Positions 1 to 64,000 of a DNA stretch of 64,000 bases are shown here, piece by piece. Source of the DNA: Chthoniobacterales bacterium (GTDB lineage: Bacteria > Verrucomicrobiota > Verrucomicrobiia > Chthoniobacterales > Chthoniobacteraceae). The notes beneath the pieces were generated by a model. It ran no database searches, was not told where the DNA came from, and worked only from the letters and a program-made list of their open reading frames with translations. Each line of letters starts with the position of its first letter. The first letter of the stretch is position 1. The translations under genes and the position numbers were made by a program. Location: assembly GCA_038207335.1 (NCBI GenBank), contig JBBQZX010000015.1:55445-119444 (forward strand), written 5' to 3'.

Positions 1-36
1 ACTTCACATTCGGCATCGCGTTTTGACGCGTGAAAA

Positions 37-560
37 TCACGCGGCGCAGATGTGCGGGCGCTCCGGCCCTACGCGGAGTTTCAGCCCAGCTCGATAGAAC
101 ATGAAAATCGCGACGGCCTGAATGAGGTGGTGGAGGTCGTTGTGATTGAAGTGCGGGGAAAGGCTCCATTACATTTGCTGGAAGGTCGCGGCGACTGCGG
201 AGCGCGCGACCTCGCCGAGCATCGGCCCGCGCCACGGTCGCGCGGTGCGGATCGACGCGACGGCGAGCGTGATCATCGCGAGGCCATAATCGATGATCGC
301 GACGAGGAAGATCGGCACCGCGATGCCAATCGCCGCGAACGAGCCAAACTTCAGCCACACACGCGACGAGCCGGAGCAAACTCATGAACGAGTGTCAGCG
401 ACTTCGCGGCGCTGGTGAGGCTGATGAGCAGGAGCGTCCCGCGCCACAGCGCGGCACTCGCGGCCTCACCGAGTTGAGGGCCGAAGCCGGGTCCAACGAA
501 AGCGGCCGCGCCGCTGAGGCAGAGCGCGCGACTCAACCAACGGCGCGGAGAACTCGCCAT
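37..560 (-). pseudogene. Decayed integral membrane protein (DUF6962-like, FNHNDLxH motif)
   Basis: Hydrophobic ORFs 351-560 and 169-360 overlap in different frames. Reading through TAA at 169-171 gives WSLSPHFNHNDLHHLIQAVAIFMFYRAG to TGA at 37-39. The family name is from recall. Confidence 0.55.
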
Positions 561-794
561 CTGCGCGATTTTCCAACCACAAAAAACGCTGAGGAATGCG
601 GGCAGGTAATCGGTCAGCAGCGTCGCCGGCTCGTGTAGCCAGCCAGTGCAGCATCATTCCCGGAAGCAAAAAGGGTTCAGCGGCGAAGTGGAACTCGGGC
701 AGTCCTCTTTCATCAACTCCGAACTTCGTAATCAGACCCGCCGCAAATTGGCAGCGAAACGCGACGGCACCGCGCATCGCCGAGTGTCAGGCAG

Positions 795-1301
795 CTAAGA
801 CGCTTTGACAAAAACTCCGACCAAAGGGCGCGGGTAGGGAGTGGGCGAGATGAAATCGCTCACGAAACCTGTCGCGGTGCGGAGTTCGACATGGCCTGCA
901 TCGTCGCCGCCGTAAACCACCACTGCACCGATTGGCGCTTTCCGCGGATCGCTGACGTTGAGCTTTTTGAAGCCGAATTTTTGCACCAACTCCGTGCCTG
1001 CCTGCTTCGCATAGGCACTCGTCGGGCGCGAGGAGACTAGGTGCGCGGCAAGCAGAGCGTCCTTCACGTAGCGCCAGCAGTACCATGTCATCTTCGGCTG
1101 CGCGCGCCGGATCGCGATTTCGGCTGCGCGGCGCATCCGGGCGTCGTACTTGAGTTCGCCGGACTGCGGGCCGAAGCGCTTCTGCTCCTCAGCGGTCAGC
1201 TTTCGCGCCGTCTTGTTGTCGAAAAGCGAATCTTTCGCGCGAGCAGGGACGAAGGCGGTAAGCAGCACGAGAAGGAGCAGCAGGGAAAAAAATCGAGGCA
1301 T
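795..1301 (-). CDS. Secreted CHAP/NlpC-P60-like (Cys-His) peptidoglycan hydrolase-like protein
   Basis: Signal peptide MPRFFSLLLLL; YCWRYVKDAL and PIGAVVVY..GHVE Cys/His motifs; start reassigned to ATG 1301. Confidence 0.6.
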   Translation of the reverse strand: MPRFFSLLLLLVLLTAFVPARAKDSLFDNKTARKLTAEEQKRFGPQSGELKYDARMRRAAEIAIRRAQPKMTWYCWRYVKDALLAAHLVSSRPTSAYAKQAGTELVQKFGFKKLNVSDPRKAPIGAVVVYGGDDAGHVELRTATGFVSDFISPTPYPRPLVGVFVKAS

Positions 1302-1410
1302 CGCGTGGAATTTTGCGCGGAAGAGTAAACGGATGCGAGGGTTCGTCAACGGGGCGCGGGAGGAGGCGATCATAGTGTCGCTTTTAGCGGGAAACGGGCC
1401 ACGGAAGTGA

Positions 1411-2562
<1,152 letters not shown>

Positions 2563-2597
2563 GCTTTTCGCTCCGCGGAAAGTCGCAAGCTTCAGTG

Positions 2598-2634
2598 CGC
2601 CCGCCATCGGCAACGATGGCGGGCGTTTTTTTTT
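2598..2634 (+). terminator. Rho-independent terminator after gap
   Basis: CGCCCGCCATCG-GCAA-CGATGGCGGGCG followed by T9. Confidence 0.9.
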
Positions 2635-2764
2635 GCAGTGGTTTTGAGCGAAAATACTCCTGAAACCGGGAGTGCGCGTGAATGAAGCTCCGGGGTAGCG
2701 CAGTGCTCTCGGAACAAAGCCGCCCGCACTCGACGCCTTTTCGAAACGCTGTTACCACGCCCCG

Positions 2765-3175
2765 ATGGAACCGAAGACCGCACCGTCGCCCCTCACCGTC
2801 CTCATCCTTTGGGTGCTCTGGTTCAGCTTCATGATCGGCATCGTTTTCATCAACCTCTTCCTCGGCCAGGACACCGCCAGCCATCACGCCGTGATTCCGA
2901 ACGAAGGCGCATGGTTCGCCGCCGCCATTCCCATCTTCATTAGTGCGATCCTCCGTTGGATCGTACTGCCGAAAGTGCGCGACCCGCAAAAGCTGCTCAC
3001 CACGATGATCCTCGGCATCTCCACGGCCGAAGCGGTCACCTTTTTCGGGCTCTTTTTGTTTCCGGCGCATCGAGTCGAGCTCTGCATCCTCAGCGCGCTC
3101 GGGATTTTTCAATTCATCCCGACCTACGCCCGCCGCCAACTCGGGCTTACCGACTCCGCCAGCCTGCGCGAGTAG
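2765..3175 (+). CDS. Hypothetical four-helix membrane protein
   Basis: 136-aa ORF with four hydrophobic segments, lying between gap and pgk. Confidence 0.75.
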   Translation: MEPKTAPSPLTVLILWVLWFSFMIGIVFINLFLGQDTASHHAVIPNEGAWFAAAIPIFISAILRWIVLPKVRDPQKLLTTMILGISTAEAVTFFGLFLFPAHRVELCILSALGIFQFIPTYARRQLGLTDSASLRE

Positions 3176-3358
3176 CACTGGAGGGCATCGCGCCGTCGAT
3201 GCCAAGCCACCCGGCACCTACAAGCCCAGCGCCCTCCATTCCGAGATCCCCGTCCGCCTTCGCCGCTTCGTTCAGCGGCGGTGAAAATCGAACCGCCCCG
3301 AGGCCCAAAGTGCTTGTCTTTGTCCCCTCGCCCGCGCTTTCTTTCGCCCCTCATTTTT

Positions 3359-4570
3359 ATGCCAAAACTTTCCGTCCGCGATCTCGATGTCTCAGGAAAA
3401 CGCGTGCTTGTCCGCGTGGATTTCAACGTCCCCGTTGAAGAGGAAAACGGGCATGTCCGCATCACCGACGACACGCGAATGCGCGAAAGCCTGCCGACGA
3501 TCGCGCTGCTGCGCGAAAAGGGAGCGAAGGTGATTTTGATGGCGCATTTCGGGAGGCCGAAGGGCGAGCCGAATCCTAAATACTCGCTGAGGCCGATCGC
3601 CGATCATCTGCACACGCTCATCGAGCATCCGGTAATTTTCAGCCACGACACGACCGGCGAGATTCCCGAGAAGATCATCGCGCACATGCAGCCGGGCGAT
3701 GTCGCGCTGCTTGAAAATGTCCGCTTTCACGCAGGCGAAGAAGCGAACGATCCGGCGTTCGCGGAGCAGCTAGCGAAGCTCGGCGACATCTTCGTGAACG
3801 ACGCATTCGGCGCGGCGCATCGCGCGCACGCATCGACGGCGGGCATCGCGGAATTCATCGAGCAGTCCGCGATGGGGCTGCTGATGGAAAAAGAGCTGAA
3901 GTATTTGCAGGGTGAGCTGGAAAACCCTGCGAAGCCGTTTTTGGTCATCCTGGGCGGATCGAAAGTCTCGGACAAAATTGGCGTCATCAAGGCGCTCATG
4001 CAGAAGGCCGACACGTTTTTGATCGGCGGCGCGATGGCCTACACGTTCTTCAAGGCGCAGGGCATTCCGACAGGGAAAAGCCGCGTGGAAGCCGACAAAC
4101 TCGACCTCGCGCTGGAGCTACTGGAACTCGCCAAGACTCGTGGAATCAAGTTTCTGCTACCGGTGGACAATCTGGAGACGACCGAATTCAGCGCGAACGC
4201 AACGCCCCGCGCAACGGAGGTTCACTCGACCAGCACCGGCATCGCAGCAGATCACGAAGCCGTCGATATCGGCCCGAAAACGATCGTGCTTTTCAGCAAG
4301 GAAATCGCGTCGGCGAAGACGATTTTGTGGAATGGGCCGGTCGGTGTTTTCGAACTCGCGCCTTTTGCCAAAGGCACGCGCGGACTCGCCGAAGCGGTGG
4401 CTTCTAACAAGGACGCCGTATCGATCATCGGCGGCGGCGACTCGGTGACGGCGGTGAAGCAATTCGGGCTTGCGGATGAGATGACGTTCATCTCCACAGG
4501 TGGCGGAGCGTCGCTGGAATTGCTAGAAGGCAAAGCGCTGCCCGGAGTCTCGGCACTCAGCGAGAAATAG
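3359..4570 (+). CDS. pgk: Phosphoglycerate kinase
   Basis: RVDFNVP, LLENVRF, DAFGAAHRAHAS and STGGGASLELLEG motifs; start ATG 3359. Confidence 0.98.
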   Translation: MPKLSVRDLDVSGKRVLVRVDFNVPVEEENGHVRITDDTRMRESLPTIALLREKGAKVILMAHFGRPKGEPNPKYSLRPIADHLHTLIEHPVIFSHDTTGEIPEKIIAHMQPGDVALLENVRFHAGEEANDPAFAEQLAKLGDIFVNDAFGAAHRAHASTAGIAEFIEQSAMGLLMEKELKYLQGELENPAKPFLVILGGSKVSDKIGVIKALMQKADTFLIGGAMAYTFFKAQGIPTGKSRVEADKLDLALELLELAKTRGIKFLLPVDNLETTEFSANATPRATEVHSTSTGIAADHEAVDIGPKTIVLFSKEIASAKTILWNGPVGVFELAPFAKGTRGLAEAVASNKDAVSIIGGGDSVTAVKQFGLADEMTFISTGGGASLELLEGKALPGVSALSEK

Positions 4571-4579
4571 ACTTTTCCC

Positions 4580-5350
4580 ATGCGCAAAAAAATCATCGCA
4601 GCCAACTGGAAGATGAACACGACTCTCGGCGAGTCAGATTCCTTCTTCGACACGTTCCTCCTCGAAATCGGCAGCGAGAAGCGCGTCGATATCGTCATTT
4701 GTCCGCCATTCACCGCGCTTTCGCATGTCTCCACGCGGCTCGGGAAAGTCCAAAACGTGAAGCTCGGCGCGCAGAACATGCACTGGGAAAAGCCGGGCGC
4801 ATTCACCGGCGAAATCAGCGCACACATGCTGCGGGAGTTGTTCGTGCGATACGTGATCGTCGGGCACAGCGAGCGACGCGCGCTCTTCGGCGAGACGGAT
4901 GCAATTGTGAATAAAAAGGCGCGCGCGGCGCTCGACGCGGCGCTGAAACCGATTGTGTGCATCGGCGAAACGCTGGAGCAGCGCGATGCCGGGCAAGTGG
5001 AGCGAGTGCTTGCGGAGCAGCTTCGCGGCAGCCTTGCTGGCTTTGGCACAAAAGACCTCGGCGAGACCGTGCTCGCTTACGAGCCCGTGTGGGCGATCGG
5101 CACCGGCCGCACGGCGAGCCCGCAGCAGGCGCAAGATGCGCACGCGTTTATCCGCAAAACGGTGGCGGCGATGTCTGACACGACGACTGCCGACAAACTC
5201 CGCATCCAATACGGTGGCAGCGTGAAGCCCGCGAACACCGCGGAGCTGATGTCGCAGCCGGACATCGACGGCGCACTGGTCGGCGGTGCGAGCCTCGACG
5301 CTCGCGGGTTTTCGGAGATCGTGAAATTCGCCTGCGCACAGATGCGGTAG
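4580..5350 (+). CDS. tpiA: Triosephosphate isomerase
   Basis: ANWKMN, GHSERR, AYEPVWAIGTG and YGGSV motifs. Confidence 0.98.
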   Translation: MRKKIIAANWKMNTTLGESDSFFDTFLLEIGSEKRVDIVICPPFTALSHVSTRLGKVQNVKLGAQNMHWEKPGAFTGEISAHMLRELFVRYVIVGHSERRALFGETDAIVNKKARAALDAALKPIVCIGETLEQRDAGQVERVLAEQLRGSLAGFGTKDLGETVLAYEPVWAIGTGRTASPQQAQDAHAFIRKTVAAMSDTTTADKLRIQYGGSVKPANTAELMSQPDIDGALVGGASLDARGFSEIVKFACAQMR

Positions 5351-5401
5351 GCGGCACATCCCGGCCTATCGCGCGGGCACTGTCGGGATCACCGATCCCG
5401 G

Positions 5402-6802
5402 CTAAACCGCGGCAGGCTCGACGGTGCTGCGCTTGAGGGAGTGGCGGATGAAATTTGCGCCGAGGTCCCAGATGGGGCCGGGAAATTTGCGGCAGTCGCT
5501 GAGGACGGCATCTAGCGCGTTCACGAAGCGCTCGATTTCGCGTTCGCCGATCGTCAGTGGCGGGAGGATCTTCACGACGTCCATCGAGTGGCCGGCGATT
5601 TGCGTGAGGATGCGGTGCTTTTGAAAGAGCGACGTGACGAGCATCTGCGCGAACAGTTCGCGCTCCACTTTGTGCAGGAATTTCCAGCCCATCCGCATCG
5701 CCATCTCGCGCGGCTCGTGGAACTCGATCGCGAGCATCATGCCCATTCCGCGGACTTCCTTGATGAGGGAGTGTTTGCTTTTCAGCGCGTCGAGGCGGCG
5801 CAGGAGTTCGGCGCCGTTGTCGCGCGCGCGGTCGATGAGTTGCTCGTCGTCGAGGACTTGCAGGGTGGCGAGACCGCACGCCATCGCGAGGTTGTTGCGG
5901 CCAAAGGTCGAGGAGTGGACGACGCAGCGGTCGAGGCGGCTGAAGGTTTTCTGGTAGATCGCGCGCCGCGTGATGACGGCGCCGACGGGGACGTATCCGC
6001 CGCTGAGCGATTTCGCGACGGTGATGATGTCGGGCTCGAGGTCCCAGTTTTGGAAGCCCCACCATTTTCCCGTGCGACCGAGGCCGGTCTGCACTTCGTC
6101 GCAGACGAGCAGCGTGCCGTATTTGCGGCAGAGCGCCTGGGCGTCGCGGTAGAAGCTGTCGGCGGGAAAGTTCACGCCTTTTCCCTGCACGGGCTCCATG
6201 AGAAATGCCGCGACATCGCGCCGCGCGAGCCGCTCCTCGAGCCCAACGAGGTCGCCCATTTTGATCCGCGCGCAGTTTTCCAAAAGCGGGCCGAAGCCCT
6301 CGCGGAAATGCTCGTCGCCCATGACGGAGAGCGCGCCGTTCGAGAGGCCGTGGAAGGCTTTTTCGATCGAGACGAGGCCCGCGCGGCCGGTCGCGGCGCG
6401 GGCGAATTTGATCGCGCCCTCCAGCGACTCGGCGCCGGAGTTGCAGAAGAAAATCGCGTCGAGATGGGGCGGTGTTTTTTTTAGCAGCGCCTCGGCGAGG
6501 AGGCCGCTGAGGAGCGAGCAATCCATCTGCACCATGTTCGGCAAATCCAGCGCAAGCACGTCGCGGATGGCGGTCTGCACGGCAGGGTGATTGCGCCCGA
6601 TATTGAAGACGCTGTAGCCGCTGAGGAAGTCCAGGTAGTCGTGCCCGTCGCGGTCGAAAAGGTACGCGCCCTGCGCCCGCGCATAGACTTGGTCGAAGCC
6701 GATGATGCGCTGGACTTTCACCAGCGTCGGGTTGAGGTGCTTTTCGTGGAGCGTGTAATTTTCGCCCATGCGCGCGGCGATGAGCGCGGGCAGGTCTAGC
6801 AT
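5402..6802 (-). CDS. hpnO: Class III PLP aminotransferase, hopanoid-associated (HpnO-like)
   Basis: NSGAE, DEVQTGLGRTG and AKSLSGG motifs; ATG 6802 overlaps the shc stop; located in the hopanoid cluster. Confidence 0.8.
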   Translation of the reverse strand: MLDLPALIAARMGENYTLHEKHLNPTLVKVQRIIGFDQVYARAQGAYLFDRDGHDYLDFLSGYSVFNIGRNHPAVQTAIRDVLALDLPNMVQMDCSLLSGLLAEALLKKTPPHLDAIFFCNSGAESLEGAIKFARAATGRAGLVSIEKAFHGLSNGALSVMGDEHFREGFGPLLENCARIKMGDLVGLEERLARRDVAAFLMEPVQGKGVNFPADSFYRDAQALCRKYGTLLVCDEVQTGLGRTGKWWGFQNWDLEPDIITVAKSLSGGYVPVGAVITRRAIYQKTFSRLDRCVVHSSTFGRNNLAMACGLATLQVLDDEQLIDRARDNGAELLRRLDALKSKHSLIKEVRGMGMMLAIEFHEPREMAMRMGWKFLHKVERELFAQMLVTSLFQKHRILTQIAGHSMDVVKILPPLTIGEREIERFVNALDAVLSDCRKFPGPIWDLGANFIRHSLKRSTVEPAAV

Positions 6803-8754
6803 TGGTAGCGGCTCGGCTGGTGGAAAAGTCCGCTGCGGTAATTCGCCGCCGTCGCGAGGGCGAGGAGCGGCCAGTTGTTCCGATACATGTCGTACTTCAA
6901 ATAGAACACCTTCGGGAAACCCGTGCCTGTCGTCTGCGGCTCGTCCCATGAACCATCGCGGTTCTGCGTGCGCGTGAGGTAATCGACTCCGCGGTGGATC
7001 GCGGCGCAGTCGGGATCGGTGGCGGCGAGGAGGCCCATCAGTGCCCATGCGGTCTGCGACGGCGTGCTGTCGCCGATGCCTTTCAGCGTCGGGTCGTCGT
7101 ACGTCGCGCACGTCTCGCCCCATCCGCCATCCTCATTCTGGCAGCTCGCGAGCCACACGCGCGCGCGCACCACCCAGTCCTGCTGCATGTCCTCGCCGAT
7201 TGCACGCAGCCCACGCAATACCTGCCAGGTGCCGTAAATGTAGTTCACTCCCCAGCGGCCGTACCACGAGCCGTCGTCCTCCTGCGTCTCGCGCAGATGC
7301 CGCAGCGCTTCCCGCACACACGTGCTGGCGCGGTCGAAGCCCACGTAGCCGAGCAGTTCCAGCGTCCGCCCCGTCAGGTCGCTGCACGTCGGATCGAGGA
7401 TCGCGTTGTGATCGGCAAACGGAATGTCCTCCAGCCACCGCTGCGTCACCTCTTTATCGAACGCCCCCCAGCCGCCGTCCCGGCACTGAAAGCTCAGCAA
7501 CCACGGCAGCGCCCGGTCGAACACTTCGCGCAGTTTCCCCTCCTCGCCCACCTTCGCCAGCCGCAGCGCCATCAGGACCATCGCCGTGTCGTCCGTGTCC
7601 GGGTAGTGGACGTTGTTAAATTCAAACGCCCATCCACTCGCTTCGTGGTGCGGATTCTTCACCCACCAGTCGCTCTTCACCCGCACCTCCTTGCTCACGA
7701 GCCACTCCGATCCGCGCCTGACTGCCGGATGATCGGCGGGCATTCCCGATTCCAGCAGCGCGATTAAATTGATCGCCGTATCCCAGATCGGCGAGAGACA
7801 CGGCTGGATGCGAAAATCCTGCGGGTCATCCACAAAAAGCCCCTCGAAATCCCGCACCGCTTTTTGCAAAAGCGTATTGCTCTCCGGGTATCCCAGCGTC
7901 TTCAGCGCGATGATCGCATTCAGCATCGCCGGGAAAACCGCCGCCAGCCCGTCGCTCCCTTCGCCCATCCGCTCCGTCATCCACTGCTCCGCCTTCTCCA
8001 GTGCGAGACGCCGCAGCGGCTTGATCCCCATCACCCGGAACTTCTTGAACACCGAATCCACGCGCAGGAAAAAATTCCGCCACGTAAAAAACCGCGCGTC
8101 CTGGTCGAGCGAAAGATCCGTCCCCTCAGTCCCCGCCGGGTAAAGCTCGTGCAGACACTTCTCCGCCGGGAGCTGCCGCGTCGGTTTGTGGTGATTGATG
8201 ATCGCCAGCGGAATCAGCATCGCCCGGCTCCACGACGACATCTCCCACAGGTTAAAAAACAGCCACTTCGGGAAGAGCATGATCTCCACCGGGATCGTCG
8301 GCAGATACTTCCACGGAAACTGCCCGAGCAGCGCCAGATACAGCTTCCCGTAAGTATTCATCCGCGGGATCCCGCCCAGTCGCAGAATCACAGCCCGCGC
8401 CTCCCCCATCCACGCCTCCCCCGGCTGATGCCCCGCCAGCTTCAGCGCAAAGTAAGCCTTGATCGACGCATTCACCTCGCTCGGCCCGCCGTGGTAAATA
8501 TTCCATCCGCCATCCGGCAACTGTCGCGCGCGGATGTGCGCCACGCATTTCTCCTGCAGCACCAGGTCGATCTTCCCCGCCCAGTGCATGAAAAGGATGT
8601 AGTCCGCGCAAAGCGTGCAATCGACCATCAGCTCCCCCACCCAAAACCCCTCCTCATGCTGGAGCCGCAGCAAATTCTCCTGCGCCCGGCAAATCGCCGT
8701 CTGGATGTCCCGCGGCTCCGTGGCCGCCTTCGCCTCGTTGCCGATTTCCTTCAT
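6796..8754 (-). CDS. shc: Squalene-hopene cyclase
   Basis: YPDTDDTA (DXDD) motif, QW repeats (QxxDGxW) and GTGFPKVFYLKY. Confidence 0.96.
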   Translation of the reverse strand: MKEIGNEAKAATEPRDIQTAICRAQENLLRLQHEEGFWVGELMVDCTLCADYILFMHWAGKIDLVLQEKCVAHIRARQLPDGGWNIYHGGPSEVNASIKAYFALKLAGHQPGEAWMGEARAVILRLGGIPRMNTYGKLYLALLGQFPWKYLPTIPVEIMLFPKWLFFNLWEMSSWSRAMLIPLAIINHHKPTRQLPAEKCLHELYPAGTEGTDLSLDQDARFFTWRNFFLRVDSVFKKFRVMGIKPLRRLALEKAEQWMTERMGEGSDGLAAVFPAMLNAIIALKTLGYPESNTLLQKAVRDFEGLFVDDPQDFRIQPCLSPIWDTAINLIALLESGMPADHPAVRRGSEWLVSKEVRVKSDWWVKNPHHEASGWAFEFNNVHYPDTDDTAMVLMALRLAKVGEEGKLREVFDRALPWLLSFQCRDGGWGAFDKEVTQRWLEDIPFADHNAILDPTCSDLTGRTLELLGYVGFDRASTCVREALRHLRETQEDDGSWYGRWGVNYIYGTWQVLRGLRAIGEDMQQDWVVRARVWLASCQNEDGGWGETCATYDDPTLKGIGDSTPSQTAWALMGLLAATDPDCAAIHRGVDYLTRTQNRDGSWDEPQTTGTGFPKVFYLKYDMYRNNWPLLALATAANYRSGLFHQPSRYQC

Positions 8755-8767
8755 GAAAATCGCGCGT

Positions 8768-10063
8768 TCAGGCGGCTGACACCGGCACTGGTTCCGCGGT
8801 TTTCTTCCCCGTCAGATGCCCATTCCCGGCGGTCACGCCATTGAACGCCTCCACCAAATGCCCGTTCCCCGACGGGAGCGGCTTTGGCGCAAAATTGAAC
8901 CGGATATTCTTCCACGTATCCCCGAATTTCGCCCCGCGTCCCAGCATCGCGCTCGGCTCATAGCCGCAATGCACCATGCAATTCTCGCAGCGCACATCCT
9001 TCGCCACGCCATCCACCACCCCGTAATTGTCCCACTTCACATCCCGCAGCAAATCCCCATACGTCGGCCAGTGACCGTCCGTCATCAGGTAGCAAGGCCC
9101 CTTCCAGCCGCGCACATTCCGCGTCGGGATCGCCCATGCCGAGCACGTCAAATTCCGCTTCCCCGCGAGGAACTCCAAATAAATCGGCGTCCCGAACAGC
9201 GTGTAAGCCTTCCCCCACTTCTCGATATTCTTAAATTTCTCCACCGTCATCGCCCGCGTCAGGAAGAAATTCTCCGGCTGCAAATCCAGCCGCGTCACCA
9301 TGTCCTTCTTCGCCGCATCGTACTCGTAGCCGGGCGAAATCGTATGCCCATCGATCCCCATCTCCGCCAGGAATTCGAACATCTGCTCGATCTCCTCCAT
9401 GTCCGTTTCCTTGTAAATCGTCGTATTCGTCGCCACCTGATACCCGAGGATCTTCGCCATCCGCATCGCCAAGACGCACTCCTTAAACACCCCCTCGCGC
9501 TCCACGATCAAGTCATGCGTCCGCTCCAAACCGTCCAGATGCACATTCCAGTACATCCACATCGACGGTCCGATCACAGGCTTCAGCAGATCCTTCGGCC
9601 CCTTCTTGATCTCCTCCAGATCCTTTGCCGACACCAACTCCTCCGCCACCAGCCGCGCCAGCACTTTATCCAAAAACGCACCCTTCTTCATGTACTCCGA
9701 CGCCAGCCATTCCCGCATCTTCTTCCGCATGAACATCGCGTTCGTGCAGATATACACGATCCGCTTCTGCTCCAGCAGCCCCTCCACCAGCGCCTCGATC
9801 TGCGGATAAATCAGCGGCTCTCCCCCGCAGATCGAAATCATCGGCGCATTGCACTCCTCCGCCGCGCCGAGGCAATCCTCCAGCGGCATCAAATCCTTAA
9901 TCGACGTCGAGTACTCCCGGATCCGTCCGCAGCCCGTGCAGCTCAGATTGCACGTGTGCAGCGGCTCCAGTTGCAACACCGTCGCGAACTTCGGCGTGCG
10001 CTTGATCTTATGCCCGATGATGTAGGCGGCGATCTTGGCAGTGAGTGGCAGTGGGAATCTCAT
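8768..10063 (-). CDS. hpnH: Hopanoid-associated radical SAM adenosylhopane synthase
   Basis: LEPLHTCNLSCTGC (CxxxCxxC), SICGGEPL and CENCMVHCGYE; directly upstream of shc. Confidence 0.9.
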   Translation of the reverse strand: MRFPLPLTAKIAAYIIGHKIKRTPKFATVLQLEPLHTCNLSCTGCGRIREYSTSIKDLMPLEDCLGAAEECNAPMISICGGEPLIYPQIEALVEGLLEQKRIVYICTNAMFMRKKMREWLASEYMKKGAFLDKVLARLVAEELVSAKDLEEIKKGPKDLLKPVIGPSMWMYWNVHLDGLERTHDLIVEREGVFKECVLAMRMAKILGYQVATNTTIYKETDMEEIEQMFEFLAEMGIDGHTISPGYEYDAAKKDMVTRLDLQPENFFLTRAMTVEKFKNIEKWGKAYTLFGTPIYLEFLAGKRNLTCSAWAIPTRNVRGWKGPCYLMTDGHWPTYGDLLRDVKWDNYGVVDGVAKDVRCENCMVHCGYEPSAMLGRGAKFGDTWKNIRFNFAPKPLPSGNGHLVEAFNGVTAGNGHLTGKKTAEPVPVSAA

Positions 10064-10236
10064 AGTGTGTGATTGCGAGACTGAAATTTGCGATGAACCG
10101 AAGTGCGAGAGCGAGCAACAGAAATGTCATCTCCCCGGGGTGAAAATCGGAGTGAAATTCCAGAGTCGAAAATTCGCCGCGATCTTCCGCCACGGAGAAA
10201 ACATGTCAAGACCGCGGGAGTCCCATATCCCGCCGG

Positions 10237-10316
10237 GGGCCAACGGCCCGCAAACGAGACAGCCCAGGGCAACGCCCTGGTCACCCCATCAACACAGCCA
10301 AAGCCCTGAAAGGGCG
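10237..10316. repeat. REP-like cluster of three short GC hairpins
   Basis: GGGCC-AAC-GGCCC, CCAGGGC-AAC-GCCCTGG and GCCCT-GAA-AGGGC in tandem. Confidence 0.6.
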
Positions 10317-10490
10317 AAACACCTTGTCCCGCCCATGGATAGCATTCACCACCTTCTCTGAACCCCTGAAAACACTCCACTGCCGTATTTCGCCCACCCC
10401 AGAGTAACGCCGCACCCGTCGCCCGCCCCGCACATGGAAAGCACACACTCCATGCCTCCGTTTCACCGATTCCCACGCGGTTTCTCTCAA

Positions 10491-10982
10491 ATGCGGTCCA
10501 AGCTGATCATACTCGGTGCTTTCTTTGCGCTCATAGCAATTCTCGTGGTGGCTCGGCTGGCGTACATCGCTGACAGGACACGCAACGACAAGGTCGTCCA
10601 GACGCTCATTGAACTGAGCACGCAAAACCTCCTCCAAGTCACGATTACTCCAGCCCCATTCAGCCAAAAGCAGTTCCATACGGCTGTTTCGGAAGAGACA
10701 TCGCTTCACGAGTTGGCGAAACTCCTCAGTCGCTCGGACACACGAGGCGTCGCTGGTCACGATGGGTCGATTTACGAATGGACAGTGACATTTGCGACCT
10801 CCTCGGGTTCCCGTGTTTTTCTGGCATCCGCACACCACAGTGACCCCTAGGACGCCCATCTTTCCGACACCTTCTGGACTCCCAACGCCGACGGCACTTA
10901 CTCCCGCACCCTACCTACAAGCGTGCGGGTCCCCGCCTTGGGCCGCTGGCTCATCACCCACGAACCGGAGGGAAGGCGATGA
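10491..10982 (+). pseudogene. Lower-GC hypothetical protein with N-terminal TM helix and probable premature TAG
   Basis: MRSKLIILGAFF.. ORF stops at TAG 10848-50, but the frame stays open for 43 more codons to TGA 10980-82. Confidence 0.45.
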
Positions 10983-11177
10983 TGCGGAACGGCAACTCAC
11001 GATTTTTTCCAACGAAGCGTCGCCAAGTCATGCGCCACAGCGAAGAGCTGAAGTCGGCGATGGCTTGCGATTTTCACTCCTGCCCGTGCCTTCGCTCAGC
11101 CATCCCAGGCTTTTAGCTGATCCGCTCGGGGGTGATTTTCGCGGGGCTCCGGCAGGGCTGAGTGGCCGAAATCCGGT

Positions 11178-12545
11178 TCAGGCTGGCTCGACGACGACTC
11201 GCGAGCCTTCGATTTGCACGATCTGGACGGGCGCTTCGGCGGGGATGTATTCGCCGCGGGAGACGACATCGACGAGTTGTTCGCCGAAGATGGCTTTGCC
11301 GCTTGGGCGCAGGGTGGTGCGCGCAATGCCTGTCATCCCGGCGGCGATGGCGAGGACGGCGCTGGAGACCGGCAGGGGGATGGAGGAGGGGACCGTGGCG
11401 CCGAGGACGATGCGGTGGTAAAAGGGGGTGTTCGGGAGGTATTTCGCGAGGAAGTAGGCGAGGAGGATCGCGGCGCCGAGGGCGACGCCGAGATTGAGGA
11501 CGGGTCGCAGGAGCATGTCCTGCGTCGGCCAGATGGGCTGGCTCGGCCAGCGATCGATCATGGCGTAGATGAGAGAGGAGATCATGAGCATGACGCCGAC
11601 GATGCCGGGCGCGACGGTGCCGGGGTGGATGATGAGTTCGCCCAAGACGAGGGCGAGCCCGAGCGCAAAGCAAACCGATGCCTCCCATCCGGCGAGCCCG
11701 GCGATGTAGTGCCCGGCAAAGAAGAGGAAAAAGCAGATGATGGAGCTGACGCCGAAGATGCCGAAGCCGGGGATTTTAAACTCGATGTATCCGCAGATGA
11801 TGCCGCCGAGGAGCAGCAGTGGCGCGAGGGTGGTGATCCAAAATGCGAGCCGCTCGAAGCCGGTCGGCGAGACGGTGCGCACGATGCCCGTGAGGCCCTC
11901 CTTTTTCAGCATGTCCTCGACGGAAGTCGCGATGCCCGTGGCGAGCAGCGGCTTGCCGTCGTAAACGCGCGCGGCTTCTTCCGCGCTGAGCGTGAGGAGG
12001 GAGTCGCTGCCGTCGATGACGACGTCGCCGATCTTGAGCTCCTTTTCTTTTTTGATGAACGCGTCGGCGACTTCCGGACGGTGGCCGTTTTTCTGCGCAG
12101 CGGCTCTGGCGATGGCTGACATGGCGGAGGAGGTCTTGTCGGCCATGGTCTTCGCGAGGTCCGCGCCGCTGGAATCCACGGGGGCGGCTGCGCCGATGGC
12201 GGCAGTGGGCGACATGTAGATCTTCTGCGTGGCGAGCGCGATGAGAGCGCCCGCGGAAAGCGCGCGGCCATCGACGAAGGTGTAGGTGGGCACGGTCGTT
12301 TTGAGCAGGGCGTTCATGTTGTCGATGGCGGCCATCACCTCCCCGCCGTTGGTCGCCATATCGATGACGAAGGCGCTCGCGTGATCGCGCTCAGCGGTCT
12401 TCAGCGCGCGCCGCAGGAAGTAGAATTGTGCCTCCGAGACCTCGCTCTTCAGCGGCACGACATAGACCGGACCGACCTCCGCGGCGGAGGCGAAGACGGA
12501 CGACAGCACGAGCACGAACAGCCACCAGCAGCGGTGATATTTCAT
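11178..12545 (-). CDS. nfeD: NfeD family membrane-bound ClpP-class serine protease
   Basis: Signal peptide, [21 protein letters not shown] region and C-terminal [17 protein letters not shown]-fold. Confidence 0.9.
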
Positions 12546-12636
12546 TTGCAAAAAGCGTCCACCCGCCCGCACTCGCGCTCAAGGGGAATCGCGCACGGCT
12601 TGGCATCGGCCCGCCGCGCGCTACGCTCCCGCCGCC

Positions 12637-13746
12637 ATGCACGATCCCCGCTTTGACAAACTCGCACGCATCCTCGTCACCCACTCCACGCGTCTCGCGA
12701 AGGGCGAGCACGTGCTCATCGATGCGTTCGACATTCCCGACGAGATGACTGTGGCGCTCGTCCGCGCCGCCCGCGATGCCGGAGCCGTGCCGCTCGTGCA
12801 GATTCATCACGCCCGCGTCGCCCGCGAGATGGCGCTCGGCGCGCAAGAATCCGCGCTGGAACTGACGAACACGCTGCAACTCGCGCAGATGAAAAAGATG
12901 GCCGCCTACATCGCCGTGCGCGGCGGGCAGAACATCACCGAGATGTCCGATGTGCCGCCGGAGAAAATGAAACTCGTGGGGAAGAAGCTGAAGCCCGTGC
13001 TGGACTGGCGCGTCAAGAAAACGCGCTGGTGCGTGCTGCGCTGGCCGTCGTCGTCGATGGCGCAGCAGGCGGGGATGAGCACCGAGCAGTTCGAGGATTT
13101 TTACTTCAATGTCTGCACGCTCGACTACGCGCGCATGGCGCCCGGCATGAAGGCGCTGAAGGCGGCGATGGACGGCGCGGATCGCGTGGAGATCCGCGGC
13201 CCCGGCACCGACCTGCGATTTTCGATCAAGGGCATCGGCGCGATCACCTGCGGCGGCACGCACAATATTCCCGACGGCGAGGTTTTCACCGCGCCCGTGC
13301 GCGACTCGGTGAATGGGCACATCGCGTTCAATGCCGGCACGATTTATCAAGGCACGGCGTTCGACGACGTGCGGCTGGAATTCACGAACGGAAAGGTCGT
13401 CGGCGCGACGTCGAACCACACGGAGAAGCTCAACGCGATCCTCGACAGCGACGACGGCGCGCGCTTCATCGGCGAGTTCGCGATCGCCTTCAACCCGCAC
13501 ATCATGCACCCGATGCGAGACATCCTTTTCGACGAGAAGATCAACGGCTCGTTCCATTTCACGCCCGGCCAAGCCTACGAAGAGGCCGACAACGGCAACC
13601 GCTCGCAAGTCCACTGGGATATGGTGCAAATCCAGCGCCCCGACTACGGTGGCGGCACGATCCACTTCGACGGAAAACTCATCCGCGAAAACGGACTGTT
13701 TGTCCCGAAAGCGCTCCAGGCCTTGAATCCCGAGCGGCTGAATTAA
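12637..13746 (+). CDS. M29 family aminopeptidase (AmpS/PepS-like)
   Basis: [22 protein letters not shown] and SQVHWDMV motifs. Confidence 0.92.
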
Positions 13747-13758
13747 GCCGCCCGCGCC

Positions 13759-14796
13759 CTACCAGCCGTGCGCGTCGCGGACTTGGATCATCTTTTCCAG
13801 GATCGCATTCCACGTCTGCGGCTGCTCCAGCTTCACATTCGGGAACATGCAGCCGTCCCAGCAAATGTGCTGGATGCCGCGCGCGGGTGCGTCTTTGAGC
13901 CAGTAGCCCGCGCACTTCACGATATCGAGTTTGCCATTCGAATCATCCGCCGGGCAGTGCTTGCCAGTCTTGTCGTGCGCGCCCGCGCCGTGGACTTCGC
14001 CGTCATTTTGCGCGACGTGAAAATCGATCGTCCACGGCCGCAGCTTGTCGGTCATCGTCTCGTAGGCCGCCCAGAATTCCGCATCGCTCGCGCCCGGCTG
14101 AAGCAGCGCGTGCTCAGGCGCGTTGTAGCCGAGCAGGTAGAGGTACGTGTGCGCGAGGTCGGCTTGAAAACCGAGTGTCTCCGGCATCCCGACCGCCTCG
14201 AGAAGATCGAGCATGTCCTTCCACGAGTGCATTCCGGCCCAGCAAATCTCCCCCTCCGCCGCGAGCCGCTCGCCATGCTGCTCCGCGATCTTCGCCGCCT
14301 CGCGAAAAGTCTCCGCGATCTTCGCCGTGTTCGCGGCCGGATTTTCGCCCCACTTGTTCACGCCGAACTCCGCTGAATCGATCCGAATGACGCCATACTT
14401 CCGCCCGCCACGTTTGTTGAAAATGCCCGCGATCCGGCACGCCATCTTCACCGCGCTCAGGAATTTCTCGCGCGCCGCGGCGTCGCCCATCGCCGAGTCG
14501 CCGACCGTCCCCGGCCACACCGGCGCGACGAGCGAACCGATCGCGAATCCTTTGCTGGCGATCAAATCCGCGATGCCCGCGAGTTCGTCATCGCTCGCCT
14601 CGGGATTCGTGTGCGGGAGAAAAAGGAAGTAGTCGATCCCGTCAAATTTCTGCCCATCCACCTCCGCCGCCGCGGTGAGATCGAGCATTTTCTCGAGGCT
14701 GATCGGTGGCTCCTGGCCCTCGGCGTCGCCTTTGCCGACGAGGCCGGGCCACATTGCGTTGTGAAGTTTCGGGAGGGTATTTGGATGCGTGCTCAT
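13759..14796 (-). CDS. Sugar phosphate isomerase/epimerase (xylose isomerase-like TIM barrel)
   Basis: [12 protein letters not shown] and FHVAQND metal-binding-type motifs; start ATG 14796. Confidence 0.75.
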
Positions 14797-14901
14797 GGTG
14801 TGAGAATTTGTTGGCTCCGCGTGTGATAATTCAGCGCGGAAAAGAGCGCACTGTCTGCCGAAACCGTCCCGCACCGACAAGCCCGATTTGAAATCCGCGA
14901 G

Positions 14902-16005
14902 TCACTTTCCGAGCCCGACGATCGGTCCCGCGTAACCCGTCAGCTCCAAATACCCATGCCCGCGCACCGCTTTTCCGCCGCGCGTGCCGGTTGCTTCGAT
15001 GAGCCCCTCCCAATACGACACCGGCGGCGCATCGAGTTCCTGCGCCTCGACCGGCGTGGAAACTTCCAGCGCGAGCGCGAGCGACGGCAGCTCCACCCGC
15101 CACGCGATCGGGTAGTTCGCGCCGGTCGCTTTGCTCTTCCAAAATCTCACCGGCGTGAGCCTGTAGTCGCCGCGCGAAAGGTGCCGGGTCGTGCCATCCG
15201 CCGCGATGAATGTGCCGCTGGAAACCGGGTCGATGCTGCCGTCGCGGAGCCGCATTTGGTAAAGCATCAGTTCGCTCCCGTCATCGAGTTGCAAGCTGAA
15301 CCAGTCCCATCCAGCCTGCTCCGCTGCGAGCTGATTGCTCGCCCATTCGTGGTCGAACCAACTCTCTCCCGTGACCGCAACCGCGCGCCCGCCGAGCGTC
15401 ACGCTGCCGCCCGTGGTCATCCGCGTGCCGGAATAATAATGCGACGCGTGCCCTGCTCCCGCGGCCTTCTGGCTCACACCATCTGCGCCGTGAATGGCCC
15501 ATTGCTTGCCCGACACACACGAAAGATCGACCGCCATTTCCTCGCTCGCCGCGCGCAGATGAAACGCGCCATCCGCCTCGATCGTGAGCGACCAGTCGTC
15601 GATCCACGCGACCTTTCCACTCGCCGAAAAACCCGCCTCGCCAAACGCGCCCCGGCTCGTTTTCTGGAAAAAGTGAAACCGCTTTCCCCCGACATCGGTC
15701 AGCGCGAAATGCGCGAACTTCAAATCATCCACAACGAACCGCGAAGTCGTTCCGCCGCGCTCTGAAGGTGGCCGGATGCCCTGCCGGAAAAACGTGAGTT
15801 CGTATCCCAAGCGCCGCCCACTTTCATCGTGCAGGTCGCCTGTGAAATACCACCATTCGGTCTTGAATCCCTCATGCGGCCCGTGATCGCGAGGAAACTC
15901 ATACTGCCATCCATTCAAGGCAGGAAGCCACTCCGCAGCCGACGCACTCGCAACCGCTGCGAGAAAAATGCACGCTAGCCAAACAGTCCTGAGCAGCGTT
16001 AGCAC
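14902..16005 (-). CDS. Secreted lipocalin-like hydrolase / CrtC (AttH)-like protein
   Basis: FPRDHGPH..EWWYFTG, SWFDHEW, GWDWFSLQL, YWEG and GYLELTGY motifs; GTG start overlaps the pfk stop. Confidence 0.85.
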   Translation of the reverse strand: MLTLLRTVWLACIFLAAVASASAAEWLPALNGWQYEFPRDHGPHEGFKTEWWYFTGDLHDESGRRLGYELTFFRQGIRPPSERGGTTSRFVVDDLKFAHFALTDVGGKRFHFFQKTSRGAFGEAGFSASGKVAWIDDWSLTIEADGAFHLRAASEEMAVDLSCVSGKQWAIHGADGVSQKAAGAGHASHYYSGTRMTTGGSVTLGGRAVAVTGESWFDHEWASNQLAAEQAGWDWFSLQLDDGSELMLYQMRLRDGSIDPVSSGTFIAADGTTRHLSRGDYRLTPVRFWKSKATGANYPIAWRVELPSLALALEVSTPVEAQELDAPPVSYWEGLIEATGTRGGKAVRGHGYLELTGYAGPIVGLGK

Positions 16006-17288
16006 AAACGCGGCGGCTGGCCGGTGCTCTCCAGCACGGCGTGCCACAGCTCGCTTTTCGGGTCCACTTTTCTCCGGCCCGTCGTCGCCAGCGCGATCGG
16101 CAAATGCACGAACGCTCCGTGCCAGCGGCCGACTAGCAGCCCCGTCTTCCCCGCCATCGCGGCGTGCACCGCGTGCTGCGCGAGCTGCGAGCAATACACG
16201 TTGTCCTGCGGATTCGCTGGCACGCTGCGGATGATGTAGCTCGGGTCGATGTAGCGCAGACTGATCGGGATGCGGCGCTCGCTGAAAAACGCGCCGATGC
16301 GCTCTTTCAAGAATGCACCGATGTCGCCCAGCTTCTTGTTTCCGCTCGCGTCGAATGCGTCCGGTCCAGCGGGAATCAAGTCCTGGCCAGCGCCTTCGGC
16401 CACCACGATCACGGCGCGTTTGTTTTTCGCGAGCCGGTATCGGAGCGCCTCGAGGAGCCCGCGCTGGCCGTCGAGTTCGAAATGCACCTCGGGGATCAGC
16501 ACGAAATCGACGTTGCTGCCGGCGAGCGCGGCGTAGCTGGCGATGAAGCCGGAGTCGCGGCCCATCAGCTTCAGCAGCCCGATGCCATTCATCGCGCCAG
16601 TCGCCTCGACGTACGCGCATTTCACTGCCTGCACCGCATTGGCGAACGCCGTCTCGAAGCCGAAACTTTTGTCGAGATACATGATGTCGTTGTCGATCGT
16701 CTTCGGAATCCCGACGACCGCCTTTTTCAACCCCCGCCGCTCAATCTCCTCCGCGATCGCCGCCGCACCCCGCAGCGTGCCGTCACCGCCGACCACGAAA
16801 AACATGTCGATGTTCATCTCCTCTAGCACATCGACCATTTCCCCCACATCCTGCGGGCCGCGCGATGTGCCGAGGATGCTGCCGCCGAAATTGTGAACCT
16901 GCGAGATCGACTCTGGGCGGATGAGCGCGGGCGTGTGGCCGTAGCGCTGGATGAGCCCCTCGTAGCCATATTTGAAACCGAACACGCGCGTGACGCCATA
17001 GCGGTTGTAGCACTGCGTCACGATGCCGCGGATAATGTCGTTCAGCCCGGGGCAGAGTCCGCCGCACGTCACGATCGCGGCTGTCGCTTTCGGCGGATCA
17101 AAGAACGTCTTCTCCCGAGGCCCGGCGACCTCGAAGCTCAGTGGCTCCTCCATGTTGCGCTCCGCCCCTTCGGCGTGATCGAAAAGGATGCGGTCGTCGT
17201 CGTTTCTAAACGGTACCTCTGCCGCTCCCAGATGGCGGAGCGGTGAATCGAAGCGGCATTCGCCGAGTGACTTGATCAAGGTGTCCAT
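15999..17288 (-). CDS. pfkA: ATP-dependent 6-phosphofructokinase
   Basis: [22 protein letters not shown] and MGRDSG motifs; start ATG 17288. Confidence 0.93.
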
Positions 17289-17458
17289 GCGCGCGCATTG
17301 ACTGGCTTTCCGCCGCCCATCGGGCAAGACGAAAAGCGCGCGGATCAGCTTTGGCAGAAGATCGGAGGATCGTGGCTTGCCAGCGAGGCATCCAAATTTC
17401 ATCCTCTGGACGAACCATAAACCAACTCTGCACTCGCGGAAAATCACCTCATAAAATC

Positions 17459-18085
17459 ATGGCCTACGAACTCCCACCGCTCCCCTACTCCAACGACGCC
17501 CTCGAACCTTCGATCGACGCGCGCACGATGGAAATCCACCACGACAAACATCACGCCGCTTACGTGACTAATCTCAACAAAGCCCTCGAATCCGCGCCGG
17601 AGCTCGCGAGCAAGCCGGTCGAGGAACTCGTCGCAGATCTCAGCGCCGTGCCCGATGCGATCCGCACCGCAGTTCGCAACAACGGCGGCGGTCACGTGAA
17701 CCACAGCTTTTTCTGGAAGCTCCTGAAAGCCGGTGGTGGCCAACCGGGCGGCGATCTCGGCAAGGCGATCGCGGAAACGTTCGGAGATTTCGAGCAGTTC
17801 AAAACGAAGTTTGAAGCCGCGGGTGCCGGTCGTTTTGGCAGCGGCTGGGCGTGGCTCGTCGTGAATGGCGGCAAGCTCGAAATCGGCTCCACGGCAAATC
17901 AGGACAGCCCGCTCATGGGAAAAGCAGTCGCCGGAATCGAAGGCAAGCCGGTGCTCGGCCTCGATGTCTGGGAGCACGCCTACTACCTGAATTACCAAAA
18001 CCGACGCCCCGATTACATGAAGGCGTGGTGGAGCGTTGTGCACTGGGACCAAGCCGAGGCAAACTATCAAGCCGCGTTGAAGTAA
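17459..18085 (+). CDS. sodA: Superoxide dismutase, probably Mn type
   Basis: HHDKHH, NNGGGH, ANQD and DVWEHAYY motifs. Confidence 0.95.
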
Positions 18086-18110
18086 CCGCCGCTTTCGCCT
18101 CTCATTTCAA

Positions 18111-18146
18111 GCCCGGTGCCGCACAAGCGGCACCGGGCGTATTTTG
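18111..18146 (+). terminator. Terminator hairpin between the convergent sodA and OB-fold genes
   Basis: GCCCGGTGCCGC-ACAA-GCGGCACCGGGC followed by GTATTTTG. Confidence 0.7.
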
Positions 18147-18158
18147 TACGGACAACGG

Positions 18159-19016
18159 TCACCGCACGAGGTCGCACTTTGCCACCCGCACGACTTCATC
18201 CAACCCTTCACACACACCGCGGATTTCCACGGTCTGACCCTTTTGGAGGCGAGCCGCGCCGCTGTCGTTTCCTTTAGGAGAAATCACAATCGTCGAGGCG
18301 CCGAACTGCTGCTCGTCGCGAAAGCGAAAATCGCTAGCCGAGAACTCGCACTGAACCCAGCCGCCCGCACCGCCCGTAAGATAGACAAGTTGCACTTTCG
18401 GATTTTTTGCATCCTCTCGTGAGCCGCCGAAAACTCCACGCACGACGATCCTCTGTCCTTTGTAGATCTTGTCCGCCCGCGCGCGATCCGCGCCGTAATC
18501 GACGAGCAGCGTGTCCGCCGTCACCACCGCACCGGCTTCCGCGCGGCTGACTGGCACGTATCCGTTTTGCAACCGCTCGATCGCCTTTCGCACCGCGAGC
18601 GCGTCGTCGAGTTTCCCCGCGATTGTGAGCGATTTCTTCACCTCCACCAGCCGCGGAACGCTCTCCGAAACAAGCTGTGCAGTGAGTTCCTTGATCTTCT
18701 CGATACTCGCCGACTGCGCCGCCCGCAATGATTTCGGCTCGTTCACGAGATTCGTCTCCGTCAGCGTTTGCTCCTTCCTCACGCGCTCTTTTTCCGCGCG
18801 CACCGCGAGCGCATTGTCGAGATCGGCGGCCTTTTGAAAACCAACCTGCAACTCCTGCAATGCATCCTCGTATTTCCCAAGCACATCGCGCTGCACGTTC
18901 GCGATTTTGTCCTCACACTTCTGTGCTTCCGCTTCACCCACAAGTGCGGCGTTTTGCGAAAAAGCGAACGCTGGCAGTAATAGCAGCGCGAGCGCGATCA
19001 GACGAGCGGCGATCAT
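18159..19016 (-). CDS. Secreted protein with helical N-terminal module and tRNA_anti-like OB-fold
   Basis: Signal peptide; ADKIYKGQRIVVRGV and LQKGQTVEIRGVCEG are typical of tRNA_anti-like OB folds. Confidence 0.7.
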   Translation of the reverse strand: MIAARLIALALLLLPAFAFSQNAALVGEAEAQKCEDKIANVQRDVLGKYEDALQELQVGFQKAADLDNALAVRAEKERVRKEQTLTETNLVNEPKSLRAAQSASIEKIKELTAQLVSESVPRLVEVKKSLTIAGKLDDALAVRKAIERLQNGYVPVSRAEAGAVVTADTLLVDYGADRARADKIYKGQRIVVRGVFGGSREDAKNPKVQLVYLTGGAGGWVQCEFSASDFRFRDEQQFGASTIVISPKGNDSGAARLQKGQTVEIRGVCEGLDEVVRVAKCDLVR

Positions 19017-19327
19017 TTCAGACCTAGTGCCTTTTCGCGAAATCCCGCCATGTATCCCGCCACGAAACCGCGCTCCCATTTCGGATCGCGATTCGGGTCT
19101 TTTGCGCCCTCCTCATGCGCCATCGGCTCCACGGATTCAGGTGCCGGCGGTTGGTCGCGCGGCTTCGCCTCTTTCTGACCCATCGCGTATCCAGCCAGAT
19201 ACCCATCTTCGTACGGCACCACCTCCACGGGTTTGACATGCACGACCGGCACGGGCGGCTCTGGCTTTTTGCAAGCGCTGCCGAGCGCCAAAATCAATAG
19301 ACAAAAAGCGAAAGGGAGAAATTTCAT
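19013..19327 (-). CDS. Hypothetical lipoprotein
   Basis: MKFLPFAFCLLILALGSAC lipobox; 4-nt overlaps with both neighbours. Confidence 0.75.
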   Translation of the reverse strand: MKFLPFAFCLLILALGSACKKPEPPVPVVHVKPVEVVPYEDGYLAGYAMGQKEAKPRDQPPAPESVEPMAHEEGAKDPNRDPKWERGFVAGYMAGFREKALGLK

Positions 19328-19881
19328 GGGGCGATCGGCTGAGGGGAATCCACACAAGACCATTCACGCTTCGCGGGGTCGTATTTCAAGGGAACTTCCC
19401 AGGCCGCCTTCCTTGTCGCCCCGCTGTTGTCGGTCAAGGCCGCTCGCAAAATGGCGACACCGCGATCGGCCTTCGAGAGCTGAACCTCCTTCTTTCGAAA
19501 CGGCTCGAATACGACCAGTGCACCTTTGGGAACGGCCTGTGTCCGCACGGCGTCGCGTGCCCGCCAGTACGCTGCCTCCCGCGTGTATTTGTGCTGATAA
19601 ATCTCGCGCCAGCCGTCGAATGTAATCGGCCCGAAAACGTAGAGCAGAAGCCCAAGAAGAAGCGCGATCGAGAGACCGAGCGCTGGCATTTTCCACCGCT
19701 CTTTTTCCGCACGCCGGACGACGAGTTGCGTCACCGGCTGCCATTGCTCGAGCCCTTCACGCCAGTAAAGCACGTCCTCGTTGATCAGCCCGGAATTGAG
19801 CAAATGATCAATGTGCCGAATCGTGTAAGGCCCGCGCTGCGAGCCCTCCAGATGAAGGTAAAAGACCTCGGGGGAATTCAT
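19324..19881 (-). CDS. GYF_2 (DUF4339) domain membrane protein
   Basis: GSQRGPY...YWREGLEQWQP followed by a TM helix. Confidence 0.8.
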   Translation of the reverse strand: MNSPEVFYLHLEGSQRGPYTIRHIDHLLNSGLINEDVLYWREGLEQWQPVTQLVVRRAEKERWKMPALGLSIALLLGLLLYVFGPITFDGWREIYQHKYTREAAYWRARDAVRTQAVPKGALVVFEPFRKKEVQLSKADRGVAILRAALTDNSGATRKAAWEVPLKYDPAKREWSCVDSPQPIAP

Positions 19882-20054
19882 CGTGCGGTGCCGTTGATCA
19901 GTAGAGCGTCCAAGCCCGCGAATGCAAGCCGCCCACGAGCCGCGGAATGAATTCCCCAAACGTCTCAACGATCGAACGTTTCACAATTTTGCACTCCACC
20001 CACATCTTCCTCTGCTGCGTCCTCACGCCTCAGTGGGGTCAAATGTTCGCTACG

Positions 20055-20091
20055 CAAAAAACGAACAAGGGCGCTCGAAACCGAGCGCCCT
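20055..20091 (-). terminator. Intrinsic terminator immediately after rplK
   Basis: AGGGCGCTCG-GTTT-CGAGCGCCCT followed by TGTTCGTTTTTT on the minus strand. Confidence 0.75.
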
Positions 20092-20121
20092 CGCAAAATT
20101 GTCGTTGTTGGGTCGGGCCGA

Positions 20122-20547
20122 TTAAGCTTCGACTTCGACGCCCATTTGGCGCGCCGTGCCCGCGATGATCTTCGCCGCGGCTTCTTCAGTGCGCGCATTG
20201 AGGTCCTTCATCTTTATCTTCACGATGTCGGAGACTTGCTTCTTGGTCAGCTTACCGACCTTCACCTTGTTCGGCTCCTTAGAGCCGGCGGCGATTCCGA
20301 TCGCTTTCTTGATCAAGATCGCAGCAGGCGGCGACTTGGTGATGAAGGTGAAGGACTTGTCTTTGTAAACCGTGATGACGACCGGAAGGATGTCACCCGC
20401 CTGCTTCTGCGTGGTGGCGTTGAACTCCTTACAGAAGGCCATGATGTTGACACCCTGCTGACCCAGCGCGGGACCGACAGGAGGTGCAGGATTCGCCTGT
20501 CCGGCGGGAATCTGGAGTTTGATTTGTGCGACGACTTCTTTGGCCAT
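20122..20547 (-). CDS. rplK: 50S ribosomal protein L11
   Basis: [13 protein letters not shown] and IAGTARQMG motifs. Confidence 0.98.
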
Positions 20548-20620
20548 TTTCGGGGAAGTTGAGAGTTAGGTGTTGAGAGTTGAGTGAGACGTTGGTCCTG
20601 AGAGCGCTAAAGCTAAGGGC

Positions 20621-21187
20621 CTAAGCGCGTTCGACTTGCCAGTATTCGAGATCGACGAGGGTGTTGCGGCCGAAGATGCTGACGGAAACGCGCAGCTTGC
20701 CGCGCTCCGGATCGATTTCCTCGACCACGCCGCTTTGATTTTGGAAAGGCCCGTCCGCGACTTTAACCATCTCGCCGACTCCGAAGGTGATCTTCGGCTT
20801 GACCTTCTCCTCGCCGCCGCGGACCTGTAGGAGCAGCCCATCGACCTCGTGCTTCTGCATCGCGATTGGGCGATCTTTTGTACCGGCAAAGCCAATGACG
20901 CCATTGGTCTCGCGGATGAAATACCATGTCTTGCCGACGAGTTGCTTGTTCTCGTCGATGAGGAACATGTTCACGATCAGGTATCCCGGGAAAAACTTGC
21001 GGGTCGTCTCGGTCTTTTTGCCGCGCTTGATCTCGGAGACGCGCTCGGTCGGAAGGACGATGTCATAGACGTAGTCACCCATTTCCTCGGTCTTGATGCG
21101 CTTGACCAAGTTGTCATGCACCTTCTGTTCCATGCCGGAAAGGCAATGGACGACATACCACTGACTGCGTTTCTCTTCTTCGGTCAT
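20621..21187 (-). CDS. nusG: Transcription termination/antitermination factor NusG
   Basis: WYVVH, FPGY and KOW domain GPF..G.V..SIFGR. Confidence 0.97.
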   Translation of the reverse strand: MTEEEKRSQWYVVHCLSGMEQKVHDNLVKRIKTEEMGDYVYDIVLPTERVSEIKRGKKTETTRKFFPGYLIVNMFLIDENKQLVGKTWYFIRETNGVIGFAGTKDRPIAMQKHEVDGLLLQVRGGEEKVKPKITFGVGEMVKVADGPFQNQSGVVEEIDPERGKLRVSVSIFGRNTLVDLEYWQVERA

Positions 21188-21196
21188 GGGAAAATG

Positions 21197-21409
21197 TTAC
21201 TTCGTGATCGCGCCGACGATGTTCACCATGACGAAGTCCCAGAAAGCGACGTAGCCGCTGAGGAGGAGCATCGCGATGACGACGATGAGGGTCGAGTCGA
21301 TCAGCTCTTTATACTTCTTCATCCCCTTCTCTTTCGGCTCCCACGGCCATGAGGCTTTCTGCAACTCGACTTTGACTTCGCCGATGAAATTTTTCGTATT
21401 GCCGAGCAT
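21197..21409 (-). CDS. secE: Preprotein translocase subunit SecE
   Basis: EVKVELQKASWP plus one TM helix; canonical position between tRNA-Trp and nusG. Confidence 0.93.
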   Translation of the reverse strand: MLGNTKNFIGEVKVELQKASWPWEPKEKGMKKYKELIDSTLIVVIAMLLLSGYVAFWDFVMVNIVGAITK

Positions 21410-21454
21410 TGAGAGGTGGGAAAAGGAAGGTGGACAGAACTGAATGGAGAAGAG

Positions 21455-21527
21455 CACGCCAGGAGGGACTTGAACCCCCAACAAGCGGTTTTGGAGACCG
21501 CTGCTCTACCAATTGAGCTACTGACGC
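21455..21527 (-). tRNA. tRNA-Trp(CCA); 3' CCA not encoded
   Basis: GCGTCAGTAGCTCAATTGGTAGAGC..GCGGT-CTCCAAA-ACCGC..GGTTCAAGTCC cloverleaf. Confidence 0.96.
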
Positions 21528-21595
21528 AGCTGAAAAAGCTTTTGGAAAAATGAAGCGAGGCGGGCTTTCGTCAAGCCCGCCCCGCCTCGAATCAT

Positions 21596-22804
<1,209 letters not shown>

Positions 22805-22908
22805 AAGTCAGTGGGTTGGTTTGGTTTGTGTTGTTTCTGGTTAAAATTTTGCGCTCTCCGAGAAGAGCGTTTTTTCACTGCCTGCCGCCCGCGTCGCCGC
22901 TGGGGCAG

Positions 22909-22981
22909 AGCCTGCGACCGGGTTTGAACCGGTGACCTCATCCTTACCAAGGATGTGCTCTACCAACTGAGCTACGCAGGC
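22909..22981 (-). tRNA. tRNA-Thr(GGT); 3' CCA not encoded
   Basis: GCCTGCGTAGCTCAGTTGGTAGAGC..CATCC-TTGGTAA-GGATG..GGTTCAAACC cloverleaf. Confidence 0.96.
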
Positions 22982-23153
22982 TTTCTCCGGCGATTCCGCT
23001 TCTGGAAAATCGTCGCCGGGACGACGACATTTCAGCAGCAGCTTCACCGATCGCTCCACTGTCTCCAGAGGGCGAAAAAGCCTGACTCACCGCGAGTTGC
23101 CCCGCGAGCGGTCAGGCGTTTTCACTTCTCCATTTTCAGAAAAGCGAGCGGGC

Positions 23154-23181
23154 AAACTACCAAGCCACCCGTGCGTGTCAA
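23154..23181 (-). promoter_or_regulatory. Sigma70 promoter for the tRNA-Thr/tuf operon
   Basis: TTGACA (23181-23176), 16-nt spacer ending in TGG, then TAGTTT (23159-23154). Confidence 0.65.
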
Positions 23182-23188
23182 AAAGAAT

Positions 23189-24004
23189 TTACGCGGGTGC
23201 TTGGGAAGCATTCGCCGCCGGCTCGAACATCTCCGCGACGCGCTCGATCTTCAGCGCGCGACCTGTCGCCTCGTCGATGTCGATGATCGCGCCGCACAGC
23301 TTCACCGGTCCGCGCGCGACGGGATACATAATGGGCCGCCCGGTCAGGAATTTCTGGATGATCGGATCGATCTCGCGCCCGAGGCAGCTCTCGACCGGGC
23401 CGCACATTCCCGCGTCGCAGAGGAACGCTGTGCCGCGCGGAAATATCTGCTCGTCCGCCGTCTGCGTGTGCGTGTGCGTGCCGACGACCGCCGACACGCG
23501 GCCATCGAGAAAGCGCCCGATCGCGATTTTCTCGCTCGTCGTCTCAGCGTGCGCATCGACGAAAATCACCGCCGTTTCCTCACTCAGACGCGCGACCTCC
23601 GCATCGATCGCGAGGAACGGGTTCTCCAGCGGCGGCTGCATGAACGTGCGGCCTTGCACGTTGATCACGGCGACTTTTCCCTTCGGCGTATCGAGCACGA
23701 TCGAGCCCGCACCGGGCGTTCCGGGCGGATAATTCAGCGGTCGGAGCAGCCGCGGCTCAGTGCCGATGAATGGCACAATCTCGCGCTGATCCCAAATATG
23801 ATCGCCGGTCGTGACAACCGCAACGCCAGCGCGCAGCAGATCGATCGTGATCTTCGGCGTGATGCCGCGCCCCGCCGCCGAGTTCTCCCCATTCACGATC
23901 ACGAAGTCGATTTCTCGCTCCGCCTTCATTTTCGGCACGCTCTCGATGACCGCCTTGCGGCCCGGTTCGCCGATCACATCGCCGAGAAAAAGAATGCGCA
24001 ACAT
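23189..24004 (-). CDS. ymdB: YmdB/TIGR00282 metallophosphoesterase
   Basis: GDVIGEPGR, NGENSAAG, HAETTSEK and GTHTHTQTAD motifs. Confidence 0.93.
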   Translation of the reverse strand: MLRILFLGDVIGEPGRKAVIESVPKMKAEREIDFVIVNGENSAAGRGITPKITIDLLRAGVAVVTTGDHIWDQREIVPFIGTEPRLLRPLNYPPGTPGAGSIVLDTPKGKVAVINVQGRTFMQPPLENPFLAIDAEVARLSEETAVIFVDAHAETTSEKIAIGRFLDGRVSAVVGTHTHTQTADEQIFPRGTAFLCDAGMCGPVESCLGREIDPIIQKFLTGRPIMYPVARGPVKLCGAIIDIDEATGRALKIERVAEMFEPAANASQAPA

Positions 24005-24113
24005 CGCGGCAACATGGATCAGCCGCCGCGCGCAACGCACGCAGAATGTCTGCGCCGCAGCGCGTGCGATCCGCGTTCCTTCCGCGGTCGTTTTGGTTAA
24101 AGTTCACGCCTTC

Positions 24114-25370
24114 ATGCTCACCCACCGACTCCGATGGCTGCTCATTTTCCTGCTCACCGCGAGCGCCCACGCGCAGCGCCTGAGCGCGCTCGCGCCGGTG
24201 CCGGACTGGGGTGAACTGGAGCGCTTTCAGGAGACAATCACGCACGACGAATTCGTGCATCTTCTCGGCGAAATCTACGCGCCGCACGATGCCGCGCGCG
24301 GGCTCATCGAGATTGCCGACGATGCCGCGACGATCCGCAAAACGCTCGAACCGGTGGCGACGTGGACGCTGCATTTTGCGAAAGCTCACGCCACGGGAAA
24401 ACCTGCGCCGCACGAGTGGCGAGCGATCTCGAAACTGCCGCCGGGCGGAGAGAACACGCCGCTCGCGGGGTCGAAAATCGCGCTCGATCCGGGGCATCTC
24501 GGTGGTGAGTGGGCGCACATGGAGGAGCGCTGGTACAAGATCGGCGAGTCGCTGCCTGTCACCGAGGGGGACATGACGCTGCTCGTCGCGAAGCTCCTCG
24601 CGCCGCGTCTCCGCGCGCTTGGGGCGGAGGTCGTCCTCGTGCGCGATGCGGCGGGGCCGACGAGCAGTTCGCGTCCCGATGATTTTCGTGAAGCCGCGCG
24701 CGCACAACTCGCGTTGCGAGGCGTCGAAGCGCCGCGCGAAAATTACTCGGGCGACGACGATCCGAAGCGCGGGGACACGATCCAGTTCGAGAGCGAAATC
24801 CTCTTTTACCGGACGCATGAAATCCGGCATCGGGCGGAACTCGTGAATCGCGAATTGAAGCCTGATCTCACCGTCTGTCTGCACTTCAATGCGGAGGCGT
24901 GGGGCGATCCGAATCATCCCGGCTTCGTGCCACGAAATCATCTGCACACCATAGTCAACGGCTGCTACTCCGCCGAAGAATTGGGCAACGACGACGTGCG
25001 TTTCGACATGCTCGTGAAGCTGCTGAGCCGCACATTTTCCGAGGAACTTCCTGCTTCCGAATCCGTCGCGAAGGCGCTCGCGAAGGCGACCGGTTTGCCG
25101 CCGTACGTGTATCCGCGCGACAACGCAATCCGAGTCGGCGCGAGCACGTACGTGTGGGCGCGAAATCTCCTCGCGAACCGGCTCTACCGCACGCCCGTCA
25201 TCTTCCTCGAGCCGTACGTCATGAACAGCCAGGAGGTCTGGGAGCGCGTGCAAGCGGGCGACTACGACGGCGAGAAAATCGTCACCGGAGCGATGCGCAA
25301 GAGCATCTACCGCGAATACGCGGATGCTGTGGCAGCGGGCCTCGCCGAGTATGCGCGCGCCGCTCGGTAG
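24114..25370 (+). CDS. N-acetylmuramoyl-L-alanine amidase (Amidase_3)
   Basis: Signal peptide; IALDPGH, E, CLHFNA and IFLEP Zn/catalytic motifs. Confidence 0.85.
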   Translation: MLTHRLRWLLIFLLTASAHAQRLSALAPVPDWGELERFQETITHDEFVHLLGEIYAPHDAARGLIEIADDAATIRKTLEPVATWTLHFAKAHATGKPAPHEWRAISKLPPGGENTPLAGSKIALDPGHLGGEWAHMEERWYKIGESLPVTEGDMTLLVAKLLAPRLRALGAEVVLVRDAAGPTSSSRPDDFREAARAQLALRGVEAPRENYSGDDDPKRGDTIQFESEILFYRTHEIRHRAELVNRELKPDLTVCLHFNAEAWGDPNHPGFVPRNHLHTIVNGCYSAEELGNDDVRFDMLVKLLSRTFSEELPASESVAKALAKATGLPPYVYPRDNAIRVGASTYVWARNLLANRLYRTPVIFLEPYVMNSQEVWERVQAGDYDGEKIVTGAMRKSIYREYADAVAAGLAEYARAAR

Positions 25371-25383
25371 CCACCCACGCGCG

Positions 25384-28300
25384 TCATTTCACGGTTGGCA
25401 GCGGCGCTTGCTGCTTGCTCATCAGGTAGCTAAAGAGGTCGCGTGTTTGCTCAGGCGTGAATGCACCGAGCACGCCTTCGGGCATCATGGATTGAGGGCT
25501 CTCGGTGAGGTTCGCGATGTCGGCGCGCTCGACCGGCAGCGTCTCGGCAAGCGTGCGCAGCGTTAGCACGCGCTCGCTCTTTCCGGCGATCATGCCGGTG
25601 AGGATGCGCCCATCTTTCAGCGTGAGCGTCGTGAGCCGGAAATCTGCGGGCACGATCGCGCTCGGATCGACGATGTTTTCGAGGAGGTAGTCGAGGTTGT
25701 CGCGGCCCGAGCCCGTGAGGTCGGGGCCGATCTTCCCGCCTTCGCCGTAGAGCGTGTGGCAGGCGCCGCAGACGGTGTTGAATGCCGCGCGGCCCTTGGA
25801 AACATCGGCCTTCGCGAGCGATTGCGGCGTGAGCTGCATCTTGAGTTTTGCGATGAGTTCGCGCTTGTCGGCGGCGCTCTCGCGCATCTCGCCCCAGACC
25901 TCGGTGAGGCGCGCAGCGAGGACGGCGTCGTTGAAGCTGCGAATCTGGCGCGCGTCGAATGCGCCGATGTCGGAGCGCGGGATGGCGCCGCTGGCGACGC
26001 CGTCGAGCAGCGCCCGCACCCATGCGGGACGCGTGACGAGCGCGGCGATTACGGCAGGGCGCTCGTTCGCGGAGAATTTTGCGTAGCGTTTTACGAGGCT
26101 CGCGCCGAGCGCGGGATCGTCGAAAAGCGCGAGGCCGCGGACGGCTGTGATGTTCAGGCCGTGCGTGTCGAGCAGGCTCTCACAGACGGCGCGTAGATCA
26201 TCGGGGCGGCTATCGATGAGCGTGCGGAGCGCGGCTTCGCGCGCGGCCACGTCGGCGGCGCTGTCGAGCGCGACGTGCTTGATTTGATCGAGCGCGCGGC
26301 CGTCGCCAAAGAGCGCGCTGAGATCGCGCGCGCGGTCGGCGAGAGCGGGATCGAGCTTCGCCTGCAAAGCCTCCCAAGAGCTTGGTTTCGCGGCCTTTCG
26401 CCAGCCGGCAAATGCGTCGCTGAGGCCGGTGAGGATGTCGCTTTGAAACGCGCCGGATCTGGTCGCGGCGAGCGTGAGGAGATCGTCGAGCGGCGCGGGA
26501 TTTTTCTCACTGCCGGCGGCGATTCGGCGCGCGATGCAGCGGCGCGTGATCGGCCATTCGCACACCATCGCGAGCGGCGGGAGCGCGGAAAGATCGGCGG
26601 CGGCGAGCGGCGTGAGGCCGTACCAGACGAGCAGCGGGAGATTGTGATCGGTCGCGTCTTCGGCGTGGGAAAAGAGCGCGGTCGCGAGAGCCGGACGCGC
26701 TTTCACGGGCAGGCGCTGGAGCGTGGAGGCGAGTGCGAGGCGGACGAGGCCGGATGGGTCTTCATGAGCGAGGCGCAAGAATTCCGCGAGCAGCGACGCA
26801 TCCGGCGCGGCCTCGGCACGGGCGGGACGTTTTCCGGTCGCGGTGTCGAGCGGCCAGTCGTCGGTGAGCAGTCGGATGGCCCAGACGCGCACGCTTTCAT
26901 CAGGCTGCGCGAGTTGCTCACGGAGCCACGCGGGCGTCGAGCCACCGGTGCTCGCGAGCGCCCACATTGCGCGCAATTTCACCACCGGATCCGTCGCGTC
27001 CCGATACATCGAGAGCAGCGCCGGATGAGCCTGTGCGCTTGATTCGCCGCCCTCCTGCAGTGCGAGCAACTCGCGCCGGACGGGCCAGATATTTTCCGCG
27101 CGCAGGTCATCGAGCGCAGCCGGATGCGCGCTCGAATCGACAAGTGGCGTGCCTGGACCCGAGTGCGCGATTTTATAAATCCGCCCGCTCGTGCGATGCA
27201 CTCCGGTGCTATCGTGGCACTCGCCGGTGTCGCTCCAGTCGAGCGCGAAGACGCTGCCATCCGGTCCGCTTTGCAGCTCGATCCCGCGGAACCACGGATC
27301 GCCCCACAGCGCGAAATCCGGCTCGTGTTTTGCGACGAATCCGCTGCCGATGCGTTCGAGCCGCTCGGTGTTCATGCGGCGACCGTGGAGGTTCAGCGTG
27401 AAGAGCTTCCCGGCGTATTCCGCGGGCCAGCTCCCGCCTTGGTAAATGAGCGCGCCCTCGTGCGAGTGGCCACCGCCAAAGTCGTTCGCCGCGCCGTTGC
27501 GCGAGGCGGTCCAGCTTTTCCCCGTGTCGAAATGGTAGTGATCGGCGTGCGTGTCGATGAGCGCGTAGCTGTGCGGATTCGGGTCGGTCGTGTGCGGTCG
27601 GACGAAGTGCGCGCCGGCGAATGCGTGCCACAAAAATCCGTTCACCGTATTCACGAAAAACAGCTCGCCTCGCGCGTCCCAATCCTGCCCCCAGGGGTTC
27701 GTCGTGCCATGCGTCAGCGCTTCGAAAATTTTGTGCTCCGGGTGATAGCGCCACATGCCGCCGCGCAGTGGGACGCGCGCTTCGGCAAGGGTGCCGGGCA
27801 CGCCGATTTCGCCGGGACAGGACGCGCCGCAGCGCCCGTAGAGCCAGCCGTCCGGGCCCCATTTCAGGCCATTAGCAAAGTTGTGGTAGTTGTCTTTCGC
27901 GACCGTGAATCCATCGAGCACGACCTGCGGCGCTGAGTCGGGGACATCGTCGCCATCGGCATCCGGCACGAAGAGAAGCTGCGGCGGACACATGAGCCAG
28001 ACGCCGCCGCGGCCCACCGCCACACTCGTGAGCACCTGCACTTCGTCGGTGAAAACTTTTCGCGACTCGGCGATGCCATCGCCATCCTTGTCCTCGAAGA
28101 CGAGCACTCGGTCCCGCAGTGCGAGGTCGAAACGGACGCCTTTTTCCGCGTAGGTAAAATTCTCCGCGACCCACATCCGCCCGCGTCCATCGAATGCCAT
28201 CGCGATGGGATTTTCCACCTCCGGCTCATGGGCAAAAATCGTGGCTGCGAAGCCTGGCTGCAGCTTCAGCGAAGCGAGCGCGTCTGCGGGTGCAGGCGGC

Positions 28301-28395
28301 GAGACGTTGCCAGGCTCGGAGTTGTAGGGCTGCGGAAAATCGGCGGCGAGCGCGGATGTGGCGAGGAGTGGGAGGAGCAGTAGCGCGCGGGTCAT
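25384..28395 (-). CDS. PVC-type membrane-bound dehydrogenase domain / heme-binding CxxCH protein
   Basis: Beta-propeller (ENPIAMAFD, WGPDGWLY, NPWG), HEAT-like repeats, CGACH..IGPDLTG and SMMPEG. Confidence 0.9.
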   Translation of the reverse strand: MTRALLLLPLLATSALAADFPQPYNSEPGNVSPPAPADALASLKLQPGFAATIFAHEPEVENPIAMAFDGRGRMWVAENFTYAEKGVRFDLALRDRVLVFEDKDGDGIAESRKVFTDEVQVLTSVAVGRGGVWLMCPPQLLFVPDADGDDVPDSAPQVVLDGFTVAKDNYHNFANGLKWGPDGWLYGRCGASCPGEIGVPGTLAEARVPLRGGMWRYHPEHKIFEALTHGTTNPWGQDWDARGELFFVNTVNGFLWHAFAGAHFVRPHTTDPNPHSYALIDTHADHYHFDTGKSWTASRNGAANDFGGGHSHEGALIYQGGSWPAEYAGKLFTLNLHGRRMNTERLERIGSGFVAKHEPDFALWGDPWFRGIELQSGPDGSVFALDWSDTGECHDSTGVHRTSGRIYKIAHSGPGTPLVDSSAHPAALDDLRAENIWPVRRELLALQEGGESSAQAHPALLSMYRDATDPVVKLRAMWALASTGGSTPAWLREQLAQPDESVRVWAIRLLTDDWPLDTATGKRPARAEAAPDASLLAEFLRLAHEDPSGLVRLALASTLQRLPVKARPALATALFSHAEDATDHNLPLLVWYGLTPLAAADLSALPPLAMVCEWPITRRCIARRIAAGSEKNPAPLDDLLTLAATRSGAFQSDILTGLSDAFAGWRKAAKPSSWEALQAKLDPALADRARDLSALFGDGRALDQIKHVALDSAADVAAREAALRTLIDSRPDDLRAVCESLLDTHGLNITAVRGLALFDDPALGASLVKRYAKFSANERPAVIAALVTRPAWVRALLDGVASGAIPRSDIGAFDARQIRSFNDAVLAARLTEVWGEMRESAADKRELIAKLKMQLTPQSLAKADVSKGRAAFNTVCGACHTLYGEGGKIGPDLTGSGRDNLDYLLENIVDPSAIVPADFRLTTLTLKDGRILTGMIAGKSERVLTLRTLAETLPVERADIANLTESPQSMMPEGVLGAFTPEQTRDLFSYLMSKQQAPLPTVK

Positions 28396-28473
28396 GGCGG
28401 CGATACGCTTGCGCATCGCGGAGGGAATGCCGAGATGCGTTTCGCGAGGCGGCGGATGACCGCGCTAGACTTC

Positions 28474-31400
28474 TCAGCGCCGACGACGGCGCAGGCCGAG
28501 AAGCGCAGCGCTGGCGAGGAGGAGTGTGGCGGACGCGGGCTCGGGTACGGCGATGAGGGCGACGCTGTTGGAGCCGGCGTTGTAATCGAGCCGGAATGAA
28601 TTCGCGCCATAGGTGAGGATGGCGTCGTCGGCGATCGTGTTGCCGTTGAATTTGAAAAGCCCGCCATTCCAACCGCCGTTATAGCTCACGAAGGTGAATG
28701 TGGTGCCGGCGGCGAGCAGCGCGTTGCTGCCGAGGTCGCTGATGCTGAGCGTCGGCGCGACTCCGGTACCGATCGAAAATGCGCCATTCACCGCGAGCAA
28801 ATCGGACGCGCCGACGAGCCCGGCGACGCTGCTGGTATTGATCTCTAGCGCGAAGGTGCTGCCGGTCGCGAGCGTGAGCGCATCGGTGCTGAGCGTGCCG
28901 ATGGAATTGCCGGGCGCGAGCGTGCCGCCGATCGTCGCCGCCCCGACGACAGTGCCGCCGCCTTTCAACATTTGCGTCGCGCCGGTCGCGAAACCGGGGA
29001 CCGCCGTAAGATTTAGGACGGCGCCGCTTTTTACATCGATCGTCGTCGAACCGGAGATGGAGCCGCCGACGCCGACGGCGAGCGTGCCGCTGGAAATCGT
29101 CGTGCTGCCGGTGTTCGTGAGCGCGGCGCTCACGGTGACGGTGCCGCCGCCTTGCTTTATCACAATTCCCGCGCCGCTGACTGTGCGCGCGAGCGTCCAG
29201 TTGCCGTCGAGCCCGAGCGTGCCGGCAGCGTTCACGGTGACGGGCGAGTTGTATCCCGCGGAGGTCGCGCCGGAGAGATTAAGCACGAGTTTGCCGGCGT
29301 TGATCGTCGTCGAGCCGCCGTAGTTGAAACTGCCGATGGTCGGGTTGTTGATGAACTCCTGCGTACCCGCGCCGTTTTTCACGATACTGAGTAGGCCGCC
29401 GACCTGCTCGCGGATGATGCCGTAGTAGCTGTGATCGGTGGCGGTATTCAGCGTCAGCGTCGCTGTGCCGGGCGCGACGGTATATCCCGGCGCGGTTAGC
29501 TCGTCGTTTTGAATGATCGAGATGTTGTTGCTCAGCGCGGAATCCACGCCCGCGAGCGTCTGGTTCGTGCCACGCAGTTCGAATTTCGCGTTGCTCGGGC
29601 CGTTGGCGAAAGTGATGACCGTATTCGCGCCGTACTGCTGCGTCGCCGCGCCGCTGATGAGCCAGATGTCCACGCCGCCACCGGTGCCGAAAGTCACATG
29701 CCCGGGGATCGCCGGCCCGAAGCCACTCGCCGCTGTGATCGTGCCATTCGAGATCGTCAGGTCGCCGGTGAAGGTATTCGCACCGGTCAGCGAGATCGCG
29801 CCGGCGCCGCTTTTCACCACCGCCAGTGGACGCGCCGCGCCGTCGGCGAAGATGCCGCCAAATGCGGACGTGACGGTTTGATTGATCGTGAATGTCGTCT
29901 GCCCGGCGTTCCCGGAGCTGTCGGAAATCGTGCCGCCCGTCCCCGCGAGCGAGCCGACGGTCGCGCTGTTTGCATTCAGGTCGAGCGAAGCTCCGACGCC
30001 GAGCGTCACATTTCCGGTCGGCGCCAAGGCCGTCGCGCTTCCGACGATCACGCTGCCTTGGTTGATATTGAACGCGCTCCCCGCTGCGATTCCGAAGTTG
30101 TTCGCGCCGTTGATGAGCAGCGCACCGGGACCGGTCTTGGTCACCGATCTTGCCGAGCCATCGAGCGTGCCGCTGATCGTAAGACCCGTGCTCGCAGCGC
30201 TGAAAATGGTGAGGTCGCTCGCGAGCACGACATTTTCCGCGATCGTGTGGCTGCCCGAACTCACGACCACCTGCGCGGCGACGGTGCCGGTGTTTGCGAA
30301 AGTCAGATTCGAGCTGCCGGGGATGCCGATCGTGTAGGCCGCACTGGTGTTGTCGAAGAGCGCGAAGCCGATTGTGCGCGGCGAATTTAGGGTGATCGTG
30401 CCACTCGACGTGAGCGCCGGGCCGAAGCGCGCGGCGTCGCCGATCGCATCCGGAGTGTAGCTGCTCCACGGACCGGTACCCCAGACGCCGCCGGTCGCGC
30501 TATTCCACGATGAGCTGTCGAGCTGCGGAGTTAAAGTCACGGCATTCGTGCCGATCACCGGCTGGAGCGTGAGCCGCCCCGCTGATGCACCGCTGATCGT
30601 GAAACCGCCATTGCTCACCGAATTCGTCGAACTCACGAGCGTATAAGTCTGGCCGAATTCGTAGCCCCCGATCTGGTTGAACGTGAACGCGCTGTTGGCC
30701 GTAATAGCGAGAGTGCCGGTGGTGATTTTATCGCTAGAGGCAACCGCACCCAGATCGAAGACCGCCGTGCCGCCAGCGAGTGTGAGAGTATTCGTGAGCA
30801 CGAGGGTGCTGCCGGTGCCGCCGCTGAAACCAAGCGTCGCGGTGGGGTTCACGATGAGATTCGATGTCACCGTGGAGGTCGCCGCGCTCCCGTCGAGTTG
30901 GAGTCGCCCTGCATTGATCGTCGTGGCGCCCGTGTAGCTGTTTGCGCCGGAGAGTAGCCACGTTCCCGCGCCGTTTTTCGCGAGCGAGGTCACGCCGCCT
31001 GCACTGTCCGGGAGCGCGCCGGCAAGCGTGTTGTTGCCGGTGTTTGTGCCGGTGAGCGTCAGCGTTCGCGAGCCGGTGCCCGTCGCAGCTAGAGCGCCGG
31101 AGTTTGTGAAATTCACTGCGCTGCTGCCGGAGGCATCGAGAGTGCCGCCGTTTTGAGTCACAGTGAAAAGCCGGTTCGCATTCACCGCCGCGCCGGTGTA
31201 GCGCAACGTGCCACCGTCGAAAATCAGCGACGCCGCGTTGGTCGCTGCGTTCGTCGCTGTGCCCGCGCCGAGGGGGCTGTTTGTGCCGATGTTTGCCAGC
31301 GTGCTGACCGCGAGCACTCCCGTGCCGCCGAGCCGCGCCGCACCGGTAAAGGTGTTCGTCGCGTTGTTGATCGTCACCACGTTTCCATCCGTGCCCGTCC

Positions 31401-34400
31401 GCGCCAGCCCGCCGGCGCCCGACACCACCACGCCTTCCGCCCATGCGCCCGAGCCGCCCGTCAGCCCCACTTCCGCGCCTGCCGCCACGGCGATCCCCGA
31501 GGTGCTCCACGTCGGCAAGGCGAGCGTGCTGCCAAAAACAAGCCGCCCCTGGCTCACCGTCGTCGCCCCGCTATACGTCGGGTTCGTGATCGAGAAATTC
31601 ATCGTCTGCTCACCCGTGCCCGTCTTCGTCAGCCCCAGCGCCCCGCCCGCCTGATTGCGGATCAGCCCCGTCCACGAGTAGCTGTTCGCCCCCGGCACAT
31701 TGATCGTCAGCGTCGCTGCTCCGGGTGTGCCACTTTCGTTGTTCTGCACAATGCCCGTGCCAGTCAGCCCCGCGATCGTCTGGTCAAAGCCGTTCAGGTT
31801 GATCCGGCTGTTCGCCACGATCGCCGTGATATTCAGCAACACGCCCGTCGTCCCGTTGAGCTGATTCGCCGCGCCGAATGTCAGCCAGCCCTGCGTCACT
31901 CCGTCGTCGCCGATCGTCAGCGTCGGCGTATTGATCGATGCGCCCGGAGCCAGCGTCGTCGCAGTCGCCGCAGAGACACCTCCGCTCACGATCGTATTGC
32001 CGCTACCGTTGACCACATTGGGGATCGCATACCCGCCCGTGCGGCTGATTCGCAGCGTCGCGTTGTTTGTGATCGTCCCCGCGAGCGATCCCAGCGCCGA
32101 GTTCCCGCTGATATCGACCGTACCCTGCGCGATCGTCAGACCGCCCGTGAATGTATTCGCGCCCGTGATCGTCAGCGTCCCCGCGCCGGTCTTCGTAACC
32201 TTGCCTGTCCCGCCGATCACCGTCGCTGCCGTTTGGGCCGAGCCGTTATTGAAAGCCACGGTCGCATTGTCGGTGATCCCACCAGCCACCGAGCCGTTCG
32301 TCGTCCCGTCACCGAGTTGCAAAATCCCTGCCGAAACCGTCGTGCCACCGGTGAAGGCGTTTGCGTTCGTCAAAATCAACGTTCCTGGATTCAACTTCGT
32401 GAGCGACTTCGCTCCGCCGATCAATCCCGAGATCGTGATAGCGGTGCCTGCGTCCGGTGCTGCGACGAGATCGGACAAAAGCGCGATATTCTCCGCGATC
32501 CGATGCGTCCCAGCGGTCGCGCTCAGCAGCGCCGTCGAGGCACCGTTGTCGAAGGTCAATAGGCTGCTGCCTGCCGTGCCGATGGTGTACGACGCGGCGG
32601 TGTTGTTGAAAATGAGATAGCCGACCGAGCGCGCTGTGCTGAGCGTCACCGTGTCATTCGCCGCAAGCGCGGGACCGAAAATCGCAGCATCCCCCGCCGC
32701 TGTCGGGATGTAACTCGACCACGAACCCGCCGTGCTCCATGTGCCACCCGTGCTGCTAATCCAAGTCGAGGCATCCAGCGTCGGCGTCACCGTCAGCTTA
32801 TCCGGGGCAAGCGTGGGGGTTAAAGTCAGCCGCCCTGCGGTTGTGGTCGGGAAAGTGAAATTCCCAGGATTCAGGAGCGTGTTGTAGGTCGCCAGCGTGT
32901 AAGGCGAACCGAAGTTCAGCCCGGCTATCGGATTGTAGCTCAACGCGCTCGAAGCCGTGATTGAAAAGGTATCCGCCGCGATTTTGTCGCTCGCCGCAGA
33001 CGTGCCAATGTCGAAAACCAGCGTCCCGCCGCTCAGCGTCAGCGTCGATCCGGACTTCAGCGTCAGCGTCGTACCAAGCCCGGTGGAAAAGCCAAGCGTC
33101 GTCCCCGGTCCGACGTCGATGCCACTCGTTGTCAGAGCCCCCGCTGCCGCGCTCGCATTGAGTTGCAGACGGCCGCCGCTAATCGTCGTCGGTCCAGTGT
33201 AGCTGCTCGTGCCCGAGAGGGTTAGTGTCCCGGTTCCTATCTTCGTGAGCCCCATCAACCCGGTGCCGCTCGTGTGATCGGCAATCGTCCCCGCGAAAGT
33301 CGAGGTCGCGTCACCGTTCCCCGCTGTCAGGATCGTATTCGTCCCAGTCGCATTGTTCGCAATCGTCCCGCCGCCTGTAAGCGCGCCCACGTTCTGCGAA
33401 AAGCCCCCCACATTCACCAGGCCGCCGGTATTCACCGCCAACGCAGCACCCGTCGCCCCGAGCGAACCACCCGCTCCGAGATTCAGCAGCGCGCCCGCGT
33501 TGACTGTCGTCCCACCGCTGTAGCTGTTCGCCACCGCGAGATTCAGCGTCCCGTCGTTCACGCTAAGCCCTTTCGTCCCCGAGACCGGACCCGTGAGCGT
33601 GATCGTCCCGGCACCCAGTTTCACCGCATCCGTCGCCAGCGCCACTGGAGTCGCGATCGTGTGCGACCCCACCAGCGCGCTCAGCACGGAGACGCCGCCC
33701 ACGTCTGCCTGCAGCGTCAGCGTATTTCCCCCTGCGATCGTCCACGCATTCGTCCCGTCGAATTGCACATGCCCCACCGTCCGCGCCGCATCCAGATTGA
33801 TCGTCGTCGGCGTCCCCTGCGCCGCAAAGCTCGCATTCGATCCTGCCCCATTCGGCTGCGACACACTCCACGCCGCCGTCGTCCAATTCGCCCCGCCCAC
33901 CCACGCATTATTGAATGTCTGCTCATTCGTGAACGCATACAGATGCATCGTGTTCAACGGATTCTGCGGCGCGAGCGACAGCGTCTGCGTCGCCGAGGCC
34001 GCTTGGAAAGTGTAACGCAGCAGATTCAGATTCCCCTGCGCCGTCGCTCCCACGTCCAAGTCGAAAAGCGTAGTCGCCGTCGATGCACCCGTCGCCGTGA
34101 TCGTCTGAAAGCGATTCCCCGCCCCTTCCCACGAGCGATCGTAGAAAGTCACCACATACGTCTGCCCCGCCGTCAGCCCCGTGAGCGTCATTGTTCCCGG
34201 ATTCCCGCCGTAGATAAACCGGTTCGTCAGCGCACCGAGCTGCCCAGCCGGATTCGCCCCCCCGCCATTGTAAAGCGATGCTTCACCCGCAAACGAATAC
34301 CCCGTCCCCGCCCCGCCAGTCCCCGTCGGATTCGCCCCCAGCACCGACGCAAACGTCACCCCATTCACCACCACATTTGCCACTGCCGTATCCCCATTCA

Positions 34401-34590
34401 GATTGATCGCCTCCAGATACGTCTTGTTCACATTCAGCCCCACAGCCGCATCGTTATCCCCCGTCCCGAGCGCCCCGCTGTTCGAAAAAATCCCCGTCGA
34501 TTCCCCCATCACCCTCCCCATGAAAATGCCGCACCCGAGGAGCGCAGCAATCGAAGTGACGAGGACCAGGGGCTTGGATTTCGGATTCAT
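28474..34590 (-). CDS. Giant autotransporter-associated beta-strand repeat protein with PEP-CTERM sorting signal
   Basis: Many K.G.GTL.L.G.N.YTG.TT repeats; ends in VPEP + TM helix + RRRRR; start ATG 34590. Confidence 0.92.
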   Translation of the reverse strand: MNPKSKPLVLVTSIAALLGCGIFMGRVMGESTGIFSNSGALGTGDNDAAVGLNVNKTYLEAINLNGDTAVANVVVNGVTFASVLGANPTGTGGAGTGYSFAGEASLYNGGGANPAGQLGALTNRFIYGGNPGTMTLTGLTAGQTYVVTFYDRSWEGAGNRFQTITATGASTATTLFDLDVGATAQGNLNLLRYTFQAASATQTLSLAPQNPLNTMHLYAFTNEQTFNNAWVGGANWTTAAWSVSQPNGAGSNASFAAQGTPTTINLDAARTVGHVQFDGTNAWTIAGGNTLTLQADVGGVSVLSALVGSHTIATPVALATDAVKLGAGTITLTGPVSGTKGLSVNDGTLNLAVANSYSGGTTVNAGALLNLGAGGSLGATGAALAVNTGGLVNVGGFSQNVGALTGGGTIANNATGTNTILTAGNGDATSTFAGTIADHTSGTGLMGLTKIGTGTLTLSGTSSYTGPTTISGGRLQLNASAAAGALTTSGIDVGPGTTLGFSTGLGTTLTLKSGSTLTLSGGTLVFDIGTSAASDKIAADTFSITASSALSYNPIAGLNFGSPYTLATYNTLLNPGNFTFPTTTAGRLTLTPTLAPDKLTVTPTLDASTWISSTGGTWSTAGSWSSYIPTAAGDAAIFGPALAANDTVTLSTARSVGYLIFNNTAASYTIGTAGSSLLTFDNGASTALLSATAGTHRIAENIALLSDLVAAPDAGTAITISGLIGGAKSLTKLNPGTLILTNANAFTGGTTVSAGILQLGDGTTNGSVAGGITDNATVAFNNGSAQTAATVIGGTGKVTKTGAGTLTITGANTFTGGLTIAQGTVDISGNSALGSLAGTITNNATLRISRTGGYAIPNVVNGSGNTIVSGGVSAATATTLAPGASINTPTLTIGDDGVTQGWLTFGAANQLNGTTGVLLNITAIVANSRINLNGFDQTIAGLTGTGIVQNNESGTPGAATLTINVPGANSYSWTGLIRNQAGGALGLTKTGTGEQTMNFSITNPTYSGATTVSQGRLVFGSTLALPTWSTSGIAVAAGAEVGLTGGSGAWAEGVVVSGAGGLARTGTDGNVVTINNATNTFTGAARLGGTGVLAVSTLANIGTNSPLGAGTATNAATNAASLIFDGGTLRYTGAAVNANRLFTVTQNGGTLDASGSSAVNFTNSGALAATGTGSRTLTLTGTNTGNNTLAGALPDSAGGVTSLAKNGAGTWLLSGANSYTGATTINAGRLQLDGSAATSTVTSNLIVNPTATLGFSGGTGSTLVLTNTLTLAGGTAVFDLGAVASSDKITTGTLAITANSAFTFNQIGGYEFGQTYTLVSSTNSVSNGGFTISGASAGRLTLQPVIGTNAVTLTPQLDSSSWNSATGGVWGTGPWSSYTPDAIGDAARFGPALTSSGTITLNSPRTIGFALFDNTSAAYTIGIPGSSNLTFANTGTVAAQVVVSSGSHTIAENVVLASDLTIFSAASTGLTISGTLDGSARSVTKTGPGALLINGANNFGIAAGSAFNINQGSVIVGSATALAPTGNVTLGVGASLDLNANSATVGSLAGTGGTISDSSGNAGQTTFTINQTVTSAFGGIFADGAARPLAVVKSGAGAISLTGANTFTGDLTISNGTITAASGFGPAIPGHVTFGTGGGVDIWLISGAATQQYGANTVITFANGPSNAKFELRGTNQTLAGVDSALSNNISIIQNDELTAPGYTVAPGTATLTLNTATDHSYYGIIREQVGGLLSIVKNGAGTQEFINNPTIGSFNYGGSTTINAGKLVLNLSGATSAGYNSPVTVNAAGTLGLDGNWTLARTVSGAGIVIKQGGGTVTVSAALTNTGSTTISSGTLAVGVGGSISGSTTIDVKSGAVLNLTAVPGFATGATQMLKGGGTVVGAATIGGTLAPGNSIGTLSTDALTLATGSTFALEINTSSVAGLVGASDLLAVNGAFSIGTGVAPTLSISDLGSNALLAAGTTFTFVSYNGGWNGGLFKFNGNTIADDAILTYGANSFRLDYNAGSNSVALIAVPEPASATLLLASAALLGLRRRRR

Positions 34591-34824
34591 GGAGAGAATT
34601 CTGTGAAGGGTCGATATGCGCGCTCCACCCCGGCTCTGGCGCAGACGCGTCGTTCGATCTGGGGAGAAAAACCGCGTCTTCTTTGATACACACGACCTCT
34701 CTAAATTCCAGTAGTTTTCCGCGTAAATGTCCAACTTGCGGACAGCAAACTACCAACCGTCTTCGATCTTCGATATTCTCCCAAGGCATCGTCCTCCTTT
34801 TCAAAAGCTCTCCCGCGTTTCTCT

Positions 34825-35280
34825 ATGAAATCCGACCGAATCGCAGCACTCGCCGCCTCAATGAGCGGCGGCGATCCCGCGCTGCACCCCTGCTACACGG
34901 GCTTCTTCCAGTGCTTCAATGAAGCGCGCTATTACGAAGCCCACGACATCCTCGAGCACCTCTGGCTCCAAGGTCCCACCACCGACTCCGCCTTTTATAA
35001 AGGGCTCATCCAGTTCGCCGGCGCGTACGTTCACATCCAGAAGCAGCATCTTCGCCCCCAGCACCCAAAGGACGGCCGCCGCCTGCGCCCCGCCTTCCGG
35101 CTCTTCGCTCTGGTGGTGGAAAATCTCGCGCCCTACGCTCCGAGGCACCTGCGCCTCGACGTCAACACCCTCCTCATCGAAGCCGGGCGTCTTCGCGCCG
35201 AGATCGAGGCCGGCGGCTTCCTGCGCAATCCATGGAGCCCAGAGCGCCCGCCGCGAATCGAGCTCGATGGCGGGGATTGA
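34825..35280 (+). CDS. DUF309 family protein
   Basis: FNEARYYEAHDILEHLW..FYKGLIQ.A..H motif. Confidence 0.88.
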   Translation: MKSDRIAALAASMSGGDPALHPCYTGFFQCFNEARYYEAHDILEHLWLQGPTTDSAFYKGLIQFAGAYVHIQKQHLRPQHPKDGRRLRPAFRLFALVVENLAPYAPRHLRLDVNTLLIEAGRLRAEIEAGGFLRNPWSPERPPRIELDGGD

Positions 35281-35347
35281 GGGCACGCCTCGCATCCCGC
35301 CACCCACCGCTCCCGGATTGACGAATACGGCACCATGCCCCGCGACC

Positions 35348-36574
35348 GTGCCTTTCTCTCCACTCTCAACTCCAGATTCTCAACGCTCGCCCGATGTCAT
35401 CGTCATCGGCGGTGGCGCGGCTGGGCTCATGTGCGCGATCGTCGCCGGGCGGCGCGGACGGCGCGTGTTGCTGCTGGAGCATCAGGATGCCGTGGGGAAA
35501 AAGATCGCGATCTCGGGAGGCGGACGCTGCAACTTTACCAATCTCGGCGCGGGGCCGGAAAATTACGTCTCGCGTCAGCCGGACTTCTGCAAGTCGGCGC
35601 TGGCGCGATATTCGCCGTGGGATTTCGTGGCGCTCGTGGAGAAGCACGGGATCGCTTTTCACGAGAAGAAGCTCGGGCAGCAATTCTGCGATGGCAGCGC
35701 GCGGGCGATCATCGAGATGCTGCTGGCGGAGGCGACAGAGGCCGGGGTTGAGGTGCGGACGGGATGCCGCGTGGGGGCTGTCGCCGGAACCGAAAAAACG
35801 TCGAACATTGACGAGGCGAAGCGCTTTCGCATCGAGACGAATAGCGGCGTGCCGGAGTGCGAGTCGCTGGTGATCGCGACGGGCGGGCTCTCTTTTCCAA
35901 AGCTCGGCGCGACTGATCTCGGATACCGCGTGGCGCGGGACTTTGGGCTGCGGATCACCGAGACGCGACCGGGACTCGTGCCGCTCACCTTTTCGCCCGA
36001 AGACATGGAGCTGCACACGCTCAGCGGGCTATCGCTGCCCGTAGCGGTGCGGTGCGGCGGGGCGACGTTTCGGGAGAGTCTGCTGATCACACACCGGGGG
36101 GTGAGCGGGCCGGCGGTGTTGCAGATTTCGTCGTTCTGGCGCGCGGGGGAGACGGTGCTCGTGGACCTGCTGCCGGAGCTGCGCGCGGCGGATTGGCTGG
36201 CGACGGTGCGGGAGGAAAAGGCAGACTGGCCGACGCTGCTGAGCCGGCACTGGCCGCGGCGCTTTGCGGAGGCGTGGTGTGCGAGACACGCGCCCACAAA
36301 ACCGCTCGGGCATCTCAAGGCGCGCGAGATCGCGGACTTCGCCGCGCTCCTCCACGGCTGGCCGCTACGCCCCGCCGGGACGGAGGGCTACGCAAAGGCG
36401 GAAGTGACGCTGGGCGGGGTGGAGACAAGTGAGCTTTCCTCGAAGACGATGGAGGCGCGCAAGGTGCCGGGGCTGTTCTTCATCGGCGAAGTCGTGGATG
36501 TGACCGGCTGGCTCGGCGGCTATAATTTCCAGTGGGCCTGGGCATCGGGAAACGCAGCGGGGCAAGCGTGCTGA
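35348..36574 (+). CDS. HI0933/YhiN family flavoprotein oxidoreductase
   Basis: GGGAAG, ISGGGRCNFTN and GWLGGYNFQWAWASG; start uncertain (GTG 35348). Confidence 0.9.
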   Translation: MPFSPLSTPDSQRSPDVIVIGGGAAGLMCAIVAGRRGRRVLLLEHQDAVGKKIAISGGGRCNFTNLGAGPENYVSRQPDFCKSALARYSPWDFVALVEKHGIAFHEKKLGQQFCDGSARAIIEMLLAEATEAGVEVRTGCRVGAVAGTEKTSNIDEAKRFRIETNSGVPECESLVIATGGLSFPKLGATDLGYRVARDFGLRITETRPGLVPLTFSPEDMELHTLSGLSLPVAVRCGGATFRESLLITHRGVSGPAVLQISSFWRAGETVLVDLLPELRAADWLATVREEKADWPTLLSRHWPRRFAEAWCARHAPTKPLGHLKAREIADFAALLHGWPLRPAGTEGYAKAEVTLGGVETSELSSKTMEARKVPGLFFIGEVVDVTGWLGGYNFQWAWASGNAAGQAC

Positions 36575-36600
36575 GAGCGAAAGCAGCGTTCGACATTCCC

Positions 36601-37032
36601 ATGCCCCGCCCCACCCTCGCCCCCGCCGCCGCCGCTGCCGCGGTCCGCGCAATCTACGCCGAACTCGCCGCCCGCCCGATCGAGCGCGCGTGCGAGTTGC
36701 GCACCGACTGCTGCCATTTCAAGCTCACCGGACGCACGCCCTACCTCACCGCCGGCGAGGCCGTCGTCGCCGCCCAAGCCGTCCGCGCCTCCGGTCGCAC
36801 GCGCCTCCCCGCGCGCACCGACGGCGCGTGTCCGCTGCTCGATCCCGCCGGGCGTTGCAGCATTTACGAAGATCGCCCCTTTGGCTGCCGCACGCACTTT
36901 TGCCAAGCCGCCGGCGGCCCGTATGCCCGGCGCGACGTGATCGATCTCATCCATCGCCTCGAAGACATCGACCGCGCGCTCGGCGGCGACGGCGCGCGCC
37001 AGCTCCCGATCGCGCTCAAAGAACGGCTATAG
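36601..37032 (+). CDS. YkgJ family cysteine-cluster protein
   Basis: C...CC..CPLL...CSIYEDRPFGCRTHFC. Confidence 0.88.
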   Translation: MPRPTLAPAAAAAAVRAIYAELAARPIERACELRTDCCHFKLTGRTPYLTAGEAVVAAQAVRASGRTRLPARTDGACPLLDPAGRCSIYEDRPFGCRTHFCQAAGGPYARRDVIDLIHRLEDIDRALGGDGARQLPIALKERL

Positions 37033-37077
37033 CATCGACAACCCTACGGCGTCACTTTACCCAATCCGCCTCCAAAA

Positions 37078-38601
37078 ATGAGCCAGCCACAGAACGCCAT
37101 CAGTCCCACACGCGCCGCCGACTTTCCCGAGTGGTATCAGCAGGTTGTCAAGCACGCCGAACTCGCGGAGAACAGCGACGTGCGCGGTTGCATGGTCATT
37201 AAACCGTGGGGCTACGGCATCTGGGAAAACATGCAGCGCGGGCTCGATGGAATGTTCAAGGCGACGGGGCACAAGAACGCGTATTTCCCGCTTTTCATCC
37301 CGCTCTCGTATCTCGCGAAAGAGGCGGAGCATGTGGAGGGCTTTGCAAAAGAATGCGCGGTCGTGACGCACCACCGGCTCGAGTCCGATGGCAAAGGCGG
37401 ACTCCGCCCCGCGCCCGGTGCCGCGCTCATCGAGCCGCTCGTCGTGCGGCCCACGAGCGAGACGATCATCGGCGCGACGTATGCGAAATGGGTGCAGTCG
37501 TGGCGAGACCTGCCGATCCTCATCAACCAATGGGCGAACGTCGTCCGTTGGGAAATGCGGCCGCGGCTTTTCCTGCGCACGGCGGAGTTCCTGTGGCAGG
37601 AGGGCCACACCGCGCACGAGACCGAGTCGGAGGCGCGCGCCGAGACGGAGCAGATGCTCGGGGTCTATGAAAAGTTCGCGCGCGAGTGGCTGGCGCTGCC
37701 GGTTTTTACGGGTGAAAAGAGCGAGGCCGAACGATTTCCGGGCGCGGTGCAGACGCTGTGCATCGAGGCGATGGTGCAAGATCGGAAGGCCATCCAAGCC
37801 GGCACGTCGCACTTCCTCGGGCAGAATTTTGCGAAGGCGAGCGGGATTCAATTCGTCTCGCGCGACAACAAGCAGGAGCACGCGTGGACAACGAGTTGGG
37901 GCGTGAGCACGCGCCTGATCGGCACCGTCATCATGGCCCACGGCGACGACGACGGCGTGATCCTCCCGCCACGCATCGCGCCCGCCCATGTCGTGATTCT
38001 ACCCGTGATCCCCAAGCCGGAGACCCGCGACGCTGTCCTCGCCGCGGTGGAGAAATTGGCGGCGGATTTGCGCGCGCAAAATTATGCGGGCGAACCCATC
38101 CGCGTGGAGATCGACAAGCGCGACATTGGCGGCGGCACGAAGACGTGGGACTGGATAAAAAAGGGCGTGCCGATCCGCGTCGAGATCGGCCCGCGCGATT
38201 TGGAGAAAGGGAGCGTCGCCGTCTCGCGCCGCGATCGCGGGGCGAAAGAGAAAGCCTTTTTGCCCACCTCCGACTTCCTCGCGAGCGCGCCCGAGACGTT
38301 GCAATCCATCCAGGACGCGCTCCTCGTGCGCGCCACCGAGCTGCGCGACGAGCACACCGTGAAGCTTGAAAGCAAGGAAGACTTCTACGCCTTCTTCACC
38401 CCGAAAAATCCCAACCGCCCTGAAATCCACGGCGGCTTCGCGCTCGCCCACTGGAACGGCTCCCGCGCCGTCGAGGAGCAAATCAAGGCCGACCTAAAAG
38501 TCACCATCCGCTGCATTCCGCGCGACACCGCCGAGCCCGGCACCTGCATTTTCACCGGTGAGCCCAGCCCGCGCCGCGTGGTTTTTGCAAAGTCTTACTG
38601 A
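37078..38601 (+). CDS. proS: Proline--tRNA ligase, archaeal/eukaryotic type
   Basis: RPTSET, QWANVVRWE, FLWQEGHT and C-terminal FAKSY; no INS editing domain. Confidence 0.97.
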   Translation: MSQPQNAISPTRAADFPEWYQQVVKHAELAENSDVRGCMVIKPWGYGIWENMQRGLDGMFKATGHKNAYFPLFIPLSYLAKEAEHVEGFAKECAVVTHHRLESDGKGGLRPAPGAALIEPLVVRPTSETIIGATYAKWVQSWRDLPILINQWANVVRWEMRPRLFLRTAEFLWQEGHTAHETESEARAETEQMLGVYEKFAREWLALPVFTGEKSEAERFPGAVQTLCIEAMVQDRKAIQAGTSHFLGQNFAKASGIQFVSRDNKQEHAWTTSWGVSTRLIGTVIMAHGDDDGVILPPRIAPAHVVILPVIPKPETRDAVLAAVEKLAADLRAQNYAGEPIRVEIDKRDIGGGTKTWDWIKKGVPIRVEIGPRDLEKGSVAVSRRDRGAKEKAFLPTSDFLASAPETLQSIQDALLVRATELRDEHTVKLESKEDFYAFFTPKNPNRPEIHGGFALAHWNGSRAVEEQIKADLKVTIRCIPRDTAEPGTCIFTGEPSPRRVVFAKSY

Positions 38602-38664
38602 GCGAAAATTGGCGCTGGACGAAGCGCACTCACGGGCTGTTGGATTCCCGACGCGGTGAGGTGA

Positions 38665-39363
38665 ATGAGAGCGATTCTTTTAACCAGTGGAAGCAGTGCG
38701 GGGCATCCGTCGCTTTGGAGCGTCGCGGAAAGCGGCACGCCAGATGTCGCGGCTAAGGCATTGTGCGAGTTGGCTGGAAGTTACTGGTATTGCGTCTATG
38801 CGTGGTGGCGGCGCGCTGGGCTGGATGCGAAACACGCGGCCACGGGAACGCTCGCGTGTTTCACGCGATGGACGGGCAGCGCGCCGCCCGCAAAGTCGGA
38901 CACCGGCGCGGAATCGCTGCGGCTTTGGCTGGTGGCGCGGGTCAATGAATTGGCCATCGCGGGCGTGAAGCTGCTCGGTCCTGCGGCAATCACTATCGAT
39001 CCCGCGGCAGCCGAGGAGCAGTTTTTGCATGAGCCCGGCGGCTCGCAAGATTCGCTTTTTCACAGACGCTGGGCGCTGACGGTGCTGAGTCTCACGATGG
39101 ATGTGCTGGAAAAGGAATATGCCGCCGGTGGCAGGCAGGCGGAACTCGCGATGATCAAGCCTTTTCTCGGATACGGGATGCGAGGCGATGCCGCTTACAG
39201 CGAAGTATCCGGGCGGCTCTCGATGTCAAAGAGCGCGGCGCGCAAGGCGGTGTTTGAGAGTCGCGTGAAATTTCGGACTGCACTCCGCGCGGTGATCGCG
39301 GACACCGTGGCACGAGAGGAGGAAATCGATCCCGAGATGACGGCGCTGCTCTGCGCGCTCTGA
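38665..39363 (+). CDS. Divergent ECF-type sigma factor-like protein (kinase-associated PVC type)
   Basis: ALCEL..SYWYCVYAWWRR, FHRRWALTVL and YSEVS..L..S..AARKAV..R..FR...R..IADTV; directly precedes a Ser/Thr kinase. Confidence 0.7.
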   Translation: MRAILLTSGSSAGHPSLWSVAESGTPDVAAKALCELAGSYWYCVYAWWRRAGLDAKHAATGTLACFTRWTGSAPPAKSDTGAESLRLWLVARVNELAIAGVKLLGPAAITIDPAAAEEQFLHEPGGSQDSLFHRRWALTVLSLTMDVLEKEYAAGGRQAELAMIKPFLGYGMRGDAAYSEVSGRLSMSKSAARKAVFESRVKFRTALRAVIADTVAREEEIDPEMTALLCAL

Positions 39364-39383
39364 GCACCCGGACCGGCCATTTT

Positions 39384-42332
39384 ATGCCCGACGACGCGTC
39401 ACTTCCCAAGAATCTCGGCGGGCTGAACCCGGCGGAACTGCTCCTGCGCGGGATGCGCGTGCCGCAGCTTTCCACGGCTGCGGATGGAGCGGCTTGGGTA
39501 CCGCCGACGGTGGAGGAAATCGCACGGCTTTTGCCTCAATACGAAGTGATCGCCATGCTCGGGCACGGCGGGATGGGCGCGGTATATCAAGCTCGGCAGA
39601 CTTCGCTGGACCGCATCGTCGGGATCAAGGTGCTGCCGCTGGAGATCAGCGGCGACCGGACTTTTGCGGATGGATTTGTGCGGGAGGCGCGTGCGATGGC
39701 GCGGCTAGAGCACCCGAATATCATCGCGGTGCATGACTTCGGGAAAACGAGCGAGGGGCACTTTTATTTCATGATGGATTTCGTGAACGGAGCGACGCTT
39801 CACGACTTGATTCAAGCCGGGAAAGTCACGTCGGCGGGGGCGTTGGAAGTCGTGGAGCAGGTGTGCGATGCGCTCTCGTACGCGCATGCGGAGGGAATCG
39901 TGCATTGCGACATCAAGCCCGCAAATGTGATGGTGGATCAGCGCGGGCGGGTGAAGGTGGCGGACTTCGGACTCGCACGGCTGCTCGATGCAACCGCACC
40001 GGAGCCGGGCGCACCGTCGATGACCGGGGTGGTGCTCGGGACGCCGGATTACATGGCACCGGAGCAGAAATGCGGAGGCAAAGTGGATCATCGCGCGGAT
40101 GTGTATGCGCTCGGGGTGGTGCTCTACGAAGCGCTGTGCGGAGAAGCGCCGCAAGGTGCGTTCGATCTGCCGAGTCAGCGCTGCGGCGTGTCGCCGGTGA
40201 TCGATGCGATCGTAACTCGGGCGCTTTCGCAACAGCCGGAGAAGCGCTTCCAGAGCACGGGCGAAATGAAGGCGGCAATCGTCGCGGCACGCACGCCCGT
40301 GAAACTCGTGCCCACGCCGCTGCCGGTGAATCCTAGTGTGCCGCGCGCCACACCGCCGCTGATGGTCGCGCCGGAAAAAAAATCTCGCGCGCCGTGGATC
40401 GGCATCGCAGCAGCGGTGGCTGTGCTCGCGATCGGAGGCGCGCTCTTCTTTCAAAAAAAGTCGCCGCCGAGTAAGCCGCCTGCCCCGGAGATTGCAGTTA
40501 GCACTCCGGTGACGAGCGCGCCGCCGCCCGTCGAAAAGCCGCAAACAAAAGCTCCGGAGCCGGAAGCGAAAATCGCCGTCGCCGCCCCGCCAGTGGCCAT
40601 TCCTGCGGAAAGCACGCCGGCACCCGAACCTGCGCCCGCCCCGAATGTGCCGGAGGCCACGCCCCCGCTGAAGCCGCAGAGCGAAGTCGAACGCTGGCTT
40701 GCGAACATCGAGACACAGACGGAGACCGCTTTTCAAAAGGACGTTATCGAGCCATACGACACCGGGGCGAATGCCCTTCGCACAAATTACCAGTCCGCCA
40801 TCGACCGCGGGATGAACGCCGCCAGCAGCGCAGGCAAACTCCCCGAAGCCGTCGCTTGGCGGACTGAGCGCGAGAAGTTTCTCGCCAACGGTCGCAACGT
40901 TTCCCCGGACGACAGCGACTCTCCCATCCCGCCGCTCAAGCCGCTGCGCGCCAGCTTCCGCACACAAATCGCCCGCCTCGAGCAGTCCCGGGACGCCCGC
41001 GCCAAGGCCGCCTTCGCGAAATTCGACGCCATCATTTCGCCGAATATCACCGCACTTACCAAGCGCCAGCGGCTCGACGAAGCACTGCTCCTCAAAACCA
41101 AGCTCGACGAAACCGAGCAGCGCTGGCTCGCCGCATCGCCAGCCAGCACGGCACCTCCGCCCATCGCGGAAAAACCCCCTCTTCTTGCGATGGGTGCCAC
41201 TCCAGCGCCATACACCACTCGCAAGCCCGCCACCGGGGAAGCCGCCCTCCACGCGGCAGTCGCATGGGTCATCGCCAATGGCGGCACCGTGCGCCTCACG
41301 CCGTCCAATAAATCGATCCAAAAGCCCGAGGAAATCCCGCCCGGAGAATTCGCGTTCGACCTCGTCAACCTCAAGCTCGGCCCCACGCCTCCGACCGATG
41401 CCGACCTTCATGCACTGACTGCCCTCGCGCGCGCCAGCTACGTCACCGTCGAGGGCTGGGACCTGCCCGATGACTCCCTCGCGTTTCTCGAATCTTTCAC
41501 CAATGCCCGACAGCTCTCGTTCCGCAACTGCAAGCAAATCAGCGACGAGGCGCTCGCCCGGCTTCCCGCGCTTCCGTACCTCACAGGTCTCATCCTCGAC
41601 ACCTGCCCCGCCATCACGGGCAGCGGCCTCGTAAAACTGCGCGCTCCAAAAATCGAAAACTTTCACGGCAACAAAGCTGGTCTCACCGATGCCGGCCTCG
41701 CCTCTCTGACTCACTTCGAAAACCTGCGCGACATCAGCCTCACGAACACGGCAATCACAGACGCCGGAATCATCCATCTGGAACGTCTTCGCGAACTCCG
41801 CCGCCTCGATCTTCTGCACACCGGCGTGACTCCCAATGGCCTCGCCTTCCTCGCGAAGCGCAAAGACTTCCGGTTGCTCCACCTCCATCAACCCGACGAA
41901 AAAGACTTCGAGGAAACCACCCGCGACCTCGGTGCCAAACTGCCAAAACTTCCCGGCATCGAACTCGAGGGAAAAGGAGCCGGTGCAGCGACTCTTCATG
42001 CTCTTTTGGTTTTCAAGGAACTTCGAGTCCTGCATTGGGCCGGCAGCGAATTGAGCGATGCGGATTTTGCGGAACTCCAAGCCATCCCCACCCTCGAAGA
42101 AATCGTCTGCACCGGCGCGGAACTCACCGACGCAGCCATCGATACCATCCTCGGCATGAGAGGGATGCAAACGCTCAACCTTTCGCACAACGAGGCCATC
42201 ACCGATGCCGGCATCCTCCGACTAAAAGGCCTCAAGAAACTCGCGAAGCTCAACGTGGCCTACACAAAAGTAACGCCCTCCGGCGCAGCGGCTCTCGAAC
42301 GCGCGCTCGCCGGCTGCAAAGTCACCCGCTGA
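39384..42332 (+). CDS. Membrane Ser/Thr protein kinase with C-terminal leucine-rich repeats
   Basis: GHGGMGAV, HCDIKPAN, DFG and GTPDYMAPE; TM helix, Pro-rich linker and LRRs (ITDAG). Confidence 0.93.
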   Translation: MPDDASLPKNLGGLNPAELLLRGMRVPQLSTAADGAAWVPPTVEEIARLLPQYEVIAMLGHGGMGAVYQARQTSLDRIVGIKVLPLEISGDRTFADGFVREARAMARLEHPNIIAVHDFGKTSEGHFYFMMDFVNGATLHDLIQAGKVTSAGALEVVEQVCDALSYAHAEGIVHCDIKPANVMVDQRGRVKVADFGLARLLDATAPEPGAPSMTGVVLGTPDYMAPEQKCGGKVDHRADVYALGVVLYEALCGEAPQGAFDLPSQRCGVSPVIDAIVTRALSQQPEKRFQSTGEMKAAIVAARTPVKLVPTPLPVNPSVPRATPPLMVAPEKKSRAPWIGIAAAVAVLAIGGALFFQKKSPPSKPPAPEIAVSTPVTSAPPPVEKPQTKAPEPEAKIAVAAPPVAIPAESTPAPEPAPAPNVPEATPPLKPQSEVERWLANIETQTETAFQKDVIEPYDTGANALRTNYQSAIDRGMNAASSAGKLPEAVAWRTEREKFLANGRNVSPDDSDSPIPPLKPLRASFRTQIARLEQSRDARAKAAFAKFDAIISPNITALTKRQRLDEALLLKTKLDETEQRWLAASPASTAPPPIAEKPPLLAMGATPAPYTTRKPATGEAALHAAVAWVIANGGTVRLTPSNKSIQKPEEIPPGEFAFDLVNLKLGPTPPTDADLHALTALARASYVTVEGWDLPDDSLAFLESFTNARQLSFRNCKQISDEALARLPALPYLTGLILDTCPAITGSGLVKLRAPKIENFHGNKAGLTDAGLASLTHFENLRDISLTNTAITDAGIIHLERLRELRRLDLLHTGVTPNGLAFLAKRKDFRLLHLHQPDEKDFEETTRDLGAKLPKLPGIELEGKGAGAATLHALLVFKELRVLHWAGSELSDADFAELQAIPTLEEIVCTGAELTDAAIDTILGMRGMQTLNLSHNEAITDAGILRLKGLKKLAKLNVAYTKVTPSGAAALERALAGCKVTR

Positions 42333-42434
42333 AAACGGTCCTCCGCGCGTCGTCTTCGCAAAACCGCGCTAACTTGCGCGGCACTCACAATTCGCTCGCG
42401 CGCGCGGCGCTGCATCGCGAGAAGTCTGCCGTGC

Positions 42435-43790
42435 GTGCGATTCTCCGCCGAGCTGCAGACGGGCGACCTGAGCAGCGCGAATTGGTTCCGAGGGTTTGCC
42501 AAGAACCCTGCCGTGATCGCGCTGCGTGGACAGCTCGAGGTGAAGCTTGTCGTCGCGGCGATCCGTGCGCCTAACGGGGAGGCTCCACACGAAGGCGAGA
42601 ATGCCACCGACTACATCACACGCATCGCGGACGAGGCGATGAAACGGAAAGATTGGCGGCGGCTGAAGGAAATTTCGGATGGGCTCACGGGCGCTCCGGC
42701 AGCGCTAAATTCGGGAGCACATTAAATCCCATCGCGCTGCGCAGCTATCTCGCGGGGCGAAACCTCGACGAGGCCGGCGTGTGGGCACCCGCCATCACCG
42801 ACTACATCGAGGCACTGAAAACCGCTTCAAAATGCATCCCAACCGAAAAAATCCAGCAGCGCATCGAAGCGATCCGCAGCGCGCATCCCGCCGACTACAA
42901 GCGCGGAAGCGAGCAGGCATCCCTTCTCCCAGCCCAGCCCACCCATTGAAAATCCTCCTCCTCGTCGCCGCCCGCCTCGCGTCGCTCGCCTGCGATGCGC
43001 GTTCCGAAACGTCCGCCGAAGCGCTCGACGCGTTTCAAAAATGCGTCACCACCGCAGCAAAGGACACGAAGCTGCCCGATACCGTCCGCGAGGGCATGAG
43101 GCGTTTCGACTCGCAATTCGCCACCGGCCAGCCGCCTGCCTTTTCAGGTGAAATGCTCCGAGGCTGGATGAATTCCGCGGGAGCATCCTTTCCGGCTGCG
43201 GTCAAAAAAACGGCGCTTGCACTCGCCGATGCTCTCGATCGCGAGAGCGCCTCCCGGGCTTCCGAAACACAGACGCTGACCCGCGAAATCCTCGACGGCA
43301 TCATGCAGGCGGAGTCCGAACAAGCGCTCGCCGATCTCAGCGACAAAGCGCGCGCCGCAATGCAAAATCCCGCCAGCGGCGCCTACTAATCCCCAGGCAG
43401 GCGACACGCCTGCATCCTACCTGCGGCGGTGGCTTATCGCTGCGCGCGACGCAAAGGATTGGCGCCTCATGCAGCGCATCATCGGCGTCGGCGTGCCCCT
43501 GCAGGTGCGCGATCAACTCTGCCTCCAGCAAAGATGACAAGGCGCTCACGCACTATCTCGCAGGCATCAACTTCGAAGAGGCCGGCGTCATCCGTTTTGC
43601 CATCGCCGCATACATCGCCGCCCTGCAGGACGGCTCCGATTTCATCCCTATCCCAGATCTCAGCGCCCGGTCGCAAAACTGCGCAAAGACTACGCCGCGG
43701 ATTACGCGGACGGACTGAACATCGCCGCCAGCGGAGGTCTACCAGCGGCGCCACAACCTACTCCCGCACCGAGTCCGTCACGCTTCCGGC
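42435..43790 (+). pseudogene. Two tandem frameshifted paralogues of an unknown helical protein
   Basis: The same motifs occur twice in broken frames (KDWR; YLAG.N..EAGV...AI..YI.AL....IP; ADY..G). Confidence 0.65.
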
Positions 43791-43941
43791 CATAGCGGCC
43801 ACATTTCATCGGAACGCAGCAGGAGCCTCCATCGCCAGTCCATCGCCGAGGACTTGCGTAAAAAAAATAAAAAAAAAGCTGAAGGAAGCTTCGTTTTTGC
43901 TCGACTCCCTGGATGGCACCGCGGCTGCTAAATCGAGCGGG

Positions 43942-44511
43942 ATGAAGTTTGTCTCGTCCCTGATTTTTCTCTTCCTCACGACGCTGCTTTGCCGCGCCGA
44001 CGAGCTTTCGGGCGATGTGTTACGCGAGATCAATCTGGCGCGGATGAACCCGCAGCGATACGCCTCGCTTCTCGAGTCGCGGATGTCCTCGTCTCACTCG
44101 TCGAGTTCGATCGCCGAGGCGGTGCGCTTTCTAAATCGCGCAATTCCGCTGCCGCCGCTGCTCTCGTCCCGAGGGCTGAGTTCGGCGGCCATGCTGCACG
44201 TCGCGGAGTCCGGCCCGCGCGGCGCGACTGGGCACGGAAATGCGTTTGGACGGATGGGGCGTTTTGGGAGCTACGCAGGTCGTGCGGGCGAAAATATCGA
44301 CTATGGCCGGCACGATGCGCGCGGGATCGTCATGCGGCTGATCGTGGATGAAGGCGTGCGCAGCCGCGGCCATCGCGCGAATCTATTCAGTCGCGAATTC
44401 CGCTTCGCCGGCATCGCCTGCGGCGGGCACGCGCGCTACGGCGCGATGTGCGTGATGGATTTCGCAAGCGACTACATCGAGCGGGGCGGCAGCTCGATCG
44501 CGGGGCTTTAA
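43942..44511 (+). CDS. CAP (SCP-like) domain secreted protein
   Basis: Signal peptide; EINLARMNP, GENIDYG, DEGV.SRGHRANL and CVMDFA. Confidence 0.88.
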   Translation: MKFVSSLIFLFLTTLLCRADELSGDVLREINLARMNPQRYASLLESRMSSSHSSSSIAEAVRFLNRAIPLPPLLSSRGLSSAAMLHVAESGPRGATGHGNAFGRMGRFGSYAGRAGENIDYGRHDARGIVMRLIVDEGVRSRGHRANLFSREFRFAGIACGGHARYGAMCVMDFASDYIERGGSSIAGL

Positions 44512-44550
44512 ACGGGTCGTTGCAGTTCAGGATCGCCGCAACGCGCGCCC

Positions 44551-47500
44551 CTACACCAGCCGCACGGCAAGGTCGCTGGCTGCTTCGATCGCGCCGAAGC
44601 GGAGGTATCCGGCTGTGGCGAATGCCTTGACGGCGGCGAGATTTCCCAGCGCGAGGCTGGAGATGGAGGCGCCTTCGATCGCGAAAAAATGCGGGCTCGC
44701 GGGCGATGGGGTGAGCACGCCGGTGGCCGCGCCGAGCTTGATCGCGCCGATGGATTTTGCAGAGCCCGATGGCGCGCTGCCGGGGGAAGCGACGTCGTCT
44801 CCATCTCCGAAAATAAAGCCCGGACCGGGATTGACGCCCGCGGCGATGCTGCTGCCGGTGGCTGCGCCTGTGACGGTGATGGATGCGATTTTTCCCGCAC
44901 GGGAGAAGGCATCGAGATTCGCGCCCGAGCCGCCAAATACGCCATCGAGGCCGAGGTCGATTCCGGCGAGAAGGAGCGAATCGGTGAGTGCGGCGGGTGC
45001 GGCAGCAGTGCCGATGGTGACTTTCCCGAGGTCGCTGCCGGCGGCGATCGTCGTGCGCAGGAGATCGTGCGTGGAGGTGATGTTTCCGATCGTCGTGGTG
45101 CTGCTGAAAATGGTGTCACGGGTGCCTAGGACGGTGCCGCTGAGAGCATTGACGGCGATCGAGGTGTTGCCGATCACGGCCGCGCGGACGAAGACGTTGT
45201 CGAGCCCCGCGCGGTCGCCGACGGAGCTGAGGCTCTTGATTTTGAAGCCGCCGAAGACTGTGCTCGCGACGATTTCGTAATCGCGGATCGTGCCAGCGGT
45301 GGTGATGAGCGTGCCGAGCGAGCCATTGGTGGCGACGATATCCTGCCGCGTCGCGTCGCCGAAAATGGCGTCTCCCGCAGTCGTGCCGATGAAGTCGAAC
45401 GCGGTGATCGAGCCGATGGAACTGGCAACAAGCGAGCCAGCGAAGATGCCTTTGACCTTCACGTTTTTGATCGAGCCGCTGGCAAAAACTCCGCCGCTGA
45501 AGTTGGTCTTCACGGTGAAGGTCTTCATCTGCGGCGCGTCTGGGTCGGTGAGCGTGACGGTGCCCGCGAAGTCGCCGTTGAGTTTGAGCTTCGCCATGCC
45601 GCCCGCTGTGAGGGTCGCGCCCGCGAGGAAGCTGGCGGCACTGAAGCTGCCGATATTTCCCTCGATATAACTGCCGCTGCTGCCCCATGAGCCGTTTGGA
45701 ATGCTAATGCTGCCGATGTTCGCCTCCGTCAGCGTGCCGACCCCGAACTTATCGAGCTCGAAGACGACGAGCGAATCACCGTGCTTAACCTTGTAGCTCA
45801 CGATGCTCTGCGTGGTGCGGATTGTGCCGGGAAAGGCCCATGAATCGATGACTACTTTGCCCAATCCGCCGCCACCGACGCCGCCCTCGTCGCCAGGCAT
45901 CCCGTCGCCGGTCACGTCGATGATGACGCCCGTGCCGAGGATGCTCTTGATGCTGATGTCGGGATGGTTGTTGTAGGTGTCGGGCGAGGTGTCGTCGCCG
46001 GGGTTGTTGTAGGTGAGGCCGTATCCGAGGCGGATGATGGTGCCTGCGGCCACGTCCTGCACGGCGAGCTTGCCGAGTTTCCCGGCTATATCGATGTCAG
46101 GCCCGTCGCTCGTGCCGTCGCCGAGGATTACGCCTTTGCCAAATTTGATCGCACCGATCTCAGCCGCCGGATCGGGGCTGGAGATTTTATCGACAGTGAT
46201 GGTGCCGCCGCTTCTCGGCGCAGCGATGGCGAGGACGGTCGCGGACGTGGTGTTTGAAAGGACGATCGCGCTGATGATCGTGCCGCCCATGCCGTCGGGC
46301 ATGACGGTCACCATCGCGTCGCCGGTGCCTGCGACCGTGAGCCTTGAGCCGCCCACACTGAGTGCGCCGGAGCCGGGGCTGACCGTCGTGGTGCCGGTGA
46401 AATTGCCGCCGAAAAGCAACGTGCCCACCCCAGTTTTCATGAGCGTCCCGGTGCCGCCGATCGAGCCCGTGAGCGTGAGGGTGCCGGAGGCCACTTCGAT
46501 GGTCGGCACGGCGCCGTTTGCGACGAGATCGCGAGCGATGGTGAAGGTGCCGATGGTTCGCAGCGTGGAATCGAAAATACCGATGACATTCGCCGCGTTC
46601 CCGAGCGCGCCGTCGGACCTCACCTCAAGCGCGCCTCCGAGGATCGAGAGCGTGCCGGGGCCGAAGCTGTTCTGCGCGTTTTTCAGGACGAGGGTCGAAA
46701 ACCCGACTTTCGTCAAGATGCCCGGCCCCGTGATTGCACCGTTGATCGCGATATTTCCCGTGAAGGCGCTGTTGCCGGAGGCGAGAAAGATCGAGCCGGT
46801 GAGGGAGCCGAGGTTCCCCTCGAAATCGCTCACGAATAGCGCGCCGAGTCCGGCAAATTCGCTACTGCTGCCGCCGGAACCTCCGTGGAAAGTCAGCGGG
46901 TTGTTGATCGTCTCCGTCGTTAGAACGGCGAACGTGGCATTCTGCGCGACGTCGATGGGGATTTTGTTGCCCAGCGAGGTGCTGGTGCCAGTCGCGAGCG
47001 CGCCTGCGAGGATGTTGATCTGCCGCGCGGTGAAGGTGGTGGCGTAGCTCACGAGAGTCCCGGAACCGGCCTTTCTGAAATCGAAGCCCGCGCCGCTCAC
47101 AGTGCCGTTCAGTGAAAATCCGTCCACGCTCGTCACCTCGATCGTCGCATTCGCGGCGAGCACGATCGCGCGCGGGTCGGAGCCAAAGAAGCCCGCGGGC
47201 AAATTGTAGCGCACCGTCCCGCCGGCCAAGACGAGGGAATTTCCGCTGATCGGGAGGTCGCTGGCGTACTCGAGGATTCCGCCACTCACCGTGGTCGGGC
47301 CGGTGTTGCTGCTCGCTCCGGTGAGGCCGGTGAGGATGAGCGTGCCCGTGCCGCTCTTCGTGAAGGAGAGCGGCGAAGCGCCATTGAGCAGCGCGCCATC
47401 GAACGTCGTATTCGCCGCGCCACCACTTGTGAAGACCGCGGAAGACGGGCCGTTGTTGAGCAGGAGACCCGCACCGCTCAAGCCGTTCGCGGTCAGGTTG

Positions 47501-49215
47501 AAGCCGTTGAGATCGAGTGCGCCATCGACGGTGAGGTTCGACCCGAACGGAATGATCGCCGCGGACGTCGCCACGAAAATGCCGTCGATCAGGTGGATAT
47601 TCGACGCTTCGGCTCCGAAGCTGACGACGTTGACGGTATCGAACTCGACTAGATATTGCGACCCGCCCGCACTGGTCGAGAGCGTCTGCGACGAATGCTT
47701 GAACGGTGCCACCGCCGAGCCGATATCCCCCGCTGCGGAGAGAAAGAGCGTCGCCGCAGCGACAAACGGAGCCGTGGGATCGACGACGATGGAGCCTGCA
47801 GCGATGAGCGTGAGCGCATTCCCGCCGACATCGAGCCCTCCCGCCGCGTCGATCGCGATCAAGTCACCCGTGGTAAGCGTGAGACTGCTAAAATACGTGA
47901 TCGCCGCCGACACCGTGATCGCCCCGCTGGCCACGTCCCCGATCTGCAGCGTCCCCGCGGAGATAGGCCCCAGGTCCGTGATGCTCAGCGACCCCGGCGT
48001 ATACGTCCCCAGATCGATTGGCCGACCCCCGGTGATTTGCTTGATCGCCACCGTCCCTGCCGTCGAGATCGTCGTCGAGGCCATCGCCAGCGAAAGCGCG
48101 TCCGTGATCAGGCTGATATCCCCTCCCCCGAGACTGCTCACACTCACCCCGTCGAGCAGCATATCCACCGGCCCACCCTGCGAGCCGCCGAAGATCGTGA
48201 TATTCCCACTCCCCGTCGAGCGGATCGTGATCTCGTTCGGATTCGGCGAGAAAAAGGAAATCCCCTCCACCCCCGCCGCATTCGTATTCGTCGCCCCAGT
48301 GATCGAGATCGCACCGTACTGCGTCTGGACTATATGCGCCGCGTTCTCCATCGAGATGCCATCGCTCCCCGAGCCAAAACCCGTCATCGTGATCGCCCCA
48401 TTCCCTCCTGTGAAGATCGTCGTCGTCGTCGCCGAGTAGAGAATCCCCGCGCCAGAGGTCGCCCCACCTTTCCCCGCCACCGTGATGTTCCCCGTCCCCG
48501 ACGCCAGCGTCGCCCCATCCAACACCACCCCATCGAACGTCCCCGACGCCGACCCCGACGCATTTGCCGACAGCGACAGACTCCCATCCACCGTCGTCAC
48601 ACTCGACCCCGGATTCAGCGTGATGTCCCGCACCGAAATCAGCGAAATCGAGCCACTGCCCTGAGCCGTCAGGTCCGCGTTCGCGTTGGAAAGATTGATC
48701 CTCCCCACCCCCGTGCCATTCGCCACAGTCGTCGCCGTCAAATTCTTATTCAGGCCCACCGTCATCGCATTGTTGAAATTGATCGTCCCCGAACTCGTGA
48801 ACCCCGCGTGCCCCCCGATCATCATCGGCCCACTGATCGTAATCGAATCCAACCCCAAGCCCGTATCCACCGTCAGATCCCCCGGCAGCGAAAACGCCGT
48901 CACAAACGTAACACTGTCATTCCCTCCATTCGTCATCACATCGAAGCGCCCCGACACATTCGCGATCGGCACCGTCACCGTATTCCCATTGATCGCGTTC
49001 GCCCCCGAGCCCGCCGTGATCCCATTCGGATCGCTGAAAACGTAATCCACCGCCGTCGTCGAGATCGTGATCGTATCCACTAAATTCGCGCCATCCACCA
49101 CCGACAGATTTCCACCAGTCAGCGACACCACCGAAGCCGGAGCGATCCGCGCCTCAAGAGGCTCGATGCAAGAGCCGATGACAACGCGGCGGAGGAGGGA
49201 CGTGCGAGTTTTCAT
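44551..49215 (-). CDS. Large surface beta-strand repeat protein with LEPR-XLL-like N-terminal motif
   Basis: N-terminal CIEPLEARIAPA; autotransporter-associated repeats (TKSGTGTLIL); Gly/Ser/Thr-rich. Confidence 0.85.
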   Translation of the reverse strand: MKTRTSLLRRVVIGSCIEPLEARIAPASVVSLTGGNLSVVDGANLVDTITISTTAVDYVFSDPNGITAGSGANAINGNTVTVPIANVSGRFDVMTNGGNDSVTFVTAFSLPGDLTVDTGLGLDSITISGPMMIGGHAGFTSSGTINFNNAMTVGLNKNLTATTVANGTGVGRINLSNANADLTAQGSGSISLISVRDITLNPGSSVTTVDGSLSLSANASGSASGTFDGVVLDGATLASGTGNITVAGKGGATSGAGILYSATTTTIFTGGNGAITMTGFGSGSDGISMENAAHIVQTQYGAISITGATNTNAAGVEGISFFSPNPNEITIRSTGSGNITIFGGSQGGPVDMLLDGVSVSSLGGGDISLITDALSLAMASTTISTAGTVAIKQITGGRPIDLGTYTPGSLSITDLGPISAGTLQIGDVASGAITVSAAITYFSSLTLTTGDLIAIDAAGGLDVGGNALTLIAAGSIVVDPTAPFVAAATLFLSAAGDIGSAVAPFKHSSQTLSTSAGGSQYLVEFDTVNVVSFGAEASNIHLIDGIFVATSAAIIPFGSNLTVDGALDLNGFNLTANGLSGAGLLLNNGPSSAVFTSGGAANTTFDGALLNGASPLSFTKSGTGTLILTGLTGASSNTGPTTVSGGILEYASDLPISGNSLVLAGGTVRYNLPAGFFGSDPRAIVLAANATIEVTSVDGFSLNGTVSGAGFDFRKAGSGTLVSYATTFTARQINILAGALATGTSTSLGNKIPIDVAQNATFAVLTTETINNPLTFHGGSGGSSSEFAGLGALFVSDFEGNLGSLTGSIFLASGNSAFTGNIAINGAITGPGILTKVGFSTLVLKNAQNSFGPGTLSILGGALEVRSDGALGNAANVIGIFDSTLRTIGTFTIARDLVANGAVPTIEVASGTLTLTGSIGGTGTLMKTGVGTLLFGGNFTGTTTVSPGSGALSVGGSRLTVAGTGDAMVTVMPDGMGGTIISAIVLSNTTSATVLAIAAPRSGGTITVDKISSPDPAAEIGAIKFGKGVILGDGTSDGPDIDIAGKLGKLAVQDVAAGTIIRLGYGLTYNNPGDDTSPDTYNNHPDISIKSILGTGVIIDVTGDGMPGDEGGVGGGGLGKVVIDSWAFPGTIRTTQSIVSYKVKHGDSLVVFELDKFGVGTLTEANIGSISIPNGSWGSSGSYIEGNIGSFSAASFLAGATLTAGGMAKLKLNGDFAGTVTLTDPDAPQMKTFTVKTNFSGGVFASGSIKNVKVKGIFAGSLVASSIGSITAFDFIGTTAGDAIFGDATRQDIVATNGSLGTLITTAGTIRDYEIVASTVFGGFKIKSLSSVGDRAGLDNVFVRAAVIGNTSIAVNALSGTVLGTRDTIFSSTTTIGNITSTHDLLRTTIAAGSDLGKVTIGTAAAPAALTDSLLLAGIDLGLDGVFGGSGANLDAFSRAGKIASITVTGAATGSSIAAGVNPGPGFIFGDGDDVASPGSAPSGSAKSIGAIKLGAATGVLTPSPASPHFFAIEGASISSLALGNLAAVKAFATAGYLRFGAIEAASDLAVRLV

Positions 49216-49518
49216 GGGGTGGTTATTTTGGGGTTGAATATACCGATTCACCGCGCGCCCGAACAGACGTGTGCCGCTGGGCGTTCTCCGCATTTCGCCG
49301 AGAATCACCCACAGCGTACGCGGCATACGCTAGAGCATCGGCTTTGTCCAATGGAAGATTCGATGCTCAAATTCGATGTTTGGCACGCCGTAGGCACTCT
49401 CAGGAGAGCTGTCGCCGAAAGGCCTCCGTAAGCCGAAACCTGCCGATCCAAAAAGATGCAATCCACCAGAATTGCGCTACCTCTTGCTGGACGCGCGATT
49501 TTCGCTCGCCTATCCGCC

Positions 49519-52500
49519 GTGAACGCCCGCGCTCTCATCTTCCTCCTCGCCCTCGCCGCCGCCGCGCGCGCGGGCGTCGTGACCGATGGCACTGTCGGCA
49601 GCGCGGGCGCGATCGGGAAGGTCGGCGGGAACTTCGACATCCCTGCCAGCCTCGGTACGAAGTCGGGGGGCAATCTTTTCCACAGCTTCAGCGAGCTGAA
49701 TCTGGTCAGCGGCGAGTCCGCGACTTTCAGCGGACCGGGCGATGTGCAAAACATCCTCGCGCGCGTCCGCGGCCCCGAGACGAGCATCGACGGCACGCTG
49801 CGCTCGACCATTCCCGGCGCGAACTTTTTCCTCATCAACCCGAACGGCGTCGTCTTCGGTCCGAAAGCCAGCGTGGATGTCAGCGGCTCGTTCACCGTCA
49901 CCACCGCCGACCATCTGAAGCTCTCGGATGGCGGCCGCTTCGACGCTAAGACGCCTGCGATGGACAGCCTCACGAGCGCTCCGGTGAGCGCGTTTGGCTT
50001 CACCTCGCCGGCGCGGGTGAAGATCGACCGCAGTGATCTGGCGTTCGCGCCGGGCACGACTTTCTCCATCGTCGCGGGGAATATCGACATCGCTGGAAAC
50101 GGCGTCGGCGCTGCGAGGCGCGTGGGCGGCGACGGCGTCGCGATCAATCTCATCAGCGTGCGCGGCGAAGGCGAAGCCCGCCTGCCGGGCACGAGCACGG
50201 CGCGGCTCGTCGATGGGTTTTCGCAGCTCGGTGACATCACGCTCAGCTCGCGCGCGCTAGTGCGCACGGGCGGCGCGCAGGCGGGGCGCGTGGTCATTCG
50301 CGGGGGGAAATTGGTCGCTGTCGAGCAGAGCGGCATCCTCTCCGAGAGCACGGGGTCATCGCCCGGAGAGCCTGTGGATATCAACATTCGCGGCGGGGTG
50401 ACTGTCAGCTCGAGCACGCTTTTGTCCCGCACGAGCGGCAGCGCGGCGGCGTCTGATTTTCTTTTGAAAGCAGGATCGATCGACCTCGGCACAAGTTCCA
50501 CGATCGGCAGCCAGGCGCTTCTCGGCGCTACCTCCAGCGCGCGCACCGGCCGCGTTCGAATCGACGCGGGAACACTCGCAATCTCCGGCGAAAGCTCCAT
50601 CTCCGGCTCCTCCGCGGGCCTCGGGCGCGGCTCGCTCGTCGATGTGAATGCGCGCGACATCCGCATCGTCGGCGACCTCTCCGACACGCAGACCGGCATC
50701 TTCGCGAACGCGTTTGGCGACGGCGCGGGCGGCGACGTGCACGTGCGCGCGGACTCACTTTCGCTGACGCTCGGAGGCTCCATCTCCGCGGATACATTCG
50801 GCCGCGCCGCCGGTGGCAATGTGAGTGTGACTGCCGGCACGCTCGACATCGCCGCCCACGCATCGTCCGCGAATTCAGTAAAGACGGGCATCTTCGCCGA
50901 TTCGCTCCTCGCCGCGACCGCCGGACGCGGCGGCGCGGGCGGGGACGTGACTGTCAACGCGGGCACGCTCCGCATCAGCGATGGCGGACTCATTTCCACG
51001 AAAACCGTGGGTCTCGGCGCGGGCGGCGACACAGTCGTGAACGCCCGCGAACTCTTCATCAGCCGCGGCAGCTCGCCACTTTACACCGGCATCGCCGCCG
51101 ACGCCGCAGCAGGCGCGACGCCGAAAAAAGACAGCGAAGTCGCGCGAACCGGTCCCGGCGGCAGCGTGCTCGTCACCGCCGATGCCGTGCATCTTTCCGA
51201 TGGCGGCCAGATTTCCGCGAACACCGCGACGTTTGGAAAAGGCGGCAGCGTCACCGTCCGCGCCGCCGACATCGAGCTCACGGGCCGCGCCGATGGGCTC
51301 TTCACCGGCATCTCCGCCGAGAGCCTCTCGCCCGTCAGCGGCGGCGCGGGCGGCAATGTCGAGGTGGCCGCCGACCGCCTTCGCGTCATCGATGGCGGCG
51401 GCATTTCCGCGAACACGAACGGCGCAGGCGCGGGCGGCAGCGTGCTCGTGAAAGCCGACAGCATCCTGCTCTCGAACCCCGCCGCCGACCGCTTCACCGC
51501 CATCTCCGCCGTCTCAACTTCCCCCACCCGCGCGGGCCGCGGCGGCAGCATCCGCGTCGAGTCGCGCGGCCTCACGATCAGCGGCGGCGGCACCATCTCC
51601 GCCACCACCGCAGGCCCCGGCGCGGCAGGCGACGTCGTCATCGCCGCCGACTCCACGCGCCTCATCCGCGGCGGCCGCATCTCCGCCGACACCTCCGGCT
51701 CCGGCGCGGGCGGCAGCATTTCGCTCACGGGAAAATCGCTCCTCATCTCGAACACCGACGCCCTCCAGCGCACCGGCATTTTCTCGCGCAGCCTCGCCTC
51801 CGGCGTCGGCGGAGTCGGCGGAAAAATCGCGATCGACGAGGAAACGATCACGCTCACAAAAGGCGGCGCGATCGTCGCCAGCTCCGCGGGCGGCGGCAGC
51901 GGCGGCAGTATTACGATCGAGGCAAATCTTCTCACGCTCGACCGCACCGCATCCATCGAGGCCTCCGCCACCGGTCGCGGCATTGCGGGCAGCGTCGCCA
52001 TCCAGGTCGCCGAGCCGCTCACGCTCCGCAGCGGCGCGACCATCCGCACAACATCGGCCATCAGCGACGCGGGCACCGTCTCCATTTTCTCCGAGACCGC
52101 GATCGATCTCCTCGACAGCAGCATCACCGTCCAGGCCCTCCTCGGAAACGCAGGCCGCATCGCGCTCGTCGCTCCCGACCGCCTCACCCTGCGCCGCAGC
52201 CAGCTCCTCGCCGTCGCCGGGCTCAATGGCGGCGACATCTTCATCGACCCCGAATTCGTCTTCCTCGACCACAGCCTCATCAGCGCCAATGCCGCAGTCG
52301 GAGCCGGCGGCAACATCCAGCTCATCGCCGACTTTTACTTCAACTCCGAGACCCTCATCACCGCCACCGGCACGCAAGCCGGCACCATCAACATCGCCGC
52401 CCCCGAGCTCGACCTCAGCAACGGCCTCGTCAGCCTCCCCGGCAGCCTTATCGACGCCTCGACCCAACTCCGCGACCAATGCGCGCGCCGCCTCGGCGTT

Positions 52501-52596
52501 GATTTCAGCAGCTTTCTCGTCCTCGGCCGCGGCGGCGTCGAACTCAACCCCACCGACCCCGTCCTCTCGATCCGCAGGGTGAAAATCGCGCGCTGA
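49519..52596 (+). CDS. Filamentous haemagglutinin N-terminal (TPS) domain protein
   Basis: NLFHSFSELNL, NILARV and FLINPNGVVFG; repeated G.GG.V.V.A..L.I..GG.ISA units; start GTG 49519 or ATG 49456. Confidence 0.9.
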   Translation: MNARALIFLLALAAAARAGVVTDGTVGSAGAIGKVGGNFDIPASLGTKSGGNLFHSFSELNLVSGESATFSGPGDVQNILARVRGPETSIDGTLRSTIPGANFFLINPNGVVFGPKASVDVSGSFTVTTADHLKLSDGGRFDAKTPAMDSLTSAPVSAFGFTSPARVKIDRSDLAFAPGTTFSIVAGNIDIAGNGVGAARRVGGDGVAINLISVRGEGEARLPGTSTARLVDGFSQLGDITLSSRALVRTGGAQAGRVVIRGGKLVAVEQSGILSESTGSSPGEPVDINIRGGVTVSSSTLLSRTSGSAAASDFLLKAGSIDLGTSSTIGSQALLGATSSARTGRVRIDAGTLAISGESSISGSSAGLGRGSLVDVNARDIRIVGDLSDTQTGIFANAFGDGAGGDVHVRADSLSLTLGGSISADTFGRAAGGNVSVTAGTLDIAAHASSANSVKTGIFADSLLAATAGRGGAGGDVTVNAGTLRISDGGLISTKTVGLGAGGDTVVNARELFISRGSSPLYTGIAADAAAGATPKKDSEVARTGPGGSVLVTADAVHLSDGGQISANTATFGKGGSVTVRAADIELTGRADGLFTGISAESLSPVSGGAGGNVEVAADRLRVIDGGGISANTNGAGAGGSVLVKADSILLSNPAADRFTAISAVSTSPTRAGRGGSIRVESRGLTISGGGTISATTAGPGAAGDVVIAADSTRLIRGGRISADTSGSGAGGSISLTGKSLLISNTDALQRTGIFSRSLASGVGGVGGKIAIDEETITLTKGGAIVASSAGGGSGGSITIEANLLTLDRTASIEASATGRGIAGSVAIQVAEPLTLRSGATIRTTSAISDAGTVSIFSETAIDLLDSSITVQALLGNAGRIALVAPDRLTLRRSQLLAVAGLNGGDIFIDPEFVFLDHSLISANAAVGAGGNIQLIADFYFNSETLITATGTQAGTINIAAPELDLSNGLVSLPGSLIDASTQLRDQCARRLGVDFSSFLVLGRGGVELNPTDPVLSIRRVKIAR

Positions 52597-52676
52597 ATGG
52601 TCTCCCTCGCAAACGAGTTTACCGAACCTCACCACCGAGCTTAACCTCCCTCTCTCGAGATTCCCGCCTATACCTG

Positions 52677-54077
52677 ATGCCCCGACCCGCCGCGCTTTTT
52701 CACACCGACACCGAGCGCACCACCGCCGACGAGCCGCGCCGCGCTTTCGTCCGCAAAGCGCTCCGCGGATACGAAGTCACGCGCAGCAAGACAGCCGCGA
52801 CTTTCACCGACTGGCAGCAGGCGCGCACCGCGGCGGCGGAGACGAAATACGAGGGGATCAATCACCTCGACCGCTGCCTCGCCGAGTTCGAGGAAAAATT
52901 CACGGCCCGCGGCGGCAAAGTTTTCTGGGCCAGCACGAGCGCGCAGGCGCGCGAATATATCCTCAATCTTGCGCGCGAGCGCGGCGTGAAATCGATCGTC
53001 AAATCCAAGGCGATGACGAGCGAGGAAATCCACCTCAACGACGCGCTCGAGGCCGATGGATACAAGGTTGTCGAAAGCGATCTCGGCGAATTCATCCAGC
53101 AGCTCAAGCATGAGCCGCCGTATCATTTCGTATTCCCGTGCATGCACCTGAAGCGCGACGAGATCAGCGCGCTCTTCGAAAAAGAACTCGGCAGCGCGCC
53201 GAGCGATTCGCCCGAGGAACTCACGCTCATCGCGCGCCGATTCCTGCGCCAGACTTACATCGAGGCCGACATGGGGATCTCCGGCGGCAATTTCATCGTG
53301 GCCGAAACCGGCATGATTTCGATCACGGAAAACGAAGGCAACGCGCGCCTCACCACCGCGATGCCAAAGATTCACGTCGCCCTCGTCGGTATCGAGAAAG
53401 TGCTGCCAAAGCTCGCCGACCTGGCGCTTTTCCTCCCGATGCTCGCGACCGCCGGCACCGGCCAGCACATGACGTGTTACAACTCCATGTATGCCGGCCC
53501 GCGCCAGCCCGGCGAGACCGATGGCCCCGAGGAAATGCATGTCGTCCTCCTCGACAACCACCGCACCCGCCTCCTCGCCGATGCCGAGCAGCGCGACGCC
53601 CTCGGCTGCATCCGCTGCGGCGCTTGCCTGAATGTCTGCCCCATTTTCAAAAACATCGGCGGGCACGCATACGGGACGACCTACCAGGGCCCCATCGGCT
53701 CCGTCATCACACCGCACTTTCGCGGCCTGCAGGAGTTCAAGCACCTCAGCGCCGCGTCGTCGCTTTGCGGTGCCTGCACCGAGACGTGCCCGGTGAAAAT
53801 CGACATCCATCACCACCTGCTGCACAACCGCCGAAACGCCGTCGCGCAAAGTAAAGTCTGGTGGGAAAGGCTCATCTGGTTCGCGTTCGTCTTCGCCATG
53901 AAACGCCCGTGGACACTGCGTCTTGCGACCTTCTTTGCACCGCTGCAAAAGCTGCATCCCATCGTCCTTGGCACCGCGCTCGACCCGCTCCGCTCGTGGA
54001 CAAAATCGCGCGAATTCCCCGAGGTGGCGTTCGAGAGTTTTCACGACTGGTGGGCAAAACGGAACGCATCGAAATGA
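52677..54077 (+). CDS. lutB: Lactate utilization protein B (LutB/LldF, Fe-S)
   Basis: KSKAMTSEE, ESDLGEFI, ENEGNAR, CIRCGACLNVCP and SSLCGACTETCP. Confidence 0.93.
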   Translation: MPRPAALFHTDTERTTADEPRRAFVRKALRGYEVTRSKTAATFTDWQQARTAAAETKYEGINHLDRCLAEFEEKFTARGGKVFWASTSAQAREYILNLARERGVKSIVKSKAMTSEEIHLNDALEADGYKVVESDLGEFIQQLKHEPPYHFVFPCMHLKRDEISALFEKELGSAPSDSPEELTLIARRFLRQTYIEADMGISGGNFIVAETGMISITENEGNARLTTAMPKIHVALVGIEKVLPKLADLALFLPMLATAGTGQHMTCYNSMYAGPRQPGETDGPEEMHVVLLDNHRTRLLADAEQRDALGCIRCGACLNVCPIFKNIGGHAYGTTYQGPIGSVITPHFRGLQEFKHLSAASSLCGACTETCPVKIDIHHHLLHNRRNAVAQSKVWWERLIWFAFVFAMKRPWTLRLATFFAPLQKLHPIVLGTALDPLRSWTKSREFPEVAFESFHDWWAKRNASK

Positions 54078-54763
54078 CGGGCGACCGCGACAAAATTTAC
54101 GCACGAATCCGCGAGGCACTGCGCGAGCCCGCGCCTCGGCATCATGACGCACCGATGCGCTCAGGCGCTCCGACAGCGACCGCGGAATTCCGCGCATGGC
54201 TCCCGCACGTCGGCCCGGATTTCACCGACCGCGTCGCGCTTTTCGCTAAACAATCCGACGCGCTCAAAAGCGAATTTCTCGAATGCGCCGATGCAGCAGC
54301 CGCAGCCGCGCACATCGCGTCTCTCGCCGAATCCAACGACTGGAAACAAATCGCGCTGCATCCCGGTGAACTGACCGATGCAGTCGCAAACCATCTACCA
54401 GCGGGCCTCGCGCGGTTTCCGGTTGCGGGCGGATACGACAAATTCGCGCTCGAAAAATGCGACGCCGGCCTCACCGAATGCGAGACGCTCATCGCGCAAA
54501 CCGGCTCCGTCTGCGTCACCTCGCGCAGCTCCGGCGGCCGCGCGCTCAGCGTCGTTCCGCCGCACCACATCGTCCTCGCGCGCCGCGCCCAACTCATCCC
54601 CGACCTCACCGCCGCCTACGAGCATCTCGCAAAAAAATATGGCGCTTCCTACCCGAGCTTCATCTCATTCATCAGCGGCCCCAGCCGCACCGGCGACATC
54701 GAGCGCATCCTAGTCCTCGGCGCCCACGGCCCGAAAAAGCTGACGATTCTCCTGCTCCCTTAG
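54074..54763 (+). CDS. lutC: Lactate utilization protein C (LUD domain)
   Basis: IAQTGSV and ISGPSRTGDIE..LVLGAHGP; ATGA overlap with lutB. Confidence 0.92.
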   Translation: MTGDRDKIYARIREALREPAPRHHDAPMRSGAPTATAEFRAWLPHVGPDFTDRVALFAKQSDALKSEFLECADAAAAAAHIASLAESNDWKQIALHPGELTDAVANHLPAGLARFPVAGGYDKFALEKCDAGLTECETLIAQTGSVCVTSRSSGGRALSVVPPHHIVLARRAQLIPDLTAAYEHLAKKYGASYPSFISFISGPSRTGDIERILVLGAHGPKKLTILLLP

Positions 54764-54812
54764 CGATGGCGCGAGGGCTTGACCCCTCCCTTTCGCCGCG
54801 CATCCTCCGGTA

Positions 54813-55859
54813 ATGCGCCAATTCCTCCCCATCGCCCTCTCCGCCCTCCTCACGGCTTCCGCACTCGCCCATCCCGGCACCCCCGGCCTCGCTCCAAAAG
54901 ACGACACCACCATCATCGTGGCCCAGCTCACCGGCACCGCCGAGCAGACCTACCAGACCGTTCCGAATTGGGGCGAAATCCCCGACCCGATCAACATCGG
55001 CCCGACCCACGGCGGCGTCGTCATCGACAAAGCGGGCAACATCTACGTCTCCACCGACGGCCCGAAAGGCATCTTCGTCTTCGCCCCGGACGGCAAACTC
55101 ATCCGCACGATGGCACCCGAGTTTTCCGGCATCCACGGCGTTTGCATCCGCGAGGAAAACGGTCAGGAATTCATCTACGCCGCACACCTCCGCGGCCACC
55201 AAGTCCTCAAGCTCACCCTCGCCGGTAAAGCCGTCCTCACCATCCCCTATCCCAAGGAAGCCGACGCATACCCCGAGGGAAAAGGCTACAGCCCGACCGG
55301 CGTCGCAGTAGCGCCGAACGGCGACATTTTCGTCGTCGATGGATACGGCCTCTCGCTCGTTCACAAGTTCGACTCCACCGGCAAATGGCTGAAGACCTTC
55401 GGCGGAAAAGGTAAGGAGCCCGGCAAATTCATGACCTGCCACGGCATCACCCTCGACATGCGCACCGGCACTCCGCTGCTGCTCATTTGCGATCGTGAAA
55501 ATCGGCGCATCCAGCATTTCGATCTCGACGGAAATTTCGTCGCCGTAATCGCCACCGACCTCCGCCGTCCCTGCTCCGCCTCCATCCGCGGCGATTACGT
55601 CGCCGTCGCCGAGCTCGAGGGGCGCGTCACCATCCTGAACAAAGCCAACGAGCAGATCGCTCATCTCGGCGACAACCCCGACAAGTCGCTCTGGGCGAAA
55701 TTCGACGCGCCTCCCGCCGTCTGGTCACCCGGCATTTTCACCGCGCCACACGGCATCTCGTACGACGCCGCGGGCAATCTCTACGTGCAGGACTGGAACA
55801 AAACTGGACGCGTCACGAAGCTCAACAAAGCCGCGCCGCCCGCGACCGTTTCTCGCTGA
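54813..55859 (+). CDS. Secreted NHL-repeat beta-propeller protein
   Basis: Signal peptide; PTGVAVAPNGDIFVVDGYG, CDRENRRIQHF and APHGI..D..GNLYV. Confidence 0.85.
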   Translation: MRQFLPIALSALLTASALAHPGTPGLAPKDDTTIIVAQLTGTAEQTYQTVPNWGEIPDPINIGPTHGGVVIDKAGNIYVSTDGPKGIFVFAPDGKLIRTMAPEFSGIHGVCIREENGQEFIYAAHLRGHQVLKLTLAGKAVLTIPYPKEADAYPEGKGYSPTGVAVAPNGDIFVVDGYGLSLVHKFDSTGKWLKTFGGKGKEPGKFMTCHGITLDMRTGTPLLLICDRENRRIQHFDLDGNFVAVIATDLRRPCSASIRGDYVAVAELEGRVTILNKANEQIAHLGDNPDKSLWAKFDAPPAVWSPGIFTAPHGISYDAAGNLYVQDWNKTGRVTKLNKAAPPATVSR

Positions 55860-55868
55860 GTCTGCCGT

Positions 55869-57251
55869 GTGAAAATCGCCGCGATGATGCTCGGCGACCG
55901 CTACGCCGACTGGCGCGCCGCTGACGCAAGCGTCCGCGAAGCCGTTCTGGTACAAGCTCCGCGGCGATTCACCGAGCACGAGCTGCAGGCGCACTGGTTC
56001 GCCGGCGACTTTGGGCGCGACTTCACCACCACCGCCGGCACGCCAGTCCGCGTCGTGCAATTCGGCGTCTGGAATCACGAAGCCGGCCCCGACTTCGCCG
56101 AGGCCGCCATCTCGCTCGACGGCGCGCCCGCCATCCGCGGCTGCATCGAACTCGATCCCGACGCGCGCGATTGGGAGCGCCACGGCCACGCCACGAATCC
56201 GGCGTATGAAAACGTCATCCTCCACACTTTCCCCGAGCGCGGTCCTGTCGAATTTTTCACCCGCACCCTCCTCCACCGCAACGTCCCGCAAGTCCTACTG
56301 GACCTCTCTCAGCTCTCGCTGAAATCCCCACAGTCGCTTCCCGAAGCCAAGCTCGGCCGCTGCAGCGGCCCCCTCCGCGCACTCACCGAAGACCGCGCCC
56401 GCGACATCCTCCTCGGTGCCGCCGACTTCCGCCTCCGGCGAAAAGCCGCGCAACTCGCCACCCTCGCCGAACTCCACGGCCCCGACGAAGCGCTCTTCCA
56501 ATCACTCGCCGCCGCACTCGGCTACAAGAGCAACAAACTCCCTTTCACCCTCCTCGCCCAGCGCCTCCCGCTCCGCCTCCTCCAGCGCGCAAAAGCCGAC
56601 GCCGACGCCCTGCTCTTCGGCGTCAGCGGATTCCTTACCACCACAAATCTCGCCGACTTCGATGTCCCCACACGCACCTATCTCCGCGGTCTGTGGGAGA
56701 AATGGTGGCCGCGCCGCACCGAGTTCGAGCGCCTCACGATCACGCCCGCGCATTGGAAAATGGGCGGCCAGCGTCCGGCGAATCATCCGCAGCGCAGGCT
56801 CGCAGCCCTCGCGCAAATCGTCCGCCACTGGCCGCGCGTGCGAGCCTTGGCAAAAGAGTGCAACCCTTCCGCGCTGCACGAGTTTTTCGTCGGACTCCGC
56901 GATGAATATTGGGAGCACCACTTCACCGTGACCTCAAAAACCACCGCCACTCGCATGGCCCTCGTCGGCGAAAGTCGCGTCGTCGAAATGCTCGCCAACG
57001 TCTTTTTCCCGCTCGCCATCTCCGCCGACGAATCCCGCGCGATCGGCTACCGCAATCTCCCCGCCGCGCCCACCAATCGCCGCATCGCCGTCGCCGCCAT
57101 CCGCCTCTTCGGCGACGACCCCCGCCAGCGCACCCTCCTCAAAACCGTCGCGATGCAGCAAGGCCTCCTGCAAATCTACGAAGACTTCTGCCTCCAAGAC
57201 GCCACCGACTGCGCCCGCTGCCGATTCCCCGAGCAACTATCAGCGTGGTGA
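55869..57251 (+). CDS. DUF2851 family protein
   Basis: GVWNHEAGPDF, DWERHGH..NPAY.NVILH, RPANHPQRRL and C-terminal C..C..C. Confidence 0.85.
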   Translation: MKIAAMMLGDRYADWRAADASVREAVLVQAPRRFTEHELQAHWFAGDFGRDFTTTAGTPVRVVQFGVWNHEAGPDFAEAAISLDGAPAIRGCIELDPDARDWERHGHATNPAYENVILHTFPERGPVEFFTRTLLHRNVPQVLLDLSQLSLKSPQSLPEAKLGRCSGPLRALTEDRARDILLGAADFRLRRKAAQLATLAELHGPDEALFQSLAAALGYKSNKLPFTLLAQRLPLRLLQRAKADADALLFGVSGFLTTTNLADFDVPTRTYLRGLWEKWWPRRTEFERLTITPAHWKMGGQRPANHPQRRLAALAQIVRHWPRVRALAKECNPSALHEFFVGLRDEYWEHHFTVTSKTTATRMALVGESRVVEMLANVFFPLAISADESRAIGYRNLPAAPTNRRIAVAAIRLFGDDPRQRTLLKTVAMQQGLLQIYEDFCLQDATDCARCRFPEQLSAW

Positions 57252-57283
57252 ACGCCCGATAATTGCTGAATCCCAAATCCCAA

Positions 57284-58582
57284 ATGCAAAATTCCGTCCG
57301 CCCCCTCGTCGCCGACATCGTCCAGCGCACGCCCGTCTTCGACATGCACACGCATCTCTACGACCCCGCATTCGGCGAGTTGCTGCTCTGGGGCATCGAC
57401 GACCTCCTCACCTACCACTACCTCGTCGCCGAGAGTTTCCGCTGGCTCGACATCCCGTACGAGAAATTTTGGACCCTCTCAAAATCCGAGCAGGCCAACC
57501 TCATCTGGGACACGCTTTTCATCTCCCACTCCCCCATCTCCGAAGCCTGCCGCGGCGTCCTCACCACCCTCAACCGCCTCGGCTTCGACCTCAAAAAACG
57601 CGACCTCCCCGCGATCCGAAAGCACTACGCCCAGTGGTCCGTCGGCGACTTCATCACGAAGTCCATGGAGCTCGCGAACGTCCGCAAAATCTGCATGACC
57701 AACTCCCCGTTCGACGACATCGAGCGGCCCGTCTGGGAGCGCGGCTTCACGCGCGACCCGCGCTTCGTCGCCGCCCTTCGCATCGATCCGCTGCTGCTAG
57801 ATTGGGAAAATAGCGCGCGAAAATTGCACTCGTGGGGCTACGACGTCCGCGCCGATTTCTCCGGCCAGACCTTCCCCGAAGTCCGCCGCTTCCTCGGCGT
57901 CTGGACCCGCCGCATCGGCTCCCAGTATTGCATGATCTCCCTCCCGCCTGACTTCGATTTCCTCTCAGTCACCGTCGAGACCGCCGCGAAAATCGACGAC
58001 ACCGAAGCCCGCGCCGGCATCAGCTACCGCCGCGCAGCGTGCAGCCTCCTCATCGAGCACGCCATCCTCCCTCACGGGCGCGAGCACGACCAGGCATTCG
58101 CCCTCATGATCGGCGTCCGCCGAAACTCAAACCCCTCGCTGCGCCTCGCCGGCGACAGCGTCGGCCCCAGCGACCCCTCCGCCGTCGAGCGCCTCTGCGG
58201 TACATTTCCCCAGAATAAATTCCTCTGCACCACCCTCGCCCGAGAAGACCAGCACGCCCTCTGCGTCGCCGCGCGCAAATTCCGCAACCTGCACATCTTC
58301 GGCTGCTGGTGGTTCCTGAACAACCCATCGCTCATCGAGGAAATCGCCCGCATGAGGATCGAGCTCATCGGCCTCAGCGTCACCCCCCAGCACAGCGACT
58401 GCCGCGTCCTCGACCAGCTCATCTACAAATGGGCCCACTCCCGCCCGATCCTCGAGAAAGTCCTCGGCGACAAATACACCGACCTCGCCGCCACCGGCTG
58501 GGAGCCCACGCGTGCCGAAATCGAGCGCGACGTCCACGACCTCCTCGGCGGCTCCCTCGAGACGTTCATCGGGAGAAAATAG
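57284..58582 (+). CDS. uxaC: Uronate (glucuronate) isomerase, Bacillus halodurans-type
   Basis: DMHTHL, LLTYHYL, CMTNSPFD, FGCWWFLN and QHSDCRVLDQLIYKW. Confidence 0.85.
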   Translation: MQNSVRPLVADIVQRTPVFDMHTHLYDPAFGELLLWGIDDLLTYHYLVAESFRWLDIPYEKFWTLSKSEQANLIWDTLFISHSPISEACRGVLTTLNRLGFDLKKRDLPAIRKHYAQWSVGDFITKSMELANVRKICMTNSPFDDIERPVWERGFTRDPRFVAALRIDPLLLDWENSARKLHSWGYDVRADFSGQTFPEVRRFLGVWTRRIGSQYCMISLPPDFDFLSVTVETAAKIDDTEARAGISYRRAACSLLIEHAILPHGREHDQAFALMIGVRRNSNPSLRLAGDSVGPSDPSAVERLCGTFPQNKFLCTTLAREDQHALCVAARKFRNLHIFGCWWFLNNPSLIEEIARMRIELIGLSVTPQHSDCRVLDQLIYKWAHSRPILEKVLGDKYTDLAATGWEPTRAEIERDVHDLLGGSLETFIGRK

Positions 58583-58647
58583 ACCCGCTCGGCAACGCGG
58601 CTTTTCGTGGAATTCCGGCACCCTCCTGCCGCACTCCAAACCCACCG

Positions 58648-61107
58648 CTACTCCGGCGCGTCGAGGTCGATGAGGATCTCCCGCGGCTTCGCACCTTCGC
58701 CAGCCGCGACGTATCCGCGGGCTTCGAGGATGTCCAGGATGCGGGCGGCGCGCGTGTAACCGAGGCGGAGGCGGCGCTGGAAGAGCGAGGTGGATGCCTT
58801 CTTTTCCTGCCGCATGACTTCGAGGCATTTCTCGACAAGTTCCTCGTCCTCGGCACTGACTTCCTCGGCGTCGCCCGAGCCGCCCGATTGCAGTCGCTCG
58901 TGGATCGTGGAGTCGAAGGCCGGCCCGCTCTGCGCTGAGGCGTGCTCGACCACGCGGTGGACTTCCTCGTCGGTGACGAGGACGCCCTGCGCGCGAATCA
59001 TGCGCGACGTGCCCGGCGGGCGATAGAGCATGTCACCCATGCCCAGCAGCCGCTCAGCACCGTTTTCATCGAGGATGACTCGCGAATCGAGAGGGGAGGA
59101 GACTTGGAAGGCGATGCGGCACGGGACGTTGGCCTTGATAACGCCGGTGATGACATCCGCGCGCGGAGTCTGCGTGGCGATGATCATGTGCAGCCCGGCG
59201 GCGCGCGCTTTTTGCGTGATGCGCGCGATGGCACTCTCCACATCGGCGGGCGCGGTCTGCATGAGGTCGGCGAGTTCGTCCACGATGATGACGATGAACG
59301 GCATCCGATCCGGCACGATGAGCTCCTCGGCTTCGCGCGGGACGGCGATCTTCGGCTTCGACGCGATCTTGAAAAGCTCGTCGTCGTCCATGTTTGCAAA
59401 GTCGATCTCCTCGGGCTCCACCACGGCCTCGGGTTCCGCGGGGATCGGCTCTGCTGCTTGTTTCGCTTCGAGTTCCTCGTCGAGCTGCTTCTGTGATTTG
59501 GGCAGCGGGCGCTCGTTGAAGCTGCCGATATTTCGCACGCCGACTTTGGCGAAAATGGCATATCGCTTTTCCATCTCATCGACCGCCCAGCGCAGCGCGA
59601 GGAGCACTTTCTTCGGATCAGTGACGACCGGCACGACCAGATGCGGGAGCGTGTTGTACATCTGCATCTCGACGACCTTCGGGTCGATCATGATGAGCCG
59701 CAGATCCTCGGGCGTGAATCGGTAGAGGATGCTCGCGATGATCGCGTTGATGCAGACGCTCTTCCCCGAGCCGGTTGTGCCCGCGACGAGGCCGTGAGGC
59801 ATCGCGGCGAGGTCGGCGATGACTGTCTTGCCGTACACATCTTTGCCCAGCGCGATCGGGATGCGCGCTTTGGAATGTTGAAAGTCGTCGCTCTCAAGCA
59901 GTTCACGCAGCGTGACTTTCTGCTTCTTGGAATTCGCGATCTCGATGCCGACCGTGTCTTTGCCCGGAATCGGTGCGAGGATGTTGATCCGCTCGGCGCG
60001 GGTGGCGCGGGCGATGTCGCGCTCCAGCGCGGTGATCTTGTCCACGCGCACACCTTTCGCCGGATACACTTCGTATCGCGTGATCGTCGGCCCGCGTGTG
60101 ATGTCGCCGCGCGAGACGACAATGCCGAACTGCGCGAGCGTCTCGATGATCATCTCCTGCGTCGCGAGGAGTTCCGCCGGATCGGCGGCCTGCCGCGAGG
60201 CGTGGTCGATCGGATCGAGCAGTTCGAGCGAAGGCATCTCATAGCCCTCGCAGGAGAGCGTCGCGAGGGCCTGAATGTCTTCCTTTTTGGGCTTCGGCAC
60301 CTTTTCGCGGACCGGCTGCGGCGCACCGCCATCGATGATTTTCGGCGCGGGTCGCGGCGGCTCTTCCTCCTCGGCGCTGAGCTTGAATTCCTCCTGCGGA
60401 GCCTCTGCGGTCGCGGCAGGCGCGCCGCGCTTCGTCAGCGTCTTCTCGAGCCGCCGCCGCTCCTTTTCCAGACGCGCTGCATCGATTTGAAGTTGTTGCG
60501 CCTCATTCGCATGCGCGCGCTGACGGGCGCGATATTTCTCCAAAAGGATGCCCGGCATGGCGATCGCACGCCGCACCACTTCCACCGGATGAATGCCCGT
60601 CATCAGAATCAGGCTCGCGACGTAGGCGCACAGCAGGACCACCAACGCGCCGATCGAGCCGAGCGCGGCGTGCAGCATACGATGGCCGATCCACTGGCCG
60701 ATCCAGCCGCCCTCGCCTGCGATATTCATCCGATCAGCGCCGATGAATGCGAACGGCAGCACCTCCGCCAGACACGCCGCCGACACCACGAAAAGCGCGC
60801 ACCACGCGACCCGGCGAGCCAGCGCGAGACTTGGCGAAAGCAGCTTCGCCCCGCCGCAGCCGAGCAGCACCGCCGCCACGAGATACGACGCCGCGCCCAG
60901 CATGAAATAGCACGCCCCAGCGACCCACGCGCCGAGCGGGCCGATGAAATTCTGCGCCGTCCGATTCGGCGGCGAGTAATACCACGACAGATCGCGGGGC
61001 GTGTAAGAGATGAGCGCGAGGAAGAGCAGCGTGCCCAGCCCGAGCAGCGCGAGGCCGATCGCTTCGTGATAGGGGGAATTTTCGGTCTGGACCTGCGCGC
61101 GCGGCAT
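58648..61107 (-). CDS. ftsK: DNA translocase FtsK
   Basis: 4TM N-terminus, GTTGSGKS, MIDPK, DELADLM and gamma domain QRRLRLGYTRAARI. Confidence 0.97.
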   Translation of the reverse strand: MPRAQVQTENSPYHEAIGLALLGLGTLLFLALISYTPRDLSWYYSPPNRTAQNFIGPLGAWVAGACYFMLGAASYLVAAVLLGCGGAKLLSPSLALARRVAWCALFVVSAACLAEVLPFAFIGADRMNIAGEGGWIGQWIGHRMLHAALGSIGALVVLLCAYVASLILMTGIHPVEVVRRAIAMPGILLEKYRARQRAHANEAQQLQIDAARLEKERRRLEKTLTKRGAPAATAEAPQEEFKLSAEEEEPPRPAPKIIDGGAPQPVREKVPKPKKEDIQALATLSCEGYEMPSLELLDPIDHASRQAADPAELLATQEMIIETLAQFGIVVSRGDITRGPTITRYEVYPAKGVRVDKITALERDIARATRAERINILAPIPGKDTVGIEIANSKKQKVTLRELLESDDFQHSKARIPIALGKDVYGKTVIADLAAMPHGLVAGTTGSGKSVCINAIIASILYRFTPEDLRLIMIDPKVVEMQMYNTLPHLVVPVVTDPKKVLLALRWAVDEMEKRYAIFAKVGVRNIGSFNERPLPKSQKQLDEELEAKQAAEPIPAEPEAVVEPEEIDFANMDDDELFKIASKPKIAVPREAEELIVPDRMPFIVIIVDELADLMQTAPADVESAIARITQKARAAGLHMIIATQTPRADVITGVIKANVPCRIAFQVSSPLDSRVILDENGAERLLGMGDMLYRPPGTSRMIRAQGVLVTDEEVHRVVEHASAQSGPAFDSTIHERLQSGGSGDAEEVSAEDEELVEKCLEVMRQEKKASTSLFQRRLRLGYTRAARILDILEARGYVAAGEGAKPREILIDLDAPE

Positions 61108-61249
61108 TGGACGGGAGAATAGCGGGCCGATTCCGCTTTTCAATGCTCCAGTGCATTCCTGCGAAAGACTTCCAGTCCGACGCGCGCTTTCCTCCGTGAG
61201 CGCGATTTGAATGCTACACAACCCCGCCTCCCGCACCTTACCCTCACGC

Positions 61250-62191
61250 ATGTCCGAACCCATCGTCTTCGAGCCCCTCTTCATGGAACGCGTCTGGGGA
61301 GGCCGGCGCCTCGAGACCCGCTACGGCAAACGCCTCCCCCCCGGCGCCCGCGTCGGCGAATCCTGGGAAATCGTCGATCGCGAAGAAGCCCAGAGCGTCG
61401 TGCACGACGGCCCATTCCGCGGCTCCACACTCCACGACCTCTGGACCGAGCACCGCGACACCCTCTTCGGCACCGGATTCGCCGACATCGCGCGCTTTCC
61501 CCTCCTCTTCAAAATCCTCGATGCCCAAGAGCGCCTCTCAATGCAAGTCCACCCCCCCGCCGAAGTCGCCGCCCGCATCGGCGGCGAATCGAAGACCGAA
61601 ATGTGGCACATCCTCGAGACCCTCACCGGCGCCGCCATCTACGCCGGCCTCCGCAACGGCGTCACCCGCGACGACTTCTCCGCGGCCCTCGCCGATAGCC
61701 ACATCGCCGACCGCGTCCACCGCATCCCCACCCACGCCGGCGACACCATGTTCATCCCCAGCGGCCGCATCCACGCCATCGGCGCCGGCAATCTCATCTT
61801 CGAAGTCCAGCAAAACAGCGACACCACCTACCGCGTCTTCGACTGGAACCGCATCGGCCTCGACGGCGCACCGCGCCCCCTCCACATCGCCGAATCCCTC
61901 GCCTCCATCGACTTCGCCGACCACGAGCCCACCATGCTCCAGCCCTCCGGCGAGACCATCGCCCACTGCGAGCACTTCCATGTGGAAAAATGGCACCTCG
62001 ACGCCCCCCGGAGCAGTGGGGGTGAAACCTTCGCCGTCATCATGATCCTCTCCGGCGAAGTCGAATGCTGCCAGCGACGCTTCACCGCCGGCCGCTTCCT
62101 CCTCCTCCCCGCCGACTGCCCCGACCGCGAGCTCACCCCCCGCGCCACCGGCACCACCCTCCTCCGCACCACCATCCCCCGCCCGAGCTGA
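61250..62191 (+). CDS. manA: Type I mannose-6-phosphate isomerase
   Basis: LLFKILDA..LSMQVHP, KTEMW and HAIG..EVQQNSDTTYRVFDW. Confidence 0.93.
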   Translation: MSEPIVFEPLFMERVWGGRRLETRYGKRLPPGARVGESWEIVDREEAQSVVHDGPFRGSTLHDLWTEHRDTLFGTGFADIARFPLLFKILDAQERLSMQVHPPAEVAARIGGESKTEMWHILETLTGAAIYAGLRNGVTRDDFSAALADSHIADRVHRIPTHAGDTMFIPSGRIHAIGAGNLIFEVQQNSDTTYRVFDWNRIGLDGAPRPLHIAESLASIDFADHEPTMLQPSGETIAHCEHFHVEKWHLDAPRSSGGETFAVIMILSGEVECCQRRFTAGRFLLLPADCPDRELTPRATGTTLLRTTIPRPS

Positions 62192-62229
62192 GTTCGGTGG
62201 AAAATCCCACCTCTCTGTCATTGCGGAGC

Positions 62230-62620
62230 CGCTACCTCCACCGCCCCCAGACCCCCTCCACCCGCCCCCACCCACACTTAAACCCGCCCTGTCGGGACCC
62301 CCCGACCGTACGGAACAACCCCCCGACCCCCCGTCAGAGCTTCCCGACCGCCCGGAACTACCCATAGGCGTCCACGGAACTACCTCCCGCCCGGCCCACC
62401 ACACCGCCCACCGACGCCCCCGCCAATACCCACTGGCGACCCCGGAACTCCCCCTTGGCGCGCCCGTCACACCCTCCCCACCGCCCGTCACATCTACCCC
62501 CTCGCGCGAAACTCCCCATCAAGCCCACAAACACCCTAAAAAAATCGACCCTCCCACCCCATAGCCCTCTTGCCAAAAACGCTCGCCCTGCTCCCCTCTC
62601 ACCCATGCCCTCCAGAGAAC
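62230..62620. repeat. C-rich low-complexity tract with degenerate ~21-nt repeats
   Basis: CGGAAC recurs at 62311, 62353, 62375 and 62443; CGCCCGTCACA occurs at 62461 and 62482. Confidence 0.55.
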
Positions 62621-62669
62621 CCCTCCGAAATAGCCGAAACGATTTCGCATTCAAAAGTGAAAACATTTC

Positions 62670-62688
62670 GTCCAATTCAGAGTTAGGG
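62670..62688 (+). other. Candidate integron attI / first-cassette core site, split by a MITE
   Basis: GTCCAAT-N5-GTTAG; removing the MITE gives GTTAGGGGTCATATC-ATG immediately before cassette ORF 1. Confidence 0.5.
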
Positions 62689-62834
62689 AACCGCTGATTT
62701 AATCGACACTTGAAAAATTTGACGCGCTTTCGACCATCCAAATCACCTTCCGGTGAGATTAAAGTCGTTTCTACGCCATTCTCGTGCGTTGAATTCCGCG
62801 GAAAATTCGGCCATTGATTAAATCAGCGGTTCCC
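62686..62834. mobile_element. 149-bp MITE with perfect terminal inverted repeats
   Basis: TAGGGAACCGCTGATTTAATC (62684-704) and GATTAAATCAGCGGTTCCCTA (62816-836) are exact reverse complements; TA flanks both ends; no credible internal coding sequence. Confidence 0.85.
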
Positions 62835-62847
62835 TAGGGGTCATATC

Positions 62848-63411
62848 ATGCGTTCTCTAATAATCATCGTTTTTAGCCTCGCGTTTGCTGGGCTGTCACA
62901 CGCGAAGGAGCACAAGAACGTTGGCGACCTTAATCCAGACAAGCTTCGCGTGCTGTCACCCGACGGCGAATACGAACTCTGGAACCAAGACAACATTTTC
63001 GTGATCAATCCGAGAGGCATCGACGGCTCTTTCTTTTCTGACGATGTCCCCGAGTTGGAAGATTCTCTCCGTCATAACGCACTCTATGCGACTTGGAGTC
63101 CAGATAGCCGCATGGTTGCTGTCTGTGTTCCCACCGGCAAGTATATCGAGCACACCTTTGTGTTCCTGCGCCAACCACGCGATGCGTGGAGGTGCCTCCG
63201 CCTTCCATGCGACGATCCCGATTCGCAGGTCGTCCCTCTAAAGTGGCTCGACGCAACCACACTTATGGTAGAGATCAGCGGCAGTTACGGCGGCAAAGCG
63301 GACCATGACATTTATTTCTATACGGCGACATTCAAATACAACCCCGCAAAACACGCCTTCACCAAGGCTTCCGTCACAAAGCCGCACACGAAGAAACCAC
63401 ACTACCAATGA
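62848..63411 (+). CDS. Gene-cassette ORF 1: secreted hypothetical protein with beta-propeller-like SPDG/WSPDS motifs
   Basis: Signal peptide; lower GC than the flanks; stop codon 1 nt before the attC. Confidence 0.8.
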   Translation: MRSLIIIVFSLAFAGLSHAKEHKNVGDLNPDKLRVLSPDGEYELWNQDNIFVINPRGIDGSFFSDDVPELEDSLRHNALYATWSPDSRMVAVCVPTGKYIEHTFVFLRQPRDAWRCLRLPCDDPDSQVVPLKWLDATTLMVEISGSYGGKADHDIYFYTATFKYNPAKHAFTKASVTKPHTKKPHYQ

Positions 63412-63412
63412 C

Positions 63413-63515
63413 GCCTAACCAAGCGATGCAGCGAACGCTCCGGGCTGGTCACGTCTCCTGCTTGGGCAGGAGTCGCGCCCATCCCTCCGTGTCGCTGATC
63501 TTGAGGTCGTTAGGC
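63413..63515 (+). other. Integron attC recombination site
   Basis: R'' GCCTAAC, 5 nt, L'' GATGCAGC ... L' GCTGATC, 8 nt, R' GTTAGGC; extra G in L''; inner CTCCTGC/GCAGGAG hairpin. Confidence 0.9.
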
Positions 63516-63553
63516 GATTTTCGCGCACCGTTCCTACAATCTTGCATCTCATT

Positions 63554-63868
63554 ATGTTTCTGACCCGCAATGATGACCAATTTGTTGATGCGGCATTCTC
63601 ATTCGACCGGCGCACGACAATGCTCGCGAAGCTTCACAGACACCGGAAGCTCTGGATTATTGTGTCCGCGATCCAAGCCATCTGTCTCGTCGGTGAGTCC
63701 ATCGGACGTTTCTTCGGAGAGCGTGCATCGCCTTCTGCCCTCCCTGCCATCGGCCTTTGCTTTGCGGTATCTCTCATCATTTTGCGAGACGTGGCGACCC
63801 GCATCTGGCTTGTTGAGATCATCCAGCGAACTACGAACAAGCCCGGTGAGCCTAATCAAAGCGCCTAA
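63554..63868 (+). CDS. Gene-cassette ORF 2: small two-TM hypothetical protein
   Basis: Starts just after GTTAGGC; its stop TAA lies inside the next GCCTAAC R'' box. Confidence 0.7.
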   Translation: MFLTRNDDQFVDAAFSFDRRTTMLAKLHRHRKLWIIVSAIQAICLVGESIGRFFGERASPSALPAIGLCFAVSLIILRDVATRIWLVEIIQRTTNKPGEPNQSA

Positions 63869-63869
63869 C

Positions 63870-64000
63870 TGTTGCGCCTCGACAGGTTGTGCGCAGTGAT
63901 GGGGAGTCTGGAGGATGGGGCGAGGGAGTGCAAGGCGGAGTGGGGGCGGTGGAAGTTGTAGTCGTGGAGGTAGTGAGGGAGGAAGGTGGCGCGGTGGTCG
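63870..64000 (-). mobile_element. Right end of an IS481-family insertion sequence (runs off the window)
   Basis: End begins TGT at 63870. Minus-strand frame reads DHRATFLPHYLHDYNFHRPHSALHSLAPSSRLPITAHNLSRRNS*, with the stop TAG (63865-67) formed from target DNA. Confidence 0.85.

Follow-up and report, generated by a model that had tools for sequence, protein, structure and literature searches.

The cassette array at the end of the window (the whole 64-kb stretch of DNA that was analysed, i.e., the last 64 kb of contig C15) is headed by an attI site of its own that has no integrase gene beside it, and this site is homologous to the attI lying next to the one intact intI of the same genome (G000; 5.17 Mb, 94.7% complete). 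The reading that we hold to be probable is that this orphan attI was filled in trans by the integrase encoded on contig C3, that an IS481-family element which targets R'' boxes and rebuilds them inserted behind the second cassette, and that a MITE landed near the head of the array by chance.

Layout of the array

The upstream neighbour, which lies outside the element, is a manA-like phosphomannose isomerase gene (61250–62191, plus strand; Pfam PF20511, E 5e-12). It is followed by a C-rich spacer of 435 bp (62192–62626) that carries a short tandem repeat of the 21/42-bp type (62461–62500) and shares its final ~58 bp with attI heads on contigs C36 and C28. The orphan attI (62627–62688, plus strand) consists of an imperfect inverted repeat and a simple site; counted from 62627, it spans ~60 bp and is thus longer than the 17-bp simple site, which comprises an L box GTCCAAT (62670–62676), a 5-nt spacer and a core that starts at 62682, with the crossover between 62682 and 62683. 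An IS5-family MITE of 147 bp with inverted repeats (62687–62833), flanked by TTAG and CTAG, precedes the cassette 1 ORF (187 aa; 62848–63411, plus strand), whose product has a hydrophobic N-terminus. An intact attC of 103 bp (63413–63515, plus strand; R'' at 63413–63419, R' at 63509–63515) separates this ORF from that of cassette 2 (104 aa; 63554–63868, plus strand), the stop codon of which falls within the cassette 2 R'' box (63863–63869, plus strand). The last six bases of this box are the target of an IS481-family element, whose right end (63870–64000, minus strand; 131 bp of ~1037 bp) is interrupted by the end of the contig and of the window, so that the array downstream lacks linkage to the window.

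The attI-like site, the two ORFs, the attC and the second R'' box, GCCTAAC, all lie where a preliminary description of the locus had placed them, and matches to rve_3 and NF033577 bear out its IS481 end directly 3' of that box. It had also reported that no intI separates manA from the array, and neither an ORF nor a remnant could be detected there at the protein or DNA level. No integron integrase was found on C15 upstream of the array, and downstream the contig ends in IS481. A complete integron has intI adjacent to attI; here, the gene is on C3.

In the attC, the R''/R' and L''/L' pairing and a bottom-strand hairpin with extrahelical bases are present. The bottom strand folds at −31.8 kcal/mol (z −6.0; equalled by none of 200 shuffles), the top strand less strongly, and profiles built from the genome match both arms. 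Neither cassette ORF has a Pfam or NCBIfam match; for cassette 1, 15 unnamed homologues were found. The array on C15 contains this one full attC and one R'' split off by the IS.

Scanning for a σ70 consensus promoter upstream of attI yielded none, and an Rfam search gave no match. A 30-codon ORF (62605–62697) crosses the attI core into the MITE. It was considered as a possible leader peptide: further solo heads have an ATG in a comparable position, but neither the reading frame nor the peptide is conserved. The region from 49456 to 61108 encodes, as judged by eye, a haemagglutinin-like secreted protein, LutB/LutC-like proteins, an NHL-repeat protein, a uronate isomerase-like protein and FtsK. 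In five of seven relatives from the genus, manA adjoins genes that are located on C39 in G000, and synteny gave no downstream contig.

Solo attI heads and the integrase that may fill them

The one intact intI of the genome (TIGR02249, 477 bits against a cut-off of 265) has the catalytic motifs and no internal stop, encodes a protein 93% identical to the integrase of the relative G005, and is the only one above the cut-off. The array had been described as integrase-less, which is true locally and fails for the genome as a whole, where the intact intI on C3 is accompanied by a homologous attI. The window attI is identical to it at 48 of 61 positions, and equally so to the attI of G005; it matches the attI profile with E 5e-19. 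Its first cassette is joined at the G|TT crossover.

Of the ten array heads found in G000, eight are solo (C15, C36, C28, C44, C3:265600, C29, C50 and C24, the last degenerate); the other two lie next to intI and to an intI stub (C35), respectively. Wherever the first R'' is visible (8/8 heads), the start of the cassette is complementary to the flank of its own R'' at nine or more of 11 bases, as counted by hand; in the window, 11 of 12 bases complement the R'' flank of cassette 1 when the MITE is discounted. Such a complementary joint at the crossover is the mark of insertion by an integrase. A 171-bp attC at the solo head on C50 is identical at 166 of 171 positions to one in the intI-linked array, and the heads on C44 and C3:265600 share an intI-free leader of ~480 bp (84.6%) with different first cassettes behind it. 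Thus, the solo heads are homologous to the intI-linked attI, have their joints at the crossover and share a pool of attC sites with it.

A BLAST-type search of 40 relatives with the window attI returned nothing, and a profile search was required to find such sites elsewhere. The profile matched 25 of 149 genomes of the family. We examined 42 matching loci, weighted to multi-copy genomes; three had no clear core, and the 39 resolved comprised 32 solo sites, three beside an intI stub, three beside an intact intI and one on a sequence too short to tell. Among the solo loci, the first R'' could be seen in 14, and 11 of these had the complementary joint. Seven of ten genomes checked have an intI above the cut-off; none was detected in G050 (94% complete), G145 (97%) or G008 (54%), the first two of which have several solo sites each. 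The intI stubs vary in length (C35; L061, L062 and L073), and some loci of relatives classed as solo carry, as judged by eye, a short intI-like 5' sequence. The stubs are explained by duplicated integrons that have lost intI. In G022 (L038–L040), four to five complete intI–attI copies were seen, several within 50 kb.

The spacer of the window attI is one base longer than that of intI-linked sites. In a hand count over G000 and its relatives, which are not independent genomes, none of 21 sites with a long spacer and eight of 27 with a short one were linked to intI; the solo head on C50 has a short spacer. A tandem repeat of the 21/42-bp type occurs within 1.2 kb upstream of six of the eight solo heads in G000 and of 12 of 32 solo loci in relatives, against 2.2% of random control positions, which were not restricted to intergenic DNA. 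Several solo attI sites adjoin small helical-plus-FN3-like genes (a fold label given by eye) without an NCBIfam match; such repeats or genes upstream of solo heads are found at L015:885-2032, L010:822-1221, L014, L261, L264 and L267, and all three G000 members of one such gene family precede attC-like sites.

The observations above suggest that the C3 integrase would fill stand-alone attI heads in trans, at least eight of them in G000, and that it may still act on the site in the window. Recognition of attI only by the cognate integrase has been described (PMC2095811, in the portion of the text available), and therefore another integrase, lost or unassembled, may have filled the window site. 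Specifically, the long-spacer solo sites could be served by a second integrase that is missing from the assembly or comes from passing mobile integrons. The recurrence of long-spacer sites across genera without a single intI-linked case, together with the several heads of G050 and G145, speaks in favour of such an enzyme, but G000 has a single integrase above the cut-off, the solo head on C50 has a short spacer, and the sites are otherwise ~75–80% identical to the C3 attI; we regard a second integrase as quite unlikely. It is unlikely, too, that the solo heads are relics of complete integrons that lost intI in place, with cassettes loaded earlier and a locus now inert and decaying, as the proposed freezing of the array would imply. 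Stubs of graded length exist, G022 retains whole integrons, 16 of the 38 left arms of attC sites in G000 lack a right-hand partner, and the literature names intI loss among the origins of CALINs (PMC4889954, available part). Against these stand a window spacer without any trace of intI, the intI-free leader common to C44 and C3:265600 in front of different cassettes, an attC 97% identical between solo and intI-linked arrays, and the intact state of the window attI and its first attC.

Entry of the cassettes into an ordinary secondary site (attG) that happens to resemble attI seems highly improbable to us: insertion by attC × attG recombination is an established reaction from which small CALINs have been proposed to arise (10.1101/2022.09.11.507474), yet attG sites, according to the available text of the same source, resemble attI neither in sequence nor in structure, whereas here ~60 bp of homology to an intI-linked attI (E 5e-19) is repeated at many loci. 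A broader proposal, which we put forward as a tentative possibility, is that a module of promoter plus attI is itself the spreading unit, that long-spacer pads multiply without an integrase, and that the IS481 element is a cassette parasite carried by IntI between arrays and species. There would then be an old lineage of long-spacer pads, often beside modules of phased 21/42-bp repeats and FN3 genes, and one IntI would gain a genome-wide network of capture sites.

The MITE and the IS481-family element

Two unrelated elements had been proposed to use integron cores as landing pads, which agrees with our data for the IS481 element and disagrees for the MITE, a general YTAR inserter. The MITE is present at the first GTTAG as described, and it sits just behind this sequence rather than inside the core, without spanning the crossover; L box, spacer and crossover are therefore unchanged, and the MITE is formally part of cassette 1. 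It is 77–80% similar to MITEs of relatives, and its ends recur in a full-length element that codes for an IS5 transposase (NF033581, 349 bits). With two mismatches allowed, the ends were detected in ~55 of 121 genomes of the family; the exact end pattern occurs in none of 400 other genomes of the phylum, a sample without any family member. YTAR abuts 40 of 43 unique MITE ends (30 loci). The window flanks differ at one base, and the target is the 4-bp YTAR; a 2-bp TA duplication, which fits the window alone, was dropped since relatives show the 4-bp target. None of 30 MITE sites in relatives (29 loci) could be shown to lie at an att core: of eight ends that resembled a core, the best reached 8/11 (L295, borderline), and the second MITE of G000 (on C28) is not at an att core either. 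Of three viral matches to the MITE end, two proved to be IS5-like stubs and the third a chance match; a plasmid search for the IS5 end gave no match. The MITE is thus likely a chance YTAR insertion and not core-seeking.

The IS481 end in the window shows 78–85% DNA identity to complete elements, and complete relatives score 291–298 bits against an IS481 transposase cut-off of 224; the assembly contains only 44 aa of the window copy. The element has TGT...ACA ends, and the stop codon of its transposase is supplied by the target. G000 contains five right ends of this type (C15, C24, C22, C28 and C4), all directly after an R''-like TAAC; the copy at the end of C24, likewise behind an R'', is identical to that in the window. 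Database records sharing the window end come mostly from Chthoniobacterales and other Verrucomicrobiota.

For target statistics we used a metagenome scan with a pattern free of the target, which gave 120 listed loci of ~190, with 119 ends that had a flank, 114 of them non-duplicate; an earlier pattern for the genome collection included the target and was left out of these statistics, while its 37 loci do enter the counts of truncation and attC restoration below. Among the metagenome matches listed, CCTAAC, mostly within an attC R'', precedes 87 of 114 right ends and NCTAAC 98 of 114; the CTAG type precedes five, and two are reversed. Thirty-one complete elements of ~1037 bp were among the matches listed, with an exact 6-bp duplication in 20 and unequal flanks in 11. 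Behind 19 of these 31 stands an attC left arm and behind none an R'-type arm; the base before the hexamer is a purine in 30 and the base after it C in 28. Of the 50 listed ends with 500 bp of upstream sequence, 31 are preceded by a matching cassette start on their own strand and eight by one on the opposite strand. The element thus represents a verrucomicrobial lineage that inserts at CCTAAC of the attC R'' box, nearly always in the same orientation. The palindromic NCTAGN is the preference of some family members only and not the target of this lineage.

Targeting is not absolute, because one left end, on C37, interrupts another IS481 transposase gene at CCTAGG. The target would supply a stop codon in either orientation, so that acquisition of the stop does not explain the orientation bias. 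Insertions that hit genes are purged, which inflates the proportion located in attC; survivorship of non-coding insertions contributes to it. The transposase itself likely reads, as we infer, an asymmetric variant of NCTAGN of ~8 bp, and the choice of R'' over R' could be explained by the neighbouring bases alone (a purine ahead of the hexamer and C behind it). Instead, the element might read the folded attC or an integrase-bound site, or might have no preference beyond CCTAAC and survive mainly in attC. This is rather doubtful in our estimation: the 19 R'' matches against no R' match, though both boxes hold the hexamer, and the 182 of 233 CCTAAC words in G000 that are not att sites (with ~23–27 in R'' and 15 in R') are in line with it, but the purine and the C alone separate R'' from R', and the C37 copy lies within a transposase gene.

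The insertions had been thought to freeze the array, a view at odds with the intact attI crossover and first attC and with a consensus R'' that the IS rebuilds. Because the element ends in A and duplicates CCTAAC, it is followed by ACCTAAC (consensus RYYYAAC). Precisely this arrangement is seen at the start of C17, where the left end of the IS precedes the same six bases, a complete attC of 124 bp and a further cassette. C17 may be the continuation of the window; C24 and a further right end in read run X1 compete for the link. Seven of 15 long-enough relatives have a full attC behind the IS, and eight of 15 have none by a strict pattern. Judged from these sequences, the IS481 element likely leaves its site usable rather than frozen, and after rebuilding R'' it would ride inside a cassette as cargo. 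The depth of the IS in the reads (contig depths; possibly of the source sample) is ~4 times that of the locus. No MITE-free or IS-free form was seen in the reads, an absence that carries no weight.

Of 106 resolvable right ends, 66 are stubs, 54 of them 23–55 bp long (duplicates included). Right ends being stubs so often, and a full attC being absent behind the IS in those eight of 15 relatives, many such arrays decay. A sharp edge at 55 bp in the truncation lengths was considered as a signal and rejected, as ordinary decay fits equally well given the 26-bp detection floor. Array ends (C17:610, C16:1562, C28:22791, C1:419118, C42:1478 and the IS stubs in L086–L245) often lie 25–55 bp past the last R'' and are half attC sites or IS481 stubs; the half attC on C17 runs over the stop of a host gene, with ~10 bases in common. 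Termination at this distance may reflect erosion or a dedicated process.

Several further arrangements were noted. At L020 (C28:14900-15500), an IS30-like transposase remnant (by eye) lies directly upstream of an R'' carrying an IS481 stub. One common sequence replaces the attC left arm behind the IS481 duplication on the long contigs L092, L098, L102 and L108; in L098 and L193, IS481 has inserted in tandem, using the rebuilt box. Other IS types in G000 also occupy attC cores. An IS110-family element (transposase C-terminus by eye) is found at attC R' cores, with AG as its core and a consensus R' left behind; its non-coding end has short matches to target and donor, like a bridge RNA. One end of it is seen at the end of C29, C36:101-105 and C28:23105, the other at the starts of C22 and C41, the end of C1 and C16:208-338 (loci L010, L011, L014, L019 and L022). 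An IS1182-like element, whose best NCBIfam match is below the cut-off, lies at attC R' cores with a TTAG duplication (L024:3440-4870 at the end of C33, and the starts of C34 and C42).

Relation to known systems

Earlier publications cover cassette arrays without an integrase (CALINs) and how they are mobilised in trans, insertion at attG sites, and IS1111 elements and introns that target attC (PMC4889954, PMC12444791, 10.1101/2022.09.11.507474, PMC11187229, PMC3146285, PMC3001079 and PMC2095811); comparisons here follow the available portions of these sources and of those cited below. The locus is a well-supported variant of known systems, namely an orphan attI array probably filled in trans, with a chance MITE and a specialist IS481. 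Most CALINs have no intI pseudogene nearby, half are in genomes with intI elsewhere, and IS are often adjacent (PMC4889954, Cury et al. 2016). The window array resembles them in having attC and no integrase nearby, but an attI of its own stands at its head; this site is homologous to the intI-linked attI of the genome and present in at least eight copies, and a single complete attC is visible on C15. With the intI–Pc–attI platform (attI1, PMC3146285) it shares a simple site of inverted boxes, the G|TT crossover, extra upstream repeats and cassettes at the crossover; it differs in that intI is absent in cis, the upstream part is an imperfect inverted repeat and the spacer has one base more. Small cassette arrays scattered on the chromosome recall attG insertion and SALINs (Loot et al., 10.1101/2022.09.11.507474), whereas attG is described in the text available as unlike attI and the heads studied here are attI homologues.

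Among IS481 members, ISLxc2 and ISLxx4 use NCTAGN targets and borrow stop codons (PMC2516522, available part), and an IS481 in P. fluorescens SBW25 targets REP sequences (PMC11708052, available part). Shared with the window element are TGT...ACA ends, a length of ~1 kb, a 6-bp duplication, a target-derived stop and homing to a repeated non-coding site; in contrast, the window element uses the asymmetric CCTAAC of R'' in a fixed orientation and its box is rebuilt. IS1111-attC elements (PMC11187229) and group IIC-attC introns (PMC3001079) are likewise mobile elements specialised on attC, but the former are RNA-guided DEDD elements that make no target duplication and the latter retroelements, while the window IS481 has a DDE transposase and a 6-bp target duplication. 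A search of the open-access literature gave no report of solo attI in multiple copies, nor of attC as a target of IS481; ISfinder or subscription papers on IS481 or attI could contain earlier accounts of either.

With an R''-homing IS481 that restores its target box, the small set of attC specialists would come to include a DDE transposon, and an IS would have a route of travel as cassette cargo. IntegronFinder looks for exact attI of classes 1–3 only (PMC4889954, available part), and orphan attI heads are therefore invisible to current tools. Such heads offer a testable origin for some CALINs and would make these arrays receiving sites, not only reservoirs.
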